A DNA stretch of 35,699 nt from positions 1 through 35,699 of the IMG/VR virus record IMGVR_UViG_3300036856_000021. The stretch is one strand, 5' to 3'. The translations under genes and the position numbers were made by a program. The DNA is from a virus. Taxonomy: Duplodnaviria; Caudoviricetes. The stretch's first letter is position 1. Each line of letters starts with the position of its first letter. The notes under the pieces were generated by a model. That model was not told the DNA's origin. It worked only from the letters and a program-made list of their open reading frames with translations, and did not search any database. Shown here piece after piece: positions 1 through 35,699 of the stretch.

Positions 1-22
1 GCCGCTACCGGCCCTGCTCTAC

Positions 23-1576
23 CTAGCCGTTGCCGTTGGTCCTGACCAATGTCTTCACTTGACCCATGAAGTCGCCATCGTCGTCGACCAGCTTGGCGTC
101 GTGCATGGCGTTTTGCACCATGCCCTTCATGACCTGCTCGAGCAGCGGCTTACGCTCACCCTCATCAGCCACCAGCATGATCTTCAACTGCGAGTGCAAC
201 GACGTGGCCGCAACCACCAGTGCCTCGGTGTCCAAGACGTAGTCGGTACTGCCACCAGCCAGGCTGATGGCGACCGTCTTGGCGCGCTCCAGGCTCTCCC
301 GTACAAACGCCGGGTAGAAGTTGTGCACGATTTTGATGCCGTCGCCGTGGTCAACGGACACCTTCATCGCCTCAAACACCTTGTCGTAGTCGACATCGGG
401 CGCCAGCCGCTTCTTGGCCACCACCGCCTTGATGAGACGCTCAATGCCGCTGCGGTCCAGCTCGCCAATCTCGACCACCGCATCCAGCCGACCAGGACGC
501 AACATCCCCTTGTGAATGCGCTCCAGGTGGTTGGTCGTCATCACCACCACCATGTCGGCGCCCTTGGCCGTGATGCCGTCGAAGGTCTCCAACAGCTTGG
601 TCACCTCGCCGTCCTCACTGGTACTGGCGGAAATGTCGATGTCCTCCACCGCCAATACGCTGGGCGCATACAGCCGCGCCGTCCGCATGGCCTCATTAAT
701 GTCCTGGCCCACGCCCGCCTTGATGTAGGTCCAGCCGTTGTCGACCGCGATCAGTGCCGTGTTCTGCAACGCGCTGGTCTTGCCACACCCGTACGGACCG
801 TGCATCAGACCGGCGCGCTTGATCTTTACCCCTTCTGACCGCAGTTCCTTGGTGTACTTGAGGACTGACCAGATGGTTCCCTCCAGGACCTTCTGGACCT
901 CATCGGCGAAGACGACCTCATTGGGCCGGAACGTCGACAGGTCCAGAAACTCTGGGTTACCCGTCCCGATGATGGCCTTACCCCGGTAAATGGAGTGGTC
1001 CTTGAGTTGCTGGGCAACTTCTTCGAAGAACTCCTTGATCACCCTCTCGTACTTCTTGGGGTACGACGCGGTCAGTCGAAACACCAGGCCGTGCTCGCCG
1101 CTCTTGGCCTGGCCGATTTCAAACTGCGTGTTGTCCATGGCGGGGATGGACACCAGTCCCCACGGCACCTCGACCGTCTCGTGCACCGAGGTCGGCACCG
1201 AGATGGTCTCAGGTGGTTGCTTGCCGAAGAAGGTGTACTTGGCCTCTCCGAATGAGATGCCGAATTTCGCCTTCATGATCGTGGCGGTGGCTACCGCGCC
1301 GTCGTACGGGCGGTACTTGTAGGTCTTGCCGTGGGAGACCACCGTCTCGCTGTACTCTTCGACTCGCTCCAGGACGGAGTGTGCCTTCCTGAAGGACATC
1401 TCGCGCGGCAGGAGGATTTTCGGGTCGTCGTGGAACTCAACCTCATCCCCCGTCACCACCGCGCTGGCCGGAATGTCACCCGGCTCCATCTGGCTGGCCA
1501 TTGCGGAGAGAAGGGCAAGCTTGAGAAGGTCTTGGTCCACACCGTTCGCGTCCCTCTTTTGCACATCAATACTCAA
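23..1576 (-). CDS. Classic-clade AAA+ ATPase with a long N-terminal domain
   Basis: Walker A GPYGCGKT, Walker B VLAVEDID, and sensor 1/second region of homology MTTNHLERIHKGMLRPGRLD. Start moved to TTG at 1576, after GAGGAG, because the ORF-track start at 1642 lies inside a promoter motif. Confidence 0.9.
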   Translation of the reverse strand: MSIDVQKRDANGVDQDLLKLALLSAMASQMEPGDIPASAVVTGDEVEFHDDPKILLPREMSFRKAHSVLERVEEYSETVVSHGKTYKYRPYDGAVATATIMKAKFGISFGEAKYTFFGKQPPETISVPTSVHETVEVPWGLVSIPAMDNTQFEIGQAKSGEHGLVFRLTASYPKKYERVIKEFFEEVAQQLKDHSIYRGKAIIGTGNPEFLDLSTFRPNEVVFADEVQKVLEGTIWSVLKYTKELRSEGVKIKRAGLMHGPYGCGKTSALQNTALIAVDNGWTYIKAGVGQDINEAMRTARLYAPSVLAVEDIDISASTSEDGEVTKLLETFDGITAKGADMVVVMTTNHLERIHKGMLRPGRLDAVVEIGELDRSGIERLIKAVVAKKRLAPDVDYDKVFEAMKVSVDHGDGIKIVHNFYPAFVRESLERAKTVAISLAGGSTDYVLDTEALVVAATSLHSQLKIMLVADEGERKPLLEQVMKGMVQNAMHDAKLVDDDGDFMGQVKTLVRTNGNG

Positions 1577-1619
1577 ATTTCGCTCCTCTGTCTGGGGCGA
1601 CCGTTTGCCGCCGTGTCCA

Positions 1620-1645
1620 ATTATACGCCACTGGCCTGGCACATC
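1620..1645 (-). promoter_or_regulatory. Leftward promoter, copy 1 of shared motif
   Basis: Minus strand reads GATGTGCCAG-GCCA-GTGGCG-TATAAT. It is intergenic, upstream of the AAA gene, and 22/26 identical to 7668-7693. Confidence 0.75.
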
Positions 1646-1663
1646 AGTAGTCGGGCTTTGAAG

Positions 1664-1822
1664 TTATACGCGCCCCTGAAGGTGCACATCTACCTCGTGC
1701 TCTTTGTGGCTCTTCAGCCACTCATCCCGCTCTTGTTGAGTAGCGAAGATTTGGAACTCATTAGGACACTCCAGGCATTCAGCGGCGAAGTCGTAGATGC
1801 GACCCCTGATGACAACAGGCAT
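1664..1822 (-). CDS. Small putative zinc-finger protein (52 aa)
   Basis: Read manually: MPVVIRGRIYDFAAECLECPNEFQIFATQQERDEWLKSHKEHEVDVHLQGRV. Has CxxC...HxxH. The ATG overlaps the upstream stop (TAATG). Confidence 0.7.
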   Translation of the reverse strand: MPVVIRGRIYDFAAECLECPNEFQIFATQQERDEWLKSHKEHEVDVHLQGRV

Positions 1823-2796
1823 TACTCCCTTTCTGAGCCGGCGCAGATGACGGCTGAGGTGTCGTCGCTGTACTTGTACTTCTCGTCATAGGCCCCGATG
1901 ATGCGCATCTCCCGCATCCGCTGGGTAATAGGCAAGCCGTGCCAGACATAGTCGCAGTACGGACACTGCGCCTGGTTGATGTTGTGGTCGTAACCACTGG
2001 ACTCCTGGGTTAACTGGCCGTCCACCAGCGCGGAAATCTCATCCACGATGTCGCGCGCGGGCTCCCCGCCCAATTCCACACCCGGCTCAGGCTCCCACGT
2101 CTTGCGCCGGAATTGTCCTATCGTCATGACCTCGTCCAGCAGGACAGGTGCAGCGGTGAACCCGCGGCGGCCCAAGCGAGAGGGGTCTACGCGGGGCAGG
2201 TCAACGTAGGTGGGACGCCACTGGTATGGCAGTGGTACGGGCGGGTCGCCCGGGGCGATGATCCAGTGAAAGGATGGATTAGCGCCCGGTTGCACGGTAG
2301 CGAGCGCTAGACCTGCTGGACCGGTGAAGCAGAATGCCCGATCAGGAAGAATGAGATTCTGCCGCAAGGACACCGCTGTGTAGTTCAGGTCAGTAGCCGC
2401 GCTCAGCGGCGAGCCTCCGAACGGGAATGCGACGGTGAGGGGCCCGTGCCCTCGGTCTCCAAACCCGAGCAGGCTGAAATCGGAGGGGTTGAGCTCTAGC
2501 CCACTGGGGAAAGAGCTCACCTGGGTGTGATAATCCCACGCGGCGGCGATGACGGCGCTGGTCAGATAGCGGGTGCTGTAGGGGTACTCGACCCGAAACT
2601 GACCCTGTGTGATAGATCGGTCCTCATAGATCGGCACACCGAAGATGCGGGGATGGTAGCCACCTACGCCCCACTCCGTCAGGTCCATCGTTACTCGCAT
2701 CCAATCAACGGGATGCAGGTAGACGGCCTGTGGAAATTCGTGATTGCGGTAGTTGGCATCCCGAATAGCCACAACGATATCGTCAACGAAGGGCAC
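1822..2796 (-). CDS. Hypothetical protein with two HK97 capsid A-domain-like motifs and a C-terminal CxxC/His motif
   Basis: 324-aa ORF in the operon. Contains DDIVVAI...FPQAVYLHPVDW...RIFGVPIYED, a second copy SAVIAAA...FPSGLELNPSDF, and C-terminal CPYCDYVWHG. Confidence 0.6.
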   Translation of the reverse strand: MPFVDDIVVAIRDANYRNHEFPQAVYLHPVDWMRVTMDLTEWGVGGYHPRIFGVPIYEDRSITQGQFRVEYPYSTRYLTSAVIAAAWDYHTQVSSFPSGLELNPSDFSLLGFGDRGHGPLTVAFPFGGSPLSAATDLNYTAVSLRQNLILPDRAFCFTGPAGLALATVQPGANPSFHWIIAPGDPPVPLPYQWRPTYVDLPRVDPSRLGRRGFTAAPVLLDEVMTIGQFRRKTWEPEPGVELGGEPARDIVDEISALVDGQLTQESSGYDHNINQAQCPYCDYVWHGLPITQRMREMRIIGAYDEKYKYSDDTSAVICAGSERE

Positions 2797-2835
2797 TGGG
2801 GTCCCGCACTACGCTGGTGTCGTAACCTTCCTGCA

Positions 2836-3654
2836 CTAGCCGCTCCAGTGCAGGAATACCGACCCGTCCTTGCGGATCAGGTCAATGGCCTCATCACAAA
2901 ACTCAGCGGTAATCTCCGCACTCTGACTGTAGCTGTCCTTGGCTTCCTGGCTCAGCCGGTAGACAAAGAGGGCTGATGCTTTCCCGAAGCGCTGACCCGT
3001 GGTGATGGCCAGGACGTCCAGCCCGGTTTCAAAACCCAGGACGTGCCCCTTGGCGTTGCTGTAGCCGTGGTCCAGGTGGGTCCTATCAGGATGCTCCTTC
3101 TTCAGTTCCTCCCGGCGCGCCACCTCCTCCCGGTACCACTCCAGTACCTCTTCGGGCGTCGGGGGTGCGTGCCACATATGCTCGGCGGGGCCGACGAAAC
3201 AGTCGGCATCACTGACCCGCAGGGGGTCGCTGGCCTTGATCTCCTCAGCCACCTGTAGCGCGCGCTGTTTGGCCTCCTCGAAAAGCGGGATGCTGGCCTC
3301 AGTCAGTTCGGTCTGATACTCATCCTCTGATCGAAGGTTTTCAAAAATCCAGTACAGGTCGTGGTCCTTGCCGATCATGTCGGGGACGGCGCGGTTGAAC
3401 CCACCTTCGTTATAACTGCTGCGCAGGTAGCGGCGGTTGAACAGGTGGTCGGGGTACTGCAGGCTGGGCGGTCTGGTCGAGAAGGAGTATTTCGGCAATG
3501 CTTCACGCGCCGCGACCTTCTCTTCCTCGGTGAATTCCGCGCGTAGGTTGCCATCACCGTCGTGGTACTTGCTGTACCACTCCTCCCACGCCTTTTCCCG
3601 CGCGTTATCAATCTCCTGGTCTTCCTTGGTGTCCAGGTAGACATCTAGTCCCAT
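2836..3654 (-). CDS. Hypothetical acidic phage protein
   Basis: 272-aa ORF with a GGAGG RBS. The MGLDVYL start and terminal HWSG resemble uncharacterised phage proteins. Confidence 0.75.
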   Translation of the reverse strand: MGLDVYLDTKEDQEIDNAREKAWEEWYSKYHDGDGNLRAEFTEEEKVAAREALPKYSFSTRPPSLQYPDHLFNRRYLRSSYNEGGFNRAVPDMIGKDHDLYWIFENLRSEDEYQTELTEASIPLFEEAKQRALQVAEEIKASDPLRVSDADCFVGPAEHMWHAPPTPEEVLEWYREEVARREELKKEHPDRTHLDHGYSNAKGHVLGFETGLDVLAITTGQRFGKASALFVYRLSQEAKDSYSQSAEITAEFCDEAIDLIRKDGSVFLHWSG

Positions 3655-3672
3655 CAGTCCTCCATTCGTTCA

Positions 3673-4380
3673 CTAATCCTCTTTTTCCAGGGACGTGTAC
3701 CTGGTCATCCACCACACTGTCGGCGGGTGGTCCAGGCGCTTCCACCAGCCGGGTTCGATGATGTCAAGGATGGCGCAGCATAAACTCTGCTCACCGACGC
3801 CATGGGCGTGACGGTGAGGTCCTGTCAGTACCCCCCGGCACTTAGCCTCGATCTTCTTCAGCGCATCACCCGTGGGGGCGGCCATGGGCGAAATAGCGCC
3901 GCGCCTACGCCGCTCACCATCAGAGGGGCCAGCCTTTAGCGCGACGTATGCCTTCGCGTACTTCTGCGTCAGTCGCTCCCGCTTGTCCTCGGGGTAGGGC
4001 CGCGTCGGGTCGGTATTGTCGGCCAGGTCAGCGAGCTTGACTTCGCGCGCCAAGACGGCGATGGGGTCCTCTTCCATCATCCGCCCGTAATAGTCCGCAT
4101 TGGGTTCGTGCATACGTTTGGTCAGCAACACCACGGTGCACACCACAATCCCCGGGACGCCCTGGTCCAGCAGGTGCGCGGCGGTGATGGGATGTAGGGA
4201 ATCCGCCGTGTCTTCAATGACGTCATGCAACAACGCCGCCATCCTGACCCAAGGGGCATCAGGGTCCACATACTGCGCCACCCTGCGCACATGTTCGATA
4301 TACGGCTTGCCCTGGTAGTCGACCTGTCCCGCGTGTGCCTGTTCGGCAATACGCTCACATAGCTCGATGCTCAATGACAT
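3673..4380 (-). CDS. RelA/SpoT-type HD-domain phosphohydrolase (small alarmone hydrolase/Mesh1-like)
   Basis: Motifs AHAGQVD..GKPYIEH, AALLHDVIEDT and VKLADLADN match the HD domain of RelA/SpoT homologues. No synthetase domain. Confidence 0.8.
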   Translation of the reverse strand: MSLSIELCERIAEQAHAGQVDYQGKPYIEHVRRVAQYVDPDAPWVRMAALLHDVIEDTADSLHPITAAHLLDQGVPGIVVCTVVLLTKRMHEPNADYYGRMMEEDPIAVLAREVKLADLADNTDPTRPYPEDKRERLTQKYAKAYVALKAGPSDGERRRRGAISPMAAPTGDALKKIEAKCRGVLTGPHRHAHGVGEQSLCCAILDIIEPGWWKRLDHPPTVWWMTRYTSLEKED

Positions 4381-4393
4381 TCCCTCTTGTAGG

Positions 4394-4437
4394 CTGGGGG
4401 GCGGGCGACCAGGAGCGCATTCCTACCCGCCCCCCAG
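4394..4437. repeat. Perfect 12-bp GC-rich inverted repeat (hairpin)
   Basis: CTGGGGGGCGGG (4394-4405) pairs with CCCGCCCCCCAG (4426-4437). Intergenic, with no U-tract on either side. Confidence 0.8.
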
Positions 4438-4443
4438 GGCTTA

Positions 4444-4593
4444 CTAGTCGGCGTAGCCTTCGCGAGTCCAAGCCTTCGGCTCGTACTTCGGCTCGCTGGT
4501 CTCGTCGACCGTGATCTCGTCGATCTCCTTCGCGATGTCTGCTACCACATCGTCGCTGGCGATCACCTTCTCTGCGACCATCACTGCGCTCAT
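4444..4593 (-). CDS. Small acidic hypothetical protein (49 aa)
   Basis: MSAVMVAEKVIASDDVVADIAKEIDE...; purine-rich RBS and ATGA overlap with the upstream stop. Confidence 0.7.
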   Translation of the reverse strand: MSAVMVAEKVIASDDVVADIAKEIDEITVDETSEPKYEPKAWTREGYAD

Positions 4594-5438
4594 CTCCCCT
4601 CCTTTCCTACTATCGGAACAGTGTTGCGGGTCAGCCACCACCAGCTCATTTGGTCGCCCAGGGGGCGGTCGCGGTGGTCTCCTTCGACGCGGCCACCACG
4701 CAGTAGCCATGGACTGTGGATGAGACGGCCCTTGGCCAGCATCATGTTGTTATGTAGGCGGGCCAATTCAGGTGCTGTATGCGCCGTACCGTAAATCCTG
4801 AAGTGTGCGCCTTTATAGAAACTGGCGCCCATTTTTCGCAGGTCAGCCTCGGTCAGCGAGGAGTGAATGGCGAAGATGTCACCCTGGCGCTCCACTGCCG
4901 TCCCCCGCTGCAGGGCTCGCTTGACGCTGGCGGGCTTCAGTGACTCTCGCGCCAGGTCGACCAGCGAGGTGTCACCCCTCTTCCTGAGAGGCTTGGGAAG
5001 CTGGCACAGAAAGTACAGCGGCGGCTTCTCCTGGTCGTCATAGCCGGAGAGGAACCATTCATTCCTCCTGCCCCATTCGACGGTGAATACGCACTCGAAC
5101 TTCTCGTTGACCTCTCTCAGCTGTGCGGGCTTACCTTGGGCGGCTTTAAGGAAGGCGTCCACCGACGCGGGAATAAGAGGGGTGTGGGTCTCTGCTGCGG
5201 CGCGCAGTGCGGCGCGGCGTAAGGTGAAGGCTGTGTGTTGACCGATGTCTGGACGGTCCATGCTGAGCAGCAGTATCGTGCGGTCGTCGTAGACGAGTCG
5301 CCGTACTATTGGCCAGCCGCCACAGAAGACAGCGCGACTGTCGAAGGCTTGTAGGCGCTCAGTGTGCAATTTGCCAGCGTTTGGTTCCTTGAACCAGGCG
5401 AGAAACAATGCTAGGTCGTCGTTGCCATAATGCGTCAT
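4590..5438 (-). CDS. Hypothetical protein with a C-terminal RQGD/His-rich motif
   Basis: Long ORF with ATG at 5438 after GGAGGTG. Contains VERQGDIFAI...GTAH...LIH...DH. First gene after a promoter motif. Confidence 0.75.
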   Translation of the reverse strand: MTHYGNDDLALFLAWFKEPNAGKLHTERLQAFDSRAVFCGGWPIVRRLVYDDRTILLLSMDRPDIGQHTAFTLRRAALRAAAETHTPLIPASVDAFLKAAQGKPAQLREVNEKFECVFTVEWGRRNEWFLSGYDDQEKPPLYFLCQLPKPLRKRGDTSLVDLARESLKPASVKRALQRGTAVERQGDIFAIHSSLTEADLRKMGASFYKGAHFRIYGTAHTAPELARLHNNMMLAKGRLIHSPWLLRGGRVEGDHRDRPLGDQMSWWWLTRNTVPIVGKEGR

Positions 5439-5480
5439 CCCCACCTCCCGCGGCCGACCCGTTGCCAGCGCGCTACCTAA

Positions 5481-5506
5481 ATTATACGCCAGCGCAATGG
5501 CTTTAC
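5481..5506 (-). promoter_or_regulatory. Leftward promoter, copy 2, embedded in three GCCAGCGC direct repeats
   Basis: Minus strand reads GTAAAGCCAT-TGCG-CTGGCG-TATAAT in an intergenic gap. GCCAGCGC occurs at 5464, 5488 and 5511. Confidence 0.7.
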
Positions 5507-5534
5507 ATATGCCAGCGCGCTGGTTAATTCCTGC

Positions 5535-5882
5535 CTAATCAGGCCAGTGTGCCCACCAGGCGTTCTGCTCAAAGTCGTACCGATCAATCAGGTAGATGAT
5601 GTCCTGTTCAAGGAACTCGAATTTCAGCACAGCGCCTTTGAAGCAGAATGGTCCCGGTGCCCCGCAGTGGTCTTCGCCGGCATGGGTGACACAGCCGTGT
5701 TCCACCAGCATCTCCATACTGCGGGTGAGTGAAATGTCAGGGTGGGGCTCAGCTGGAGGCAGGGGTCCTACCACCAGGTCGACGAGCAACTCATCGCTAA
5801 TGAGGATATGGGGGTCGGCTTGCACCACGCTAAGACGACGCGCACCGTCAAATACCGTCCACTCCAGCTTCCCGGCTTCCAT
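5535..5882 (-). CDS. Hypothetical protein
   Basis: ORF in the operon; the ATG at 5882 overlaps the upstream stop (TGATG). Confidence 0.7.
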   Translation of the reverse strand: MEAGKLEWTVFDGARRLSVVQADPHILISDELLVDLVVGPLPPAEPHPDISLTRSMEMLVEHGCVTHAGEDHCGAPGPFCFKGAVLKFEFLEQDIIYLIDRYDFEQNAWWAHWPD

Positions 5883-6133
5883 CAGCGCAGTCGATTCACC
5901 GCCGTGCACAGCAGGTGTATCACGTCATCGCGCGACACTTCCTCGGGCGGGAAGGTCTCCTTCATCAGCGCCGCCAGGGACACTTTGATCTCGAGGTTGG
6001 AGAAGCCGGGATTGTCCCGGGCGATTGCCTGCGCTGCTCTAATGATGTAGTCGAGCATTTCGGAAAACATCGCAGCCCCCTGCTCGGCCTTGGCCACTAG
6101 GCCGGGGTACCACGGTTCGTCTTTCAGGCTCAC
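5882..6133 (-). CDS. Hypothetical protein (83 aa)
   Basis: Coupled by overlaps to both neighbours. Confidence 0.7.
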   Translation of the reverse strand: MSLKDEPWYPGLVAKAEQGAAMFSEMLDYIIRAAQAIARDNPGFSNLEIKVSLAALMKETFPPEEVSRDDVIHLLCTAVNRLR

Positions 6134-6357
6134 AGTTCAGAACGGGGGATGAAGCGCATGTCGCGCCCATAGCCGGGCAGTGGGGGCACCTTGGCGTAGA
6201 ACGCCTCGATGTCCAAGTCGGTCTGCGGGCTGTCCACGATCATGTGGAATTCCTCATCGGGCTGCTTGGCTTCAATCCGCTGCATCAACTGGACCAGGTC
6301 CAGCAGGTCGTCATCACTCAGCGGACCCTTGATCATGATGGTACGCATCAGTGTCAT
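6130..6357 (-). CDS. Hypothetical protein (75 aa)
   Basis: GAGGGAG RBS; 4-nt overlap with the next gene. Confidence 0.7.
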   Translation of the reverse strand: MTLMRTIMIKGPLSDDDLLDLVQLMQRIEAKQPDEEFHMIVDSPQTDLDIEAFYAKVPPLPGYGRDMRFIPRSEL

Positions 6358-6628
6358 CTCCCTCCCTCAGCTGGAAGCCCGGTTTCAGGGGATAGCCCCA
6401 GCTACACAGTCGGTCGTGGGCTGCCTCGACGTGGTGCCACTTGGTCTTGCGGCTGACATCCTTGCGGTTGACGTAACGACAGACAGGCAGTCCGCACAGG
6501 CCGCAGGGTATTTTCGGCGCAGTGATGATCCGGTCAATCGTCTCGTCCAGCTTCTTGCGTGCGGCGCCAACCGCCGGGTCGGTACGCTCCAACTCGCGCA
6601 ACTCCTTCTCGAGACCTCGTAGCTTCAT
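6314..6628 (-). CDS. Hypothetical protein with coiled N-terminus and CxxC...WxH...C motif
   Basis: ATG at 6628 overlaps the upstream stop (ATGA). Contains CGLCGLP...KWHH...HDRLC. Confidence 0.65.
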   Translation of the reverse strand: MKLRGLEKELRELERTDPAVGAARKKLDETIDRIITAPKIPCGLCGLPVCRYVNRKDVSRKTKWHHVEAAHDRLCSWGYPLKPGFQLREGDDTDAYHHDQGSAE

Positions 6629-6915
6629 TGCTGACTCCGCCAGTCTGGGTTCCACCGGGTGGGCACTTCGTCGATAAACGCGGACAGCCGGTCACGAATG
6701 GCAATGGCCTCATCCAGGCTCAGGTGCGCCGACATGCTCTTGCCGACGTGCTGACTCACCTTGGCGTCACCGTCGTCATAGACGCGCAACCAGCAGTGTG
6801 GCCCCTTGGCGATAGAGGATTCAAAAACCTCTACCTTCTCACCATAGGACGTCAGGACGGGCGCGCCGTACTGGTGAAAGCCGCGGTCGTTGCGCTCGGT
6901 GATCTCAATCGTCAC
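6625..6915 (-). CDS. Hypothetical phage protein (96 aa)
   Basis: Coupled ORF with RGF...ESS...HCWL...AHLSLDEA, a pattern typical of small uncharacterised phage proteins. Confidence 0.75.
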   Translation of the reverse strand: MTIEITERNDRGFHQYGAPVLTSYGEKVEVFESSIAKGPHCWLRVYDDGDAKVSQHVGKSMSAHLSLDEAIAIRDRLSAFIDEVPTRWNPDWRSQQ

Positions 6916-7223
6916 TTGGGCCTCACCTGGTCGATGGCGGCCTTCAAACGCTCCTGAAAGCCCGGGTCGTTGATGTCACCCTCCAGGACGACGTCCGCCA
7001 CCTTGGCCATCTTGTCGGAGATTGTCGTCCCCGTTGGCACGATGGCGATAATGGGCTTGTCCATCAGGATCATGAACCCTAACTCCACGGCCACCTTGAC
7101 GTCGGGAGTCTTGGGAACGATGGACATGGTGATGGCTGAATCCGCGATCATTGGGACAAGCTCTCGGGTCACACGCTCGGCGTATTCCATCCACTCGTCG
7201 CTGTTGAACGGGTCATCTGCCAT
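6912..7223 (-). CDS. Nucleoside 2-deoxyribosyltransferase (NDT)-like small protein
   Basis: MIADSAITMSIV..PDVKVAVELGFMILMDKPIIAIV resembles the NDT-family E-L-G-x-A-x-x-x-x-K-P motif. Confidence 0.5.
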   Translation of the reverse strand: MADDPFNSDEWMEYAERVTRELVPMIADSAITMSIVPKTPDVKVAVELGFMILMDKPIIAIVPTGTTISDKMAKVADVVLEGDINDPGFQERLKAAIDQVRPK

Positions 7224-7476
7224 CCCATGCCTCCTTCTTGTAGCCCACCGGCTTGTCGTCTACCTCGGGGTCCCAGGCGAGTGCGGCCAGGATGGCGGCA
7301 CCACCTTTGTCGTAGCACCACCCGGCGTCATGGTGCGGTAGGTGCTCGCGCCAGTGAAACAGCACGCGGTCGTTGAAGATCATCGGGGTTACCGACACCA
7401 GCCACTTATCCGTCTCTTTGACCACGACGCCGCCCAGCGCCTTGTCCCACATCGGGTTCCTGGCGTCCAGAATCAT
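7213..7476 (-). CDS. Hypothetical phage protein (87 aa)
   Basis: Coupled ORF containing PMIFNDR...GWCY...AWDP...PVGY. Confidence 0.75.
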   Translation of the reverse strand: MILDARNPMWDKALGGVVVKETDKWLVSVTPMIFNDRVLFHWREHLPHHDAGWCYDKGGAAILAALAWDPEVDDKPVGYKKEAWDGR

Positions 7477-7661
7477 TCTTCCTGCTGCTCCTTGTACTGC
7501 TGTGCCTCGCGTAGGAACCGCTTGGCCACTTCCATCGGGTCCACGACGCCCGTGTAGTCATGGCAGTTGCCGCAATAACCCATCTCCACGTCAGTAGGGT
7601 GATGGCTCGTCATCTTGCACTTGGGACAGGTGATTGACGGCGCGGGGTCCAGGTAGCTCAC
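7473..7661 (-). CDS. Small zinc-finger protein
   Basis: Contains CPKC...YCGNCH. Start moved to GTG at 7661 because 7679 lies inside the promoter motif. Confidence 0.7.
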   Translation of the reverse strand: MSYLDPAPSITCPKCKMTSHHPTDVEMGYCGNCHDYTGVVDPMEVAKRFLREAQQYKEQQEE

Positions 7662-7667
7662 TGCCTT

Positions 7668-7693
7668 ATTATACGCCACACCACTGGCACATC
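7668..7693 (-). promoter_or_regulatory. Leftward promoter, copy 3
   Basis: Minus strand reads GATGTGCCAG-TGGT-GTGGCG-TATAAT, immediately after the stop of the PurA-like gene. Confidence 0.75.
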
Positions 7694-7694
7694 G

Positions 7695-8963
7695 TTAGGT
7701 GGCAAGCGGTGCGTGCTCTCTTTTATTCTCGCAGGTCGGGCCATGAGACACGATACTGACGGGTCCGATGTCTTCCTCGATGGCGTTGAGTAGCCAGTTT
7801 TCGCTACCGCTTCGCAACACCGGGTGTACCTTGGCCAGCGTCTCGGTGATGTGCGTCTGGAACATCAGGTCACCGCGCCGCCCCAGTGGGATCTTCGGCA
7901 GGTCGTCATACTTCTCGCAGTAGCGCCCGGGATAGTTGTCCAGGTGGGTCACCACCACGCGATCCACGCCTCCGCAGACGGTCACGGCGTAGCGGTGCGC
8001 CACCAAGTCGAACCAACCCACACGGAAGTGTCCTTGCCAGGGTCCGGTGGCGTTGTCGGGCTCGATCCAGTTCTTGGTCAACCCCTCCGACTCAGTCGGG
8101 TGCGGTCCCGCGCCGTGCCGGGTGGTCACGGCGCGCAGTATCCCGTACCGGATTGCCTCCTCCTGCCTGCCGACCTCCCTCAGTAGCGTCAGGGCGTTTT
8201 CATGCGTGGTGGTCGACCAGGTGGTGAAGGGGTGGAAGCCATACCACTCATCAAGCAGTACGCCCTGGGCGCCCTCGAAGATGGTGTGGTCGTGCTCCTC
8301 GATCAGGACGCGCAAATAGTTGGACGGCGCGATGGTGATTTTCTGCGACCAGTCGCGGTACCTATCCGTCAGGTACTTGCTCAGGTCGCTGTCCATCATC
8401 ACTGACCAGTGTGGACTGGTGCTGGCCAGGTGGCGGTGGGCCGTGACCATCTCGTGGCGCATTGCCTCCAGGCGCGGCCAGAACCCCGGGTCCAGGATGT
8501 CTTTGACGCGCGGCGTCATGCTGTGGGGCTGGTCTATGGACCAGCTCATCGCCACACCAATGCCCTGGCCGCAACTACCGTGGCGGCTATCCCCCCGCGT
8601 CTCCTCCTGCAGGCGGTTGAGCGCGACATGCCATGGCGTGATGAGCATGGCGTTTTCATCCACAAAGGCGCGGTCCCAGATGTCCGTCAGTCCCAGGTCG
8701 ATGAGGTGGTCGGCCTCTCGCACCATGTTGAGCGGGTTGACCAGCATAAAGCGGGACAGGAAGGTCTTGGCGCCGGCGAAGCTCCCCGCGCCGAACTGCG
8801 CGAAGCAGTGTCGCCGTCTATCAGGCGTGACGACGTTGTGCCCGGCTTGCGGCCCACCGTTGTGGCGCACCACCACGGCGCTACCCTGCCGGGCCAGGTA
8901 ATCGGTGGTGGTGCCCTTGCCACAGTCGCCGTAGCCCAGGTCGGTGATGATGGAAATGGTCAT
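7695..8963 (-). CDS. Divergent adenylosuccinate synthetase (PurA)-like enzyme
   Basis: Motifs GYGDCGKG, GGPQAGHN, HGSCGQGIG, FEGAQGVLLD, TTRHGAGP, RVGWFD, THLD and VSHGP are collinear with PurA. The aspartate-binding loop is altered. Confidence 0.9.
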   Translation of the reverse strand: MTISIITDLGYGDCGKGTTTDYLARQGSAVVVRHNGGPQAGHNVVTPDRRRHCFAQFGAGSFAGAKTFLSRFMLVNPLNMVREADHLIDLGLTDIWDRAFVDENAMLITPWHVALNRLQEETRGDSRHGSCGQGIGVAMSWSIDQPHSMTPRVKDILDPGFWPRLEAMRHEMVTAHRHLASTSPHWSVMMDSDLSKYLTDRYRDWSQKITIAPSNYLRVLIEEHDHTIFEGAQGVLLDEWYGFHPFTTWSTTTHENALTLLREVGRQEEAIRYGILRAVTTRHGAGPHPTESEGLTKNWIEPDNATGPWQGHFRVGWFDLVAHRYAVTVCGGVDRVVVTHLDNYPGRYCEKYDDLPKIPLGRRGDLMFQTHITETLAKVHPVLRSGSENWLLNAIEEDIGPVSIVSHGPTCENKREHAPLAT

Positions 8964-9109
8964 GAGCCCCTGCTGAAGTCGGCGAGAATCTCTGCAAGCT
9001 TCATGTCCAGCTCCTCAATCTGCCCCTCGGTCCAGCCGCGGTCGCGTAGGTCCTCATGTAAACGATCCTTGATGTACTGCGTCACCTCTGCTTGCTTAAC
9101 CGGGTCCAC
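8960..9109 (-). CDS. Small helical hypothetical protein (49 aa)
   Basis: Read manually: MDPVKQAEVTQYIKDRLHEDLRDRGWTEGQIEELDMKLAEILADFSRGS. Overlaps both neighbours by 1-4 nt. Confidence 0.7.
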   Translation of the reverse strand: MDPVKQAEVTQYIKDRLHEDLRDRGWTEGQIEELDMKLAEILADFSRGS

Positions 9110-9309
9110 TAGACCAGCCCCCGTTGGTCCTTAAGCCGCCTGAGGGTAGCGACGTCATCATCAATGCTGCTTGTCATCGGTCGCTGACAGAAGTCGCACA
9201 GCACCCCCGGTGGCAGGACATGCGCCACCCTAATCTCACCAGGGTGAACGCTGTCCTGTGCACACGCATGAGAGCAGTAGAAGTGATCCTTGATCCGCCA
9301 GGCTTTCAC
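9109..9309 (-). CDS. Small Cys-rich (zinc-binding) protein
   Basis: Contains YCSHAC...CDFC; GTGA overlap with the upstream stop. Confidence 0.65.
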   Translation of the reverse strand: MKAWRIKDHFYCSHACAQDSVHPGEIRVAHVLPPGVLCDFCQRPMTSSIDDDVATLRRLKDQRGLV

Positions 9310-9512
9310 GTCACACACTCAGGACAGATATGACGGTCGCCGTCAATCTGCCATCCGTTCTCGCGGATGACGTGCTCTACCCTGGCGGGGTCATGGAGTG
9401 AGTCCCAACCGTGTAGCCCGTGTGCGATGTACTGCGTCCCGCATTTGTCGCACTGAATCTTTGGGGTCCACAGGTTGAGGAAATGGTCGATACCCGCGAC
9501 TACTGCTCTCAT
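9306..9512 (-). CDS. Small zinc-ribbon protein
   Basis: Contains CDKCG...GW...HICPEC; GGAGG RBS before the ATG at 9512. Confidence 0.75.
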   Translation of the reverse strand: MRAVVAGIDHFLNLWTPKIQCDKCGTQYIAHGLHGWDSLHDPARVEHVIRENGWQIDGDRHICPECVT

Positions 9513-9522
9513 GCGTCCTCCG

Positions 9523-9789
9523 TTACAACCGGTAGGGCTCAATGGTGTCCCGGCGACTGGGTGAGCGCCAGCCGCCGGGAACACTGTTGGCTGGCCATCG
9601 CCATTGTCCAGGCTTCCACTGTCGCGGTATCCACCTCACCTGACAGCTACACACGAAGTACGGCTGGCCGTCGAACATGGTGCCCAGGACGAAGTGGTGA
9701 CCTTTGACATGGTCGTGCCACCACCGACGCATCACCACGCGGGGAGGGGTCGGTGGTGGTGCCTTCGGCCAACTGACAGGGTCATTCAC
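9523..9789 (-). CDS. Small Trp/Pro-rich hypothetical protein
   Basis: ATGA overlap with the vWA stop; contains HH...CSC. Confidence 0.55.
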   Translation of the reverse strand: MNDPVSWPKAPPPTPPRVVMRRWWHDHVKGHHFVLGTMFDGQPYFVCSCQVRWIPRQWKPGQWRWPANSVPGGWRSPSRRDTIEPYRL

Positions 9790-10814
9790 AGCCGTGCTGC
9801 CCCACCGTCACCGGCAACGTCCAGCTCACCCTCAACCTTGGCGACCACGCCGCCCCCGCCGCCGCCGACTGTGGCAAGCGTCTTGCTGGTGGATTGGACC
9901 GCTGCGGGATCAAAGCCAGCATCCTGCAACAGACCCGCCAAGTCCTCATCGTCCACCCCGGCTTCCAGCTTGGCCAGCAGGCCCGCAATGAACTCGCAGA
10001 CGTTGTTGGGGTCTTCGAGGACCAGCGCGTTCTCGTTGAGCAGTTCCTTCCATGGCGCCAGGACGCGGTCCTTGTCGCCGTTGCGCCCGTACATCCCCTG
10101 CATCTGGAACAGGTAGTAGACGTTGTACTGCTCCTGCAGCTTGTCGAAGACGTCCTTGGTCGGGATGTCGGCTTCAAGCTCGTCACCGATGTGCGCCTTG
10201 ACGTGGTGTCGCTCCACCCGGGGGTACGGCTTCTCGTCGCCGATGAAGATGGCGTATCCCTTGCGGTCCTGCTTGGCCACCGTCTCCAGGTTCGTGTGGT
10301 GCGCCAGGAAATACGCCGCCAGCTCATAGGTCTCCATGCCCTGTCCGCCGCCACCGTCTTCCAGATACATGTTCTTGACCATGTCGTCGATGCGGTTGTC
10401 GGACTCAAAGTTCCCCACCTGCAACGGCACCCGGTCGCTGTTGGCATCCCCGGTGGCGCCGATGAGCACCTGCGGGTCACTGATGCCGCCGATGCGCTGG
10501 AGCGCGCCGAACAGCTGCGGCAACTTGGCGTGCACCGCCTTGGCGGCGGCACTGTTGCTGGCCGTGACGTCGAGGATGATCGCCACCGGCGTCGGGCTGG
10601 GGTGCTCATCCGTCACACACACCTCGCGCATGATCTGGCCGGCGAAGGGACTGGCGTCGGTTGCCACCTTCTTGGGGTCCAGCAGCTCGTGTGCCCCGGC
10701 GGCAATGCTGCCGCTGTTGATCAGGCTGGTGTGTTGAAACGTCTGCCGCCCTGCCGCCTTGTCGGCTTGCACACGCGCACCGTAGTCGTAGCTATTCCAA
10801 TTTCCGCCGCCCAT
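9786..10814 (-). CDS. von Willebrand factor A (vWA) domain protein
   Basis: MIDAS-like IILDVTAS, then GGGGQGMETYELA and IFIGDEKPY. Starts MGGGNW after an AAAGGAGAG RBS. Confidence 0.85.
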   Translation of the reverse strand: MGGGNWNSYDYGARVQADKAAGRQTFQHTSLINSGSIAAGAHELLDPKKVATDASPFAGQIMREVCVTDEHPSPTPVAIILDVTASNSAAAKAVHAKLPQLFGALQRIGGISDPQVLIGATGDANSDRVPLQVGNFESDNRIDDMVKNMYLEDGGGGQGMETYELAAYFLAHHTNLETVAKQDRKGYAIFIGDEKPYPRVERHHVKAHIGDELEADIPTKDVFDKLQEQYNVYYLFQMQGMYGRNGDKDRVLAPWKELLNENALVLEDPNNVCEFIAGLLAKLEAGVDDEDLAGLLQDAGFDPAAVQSTSKTLATVGGGGGGVVAKVEGELDVAGDGGAARL

Positions 10815-10827
10815 TATCTCTCCTTTC

Positions 10828-11991
10828 CTACGCCGTGCCGCTGTTCGGCATGACAAGTTCGATGTAGGTCCGCTGGCCACTGAGAGTGGTGAACGGCGGA
10901 CCCAGCCGCTTGAGCAGTTCGTCGAATTCCTTGAGCAGCTTCCACGCGCTCTGTGGCCGCATCTCCTGCTTGACCTGTAGGCAGCCCTGGAAATAGGCCC
11001 GCATGGGTCCTGGGCTCAGCGCATAGTTCTTGGCGCGCCAGATGGCGTAGTAACTGCCGTCGCGCTCAATGACGTCAGCGCCCATGAGGTAGATGAGCGT
11101 CCGCGCGGCCTGGAAGAGGTCAGTGGCTGGGGACGGCGCTTCCTTATTGAGGACTTCCTGCGGGTACCAGTCTTTGTGGAGTCCGTCGTGACGGAACATC
11201 GGCACCACCGCTTTGATCGGTGGGTAGGCGTCGGCCTTGATGCTGGCGTAGCACCAGTCGACCAGCAGGACGTAGTGGAACTTGGGGTGGATGAGCACGT
11301 GGGTCGGGACCACCGCGCCGTGGACAATACCCAGGTCATGTGTCCGCCCCAGCGCCATGAGCAACCGGCGCCAGACCCACGCGGCGTGCACCATCTCCAG
11401 GCCGTCAAACGCCTCCTTGACCTCACGTAAGTCGTAGCAATCCTCCACGCGCACGATGACGTTCGCCTGTCGGCGGGTCTTGTCGGCTTGTGGCGCATAT
11501 ATAAAGGTGTCGACCAAGGCGGGAAAATGCCTGTTCAGCAGATTGTCTTCCTTGTGCAGGAGCTTGAGCGCCTTGGCTTCAGTCTTGAGAAGCTCTCCGT
11601 CCCTGGGGTTCTTCGCGATCTTGATGAACGTCGCGCCACCACTGCCCGAGCTGGTGGCACCCCACAGACTGCAGATGTCGCCACTGCCGAGGGAGCAGTC
11701 GACCTTATGCACCGCCTTGCGACCCCTGATAATGGAGTCCACTGTGGCGTCACCGAACTTGCCTTCATCCAGCTTCTGTTCTGCCTGCGCGTTGAGCGCA
11801 TTGAGACGAGTAAAAACGTCGGCGGCCAGCCGCTCTTCCTCACCGCTGTAGCGGTCAGGGTGGGCCACGCGAGCCAGCTTGCGGTACATCGCTTTGACCT
11901 GAGCCGCGGTGGTGGTGGGGTCTTTGCCGAAGATGTCGCGGTAGTCCAGCGCCTTCTTCAATCGGTCGGCCAATGCCTGCAACTCAGTCAT
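10828..11991 (-). CDS. J-domain (HPD) fused to a Ser/Thr kinase-like domain, likely a pseudokinase
   Basis: J-domain YRKLARVAHPDRY. Kinase elements LGSGD, FIKIAK, E..AL, GIVHGAVVPTHVLI, LVDWCYA, YPQE and ATDLF. ATG at 11991 follows AGGGAG. Confidence 0.85.
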   Translation of the reverse strand: MTELQALADRLKKALDYRDIFGKDPTTTAAQVKAMYRKLARVAHPDRYSGEEERLAADVFTRLNALNAQAEQKLDEGKFGDATVDSIIRGRKAVHKVDCSLGSGDICSLWGATSSGSGGATFIKIAKNPRDGELLKTEAKALKLLHKEDNLLNRHFPALVDTFIYAPQADKTRRQANVIVRVEDCYDLREVKEAFDGLEMVHAAWVWRRLLMALGRTHDLGIVHGAVVPTHVLIHPKFHYVLLVDWCYASIKADAYPPIKAVVPMFRHDGLHKDWYPQEVLNKEAPSPATDLFQAARTLIYLMGADVIERDGSYYAIWRAKNYALSPGPMRAYFQGCLQVKQEMRPQSAWKLLKEFDELLKRLGPPFTTLSGQRTYIELVMPNSGTA

Positions 11992-12032
11992 TCGTCTCCC
12001 TGCACCGGTGGTGGCCTGTTGCCACCGTCCCA

Positions 12033-12059
12033 ATTATATAGTACCCGACTGGCTTTTAC
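12033..12059 (-). promoter_or_regulatory. Leftward promoter, copy 4 (head of the accessory block)
   Basis: Minus strand reads GTAAAAGCCAG-TCGGGTACTA-TATAAT, with the same GCCAG-to-TATAAT spacing. The downstream TGGGACGGTGGCAA resembles copy 1 (TGGACACGGCGGCAA). Confidence 0.7.
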
Positions 12060-12063
12060 TGTA

Positions 12064-12086
12064 GTTTTCGACTGTAAGTCGAAAAC
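12064..12086. promoter_or_regulatory. Perfect palindrome, candidate operator in the divergent intergenic region
   Basis: GTTTTCGACT-GTA-AGTCGAAAAC, with 10-bp arms and a 3-bp spacer. Confidence 0.5.
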
Positions 12087-12259
12087 CTGGTACGGCTTAC
12101 ATTACACCAACTGCCATGGGGGGCAAAAGGGTGGCGTTGGCGCGAAAAAGGCCATCTCGTTGTTACCCTCTGCTTATGGCAATAGGTCGTAAATCATCGC
12201 GCCTGATACAGGCGACAGAGGGCTATAACGGTCGCCTCTCTCCACCTCCTGAGGGCGGG

Positions 12260-12886
12260 ATGTACGTTCGGGACCCCAAGGCGGCGCGGGCCGCTGCGAT
12301 CCGGCGTCAGGTGCAGGCGTTCAAGAACAGCGGCGAAGAGATGCCGCAACACCTGAAGGACTTGCTGGCCGACATTGATGGCGACGCCAAGGATGAGACC
12401 GTCGATCTGGTCGACCACGTCACGGGCCAGGTGCTGGCAGAGGTTGAGGTCAGCAAGACGCCACCTGTGCACCGCAGCCCCACCTACAGCAGTGACCTCC
12501 AGCAGGCACGGGAAGACGCAGAGGCCGGCCAAGGCATCCCGGGCCCCACGGGTAGTGAGCTTGAAGGACTGGTTGACCCGATGGAGTTGCAGCAGCTTGC
12601 TGAGGTCGCAGAAGAGGTTAACGCAGCGCCTGCCCCAGAACCAGAACCGGAGCCTGAGCCAGTGGTAGAAGCAGCACCAGAACCACCGGTGGAGGACATC
12701 CCGGTGGAGACGCCGGAAGAGAAGGCGCTCGAGCCCGAGGTTCCAGAGGAAAAGGCTGTGGAGCCCGAGACCCCTGAGGTCAGTGAGCCTAAGCCCGAGA
12801 CCCCGGCGATCAAGCCTGAGGCAGAGGACAAGTACCAACCCGGCCCACTGCCAAGGAAGCGTGCTCCGCGCCGGCGCACCACCTAA
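12260..12886 (+). CDS. Pro/Glu-rich low-complexity protein preceding the head-to-tail adaptor
   Basis: ATG at 12260 after GAGGG. PE-rich tract and basic C-terminus. Confidence 0.7.
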   Translation: MYVRDPKAARAAAIRRQVQAFKNSGEEMPQHLKDLLADIDGDAKDETVDLVDHVTGQVLAEVEVSKTPPVHRSPTYSSDLQQAREDAEAGQGIPGPTGSELEGLVDPMELQQLAEVAEEVNAAPAPEPEPEPEPVVEAAPEPPVEDIPVETPEEKALEPEVPEEKAVEPETPEVSEPKPETPAIKPEAEDKYQPGPLPRKRAPRRRTT

Positions 12887-12900
12887 CGGAGGAGGCTGAT

Positions 12901-13521
12901 GTGTCCAGCCCTCTGGTCACCAGCGATGACGACGACTGGGCCTCGTTCACCAGCCTAGAGCCGGATTGGTTCCTGAACGCGGCCAGTCGCGCGGTGCAGA
13001 AGTATTGCGGGTGGCACATCTCCCCGAATCGCTCGGAGACCATCGGCAACCTTCGGGTCGGCGCGCAGAACCTCATCATGCTTCCCAGCCGGTATGTCAC
13101 GGCGGTCAGCCAGCTCATCGTTCTCACGGGTGAGGATGCGGACGCGAACACCGGCTGTCTGGTGAGCAAGAACAACTACGAATGGCACGCCGATGGCTGG
13201 ATACAGCGCAAGGGATTTGCATTCTGGGCTGATTGGTTCCAGGGGGGATATTACTACGGATCTGACCCCTATTACCTTCCCGTCAGCGAACCTGGTTGGG
13301 CGCAATGCACTTTTACTCATGGCTACCAGGACGTGCCGCCTGACGTGAAGCAAGTGATCTTCGAGCTCGCACAAAGTTCGATGCAGATGACGTCGGGAAA
13401 CATCAAGCAGGTGACGGCCCCGAACGAGTTTCGCCTGATGCCGAGCCAAAACTTTGGTCTGACGCTTAACCCTGAGCAAAAAAACCGGCTCGCAAACTAC
13501 AAACTTGGGTGGACATCGTGA
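12901..13521 (+). CDS. Head-to-tail adaptor
   Basis: AASRAVQKYCGWHISP, LPSRYVTAV and FTHGY..VPPDV are typical of actinophage adaptors; GGAGGAGG RBS. Confidence 0.85.
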   Translation: MSSPLVTSDDDDWASFTSLEPDWFLNAASRAVQKYCGWHISPNRSETIGNLRVGAQNLIMLPSRYVTAVSQLIVLTGEDADANTGCLVSKNNYEWHADGWIQRKGFAFWADWFQGGYYYGSDPYYLPVSEPGWAQCTFTHGYQDVPPDVKQVIFELAQSSMQMTSGNIKQVTAPNEFRLMPSQNFGLTLNPEQKNRLANYKLGWTS

Positions 13522-13625
13522 GCGGGGCGACGCCGCTTATAATTTTGCTACCGGCTAGGCTGTTGACGCCGCCCGCCAATAAACCTGCCACCAGCCCAGC
13601 TACTTCGCAAGGGTAAGGGACCGCC

Positions 13626-13946
13626 TTGTCATACATCGGGTCGCCTCCCTCCGTCTTCACGATTCCCGTCACTCTCGGCGCAGACCGCGTGTTCACCGTC
13701 GAGCGCGTCGACGCTGATAACAATCCCGTGAATTGGTCCGCCACCGTCCAGATCGCCATTGACATCAACAAGACCAGCCCCACTGTCGTTGATGCCGTCG
13801 TCACCGGGAACCAAGCCGCCGTGACCATTCCCAGCACTGTGTGTGATCAGGTGAAGAATGCGACGAACTGGCGATTGACCATGACAGCCGCCGGGGTCAC
13901 GACGGCACTCGCAGTCGGTGGCTTTGAGCGTGATGATGGTGCCTAA
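13626..13946 (+). CDS. Small beta-sandwich virion protein (LtfC-like)
   Basis: All-beta pattern IGSPP..FTIPVTLGAD...GGFERDD resembles small actinophage fibre-associated proteins. Confidence 0.55.
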   Translation: MSYIGSPPSVFTIPVTLGADRVFTVERVDADNNPVNWSATVQIAIDINKTSPTVVDAVVTGNQAAVTIPSTVCDQVKNATNWRLTMTAAGVTTALAVGGFERDDGA

Positions 13947-14464
13947 TGACGTCGCCGGATTACTTCACACTCTTCCTTGACGATCAGGCCGTCGACTTCG
14001 AGGTCCCTAACACTCCGACCCTGACCGTCGCCACCGGCTCTCCCACCGATGTCATCACCACCATCGTGGAGGACGACCAGGCCATCTCGCTCTCCGTCGA
14101 CTACCCCACGGTTGACGTCACGACGCTGAGTGAGCCCTTCGCCGTCGTCACCCTGGAAGGGCCAGCGGGTGTCCAGGGCATCCAAGGTGAGCAGGGAATC
14201 CAAGGGCTGCAAGGACTCCCGGGCGCTGATGGCACCGGGACGCGCGTCACGGGTGAGGAGCCGTCTGGTACGAAGAACGGGACAAACCCCGTCTTCACCC
14301 TGGCTAACTCGTACCAGCTCAACTCCACCGCGGTGTATCGCAACGGGCTGCGCGAGATGCAGAACGTCGGATACGTTGAAACCGCGCCGAACGAGATCAC
14401 GTTCTCCGACGCTCCGCTAGTGGATGATGACATTATGTGCGACTACCTCGTTCTACCGGAGTAG
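13946..14464 (+). CDS. Collagen-like fibre protein with a C-terminal beta-sandwich domain
   Basis: About eight G-X-Y triplets (GPAGVQGIQGEQGIQGLQGLPGAD), then E.PSG..NG.N..FTLA...YRNG...ITFSDAP. Confidence 0.75.
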   Translation: MTSPDYFTLFLDDQAVDFEVPNTPTLTVATGSPTDVITTIVEDDQAISLSVDYPTVDVTTLSEPFAVVTLEGPAGVQGIQGEQGIQGLQGLPGADGTGTRVTGEEPSGTKNGTNPVFTLANSYQLNSTAVYRNGLREMQNVGYVETAPNEITFSDAPLVDDDIMCDYLVLPE

Positions 14465-14467
14465 CCC

Positions 14468-14818
14468 ATGCCGACATTGACGATGCTTGACGAAGCGATG
14501 GACGAAATGGGCCTGAAGTACGGTCCATGCTGGGTCACTCTCCTGGACGAGGAGGGCAACGAACTCTCCGTCGTCCGCAAGGTCGCCAAGCTCATCCAGC
14601 AGACGCCGGTGAATGTGACGTGGGAGCCGGTGTTCATGCTGGTCCCTGCCCGGTATGCGGTGGGCGCAGACCGCCGGCGCCCGCGCACCGTCTTTGTCGC
14701 CGCCGCGGGTACTCCGTGCGGCAAGCCCGCCACCTTGGGTGCAGTCCAGGCGCGACCGGAGGAACTGATCACCATCATGCCGCGCGTATCCGTGTCACCT
14801 GAAGGAGCCCAGCCGTGA
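14468..14818 (+). CDS. Hypothetical virion-associated protein
   Basis: Coupled ORF inside the fibre cassette. Confidence 0.6.
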   Translation: MPTLTMLDEAMDEMGLKYGPCWVTLLDEEGNELSVVRKVAKLIQQTPVNVTWEPVFMLVPARYAVGADRRRPRTVFVAAAGTPCGKPATLGAVQARPEELITIMPRVSVSPEGAQP

Positions 14819-17121
14819 CGATGCAGCAGATCAACGGCGCAACGCAGATCAAGTCCGCCACGATCACCACTTCCCAGCTGGCCACCTCGGCGGGCATTAC
14901 GGACGGTCAGCTCGCCAACAGCTACCTCTACGCCAACGGCTCCCGGGCACTCTCCAGTGCGCTCTCAGCGGGTAGTAACCAGATCAACAACCTGGCCAAC
15001 GGTGTCGCCTCCACCGACGCGGTCAACCTCGGCCAGGTCCAGTCGCTCATCCAGGGCATCGGCGCCAAGTACTCAGCGCAGTGCGCCACCACGGGTGCTG
15101 AGACCTTCACCATCGCCAGTGGTAACGTCACGCAGATTTCCGGCACCACCGTCGACGGCTACTCCCCCTCAGTCAACGACTACATCCTCATCAAGGACGC
15201 ACCCGCCACCACCGGCGCGGGGTCTGTCGCCTCGACCCAGCCGGGTAACGGCCTCTACCAGGTGACGGGAAACACCACCAACCTCTCCGTCTCACGCGCC
15301 GCCGACATGTCGGGCAGCAACGCACCCGAGGGCGCCTTCACGTTCGTGGAGTCCGGTACGGCCAACGGCTCCTCTGGCTGGGTGGTCTCGAGTCCGTCTG
15401 CTGACACTGCCTTCACGTATGGCACCACGGCGATGAAGTGGACCCAGTTCTCCGGCGCGGGGGAAATCACCGTCGCCAACGTGCTGGCTAAGAGCGGCAA
15501 CCAGCTCTCCATCGCGTCCATGTCCACCGGCACTTTCATCTACGGCAACGGCGGTACGCCGACCATTGGCTCGATGACGGGGGACGTGGCCATCAGCTCA
15601 GCGGGTGCCGCCACCGTCCAGGCCGCCGCCATCACGCTGGCCAAGATGGCGAACCTGGCGGCCAACAGCCTCATCGGTAACACCACCGGCTCCAGTGCTA
15701 CCCCCACCGCCGTGCCGGTCAGCGCCACGCCAGCGGCCAGCACGGTGTCGATGTGGGACACCAACAGTAACCACGGCGCCAACGCCTTCATCGCCAACAC
15801 CGCGAGCGTCACGACGGCGGGTGGCACCACGACGCTGACGATTGCCAGCGCGCAGACGCAGATTTTCACCGGGTCGACCACCCAGACGGTCAAGCTCCCG
15901 ACCACCTCCGTGTTGGCTGGTCAGGAATACGTCCTGGTCAACCAGTCAACGGGCGCCGTCACGGTGCAGTCCTCTGGTGCCAACACCATCGCGACGTTGG
16001 CGGCCAGCACCACGGGTATGTTCACCCCCGTCGTCAGCACGCCGACCACGGCGGCGCACTGGGTTGCCACCGTCGTCGCGGCGGGCAAGGTGCCGACGTT
16101 TCTCAACAACCTCACGCTGGCCGGGACTGATGGTAAGACGCTAACTATCAGCAACAGCCTGACGTTTGCCGGGACTGACGGCACCACGATGACCTTCCCC
16201 GGTACCTCCGACACAGTGGTGACGCTGGCGGCTTCCCAGTCGCTGTCCAGCAAGACGTTCGTCGCTCCAGTACTCGGGACACCAGCCTCGGGCACGCTGA
16301 CGAACTGCACCGGGTTGCCGCTGGCGGGTCTGGCCAGCGGGGCATACAGCACCAGCCCCACGGCGAGCACGCTGGCTGAGTGGGATGGCAGCAAGAACCT
16401 ATCGGCCAACGCCTTCATCCCCGGTATGCAGACAGTGGCCTCAGCCGGTGCCACTACCACGCTGACCGTCACCTCCCCACAGACGACACAGATCACGGGC
16501 AGCACCACGCAGACCGTGGTCTTACCCTCAGGCACCACGCTGGCCAATGGTCAGCAGTACCTCATCACCAACCGCAGCACCGGCGTCGTCACTGTGAACG
16601 AGAACGGCGGCACGCTGTTGCAGACGATGGCCGCGGGGTCGCAGGTGCTGTGCACGCTGATCAACAACAGCACCACGGCGGGCACCTGGGACGCGGCCTA
16701 CTCCCTTGCGGGCGCTGGCGGTGGCACGGTGACGGCGGTGTCGGTGGCCACGGCCAACGGCTTCTCCGGCTCCTCCAGTGGTGGTACCACGCCGCAGTTG
16801 ACCTTGCAGACCTCCGTGGGTTCTGGCCTCGTCGCGTCCAACGGCTCAGGCACTCTGCAGGCGGCCACGGGCGCCAACGTCTGTGCTCCATCAACGGGGC
16901 ATGGTCTGGCTAACCGTGAGACGCCCACTGGGACAATCAACAGCTCCAACACCTCGTTCACGCTGGCCAACACGCCCGTGTCGGGAACCGAGATGTTGTT
17001 CCAGAACGGCATCCTGCTGGTAGCCGGGTCCGGTAAGGACTACACCATCTCGACTGCCACCATCACCTTTACCACCGCCCCGGCAACCGGAGATGTTCTC
17101 CTCGCAACCTACTGGTACTGA
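14815..17121 (+). CDS. Ser/Thr/Gly/Ala-rich fibre or adhesin-like virion protein
   Basis: 768 aa. Trimeric-adhesin neck-like INNLANGVASTDAVNLGQV, a phage-fibre domain (NGLY...SRAAD...GAFTFVESGT...WTQFSGAG), two ~110-aa internal repeats and a C-terminal beta-sandwich. Confidence 0.8.
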   Translation: MTMQQINGATQIKSATITTSQLATSAGITDGQLANSYLYANGSRALSSALSAGSNQINNLANGVASTDAVNLGQVQSLIQGIGAKYSAQCATTGAETFTIASGNVTQISGTTVDGYSPSVNDYILIKDAPATTGAGSVASTQPGNGLYQVTGNTTNLSVSRAADMSGSNAPEGAFTFVESGTANGSSGWVVSSPSADTAFTYGTTAMKWTQFSGAGEITVANVLAKSGNQLSIASMSTGTFIYGNGGTPTIGSMTGDVAISSAGAATVQAAAITLAKMANLAANSLIGNTTGSSATPTAVPVSATPAASTVSMWDTNSNHGANAFIANTASVTTAGGTTTLTIASAQTQIFTGSTTQTVKLPTTSVLAGQEYVLVNQSTGAVTVQSSGANTIATLAASTTGMFTPVVSTPTTAAHWVATVVAAGKVPTFLNNLTLAGTDGKTLTISNSLTFAGTDGTTMTFPGTSDTVVTLAASQSLSSKTFVAPVLGTPASGTLTNCTGLPLAGLASGAYSTSPTASTLAEWDGSKNLSANAFIPGMQTVASAGATTTLTVTSPQTTQITGSTTQTVVLPSGTTLANGQQYLITNRSTGVVTVNENGGTLLQTMAAGSQVLCTLINNSTTAGTWDAAYSLAGAGGGTVTAVSVATANGFSGSSSGGTTPQLTLQTSVGSGLVASNGSGTLQAATGANVCAPSTGHGLANRETPTGTINSSNTSFTLANTPVSGTEMLFQNGILLVAGSGKDYTISTATITFTTAPATGDVLLATYWY

Positions 17122-18170
17122 TGGCCTACGAAAAGATAAACCCAGCAGAACAGCTGGCGGCCACCGGTACGCCGAGTGCCACCACCTATCTGCGCGGCGA
17201 CAATAGTTGGAACACGCCATCGGGAGGAACGAGCGGGTCGACCACCCCCACGGCCAACACCGCAGCTGAGTGGGATAGCAACCTCAACCTGTCGGCCAAT
17301 GCAGTATTGGAGGGGTTTACCTCTACTGCGACCAGCAGCACGACACTGACGCTGACCATCGCAAGTCATCCGGTCCAGGCGTTCACTACCGGGACAGCGA
17401 ACCAGATAGTCACACTCCCGACTACCTCCGTACCGGTGGGCACGCAATTCCTGCTGGTCAACCTCTCGACCTTCACCGTGACAGTCAACGCCTCGGGCGG
17501 TACCACTGCGGTCACTCTGGCCGCCGGTACCAGTGCAGTCGTGACGGCAAATAGCGCGACGCCCACGACGCCTTCCGGTTGGGATGTCCAGTACGGCGGT
17601 ATCGCCGTCACCACGGGCAAGGTGTTGAACGTCTCCAACACGATGACGTTGTCGGCCACGGATGGAGCCAGCGTCAACCTGTCCAACTTCCCGGTGGCAA
17701 ACCTGGGCGGTGGCACGACCATCGCGGCGACCCAGGCGATTACCACCGCCACGACGCAGACGGTGATTGCGTCCATGGCCATCCCGGCGTCCACCCTGTT
17801 GGCCGGGGACACGTTCAAGCTCAAAGTATTCGCTACTCAGTCCACCAGCAGCACCGTCACGTATCAGATCCGCATTGGCACCCACAACACTTCTGCCGAC
17901 ACGTCTGTCTGTTCCGTCGTGCAGGCGGTAGGTACGGGCGCAACCGGCGCAGCGCACTTCGACGGGCTGTTGACGGTGCGCACCACCGGCGCCAGTGGGA
18001 CGTGCATTGCCTCCGGCATTGCCTATGGCTCCACCACCCCTGTCATCTCCACCGCGACGGCGACGGTGGCGATCAGCACCACGGTGCAGAATTACGTGTC
18101 GGTGTCCGTCGCCAACTCCGCCGGTACGCATACCATCCAGACGGCATTCGTCAGTTGGGCACAAGCATGA
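17121..18170 (+). CDS. Second Thr/Ser-rich fibre-like protein
   Basis: Has the TGTPSATTYLRGDNSW fibre motif and a third copy of the ~110-aa repeat of the upstream protein. Confidence 0.75.
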   Translation: MAYEKINPAEQLAATGTPSATTYLRGDNSWNTPSGGTSGSTTPTANTAAEWDSNLNLSANAVLEGFTSTATSSTTLTLTIASHPVQAFTTGTANQIVTLPTTSVPVGTQFLLVNLSTFTVTVNASGGTTAVTLAAGTSAVVTANSATPTTPSGWDVQYGGIAVTTGKVLNVSNTMTLSATDGASVNLSNFPVANLGGGTTIAATQAITTATTQTVIASMAIPASTLLAGDTFKLKVFATQSTSSTVTYQIRIGTHNTSADTSVCSVVQAVGTGATGAAHFDGLLTVRTTGASGTCIASGIAYGSTTPVISTATATVAISTTVQNYVSVSVANSAGTHTIQTAFVSWAQA

Positions 18171-18838
18171 ACAAATTGGTCCTGGGGATGCCGCTCTACC
18201 ACTGGGTGCCCGCCTACTTCTTCCAGCACTATTTGAACCTCAACCACTCCCCCGTCGTCGCCAATATCACCGTCAACGGCGCGTACATCACGTCGTCGTG
18301 CGAAATCATCGTGGACCAGGCGCTCAGTTTCGAACAGGAGTGGGACAGGCTCGTCATTCTCGAGCACGACGTGTTGCTACCGAATGACGCGCTGGTCCGC
18401 GCCGCGCAATATGGCCCTGAGCACGCGGTCGTCGGTGCCATGATCTTCCAGCACTCCGAACCGCATTCAGCCATGGTGTATGTCGAGCAGCCCGATGGCG
18501 GCGTCCAGACCATCACACCCCAGACGGTCAAGGACTGGTGTGAGGTGCCCATGCTGTACCGGTGTGATGCCACCAGCTTCGGATTCGTCTCCATTGCGCG
18601 CCACGTCTTGGAGAACTGGGACCCGGTCCTGCCGATGTTCACCACCGACCGCGTGCTTGGCTCCCACGACTTGTGGTTCTGCCGCCGAGCCCGGATGCAG
18701 GGCTTTGACGTATTCGTGGATACCGGCGTGGTGTGTGAGCACCTGACGCAAGTTCCCATCGGCATCACGCACAACCAAGCCTGTACTCCCATGGTGGCAC
18801 ATGAGCCGGTGGCCACCTTTTCCTTTGCGGAGGCTTGA
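18167..18838 (+). CDS. Glycosyltransferase, GT-A fold (GT2-like)
   Basis: Starts MNKLVLGMP at an ATGA overlap. DxD-position motif LVILEHDVLLP; C-terminal GSHDLWFCRRARMQGFDVFVDTGVVCEH. Confidence 0.8.
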   Translation: MNKLVLGMPLYHWVPAYFFQHYLNLNHSPVVANITVNGAYITSSCEIIVDQALSFEQEWDRLVILEHDVLLPNDALVRAAQYGPEHAVVGAMIFQHSEPHSAMVYVEQPDGGVQTITPQTVKDWCEVPMLYRCDATSFGFVSIARHVLENWDPVLPMFTTDRVLGSHDLWFCRRARMQGFDVFVDTGVVCEHLTQVPIGITHNQACTPMVAHEPVATFSFAEA

Positions 18839-19620
18839 TGGCTGGGTTGCCCGCCGGCGCACCCTTTCCTCCCCTTCCTGACGTGTATGTCGCCGACTAC
18901 TCCGCAACCTTGGGTCAGGGCTGCATCTACAAGCTCGGTGGCGGCGCCGGGGCCCAGCAAACGTTTGTCGGGCCGGGTGTCGCGGGGTACGTCCAGGGCG
19001 TCACGGTGGACACCAACGGCGTCGTGTACTGGGCCAACACCGGTGCTGTAGCACAGCAGACGCAAGCCGGGGTGGAGAGCGGCATCGGCTTTACTGGCAC
19101 GGGCAGGCCGGTGGGTATTGCGGTCGATTCGTCGTTCAGCGTGTACATCACGGACCTCACCAACAAGGCGGTCTACAAGCGCACCTCGGGGGGCACGCAG
19201 ACCACGCTCGGATTCACCGGCTTGGCCGCGCCGACTGATGTCGCCGTCGACTCCTCGGGCAACGTCTATGTCAGCGACTCCACCAACAACGCGGTGTACA
19301 AACTCGCCGGCGGCACGCAGACCACACTCGGGTTCACCAGCCTGAGTTCGCCCTATGGGGTAGCGGTGGATTCTTCGGGCAACGTGTATGCCACGTCGTA
19401 CACGCCCGCCATTTACAAGCTGACCCCCGGCGGCACGCAGACCAACCTGGGGTTCACCGGACTCAATGCGCCCATCGGGGTCGCGGTGGACACCTACGGG
19501 AACGTCTACGCCACGGAGAACACCTACCAGCGGATTTTTATGAGAACCCCGGGCGGCGTGCAAACCACACTGGGATTCACCAACCTGGCATATCCTTGGG
19601 GCGTAGCAACGAGCTTCTGA
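18838..19620 (+). CDS. NHL-repeat beta-propeller resembling the PknD sensor domain
   Basis: About six ~40-aa repeats of QTTLGFTGL..P.GVAVDSSGNVY; TGATG overlap with the GT gene. Confidence 0.88.
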   Translation: MAGLPAGAPFPPLPDVYVADYSATLGQGCIYKLGGGAGAQQTFVGPGVAGYVQGVTVDTNGVVYWANTGAVAQQTQAGVESGIGFTGTGRPVGIAVDSSFSVYITDLTNKAVYKRTSGGTQTTLGFTGLAAPTDVAVDSSGNVYVSDSTNNAVYKLAGGTQTTLGFTSLSSPYGVAVDSSGNVYATSYTPAIYKLTPGGTQTNLGFTGLNAPIGVAVDTYGNVYATENTYQRIFMRTPGGVQTTLGFTNLAYPWGVATSF

Positions 19621-19632
19621 GTAGGAATCGGT

Positions 19633-20046
19633 GTGACGTCGATCTTTCCCTCGCCCTACCGGGTGGTCCACATCGCCCGGTATATCGACGAGGACCAGAT
19701 CGACCCTGACACCGGCAACGCGGCCATCGTGGCGGACCCACCGGTGGTGCGCAAGGTGCAATCCATCAGCCAGTTCGGACGCCGTGGGTCCAGCCATGAA
19801 GTGATCTCGTCTGAGTATGAACTGCGGACGCAGACCGAGATCCACCTGAGTGTCGCCAACCCTGAGGTCTACGCGCCCGACGACCAGGTGCTCCTCAATG
19901 CGGAGTTCACCAGTTCGGGACAATATGTGTCGGGAACGGGAACCGCATATTGGGTTGATGGGAATCCCGCGGATTCACGGCAGGGACCATGGCCTCAATA
20001 CTTGGCTGTCTTCGGCGGGGTAGTTAAGCTCCGTCGCATCACGTGA
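19633..20046 (+). CDS. Putative head-to-tail stopper
   Basis: Size, position and pattern D..TGN...DQV...YWVDG.P.D...GPW...GGVVKLRRIT are typical of actinophage stoppers. Confidence 0.7.
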   Translation: MTSIFPSPYRVVHIARYIDEDQIDPDTGNAAIVADPPVVRKVQSISQFGRRGSSHEVISSEYELRTQTEIHLSVANPEVYAPDDQVLLNAEFTSSGQYVSGTGTAYWVDGNPADSRQGPWPQYLAVFGGVVKLRRIT

Positions 20047-20183
20047 GGCGCTGGTCAGGCGGGGGCGACGACGCCAGTATCTTTGCTTCCGGGGCCACGG
20101 TTGTCGCCGCCCTTGACGACCGCCACGACTTCACCAGCGCGCGTTTACTGCGCTTGGAGTGGCTTCTGCGGCATCATTAACGA

Positions 20184-20603
20184 ATGACCGAGGCCTGGGG
20201 CGATCCCGCCGGTGGCGATGACGTCCCGGGAGAATCTGCCCTGGGGCAACGTATCGACCTCGGTAATGGCGATTACATGGTGCTCAATCTCGAGCTCACC
20301 AAGCACGAGCTACTCCACAGCGAGGAGGCTGTTGAAGCCGTCATGGCGCGTGCCCAACTCATCTGCGACGACGCCAACGGCCAGGTGCCGGGCAGTGACA
20401 AGCTCTACACCATCACGTTGCAGAACGACATGCAGTACACCAGGACCAGGGCTCGTGTGCGGCCTGCCAACCTTCCCGACCCCAACACCGGCAAGATGAC
20501 GCCTATCCGTGGCATCGCGCATGACGCCAAGTACTCCACGCTCCTGCACGCGATGGCCAATCATCCGAGTGATCCCATACCTACGGGCGAAGAAGCCTGG
20601 TGA
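20184..20603 (+). CDS. Putative neck/tail-completion protein
   Basis: Lies between stopper and terminator. LLHSEE...RAQ.I...AN...RARVRP...A.Y.TLL.A pattern. Confidence 0.6.
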   Translation: MTEAWGDPAGGDDVPGESALGQRIDLGNGDYMVLNLELTKHELLHSEEAVEAVMARAQLICDDANGQVPGSDKLYTITLQNDMQYTRTRARVRPANLPDPNTGKMTPIRGIAHDAKYSTLLHAMANHPSDPIPTGEEAW

Positions 20604-21193
20604 CCCAATCCCCGTACCCCACCATTCAGCCACCTCCGATAGGCGGCTTGGCACAGGCGTACTTTGAGCCACTGATGGCACCGACACCGGTGGCCACGCG
20701 GGTGCCCCAGCCGACCGAGACCGCCGATACGATCAACGGCTTCCTGCGCGTCGAGGCCGGCGGCGGTGCCATCATGGGCAACCAAGTCTTGTTCAACGCC
20801 AGCATCATCCTGCACTCCTATGCGTCCAACAACCAGGAATCGCTTGCCGAGCAACTGATGGTCCAGGCCATTGCCTACGGGAGCAATGCGCAGGGGTGCA
20901 CCATCGTGCACCCGTCCAGCGCCATCCCGTACTTCATCTGCTTCTCCACCGCGACGGCGCTGGCAATGAAACAAGAAGATCCACTGGTCAACCTGGTGCG
21001 CTTTCGCGCGATGGTGACGTGGCGACTCCAGGGCGTGCCGGTGTCGACACCCGTCACCGGGGGCCGCCTCGCTTCCTCGCGACCAGGTGGTCAGGGCGCA
21101 CGCACAACCGGTTCTCACACACCTGTGCCACCACCCATCCCACCGGGGGTGGTCCGTACGCCATCGCGTAGGCGAGGCGGTGGACGTAAATGA
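20600..21193 (+). CDS. Tail terminator
   Basis: PVATRVP...FLRVEAGGG...ILHSYA...DP...LVRFRAMVTW; located before the major tail gene. Confidence 0.8.
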   Translation: MTQSPYPTIQPPPIGGLAQAYFEPLMAPTPVATRVPQPTETADTINGFLRVEAGGGAIMGNQVLFNASIILHSYASNNQESLAEQLMVQAIAYGSNAQGCTIVHPSSAIPYFICFSTATALAMKQEDPLVNLVRFRAMVTWRLQGVPVSTPVTGGRLASSRPGGQGARTTGSHTPVPPPIPPGVVRTPSRRRGGGRK

Positions 21194-21470
21194 GCTTGTG
21201 TCCTGAGCGGATGACGCCGTAGCCACTGGGGTGCACGCAGCCCGTCCAGACGTGACACGCTCCCAGTTCAGCCACCATGATGGGTCCGAACATCTTGACG
21301 CTGTTGATGAACCGGTCCTCGAGCGTGGCGTGCTTGCCGATCTTGCCCACCGGGCCGGGGCCGCCATAGGTCAGGACCCGCTTGTAGTGCATGGCGCAGT
21401 AGCCCTGCCGAAATCGTTCCTCTGGGCAACCGGGGACGCGGCATGGCGAAACACCGGGACCAGCCTGCAC
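21054..21470 (-). CDS. HNH (His-Me finger) endonuclease-like protein, apparently degenerate
   Basis: N-terminal C..PGC...GYCAMHY zinc finger, then CHVWTG...GYG...VHRLAY...GPPPVG..VAQVCENRLCVRPDHL. Start uncertain (GTG at 21470 or up to 21566). Confidence 0.75.
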   Translation of the reverse strand: MQAGPGVSPCRVPGCPEERFRQGYCAMHYKRVLTYGGPGPVGKIGKHATLEDRFINSVKMFGPIMVAELGACHVWTGCVHPSGYGVIRSGHKLIYVHRLAYAMAYGPPPVGWVVAQVCENRLCVRPDHLVARKRGGPR

Positions 21471-21594
21471 GCTTCTACCTGCACCATGAAACGAAGTTCT
21501 CTCACGGTACCTCCCTAGGGTGTTTTGCGGTTTCCCTGAGGGGAGATAGGTGTCATGCTCGTTCACGGATGGACATGACCGGGAGGCCCACCAT

Positions 21595-22248
21595 ATGACA
21601 ACCGTCCTTCAGCCGGACCTGATTACCGAAGTACAGGAGATCGCGGCACCGCTGCCAAAGATCACCGGCGGTGTGCTCTACGCGCCGCTGGGTACCGTCA
21701 CCCTACCGACCGATGCGACCAGTCCCGTCGACTCCAACTTCGTCACCCTTGGCCGGGTCAGCGCTGAAGGCGTGGACCGTACCGAGGACCGTGGCCAGGT
21801 CGACGTCTACGACTGGGCCGGAAACCTGATCGCCGTCTTGCAGGACAAGTTCGGCCTGACGCTCAAGTTCAAGCTGCTGCAGCTGATGAACTACGACGTC
21901 CAGAGTGCGGCGCACGGTACGGCGAACGTGTCGGTGACTGCGCCGACCAGCACGGCGGGTACCACGATCAAGTCGAAGATCAACGCGCTGTTGCTGAACA
22001 GCGGCGTGTGGGTCATCGACGCCTACTACAACCTGATGTCGATGCGGCTGGTCGTCCCCAATGGCCGTCCGACGTTGATCGGCCCGATGCGGTGGGTCAA
22101 CAAGGAAATCGCGGCAGTGGAGATCACGCTTCGACCCTTTCCCGACAACTACAACAACCACGCCTATGAGTATTGGAACGACGGACTCCCCCTGGGCGCT
22201 TCGGGGGCCGGCGATTCTGGTACGTCACAGACCGTGGGTAATGAATAG
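21595..22248 (+). CDS. Major tail (tube) protein
   Basis: GGVLYAPLGT..LPTDA...F..LG.VS.EGV...DWAG is an actinophage tail-tube pattern. GGGAGG RBS; precedes the chaperones and tape measure gene. Confidence 0.9.
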   Translation: MTTVLQPDLITEVQEIAAPLPKITGGVLYAPLGTVTLPTDATSPVDSNFVTLGRVSAEGVDRTEDRGQVDVYDWAGNLIAVLQDKFGLTLKFKLLQLMNYDVQSAAHGTANVSVTAPTSTAGTTIKSKINALLLNSGVWVIDAYYNLMSMRLVVPNGRPTLIGPMRWVNKEIAAVEITLRPFPDNYNNHAYEYWNDGLPLGASGAGDSGTSQTVGNE

Positions 22249-22250
22249 CC

Positions 22251-22760
22251 GTGACTACGGCAAAGAGTCCCCAGAAGCGGGCGGCCCCTAGAAAGGCCGC
22301 CCGCTCCAGGGCAAAGAATTCCACCGAAACGCTGGGCAACGGCCTGGTCCAGGGTGTTACGCAGGACGTCCAGAACGGCAACGGGAACGGGAACGGGAAC
22401 GCGGCGGACTACCAGCCGCCGACTGACCTTCGTCCACCGGAGGAGGTCAAGCCAGCAGCACCACCGCCGCACCCGATATACGGCAAGCGCCTGCTGTACA
22501 AGTACACGCCCAAGGACGGCTCGACGAGCATCGACTTCCCGCACATCAACACGGTGCGCACCGACCCCAAGTTCTACTGGAAGATCTACGGCCTGAACGA
22601 GATGTTCCAGGCGTTCGAGTGGATGAACCAAGCGGGGGTGCCGCGCGAGATCCAAGAGCGCGTCATGGACTTGCCCGACGCCGAAAAGACTGTGTTCTTC
22701 GATGGCTGGTTCGCCGCTGTTACCCAGCCAGAGGGAGTAGGACCGCCGGGGGAATCGTGA
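22251..22760 (+). CDS. Tail assembly chaperone (short form)
   Basis: Lies between major tail and tape measure genes and ends PGES at a slippery site. Confidence 0.85.
   Translation: MTTAKSPQKRAAPRKAARSRAKNSTETLGNGLVQGVTQDVQNGNGNGNGNAADYQPPTDLRPPEEVKPAAPPPHPIYGKRLLYKYTPKDGSTSIDFPHINTVRTDPKFYWKIYGLNEMFQAFEWMNQAGVPREIQERVMDLPDAEKTVFFDGWFAAVTQPEGVGPPGES
22748..22754 (+). other. Programmed -1 ribosomal frameshift site G-GGG-GAA
   Basis: GGGGGAA is in the correct phase just before the stop. The -1 frame stays open to 23155. Confidence 0.85.
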
Positions 22761-23155
22761 TGCTGGCGCGAGTAGTGGGTCAGTATTGGCACGCGCTGGT
22801 GCGAGACGTTCTCGCCTTGGGATATCGCACTGCTGACATGTTCACCACGCTCACACTCGCCGACATGGTGTCCATCGTCGTGGGCTCCCCGCCCACCAGC
22901 AGTGTCAAGCACTTCCTCGACGGCGGGTGGACCCGCACCGACCACCTGATTGCCAATATGCAAGAGGGTCAGCTGGGATTGAAGGAGATGTCGGAGCCCT
23001 ACAGCCGCCCGACTGCCCCTGCGCCCCAGGATGACGTCGACGGTGCACTGCTACGGACCTTCCAGGCCGACACCATGGAGTGGCTTGAGTTTGACCGGCT
23101 ACAAGAACTTCGCGCGACCGCCCCTGTTGGCAAGGCTCATGTGAGGACGATATGA
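22754..23155 (+). CDS. Tail assembly chaperone, frameshifted C-terminal extension
   Basis: -1 frame ORF (WHALVRDVLALG...WTRTDHLIAN...RP) overlapping the tape measure start. Confidence 0.8.
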   Translation: MVMLARVVGQYWHALVRDVLALGYRTADMFTTLTLADMVSIVVGSPPTSSVKHFLDGGWTRTDHLIANMQEGQLGLKEMSEPYSRPTAPAPQDDVDGALLRTFQADTMEWLEFDRLQELRATAPVGKAHVRTI

Positions 23156-26100
23156 CATCACCCACCGGCGGCGGTGAGTCGAGAGAACTCGGTGCCGTCC
23201 ACGTCAGTATCATCCCGTCGCTGGCAGGTTCCCCCGCCGCGATCACGGAGGCTGGCCGCAAGGCAGCGGCGGCATACCGGGGCGGTTTCGAGTCTGAGGC
23301 CACCCGCGGCGACATGGGCGCTATGCCGTTCAAGGGCTCCGGCTGGGCTCGCTCAGCGGAGACCACGGGCCGGGAGGCCGCCACCAGCTACCGCCGTGGC
23401 TGGGAGCAGGGCGCCGCCACCATTCGCTCACCCTTCGAACAGAAGTCGTCCGAGTGGACTGCACGGATGAGCGGCATGGGCCGCGAGAACGCCCAGGGCT
23501 GGGTGAAAGGTGCCCAGGAGGCCATCTCGAGGTTTGAGCCCCATTGGGAGCAGAAGTCGGCGCAATGGTCGTCCCAATTGGGCTTTATGGGCGTCCGCAA
23601 CGCCGGTGCCTGGGTCCAGGCGGCGCAGGACACGATTGCCCGGTCGTTCAATCCGCGCTTTGAGGAGATCGGGGCACGCCTACAGACACAGATGCGCGGC
23701 ATGGGCATCCGCAGTGGCGTGGCGTGGAACGAAGGATTGCTCTCTGAGTTCAGCAAATCGGAGGAAAACGTCCGCGAGACCATGAGCCGGATAGTCCGCA
23801 ATGCGGAGCAGGCGGCCCAGCGGTTGCGCAATGTCCAGGCGCAGGCGAGCGCGCCATGGACTGCCGGGCGGGGTCGCTTTTCCAGCGACCAGCGCATGGG
23901 CTTTGACGAAGACATGTTCAAGCGGCTGGAGTCGGACACCGGCCCGGCGTTTGCGGACGGCTGGAAGCGCATCGGCAAGATGAGCTCCGACAACTACATC
24001 GAGAGCCTGAGCACTGGGATGCGGACCGGGATGTCGGGTCAGGCAACCAGGATCATGGGAGAACTCATCCCTGGCTTCCGTCGCATTGCGCCCGCTTTGG
24101 GCCTTGAGGGCTTCAATCAGGCCGCGGCCTACCGCAAGTCCTTCGCTGAGGAGATGGCCAAGGTCGGCCCACAGGGGATCGTCATGCTGGACAACGTCTG
24201 GAAGGGGGTTGCGCAGAAGCAGGCGTCATTCACTGCAGACGCCGCGCAGATGGGCAAGTTCGCCACCGCAGGCGCGCTCGTCGCGGGTGCGGAAATACTC
24301 AAGTCGAACATCAAGAACATTCAGACTTTCGCCAACGAGTCGATAAAAGAATGGGGCAACGTCGGCAAGCAGGGCGCTGAGGCGCTGGCCAAAGGATTCA
24401 CCGACGTCCTCGACGGCAAGCAACCCGACTTCATGGCGGCATTCAACGTCTTAGAGGGCGCGGGGAAAGCCATCCTCGACACCACCATCGGTGCGGTGGA
24501 GACGGGCTTTGCCAACACGCTGGGACACATCCCCATCGTGGGCGATGCCGTCAAAATGGGCATCAACCAGCTGAAAGAGTCCATGGGCGGGGCCTTTGAG
24601 GTTTTTGATGAGTTCAAGAACCTGGGTGGCCAGGTTATCGACACCGAGCTGAAAATCGGTGACGCCTACCTAGAGGCAAGCCGCAAAATCGCCGGTACGT
24701 CGTTGCCCATTGAGCAGGTCCAGGGCCTCACCGGTGCCCTGCGCGACATTATGGCCAGTGGTGCCATCGTCCACTTCGGCGATGTGGCTGATGCCATTGG
24801 ACGACTCAACACCAACATCCAGGGCATGAGCATGACTCAGCTCAAGGAATTGACGACCAGCATGGCTGAGGCCGAGGAGCTGGTCGGCCACATCGACGCT
24901 ACCAAGTTCGCCGGAATCCTGAACGCCTGGGGCATCGAGGCCGGCGAGGCTGATGAGACGTTGACCAAGCTGGTCAACACCGCGCGCGCCACCGGTATCG
25001 AGTTCAACGAGATGGTAGGCGAGATGACGCGCTCTGGTCCCGCCATGCGCGCACTGGGGTACAACGCGGAGCAGACGGGCCAGTTCTTCGCCACCATGGC
25101 GCAACAGGGTGAACGCGGCACCCGGTTGATCTTCGGTATGAACGACGTGGTCAAGAAGCTGAACGACCTGGTGGAGAAGGGGAGCTTCAAGTCTGTTCAG
25201 CAGGGCTGGGAGACCCTTGTCGCGGGGGTGCAGAAATACGTCGCCGCCGGTAATGAGGTGGATGCGCGCGGACTGCTGGAAAAGATCATGCCGCCCAGCA
25301 GCGCGACGCTGATGCTCGAGGCGATGAAGAACCACATGATCGACATTGGTACCGCGATGAAGGACCTTCCAGGCATTGCGGAGAAGCTGTCGGAGGGGGT
25401 GGAGAAGACCAAGAGCCTGGGCGACGCCTGGGAGGTGGTGGGTCAGCAGATCAAGGGGGCCATCGAACCCATCGGCATGACGATGGCCAGAGGTCTCCTC
25501 ACGGCGGGCTCAGGCGTCACGGAATGGCTGAAAGAGAATCAAGGCAAGATCGCCGAGTGGGCGGCCGATGTCACCACCATGTTCCTGCACTATGCGAGTG
25601 AGGCGGCCAAGTTCTTCATGGGCCTGCTGGCGGGTTTTGCGCCCGTCTTGGAGCTCATTAAGGACACGGTGGCGCTGACCGTCAACGGCATCATCGGCGT
25701 CCTCAAGCCGTTGGCGATGATCGGTAGCCTGCTGCCGGGCAGTATGGGCCAAGGCTTCAGGGACGTCAAAGCGGGCATGGACACCATGACGCAGGGCGTC
25801 TCCAAGGCGTTCAACGTCGACCTCCCCGCTGCCATCGACGTGGCCAACAGCAAGCTCCATCAATTGACCGACGACGTCATTCCTAAGCTCAACACGCACC
25901 TGCACGAGACCGCCGACACGTTCAACCGAGTCCAGCAGGTCGCCAACGCCTTCCATGTCGACATCGGCGGCAAGATGACCGATAGCCTGCAGGCATTTGG
26001 TGAGGACCCGAACAACCCGGGCAACCCACTCATGCGTCTGATGGGCGACCCGACCAACTGGGCACTGGTCACGTCGCGCCTGCAGGCGCTCGGCATCCAG

Positions 26101-29100
26101 ATCAAGACCAACAGCGCCGGGGTCATCACGTCCATCACCGCCGCTAACGACCAGGCGAAAGCCCTGTGGGACAAGTTCTTTGAGGACCAGGTCAAGAACC
26201 CGCGTGAGTCCAAGCTGAAGATCAAAGGTGAGGATGACTCGGGCAATGAAGTCAAGGACACCGGCGACCTCGTCAAGCCGGGTGAGCAGTCGCTGACCAT
26301 CAAGCCCGGCATGGACTCCAGCGGCAACCTGATGCCTGCACCCACCGGTGCGTGGAGTCCGACTGCCAACCTGGGCGTTCCAGGCGCCATCCCGGGCGCA
26401 AACTACGGCGGCGCAAGCTACGGCGGTGCACCGGGAGTGCGAGGACCCAGTGGTCCGATGCCTGCCGCGCCGACGAGCGGTGACCGCGCGTCGACTGCGG
26501 CATATATCTACCAGGCCGCGACCGCACGTGGATATTCACCTGACGATGCCACGGCCATCGTTGCCTACGCCATCGGGGAAAGTAGCCTCAATCCCGGCAT
26601 TTCCGGTGGTCCGCAGGGGGGCGGCGGAGACGCGAATACGGTCATTGGCCTGTTCCAGGAGAAGCCTGGATTCGCCCAATCCGGCGGCGTCGACCCGTCC
26701 CAGCGCAGCACTGTCGCGGGGAACGTCGAAGCGTACCTCAATCACCTAGAAGCGAATCGAAATCTCCCACTGCAAGGGTTTGGCGTCGGCCATGGCGGAC
26801 TGGCTACGACATCAATCGGCGGCCCTTTGGCCGAAGCAGCGCCTCAGAACTGGGCAAACCTCATGTCCCAGGCGCGCACCATTTTGGCATCAGCGCCGAC
26901 GCTACCCACCGCCGCGGGAGTTCCCACCCCGCCGGGGTTCACGCCAGTACCACCCCCACCCGGCCCTGTCGCGGCTCCTGCTGTCGTTCCCCCTGCCACG
27001 GCGGGGGTGCCCTACGTTGCGCCCGTCCCGAGTGCGCTACCACCGGGCACCAGTCCCGGCACCTATCCGAGCCCGGCAGCCCCGGCGGCGCCTCCAGCTC
27101 CCGCTCCTGTCCCTGCGCCTGCGGCAGTGACCACACAGCCCGCCGCCATTCCCAAGGGCGGCTACAAGCCCTACGGCGTCGATGATTACGACCTGCACGA
27201 CATTGACGACAAGTCGGGGTCGAAGTGGGTCCCGGGCACCGGCTATGTCCGTGGTGATGGAACCGTGGTGACGCCACGGAGTCAGAGTGGACATGAAGGA
27301 TCCGGTGCTGCCCCAGGGCCAAGCCAAGGGGCTACCCACCCGGGTATGCCTGAACCACCGAAATTCAGCTGGACGGAAAACCAGGGCTGGAAGCACTTCA
27401 AAGACCCCAGTGGTCGTGACTTCTGGGTGCCGCCCAACGCACAGAACGCCCCCGACATGCCTGCGGACGGCAATGTGGCAGGCATCAAATCCGGTGCCAG
27501 CGGCTACTGGACGATGGTCACGGGTAAGGACGGTACCTCGGCCTACGTCTGGTGGAACGGTGCGCCGGTTACCAGTGGGTCAGGCTCAGCACCCCCTCAG
27601 CCCGCCTTCTCCACCCCGTCAGCGCCCGGCGGCGCAGCACCCGGTGCGGCTGCACCGCCCAAGGGAGAGCCGCCTAAGCCCAACGATGCGGGCGAGTACG
27701 ACGCGGAGGCGTTTTACCAGTACTACGGCACGAATGCGCCACCGCTCCCACCCGGCGCAACCGCGTGGGAGAACAAGGGCGACAAGGTCAAGCCGTACTT
27801 CGCCGCGCCACCGCCCGGTAGCCCTGTGCAGTCGACACCTCCTCCACCACCGCCCCCACCGGCACCGTCGTTTGGTCCACACACCGGCCCGGAGACCCGT
27901 CCTGGCCGGAAGCTGACCGACCGTGAGTCAATGCCGCCGGAGATGGTCGCTGAGCTGGAACGCCAGGGCCTGTTTGATGCCAACGGGAATATCGACGAGA
28001 GCAAAGTCCACCCGGGCATGGCAGCCCCGGGCTCAGTCTCGAACCCCAAGACAGTGCGCCCGCCCGACCATGTGCTCAATCAGCCAGACCCGTCTCGGCT
28101 ATGGTGGCACGGCGGCACCAAACCACCACCCCCACCGCCTAGTGCGCCTAGCGAGCCCAACGCACCGTACGTCAACCCCACCCAGAGCCAGAAATGGTGG
28201 AACGACCCGAACCAGCCGGGGTGGAGTAAGGGCCTCAACTTCCCCAAGGTGTGGGATACCATGCGCGAGAACTGGCCTTTCCATTTCGCGTTGGGTGGGG
28301 CTGTCCCGGGCTACGACCAGGGCGGCAACGTCCACTCCCCGCAATTCACCGATGAGGGGGACGACTACTACAAGTCGGCCTATGGCATCTACGGCCAGTT
28401 CGCCAAGCCGTCCTCGAGTAACTACCAGACGGCACTGTCGCCCACCCAGGAGCTGGAATTCCGCCAGTGGGTCAGGGCCAATAAAGTCCCGTTCAACCCC
28501 GATGCCAAGACGGTTGACTACGACATGCGGGGGTTCTGGCTGACCTCTGGGCATGGCTCCCAGTGGTCGGGTCACGACTTCCCCGATTCCTTCAAGACGC
28601 CGTATGACACGACGTTCTCCAATGAGTCGATCTACGCCAAACAGGGCACGCCGTTCGGCTGGCAGGGTAATCAGCTCAAGGACAGCCGTAGCGGGAAGCT
28701 GATGTTCGACCGGGATATGACGCCCGGTCTTCAGACCGGTGGAGATGTCCCATGGCTCCCCGGTAGCTACCACGGCGCGGACAGCGTGCTGGCCAAGCTG
28801 GCGCCGGATGAGCACATTGTCACCGCCGATGAAGTTAAGGGCGCCGGCGGCCATGGGGCCGTCAGGCGGTGGCGTAACGCGATGAAGCAAGGCCTCCTGC
28901 GGTCGGCTAAGGGACTGCTCCCTGGTGGGCCAGCAGGCGATGGTGGTGGTGATCCTGGTGTCATCCCGCTGAAGACGGATGGCGCGCAGGTTGACACCAT
29001 CGCCATCGCGGAGGCCGTTGCCAAGACGTTCGGCATCACCGACATCGGCATGTACCGGGGTCAGGATTTCGCCAACGAGCACTCCTCAGGTGAAGCCGCC

Positions 29101-31083
29101 GACATCATGGTGGGCACCGACAACCCCATCGGTTACAGCGTCAAGGACTATGCACTGGCCAATGCTGCCGCCTATGGCGTCCAGTACTGCATCTGGCAAA
29201 ACAAGCTCTGGTACGCCAATGGTCACACCGAGGACTACGGCGCTAACTGGAGTGATGAGACCAACGCGCACCGTAACCACGTCCACATCCGCACTGATGG
29301 TGGCGGATTTCCCCCTGGCGGCGGCGCGGGCGCTGAGTTCCACATGCCGTCTTCTGGTGCAACGTCTAGCACGCCTGCACCTGGTGCCGCATGGTTGGGT
29401 GGCGGCGGCGGCATCCCCCAGGTGGCGCAATTCACCGGCGCAACGGTGGGTGGTGGTCCCGGGGGAAGTGGCGCTACCGGCCTGGGCTATGGCACTGGTG
29501 GTGGCGGTGGCGGACGCGGCCAGGCGGCTCCTCCGCCACCGGGCGGCTTCGCCCAGGGTCTTGGCCCGGGTGGGTTCCTGTGGCCCGGCTACAACCCGTG
29601 GACCAACCCGCCTCCTGGCCTGGACCAGGACTCCATGCGTGAATATGCCCGCAAGTACATGTCGGCGCAGGAAAAGGTCATCACCACCTCGAATGAGTAT
29701 GTCGACTCACAGCGCAAACTCACCGACTTGAATGCACAGCAGGCGCCACTTCTCGCCCAGTACAACGCCTTGCTGACCAAGATTCAACAGGAAGGTCCAC
29801 AGCAAGCTGCACTGGGTGATGAGTCAGACCGCGAGAAGCTCTATGAGAAATTACAGAGCATCGCCAATCAAATTGACTCCGAGAAGCAAACCTCATGGCG
29901 GGCTCAGGCAAGCCAAAACATCTCTGGCGAGACCGGCCCGCCTGAGGTACCCAAAGCCAAGGGCGCTGGCGAGAAGAGCGACAAGGACGCCGAGTCGCTG
30001 GGCTCCGGCCTGGTCAAAGGCATCTTCCAGGAGTTGGGCTTCCCTGATGTGTTTGGGAAGTCGCCCAACCAGTGGGGCATTACCAAGCTGTTCTCCGGTA
30101 TCGCGCAATACGCCATGGGCCTCTTTGGCGGTGGAGGAGGGGGCGGCGGCGGTGGTGGTGGAATGCTCGGCGGTGGTCTCGGAGGAGGCGCGCTAGGCGG
30201 CGGCGGCGGTGGCCTGGGTGGGATCATGTCCGGCATCATGCCCGCGCTGGGTCTACCCAAGCCGGAACTAGCGCCGGGCATGGTGCCGGGACCAGGGGCC
30301 GACTTCCCTGGCCAAATGGCGCCGGGTGTGCCCCTGCCGCCGGGAATGTTCCCCGCGTCAGAAGAACCGGGTGCTGCCAATAAGCCCGGCAAGCTCCCCA
30401 GTCAGAGGGGTGGCGACGGGAAGCTGTACACCGCCGCGCCGTCACATCCGTCGTCGGGTGGAAACACACCGGAGCGTAAGAAGAAGCAGGAAGCCGCCGG
30501 TGACTACCTGCCTGATTCCGCCACCATTCAACGAGCTGTCCCGGGCGGTTTGGTGCAGTGGGCAGAGCCCACCACGGGTGGTGAGGCTTTCATTCCACTG
30601 CGGGGTGGCCAGCGGTCGCTCGATATCTGGCGCCAGACGGGTCAGAAACTGGGCGTTTTTGACGACGGCGGCTTCATGGGTGGCGACCAGATGAAGAAGT
30701 TTGCCGCAAGCGCCGGTGATATGGGCGGGGAAATCCTCAACGCCATCGGTAAGCAGGCCTCCCAGGCACTGCAGGCGGCCCACCCGGGCCTGACAGTCGG
30801 TATGCCGGGTACGCCGCGCCAGGGTGTGAGTGCCAAGGCGACGCACGGCCTGGAGGGTGTGGACATCCACGGGATGCCGACCGGCCCCAAGGACGTGGCG
30901 CACGCGATGACGCCCGCCCGCCCACCCCAGCCACCGCCGCCACAGCAGGGCGGGAGCGGACAGCTGAACGTCACGTATGACCAGCGCGGCTCCTGGCAGC
31001 CCACACCGGCAATGAAGCAGGACGTGATTGACCTGTCTCACACCACGTCTCACTCCGTCACGATGGCCCCGGTGATTAACTGA
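23152..31083 (+). CDS. Tape measure protein with lysozyme-like, peptidase-like and unknown cargo domains
   Basis: 2643 aa following the chaperones. Helical Ala/Gly-rich first ~1000 aa; AIGESSLNP...GLFQ; EHSSGEAADI...HRNHVHI; TMP motifs DSVLAKLAPDEHIV and WAEPTTGGEAFIPL. Confidence 0.93.
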   Translation: MTSPTGGGESRELGAVHVSIIPSLAGSPAAITEAGRKAAAAYRGGFESEATRGDMGAMPFKGSGWARSAETTGREAATSYRRGWEQGAATIRSPFEQKSSEWTARMSGMGRENAQGWVKGAQEAISRFEPHWEQKSAQWSSQLGFMGVRNAGAWVQAAQDTIARSFNPRFEEIGARLQTQMRGMGIRSGVAWNEGLLSEFSKSEENVRETMSRIVRNAEQAAQRLRNVQAQASAPWTAGRGRFSSDQRMGFDEDMFKRLESDTGPAFADGWKRIGKMSSDNYIESLSTGMRTGMSGQATRIMGELIPGFRRIAPALGLEGFNQAAAYRKSFAEEMAKVGPQGIVMLDNVWKGVAQKQASFTADAAQMGKFATAGALVAGAEILKSNIKNIQTFANESIKEWGNVGKQGAEALAKGFTDVLDGKQPDFMAAFNVLEGAGKAILDTTIGAVETGFANTLGHIPIVGDAVKMGINQLKESMGGAFEVFDEFKNLGGQVIDTELKIGDAYLEASRKIAGTSLPIEQVQGLTGALRDIMASGAIVHFGDVADAIGRLNTNIQGMSMTQLKELTTSMAEAEELVGHIDATKFAGILNAWGIEAGEADETLTKLVNTARATGIEFNEMVGEMTRSGPAMRALGYNAEQTGQFFATMAQQGERGTRLIFGMNDVVKKLNDLVEKGSFKSVQQGWETLVAGVQKYVAAGNEVDARGLLEKIMPPSSATLMLEAMKNHMIDIGTAMKDLPGIAEKLSEGVEKTKSLGDAWEVVGQQIKGAIEPIGMTMARGLLTAGSGVTEWLKENQGKIAEWAADVTTMFLHYASEAAKFFMGLLAGFAPVLELIKDTVALTVNGIIGVLKPLAMIGSLLPGSMGQGFRDVKAGMDTMTQGVSKAFNVDLPAAIDVANSKLHQLTDDVIPKLNTHLHETADTFNRVQQVANAFHVDIGGKMTDSLQAFGEDPNNPGNPLMRLMGDPTNWALVTSRLQALGIQIKTNSAGVITSITAANDQAKALWDKFFEDQVKNPRESKLKIKGEDDSGNEVKDTGDLVKPGEQSLTIKPGMDSSGNLMPAPTGAWSPTANLGVPGAIPGANYGGASYGGAPGVRGPSGPMPAAPTSGDRASTAAYIYQAATARGYSPDDATAIVAYAIGESSLNPGISGGPQGGGGDANTVIGLFQEKPGFAQSGGVDPSQRSTVAGNVEAYLNHLEANRNLPLQGFGVGHGGLATTSIGGPLAEAAPQNWANLMSQARTILASAPTLPTAAGVPTPPGFTPVPPPPGPVAAPAVVPPATAGVPYVAPVPSALPPGTSPGTYPSPAAPAAPPAPAPVPAPAAVTTQPAAIPKGGYKPYGVDDYDLHDIDDKSGSKWVPGTGYVRGDGTVVTPRSQSGHEGSGAAPGPSQGATHPGMPEPPKFSWTENQGWKHFKDPSGRDFWVPPNAQNAPDMPADGNVAGIKSGASGYWTMVTGKDGTSAYVWWNGAPVTSGSGSAPPQPAFSTPSAPGGAAPGAAAPPKGEPPKPNDAGEYDAEAFYQYYGTNAPPLPPGATAWENKGDKVKPYFAAPPPGSPVQSTPPPPPPPPAPSFGPHTGPETRPGRKLTDRESMPPEMVAELERQGLFDANGNIDESKVHPGMAAPGSVSNPKTVRPPDHVLNQPDPSRLWWHGGTKPPPPPPSAPSEPNAPYVNPTQSQKWWNDPNQPGWSKGLNFPKVWDTMRENWPFHFALGGAVPGYDQGGNVHSPQFTDEGDDYYKSAYGIYGQFAKPSSSNYQTALSPTQELEFRQWVRANKVPFNPDAKTVDYDMRGFWLTSGHGSQWSGHDFPDSFKTPYDTTFSNESIYAKQGTPFGWQGNQLKDSRSGKLMFDRDMTPGLQTGGDVPWLPGSYHGADSVLAKLAPDEHIVTADEVKGAGGHGAVRRWRNAMKQGLLRSAKGLLPGGPAGDGGGDPGVIPLKTDGAQVDTIAIAEAVAKTFGITDIGMYRGQDFANEHSSGEAADIMVGTDNPIGYSVKDYALANAAAYGVQYCIWQNKLWYANGHTEDYGANWSDETNAHRNHVHIRTDGGGFPPGGGAGAEFHMPSSGATSSTPAPGAAWLGGGGGIPQVAQFTGATVGGGPGGSGATGLGYGTGGGGGGRGQAAPPPPGGFAQGLGPGGFLWPGYNPWTNPPPGLDQDSMREYARKYMSAQEKVITTSNEYVDSQRKLTDLNAQQAPLLAQYNALLTKIQQEGPQQAALGDESDREKLYEKLQSIANQIDSEKQTSWRAQASQNISGETGPPEVPKAKGAGEKSDKDAESLGSGLVKGIFQELGFPDVFGKSPNQWGITKLFSGIAQYAMGLFGGGGGGGGGGGGMLGGGLGGGALGGGGGGLGGIMSGIMPALGLPKPELAPGMVPGPGADFPGQMAPGVPLPPGMFPASEEPGAANKPGKLPSQRGGDGKLYTAAPSHPSSGGNTPERKKKQEAAGDYLPDSATIQRAVPGGLVQWAEPTTGGEAFIPLRGGQRSLDIWRQTGQKLGVFDDGGFMGGDQMKKFAASAGDMGGEILNAIGKQASQALQAAHPGLTVGMPGTPRQGVSAKATHGLEGVDIHGMPTGPKDVAHAMTPARPPQPPPPQQGGSGQLNVTYDQRGSWQPTPAMKQDVIDLSHTTSHSVTMAPVIN

Positions 31084-32186
31084 TGACGCTCGCTGGAGAC
31101 TTCACCCTGCCCCCGGGGAGCACCGCGACGGCGATGGGCCGCCCGCCCTTTGTCGACCAGGCATTGCCGTTCGACCAACTTCCGCCCCAGCTTCAGGGCC
31201 TGAACACGCGGGTCGTCTACCTAGACCCGAACTACAACCTCTTTAACCTCGCTGGCCCTAACGCGGGCGCTGAAGGATGCCGGCTGTGCACGCAGTTGTA
31301 CGGCGACCAGCAGTGGCCCTATGAGCAGGTGCTGACAAACTCCCCGTACATCATGGGCGCCGACATCAACCGGCAGAATATCCCTGAGCGCAAATTCAAC
31401 TTCGGCATCATCATCGGTAGCCACAGCCCGCCGATGAACGAGTATCAATACCGGATGTCTGAGGCGCGCTGGTGGGCAGGCCAAGATGAAGCCAATGACG
31501 GCTGGCTGGGTATCTACACCCGCTTCTCCGGCTGGCGCTGGATTCCGGTGCGTCCTGATGAGACGGTCAAGACGCCGCAGAAGATGGACAGCACGGCGTA
31601 CGGGAACAACGCCTCTCGCTGGGACATCACCTGGGTCGCCACCCGTCCGTACTTCACCAAGCCCGCCCTGTACCTGGCGTGGTCGGCCAAGACGGCGCGT
31701 TCACCCAAGCCGTATGCCACCTCTCTGCTGGGAAAGCTGGTCGATGAACTCATTGGCGACGTGTACTACCAGGGGACGATTCCCATCGTCAACCGGGGCG
31801 ACCTCCCCTCCTACGTGCAGTACCTGGTGTCCTCTCCCGGCCAAGCCATCGTGCAGGACAACGACAGTGACCGGCTGGTCCCCCTCCCGCAGACGGTCGC
31901 CTCAGTCGGGACGTACCTGTGCGACACCGAGCCGAGTATGCGGACGATGACAGCGGCCAACGACCCAACCGACAACCTCGCCACCGACCTCATCCGTCAG
32001 AGTGTGATCCTGAGTGCGCTGTTGTCGGGTGTCTTGACGGAGTCTGAGCCGTTGCAACTTGCCTTCACGAACAAGTTCATCTACACCATCCCGCCGCAAA
32101 CCTCCATATCACTGACCGTCATGCATTCGGAGTCCAGCGGCTCTATCACCGCCATCGTCCCGCAGAGATTCAAGCGCTCGAGATAG
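31083..32186 (+). CDS. Minor tail protein (distal-tail-like)
   Basis: First gene after the TMP. FNLAGP.AG.EG...GWLG.YTRFSGWRW..VR is a mycobacteriophage-like pattern. Confidence 0.85.
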   Translation: MTLAGDFTLPPGSTATAMGRPPFVDQALPFDQLPPQLQGLNTRVVYLDPNYNLFNLAGPNAGAEGCRLCTQLYGDQQWPYEQVLTNSPYIMGADINRQNIPERKFNFGIIIGSHSPPMNEYQYRMSEARWWAGQDEANDGWLGIYTRFSGWRWIPVRPDETVKTPQKMDSTAYGNNASRWDITWVATRPYFTKPALYLAWSAKTARSPKPYATSLLGKLVDELIGDVYYQGTIPIVNRGDLPSYVQYLVSSPGQAIVQDNDSDRLVPLPQTVASVGTYLCDTEPSMRTMTAANDPTDNLATDLIRQSVILSALLSGVLTESEPLQLAFTNKFIYTIPPQTSISLTVMHSESSGSITAIVPQRFKRSR

Positions 32187-32193
32187 GTAGAAC

Positions 32194-34164
32194 ATGAGCC
32201 AACTCCTTGAAGACCTGGGCCTCGAGCTGGGCGCCGCACCCAATGGCGCGACGCCCGACCTGGCGTTCCAGCGCGTCCTGGGCGGTCTTACCGGCGGCGC
32301 GCTGACACTGCCGGGAGAGTACGGCATCCCTGACCCGGTTGCGGAGCCCGCGCAATGCCAGACGTACCTGGATGCCCAGCGCCAGGTGCTCCAAGCGGCA
32401 CGCAAGATGCGCCCGACCATCCGCATCACGGACGGCAACCTGGACGCCATGTGCTTCTTGACGGGGGAAATCTCTGCCTCAGTCGAAGAGCTGATGGATG
32501 ACACCGGCAAGTGCACCATCACGATCCTGTATGACAACTGGCTTGAAGACTGGATGATCAACCAGACGATGGTCACCGAGGACCTCAACCTCCTCATCGA
32601 CCCCATCCCGACCCAGCCAGACTGGCGCACCCGGTGGGGCGGCAAGATCACCGAGATTCACATCAAGAAGGACGAAAAGGGCGCACACACCATTGAGTTG
32701 ACGGCGCTGCATTTCCGCGAGCACGCCAAGCGCCTCCTGGTCGCGGCCAACCCGATCTTCCCGCCCGAGATTCAGCTGCCGCGCATGTGGATCATGCTGG
32801 GGCCGGTGCGCACCATGTGTGCCGTCACGTCGCTCATCAACCTGGCGCGTATCTTCGTTCCCGGCCTGTCTACCTGGGACAACATTCTCAACCCGGCGGG
32901 CTGGCTCAACCCGCTCAATGCCGGCGCGATTGCCAACGTCATCCCGACCGAATGGCCGATCCAGGTGGCGTTCGTCGACACCGCGCTGGACCAGTCCCGT
33001 TGGTCTTCCATCGGCGCGACGTGGACGGATTGGCACAACAGCTACAAGGACATCATGACGGACGCGGGTGTGGTGATGAAGGCATACACCTACCTGACCA
33101 CCGACCCCGACAGTCCGAACACCGAGCTGGTCGACCTGTTGACCGCGGTGCCCGATTTGGTGGGCGGGTTGCTCGGCGTCAACCTGTCGGGCCTCAACGC
33201 CGACCTGGCCAAGCTAGCGGCGCCCCTGCGCAACTGCGTCGTCTTCTCGTTCGAAAACAAGAGCGGTGTCACCGGCCCGACCGGCTCCGTGGCGGACGGC
33301 CTGCTCGACACCGTGGCCATCACGCTGGACGACCTCATCACGCCCATCGCCATCGACCTGTCCACCGGCAACACCTACGACCCGGGTGCAGTCCTGAACG
33401 GCGAACCGGTGGAGGATGCCTCCGGTATCGGTCAGACGCAGTTGATCGAACAGTTGCTGGACGTGGCGCCAGCGCCACCGTCTGTCATCTGGTGGGATGG
33501 CATGTGGAACGGGGTGATCAACACCGACCTGCTGTGGCACAAGGGGTCACCCAAGACGATCATGACGGGGTCGAAATCCCCGGTGATTGTGAACGAAGCC
33601 CAGACGTTTGCCATCCGCTATGCGTTGTCGGAGTTGTCGAGCGTCATTTCCGACCAGATCGGCCAGACGTACCAGACTCCAGGTGCACCAGGCCTCGATA
33701 ATCTTTACCAAGGGCAACTAGATAACGTTCTATTCGCGTGGGAGCGGTTTACCGACCCCATCCGTGCTTTCTTCAACGGTGATGTCTCATGGCAGGAGCA
33801 CTTCGAAAAGGGAAGTGGTACCGCCTACACGCTGGCGTCCATCATCACGTTGCGCGACGGCGACTGGAAGACCCGCGCGTTCGCCGCGTTCAAGGCCACG
33901 CCCCAGGACGGCTACCCGTGGATCTATGACTACGATTACTACCTCGGTGACCGGGTGGGTTTTGAGCAAGACGGCGTGATCTACGTCGACAACGTCTACG
34001 GCGCTAAACGTGAGTGGGACTGGAAATCGCCACTCAAGGTCACCATCAAGATCGGTGAGGACAAGATGAAGTCCGACCCGTTCGGCGCGGCCTTTAAGAC
34101 CATGGCCAACATTTACGCCTTCGTCAGTGAACTGGCGGGAGAGGGAACGCTGTTCGATGGTTAA
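32194..34164 (+). CDS. Minor tail protein (baseplate-hub-like)
   Basis: Second gene after the TMP, with RWGGKI, ANPIFPPEIQLPR and DYYLGDRVGFE. Confidence 0.85.
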   Translation: MSQLLEDLGLELGAAPNGATPDLAFQRVLGGLTGGALTLPGEYGIPDPVAEPAQCQTYLDAQRQVLQAARKMRPTIRITDGNLDAMCFLTGEISASVEELMDDTGKCTITILYDNWLEDWMINQTMVTEDLNLLIDPIPTQPDWRTRWGGKITEIHIKKDEKGAHTIELTALHFREHAKRLLVAANPIFPPEIQLPRMWIMLGPVRTMCAVTSLINLARIFVPGLSTWDNILNPAGWLNPLNAGAIANVIPTEWPIQVAFVDTALDQSRWSSIGATWTDWHNSYKDIMTDAGVVMKAYTYLTTDPDSPNTELVDLLTAVPDLVGGLLGVNLSGLNADLAKLAAPLRNCVVFSFENKSGVTGPTGSVADGLLDTVAITLDDLITPIAIDLSTGNTYDPGAVLNGEPVEDASGIGQTQLIEQLLDVAPAPPSVIWWDGMWNGVINTDLLWHKGSPKTIMTGSKSPVIVNEAQTFAIRYALSELSSVISDQIGQTYQTPGAPGLDNLYQGQLDNVLFAWERFTDPIRAFFNGDVSWQEHFEKGSGTAYTLASIITLRDGDWKTRAFAAFKATPQDGYPWIYDYDYYLGDRVGFEQDGVIYVDNVYGAKREWDWKSPLKVTIKIGEDKMKSDPFGAAFKTMANIYAFVSELAGEGTLFDG

Positions 34165-34813
34165 TGCACGGCAACCTGAGCGTCCCACCGCGCGCAGTGT
34201 CATTGAGGCACGGATGCGCGGTGAGCAGTTCTCCGGTAATCGCAAGCGGGTAGCGGCGGGCTCGCCCATCGCGCCCCTGCAGTTCGGTCCCCATGGGGAA
34301 TTGACGCCCAAGACGATTAAAGCGGCCAACCTCACCAAGGAGGAGGAGAAGCGCGCTTTTGAGATGCTCAAGGTGCAGGCGGCGTTCGTGGAGATCATGG
34401 ATGTCCTGTCGTATCCCGTCGACCCGGACGGCAATGTGCACGACTTGACGGCAATCAAGGCGACCAAGATTGCCATCGCATGGACGCTGGCGCTGAACGG
34501 CTTCCGGAGCAGTGGGAAGAAGTACATCAAGAAGCGCCCCTTCGCCGCTCCCGGGTGCTACGCCGACGCACACACCTGGGTCGACGTGCGCTCACCTGAT
34601 GATGCGGCCGAGGAATTGGAGCCTGAGCACAAGTCCAGTGACCAGACCCTCCCGCCCGACACCCGGCGGCTGGCGGCGATCCGCGACGGTGACCCGGGAC
34701 AGAAGCTCCCGCAGTGGGCCGTCAAGCCCAAGATCGTCTATGACGATGAGCCACGTCCCGCCGACCTGCCTGAGCGGCCTAAGCCTGAGCCAGCCAAGCC
34801 GGAGTCCGCATGA
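34157..34813 (+). CDS. Minor tail-region protein (DUF2744-like)
   Basis: Position after the hub gene; LALNGFR...IKKR...WV. ATG at 34157 overlaps the upstream gene. Confidence 0.6.
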   Translation: MVNARQPERPTARSVIEARMRGEQFSGNRKRVAAGSPIAPLQFGPHGELTPKTIKAANLTKEEEKRAFEMLKVQAAFVEIMDVLSYPVDPDGNVHDLTAIKATKIAIAWTLALNGFRSSGKKYIKKRPFAAPGCYADAHTWVDVRSPDDAAEELEPEHKSSDQTLPPDTRRLAAIRDGDPGQKLPQWAVKPKIVYDDEPRPADLPERPKPEPAKPESA

Positions 34814-35699
34814 GTACTCCGACAACATGGACTGCGCCCTCCATCGGCGACATCGTCTACCTGGCGTCCTACGTCTTCCAGGTGCAGGTCATGGGCCAGC
34901 AGACCACCAGCGACACGCCCAACCAGTACTCTGCCAACTTCGGCGTCATGGGTGACCAGGGTGACATGGACATCAGCGCGCTCCAAGGACCACAGGGCAC
35001 CGCGGGTCAGGCGATGTGGCAGCTTCGGATACAGAACGACGTCGCCGTCAGTGGCCCAGAGGACCTCCCGGGCAGCCTGACCAATACGCCTGAGGATATT
35101 GGCAAGTACTACCAGATTGATGAGCTGGACGCCTACGGCCACGTCATCTCGTCCTATGCCTGGGTGTGGTACGGGACGAGCTGGATTCGCATCATGATGG
35201 GGACGTACGGACCACCGGGGCCGGTGCCCAACTTTGACATCGAGATTGAGCTGATCGACCCCAGCCAGACCTCGGTGGTGACCACCAGCGGTGGCACCAT
35301 GGACCCCTCCTGGGTCTTTAAGCTCGCCATCCCTGCAGGACCACCCGGGCCGCCGGGGTTGCTGTACTACATGCGGGACTTCAACGAGACGGTGGCGCCG
35401 GTAGAAGGTGATGTCATCGGCTTCACGCAGTACTACACCGACCTGGGGGAGCCGCTGTGGGGGCCGGTCAACCTGGACCAGGTGCTCCCCAACCCCTACT
35501 CGGTGCCGGAGTCCGCGTTCTCCAGCTACACGGGCGTCAGTCAGCAGGCCAACGTCGGCAGTTTCCAAATCCAGGCGCAACCGTGGGAGTACACACCCAT
35601 CGTGTGGGGTCACATCGGGGGCAACGGCCTGGACCTGTCCACCGACCCGTTCCGCATCGGTTGTCAGGTACTCCTGGGCGACCCCACCAGCGGTATCCA
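34810..35699 (+). CDS. Minor tail protein, 3'-truncated by the window edge
   Basis: Read manually from the ATGA overlap: MSTPTTWTAPSIGDIVYLASY...ALQGPQGTAG...DIGKYY...GPPGPVP...; appears open to the end of the window. Confidence 0.8.
   Translation, partial: MSTPTTWTAPSIGDIVYLASYVFQVQVMGQQTTSDTPNQYSANFGVMGDQGDMDISALQGPQGTAGQAMWQLRIQNDVAVSGPEDLPGSLTNTPEDIGKYYQIDELDAYGHVISSYAWVWYGTSWIRIMMGTYGPPGPVPNFDIEIELIDPSQTSVVTTSGGTMDPSWVFKLAIPAGPPGPPGLLYYMRDFNETVAPVEGDVIGFTQYYTDLGEPLWGPVNLDQVLPNPYSVPESAFSSYTGVSQQANVGSFQIQAQPWEYTPIVWGHIGGNGLDLSTDPFRIGCQVLLGDPTSGI

Follow-up and report, generated by a model that had tools for sequence, protein, structure and literature searches.

A PurA paralogue with a vWA partner and a J-domain pseudokinase in large phages and scattered bacteria

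Introduction

Why would a phage carry a gene resembling that for adenylosuccinate synthetase (PurA) beside genes for a vWA protein and for a J-domain fused to a kinase fold? The question arises from a 35,699-nt stretch of viral DNA, which was analysed whole and which we call the window. An initial annotation, made from the letters alone, had described the three genes as one bounded transcription unit serving something other than purine housekeeping, and had suggested chaperone gating and a possible part in counter-defence or host takeover. The whole window recurs with 0 differences inside one contig of run X1 (57,488 bp), perhaps the source of the window itself; runs X2-X4 (a small share) hold short pieces of the window only.

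Results

The three large open reading frames (ORFs) claimed are real and occupy 7,695-11,991 on the minus strand, with the coordinates given before. The features of the locus are as follows.

12064..12086, strand not assigned: inverted repeat with 10-bp arms and a 3-bp loop, upstream of the promoter
12033..12038, minus: TATAAT -10 element at the head of the unit (motif count, position ahead of the gene)
10828..11991, minus: J-domain plus Ser/Thr-kinase-fold protein, predicted pseudokinase, 387 aa (Pfam, model, Foldseek, phrog_3043)
9786..10814, minus: vWA protein, 342 aa (metal-site motif, hhalign)
10797..10814, minus: codons for vWA residues 1-6; Gly2, once Met is removed, is proposed to supply the acceptor amine
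9523..9789, minus: small ORF, 88 aa, start overlapping the vWA stop; lineage-specific insert
9306..9512, minus: small ORF, 68 aa, with a good ribosome-binding site and two CxxC pairs; lineage-specific insert
9109..9309, minus: small ORF, 66 aa, Cys/His-rich; lineage-specific insert
8960..9109, minus: small ORF, 49 aa, stop overlapping the PurA-like start; lineage-specific insert
7695..8963, minus: PurA (adenylosuccinate synthetase) paralogue, 422 aa (PF00709 match, residue pattern)
7668..7673, minus: next TATAAT, unit boundary, 22 bp past the PurA-like stop

The promoters that had been placed at 12033 and after the stop of the third gene hold as far as can be read from the DNA: TATAAT is found at 12038-12033 and 7673-7668, and the window contains five copies against 1.1 +/- 1.1 expected, every one directly preceding a gene. 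A sigma-70 scan detected neither of the two sites because their -35 hexamers are poor. The bounded unit keeps its flanking TATAAT at both ends but not its gene number: the gap of about 820 bp between the vWA and PurA-like genes is filled by four small overlapping ORFs that had been missed, which would bring the unit from three genes to seven. As parts of the module, these ORFs were rejected, having 0 relatives in 115 module loci; the 68-aa ORF has a weak match to phrog_21667 (E 3e-4). The inverted repeat is a possible phage operator, not NrtR-like in its letters. No tRNA genes were found in the window.

Gene-neighbourhood analysis of homologues bore out the proposed co-occurrence. The trio is kept in cluster C mycobacteriophages (about 200 records), in further large phages and, in a scattered way, in bacteria; in the model phage Bxz1 it corresponds to gp247, gp248 and gp250. 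When viral loci are picked by the PurA paralogue, 77 of 80 have a vWA gene within 6 kb, and the other three have less than 1 kb of upstream DNA; the vWA protein is an obligate partner of the paralogue. The J-kinase is a dispensable part, being absent from Vibrio and Rhizobium phage loci and from other scattered lineages. Spread is patchy (3/401 Actinomycetota; 6/301 genomes of the Saccharibacteria class, centres included), and PADLOC returned generic kinase matches only. The link that had been suggested to the AAA+ gene at 23-1576 fell away: this gene is preceded by a separate TATAAT (1625), the families it matches best are of the CDC48/proteasome type (CDC48/PAN-type models), and its sole match across the 115 module loci is one FtsH gene.

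The vWA assignment rests on the metal-site motif D82-V-T84-A-S86 with E161 and D193, of which D82, T84, S86 and D193 are invariant in an alignment of 118 rows. Pfam vWA models match 0 of the 118 family members, and searches of Pfam, NCBIfam, PADLOC and PDB sequences gave the protein no name. Against five known vWA domains, hhalign nevertheless reports a probability of 85% and E 6e-6 over 94 columns (three control alignments, E 0.15-0.3), and fold comparison gives atlas leads at 0.80-0.83. On its own the vWA family comprises 1,133 clusters at 50% identity (E up to 1e-30).

The J-domain reading of the kinase gene was confirmed. HPD stands at residues 44-46, flanked by modelled helices II (29-43) and III (51-75); the Pfam DnaJ match (E 3e-5) is below the curated cut-off, and HPD is kept in 79/80 kinases of the module. 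The kinase fold is modelled at pLDDT 93, with Foldseek hits at E 6e-12 and weaker and a match to phrog_3043. While K124 (beta3 Lys) and E138 (alphaC Glu) are retained, the catalytic loop reads HGAVVPTH, with A226 in place of the catalytic Asp, and the DFG position reads DWC, as expected of the pseudokinase that had been claimed. The catalytic Asp is present in 8/80 kinases, all eight in loci of a PurA-less form, so that by its residues the kinase of the PurA-linked form is a pseudokinase.

That the third gene encodes an adenylosuccinate-synthetase paralogue is clear from its PF00709 match (E 3e-58). We compared 74 paralogues with 29 canonical actinobacterial PurA proteins. The paralogues keep D13, K16, H41, Q224 and R272 (74/74 each), T239 (73/74) and D333 (72/74); the P-loop GDxGKG with Asp13, His41, Gln224 and the GTP-reading Asp333 is thus present in 72-74 of 74. 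The canonical aspartate loop (TTGRxRRxGW-type; T300-T301-G-R303-x-R305) has become W-Q-G-x-F-R in most of them and W309-Q310-G-H-F313-R314 in this phage. In the IMP site, V273 is replaced by His in 74/74, N38 by Gln in 72 and T129 by Cys in 57 (Thr in 13); S240 is Trp in 66/74, and the segment around R143, which in canonical PurA contacts IMP from the other subunit, is not conserved. The matching residues of the H. pylori enzyme are named as the Asp-binding loop and IMP contacts in PMC11276676. An altered IMP site leaves more than one nucleotide substrate possible.

The enzyme scores 157 and 137 bits with the purA equivalog models (cut-offs 402 and 396) and 44 bits with the NCBIfam PurZ model (cut-off 300); its TM-score to PurA structures is about 0.8-0.82, and PurZ structures rank below all of these. 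Canonical purA is encoded elsewhere in two of five host genomes checked (G001, G003), which, together with the rebuilt aspartate loop, agrees with the view that this is not purine housekeeping. Judged by its residues, the enzyme is neither PurZ nor housekeeping PurA, and the database labels (PurA-like in phage records, '2-aminooxy adenylosuccinate synthetase' on phrog_1211 and RefSeq cluster C records) would therefore both be wrong.

The vWA N-terminal arm, which opens Met-Gly-Gly-Gly-Asn-Trp in this phage, varies with the partner enzyme. By an automatic rule, Gly2 is found in 146/148 non-identical PurA-linked vWAs, the remaining two being picks of an upstream Met, and position 3 of the 148 is variable (G 71, S 54, H 7, Y 5, N 4, A 3). 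Gly2 is also present in 23/23 PurA-linked vWAs with no visible J-kinase, some of them on short contigs. Among the best 150 representatives (clustered at 50% identity), 135 have a Met-Gly start with starts as the databases call them, the rest being mostly fragments or uncertain starts; three PurA-linked vWAs (L176, L214, L220) have no in-frame ATG ahead of the glycine. In a sister form, a pyruvate-kinase-like gene stands instead of the PurA paralogue and the kinase is intact: when the pyruvate-kinase-like gene was used to pick 20 loci, the catalytic Asp was present in 17/17 of their kinases; seven of these loci were already counted above. PurA-less vWAs start Met-Ser-Glu (Ser2 15/16, Glu3 16/16), and one starts Met-Pro (L250). 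Clostridial loci, the nearest relatives of the sister form, combine a PurA-like gene, a Met-Gly vWA and a dead kinase, and also carry uridine-kinase-like and pyruvate-kinase-like genes. Read from these alignments, the vWA N-terminus tracks the partner enzyme, Met-Gly and a dead kinase going with the PurA paralogue and Met-Ser-Glu and a live-type kinase with its absence. Ser-type vWAs fall in a single clade (support 0.97), so this covariation represents one evolutionary event, not repeated switches. As an aside, Ser2 could be converted to a pyruvoyl group acted on by the pyruvate-kinase-like enzyme; the occurrence of that enzyme beside a Gly-type vWA in Clostridial loci argues against this.

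For the pairwise complex prediction proposed at the outset, the PurA-like protein was modelled with vWA(2-315), GDP and AMP, without Mg and with no contact list produced. The score was 0.47 against 0.00 for the best of three controls, with three runs at 0.47/0.02/0.53, contact agreement of at least 33% and partner pLDDT of at least 78. This mark is reached by 116/157 solved and 2/215 mismatched pairs; scores <=0.60 cover 18/157 solved pairs and both mismatches, and by the tool's own caveat a pass at such a score is more often wrong than right unless the pair was likely beforehand. The model lends weak support to a complex, one of the three runs having failed.

Bacterial copies point to NAD metabolism. 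An NrtR gene lies within 2.5 kb in 25/34 cellular loci with full flanks, and GT-N7-AC palindromes, the core consensus being that of PMC2330246, occur upstream of 27/65 module regions against 8/218 control regions. The neighbours seen include NAPRTase, nicotinamidase, NAD synthase, ARG, PARG, NAMPT and NADAR; among viral loci, 9/80 have a near-full NrtR-like gene and 10/80 a NAMPT-like gene. By their 21-bp GT-N7-AC palindrome or adjacent nrtR, the bacterial copies belong with NrtR regulons, and this phage copy, as far as its letters go, does not. The search for an NrtR operator in this phage came out negative, the best matrix score being -9.6 in the upstream region and -0.1 in the whole window (29/35 training sites score 18 or more). 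No NAD-salvage gene was seen among the window ORFs scanned.

Discussion

We propose, tentatively and with a little less than even confidence, that the PurA paralogue, having lost its aspartate pocket, joins a hypoxanthine-type nucleotide to the Gly2 amine of the vWA protein, and that this tag switches the vWA protein under NAD stress. Methionine aminopeptidase, by its general rule, would remove Met1 and leave a free Gly2. GTP would then drive O6 phosphorylation of IMP or a longer inosine nucleotide (e.g. IDP-ribose), like the first step of PurA, and the Gly2 amine, standing in for aspartate, would attack C6. Both carboxylates of aspartate are absent from a peptide glycine, in agreement with the disappearance of the Thr-Thr-Gly-Arg-x-Arg binders and with the bulky Trp/Gln/Phe at their positions. 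The tag would alter ligand binding at the vWA metal site, and the optional J-pseudokinase may hold the vWA protein and recruit DnaK; where the sister form has its Ser-Glu-Ser arm, phosphorylation by a live kinase would take the place of the tag. In bacteria, NrtR would free the operon as ADP-ribose rises; this phage has the module under its own promoter, probably to withstand NAD-depleting host defence. The wider claim is more guarded still: a new protein modification, the GTP-driven C6 linkage of an IMP- or ADP-ribose-like inosine nucleotide to the vWA N-terminal glycine, may replace Ser phosphorylation, run by NrtR in bacteria and carried by large phages, including cluster C mycobacteriophages, against NAD-based defence. 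Docking peptide, plug peptide or fold-back onto the vWA protein itself are equally possible roles for the invariant Gly2. No deaminase able to make IDP-ribose recurs among annotated neighbours.

Alternatively, the paralogue could use ammonia or another small amine to aminate, or otherwise convert, a soluble hypoxanthine nucleotide derived from NAD or ADP-ribose. The outcome would be restored adenine nucleotides or a signal, while the vWA arm just docks and activates. NrtR control with NAD-salvage neighbours, altered 5'-phosphate contacts in the IMP site and the Clostridial uridine-kinase-like and pyruvate-kinase-like genes, which resemble nucleotide supply, speak for this reading, and the Trp/Gln/Phe-filled pocket could suit ammonia. 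We nonetheless find it somewhat less probable than the glycine tag, for it accounts neither for a fixed free-N-terminal glycine at residue 2 while residue 3 varies nor for the Ser-Glu-Ser arm where a live protein kinase replaces the PurA paralogue. The obligate PurA-vWA linkage, the patchy distribution in Actinomycetota and the Saccharibacteria class, the near-universal HPD and the weak complex support would also suit a vWA arm acting as a substrate-mimicking plug, keeping the enzyme off until DnaK (via the J-pseudokinase) or a vWA ligand extracts it; another protein would then be modified, or GTP/IMP drained, in a toxin-antitoxin-like or defence role. Absence of the J-kinase from scattered lineages, retention by lytic phages (some 200 records) and PADLOC matches confined to generic kinases make this improbable.

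Ordinary auxiliary purine metabolism, in which a divergent yet functional adenylosuccinate synthetase raises AMP supply, could draw on the PurA fold, the retained catalytic and GTP residues and the PurA-like annotation in phage records; set against the rebuilt aspartate loop, the scores far under the equivalog cut-offs, the canonical purA co-existing in two genomes and the obligate vWA partner, it is very improbable. Production of 2-aminoadenine by a PurZ-type enzyme, to serve a modified genome, as suggested by the '2-aminooxy' label and an HD hydrolase encoded at 3673-4380, is scarcely credible: Asp13 is kept in 74/74 paralogues, whereas all 147 phage PurZ proteins in PMC12884076 have Ser there, the PurZ model score is far under its cut-off, PurZ structures rank below those of PurA, and PurZ uses aspartate.

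Since Bxz1 carries the module, the glycine-tag reading is testable in Mycobacterium smegmatis. If true, nucleotides would be joined to proteins in a new way, and the phage-bacteria conflict over NAD and ADP-ribose would gain a new arm; if it fails, what stays is a PurA paralogue of unassigned chemistry under NAD-stress control. De Souza and Aravind (2012), said to treat NAD-pathway components, might cover the module. We found no description of it in the literature searched, which covered few subscription journals; the supplements of PMC9503650 and PMC12884076 could list the clade.

Compared with PurA (EC 6.3.4.4, PF00709; E. coli 1ADE/1CG1), the enzyme shares the fold, P-loop D13/K16, H41, Q224, T239 and guanine-reading D333, and differs in its aspartate loop, the missing R143 segment, N38Q, T129C, V273H, S240W, its sub-cut-off scores and its constant place beside a vWA gene. 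PurZ/PurZ0 of Z-genome phages (6FM1, 7ODX, 7VF6) are likewise phage-borne PurA paralogues of changed specificity, but the module enzyme keeps Asp13, matches them less well than PurA in sequence and structure, and would have given up the aspartate that PurZ still uses. As in NrtR regulons (PMC2330246, whose main text contains neither 'purA' nor 'adenylosucc'), bacterial copies adjoin NrtR, GT-N7-AC palindromes and NAD-salvage genes, and some phage copies adjoin a NAMPT-like gene, as in the NAD-reconstitution pathways NARP1-3 (PMC13464706); unlike in either, none of the module's three genes is an NAD-salvage enzyme, and an NrtR-like site is absent from this phage copy. Section 3.8 of PMC9503650 describes anti-ADP-ribosylation systems in which ARG is accompanied by a Nudix transcription factor and a vWA chaperone. 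A Nudix-HTH regulator, a vWA peptide binder and, in some loci, ARG or PARG nearby are common to those systems and the module; they are centred on ARG and a phosphatase, whereas ARG is just an occasional neighbour here, and the main text of that paper mentions neither PurA nor DnaJ. MoxR-vWA ternary systems (PMC7159879) also place a vWA metal-site protein in a conflict-like operon. No MoxR or PP2C cluster recurs among annotated module neighbours, and the module has no linked MoxR-clade AAA+ ATPase, that of the window being CDC48/PAN-type and not conserved nearby. In the TerY triad, reportedly vWA-kinase-phosphatase, a vWA protein is paired with a kinase as well; unlike both, the module has a J-domain instead, on a kinase that appears dead in the PurA-linked form.

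The module and its surroundings in the window

The window, a linear virus record of 35,699 bases with a completeness of about 30%, has an even GC content of about 0.6 throughout. Tail and head-tail genes occupy its plus strand, while the minus strand carries, from 12,000 leftwards, a block of early-type genes. The three large genes described in the initial annotation are present there.

Features of the window
23-1576, minus strand: AAA+ ATPase (phrog_10440)
3673-4380, minus strand: HD phosphohydrolase (phrog_990)
6912-7223, minus strand: small protein; nucleoside 2-deoxyribosyltransferase-like match, weak (E 0.001)
7695-8963, minus strand: PurA paralogue
9786-10814, minus strand: vWA protein
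10828-11991, minus strand: J-kinase
12064-12086: perfect 10-bp inverted repeat between divergent genes, upstream of the module promoter
1625, 5486, 7673 (minus), 12038 (minus), 13538 (plus): TATAAT elements

The trio had been described as one bounded transcription unit. Its boundaries are plausible because TATAAT occurs five times in the window against 1.1 expected, each time preceding a gene, and two of these elements (12038 and 7673) flank the module. However, the unit would not be made up of three genes only, as the 820 bp separating the vWA and PurA-like genes are occupied by four small overlapping ORFs. Relatives of these ORFs were looked for in 115 loci and none were found; they look like lineage-specific inserts. 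At the corresponding position, the cluster C phages I3, DrPhinkDaddy and Bxz1 have one small gene apiece. TGGCG lies immediately 5' of TATAAT in three of the five elements, and the shared TGGCG and TATAAT likely define a phage promoter class. The inverted repeat is a possible repressor site. The AAA+ ATPase, which had been put forward as a partner, was dropped: it shows no linkage to the module elsewhere, has its own promoter and gives CDC48/proteasome-type matches.

The module is a conserved system

A tblastn search of the three proteins against 50,697 phage records, with duplicates included and the three lists counted separately, returned 240 records for the PurA-like protein, 220 for the vWA and 203 for the J-kinase, of which 201 in each list were from Mycobacterium. 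One Vibrio phage and one Rhizobium phage that we examined carry the vWA and PurA-like genes without the kinase. The neighbourhood comparison proposed in the initial annotation confirmed that the homologues co-occur: a vWA gene is found in 77/80 viral loci picked by the PurA paralogue, the other three having no upstream DNA, and the paralogue is found in 97 of the 118 loci that were picked by the vWA and whose vWA start could be read. Nine of these 118 carry a pyruvate-kinase-like gene without the PurA paralogue, and in the remaining 12 the sequence ends about 420 bp or less from the vWA gene. With E values up to 1e-30 accepted, the vWA family comprises 1,133 clusters. It is rare in genome samples (3/401 Actinomycetota and 6/301 of the Saccharibacteria class), which count in the centre genomes and contain many incomplete ones; the unpublished G006 is one of the genomes searched. 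The module is a real, conserved system. It is apparently undescribed; our literature search found no description of it in the texts covered. On viral contigs (L106, L107, L110, L193, L211, L232), genes resembling Thg1 (tRNA-His guanylyltransferase) turn up repeatedly close to the module in both its forms, with and without PurA.

The J-kinase model (pLDDT 93.4) matches Ser/Thr kinases structurally; HPD is present in 79/80 rows and the catalytic Asp in only 8/80. A Pfam search of the vWA protein gave no match. Its assignment as a vWA draws on three observations: D82, T84, S86, E161 and D193 are invariant, a profile comparison matched it to five known vWA domains at 85% with E 6e-6, against E 0.15-0.3 for the controls, and atlas leads point the same way. 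Some cluster C phages have in this protein an intein-like insert of about 250 aa (L265:1501-3282; P0024; P0234). It lies a few residues N-terminal to D193 and to the conserved Gly-Asp-Glu motif, the kind of position one would anticipate if the site is conserved and functional.

The vWA N-terminus follows the partner enzyme

Using an automatic rule, we found a Met-Gly start, at constant spacing from the core, in 146/148 non-identical PurA-linked vWAs, the two exceptions being upstream-Met picks of that rule. Eight loci in which the rule found no start were left out. Visual inspection shows Met-Gly in three of them (L121-L123), another two are truncated by the end of the contig, and the last three lack an in-frame ATG. 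Database-called starts agree with Met-Gly in 114/120 cases and in 135/150 distant representatives (the best 150). Position 3 is variable, and Gly2 is present in 23/23 cases that lack a J-kinase, some of which lie on short contigs.

The PurA-less form starts with Met-Ser-Glu in 15/16 vWAs (one Met-Pro-Glu), and its kinase has HGDxKPxN and DFG/DYG. This sister module, consisting of a live J-kinase, the Met-Ser-Glu vWA and a short pyruvate-kinase-like barrel, was found on viral contigs and in some bacterial genome bins (L015, L018, L106-L110, L112, L113, L235-L253). In a tree of 82 vWA cores, the PurA-less form is a single clade (support 0.97), whose sister is a clostridial form with a PurA-like gene, Met-Gly and a dead kinase. 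By these sequences, the vWA arm therefore tracks the partner enzyme and not core ancestry, in a single evolutionary event for which the midpoint root gives no direction. The clostridial loci (L013, L014, L016, L017, L019) have five genes: pyruvate-kinase-like, PurA-like, uridine-kinase-like, a dead J-kinase (HGN) and a vWA with a Ser-rich Met-Gly arm. The form in L013 is probably mobile, since Mob_Pre and TnpV genes adjoin it.

The PurA paralogue has a rebuilt aspartate loop

The predicted structure of the PurA-like protein (pLDDT 94.6) matches PurA structures with a TM of about 0.8, and PurZ less well. In canonical PurA, single aspartate-loop residues hold the two carboxylates of aspartate. 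Comparing 74 paralogues with 29 canonical actinobacterial PurA (E. coli numbering), we found D13, K16, H41, Q224, R272, T239 and D333 retained, whereas the TTGRxRRxGW-type loop has become W-Q-G-x-F-R in most rows, the R143 segment is lost, and N38Q, T129C, V273H and S240W, as well as D231W (45/74), are substituted. In H. pylori PurA, the loop matching the rebuilt one binds aspartate, and Arg135, Asn37, Thr121, Thr230 and Val264 contact IMP (PMC11276676, in part). By the retained residues, rebuilt loop and altered IMP contacts, the first half-reaction looks intact, aspartate is unlikely to be the amine, and the nucleotide may be other than plain IMP.

Proposed tagging of the vWA and its alternatives

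Pairwise-complex prediction had also been proposed. PurA-like protein, vWA(2-315), GDP and AMP, modelled alongside controls, scored 0.47 (best control, 0.00), with contact agreement of at least 33% and partner pLDDT of at least 78. This passes a mark reached by 116/157 solved and 2/215 mismatched pairs; scores of 0.60 or less include only 18 solved pairs, yet both mismatches. The runs gave 0.47, 0.02 and 0.53, one of them falling far short. The prediction, whose output listed no contacts, weakly hints that the PurA-like protein may bind the vWA.

The simplest account of all observations, which we favour tentatively, is that the PurA paralogue would tag the vWA on Gly2: the free amine of this second residue would take the place of aspartate, a purine nucleotide would be attached, and the tag would fill the role that, in the sister form, belongs to phosphorylation by its live kinase. 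Amination of a small molecule by the paralogue, with the vWA as activator, is somewhat unlikely, and a plug-and-release switch is distinctly so. A housekeeping PurA is highly improbable given the rebuilt aspartate loop and the canonical purA also present in 2/5 host genomes checked. PurZ identity is ruled out by the retained Asp13 (PMC12884076, in part); because of this residue, naming these genes "2-aminooxy adenylosuccinate synthetase" (PurZ), as GenBank/RefSeq cluster C records and phrog_1211 do, looks like a misannotation. Readings other than these share a small remainder.

Link to NrtR and NAD metabolism

NrtR lies within 2.5 kb of the module in 25/34 cellular loci with full flanks, and GT-N7-AC palindromes, the NrtR consensus (PMC2330246, in part), lie upstream in 27/65 loci versus 8/218 control regions, related Saccharibacteria loci carrying much weight in both counts. 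NrtR was found near the module in 0/8 PurA-less loci and 0/7 viral loci of the first set, and a search of the window for an NrtR-like site found none. Neighbours of the module include NAPRTase, nicotinamidase, NAD synthase, ARG and PARG. Among 80 viral loci, nine have a near-full NrtR-like gene, ten a NAMPT-like gene and five a NADAR-like gene, with some duplicates in these counts. Large viral contigs (L157, L158, L162, L175, L182, L184, L185, L199, L219) have their own NrtR-like regulator adjoining the module, most also a NAMPT-like gene. It is conceivable, though less likely than not, that the module represents a new protein modification, NrtR-controlled in bacteria and carried by phages against NAD-based defence.

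Published work covers MoxR-vWA pairs (PMC7159879 and PMC7824862, each in part) and NARP3 (PMC13464706, in part), and PMC9476963 gives the gene names only. PMC9503650 describes related ARG systems that are Nudix-regulated and include a vWA, and its main text makes no mention of PurA.
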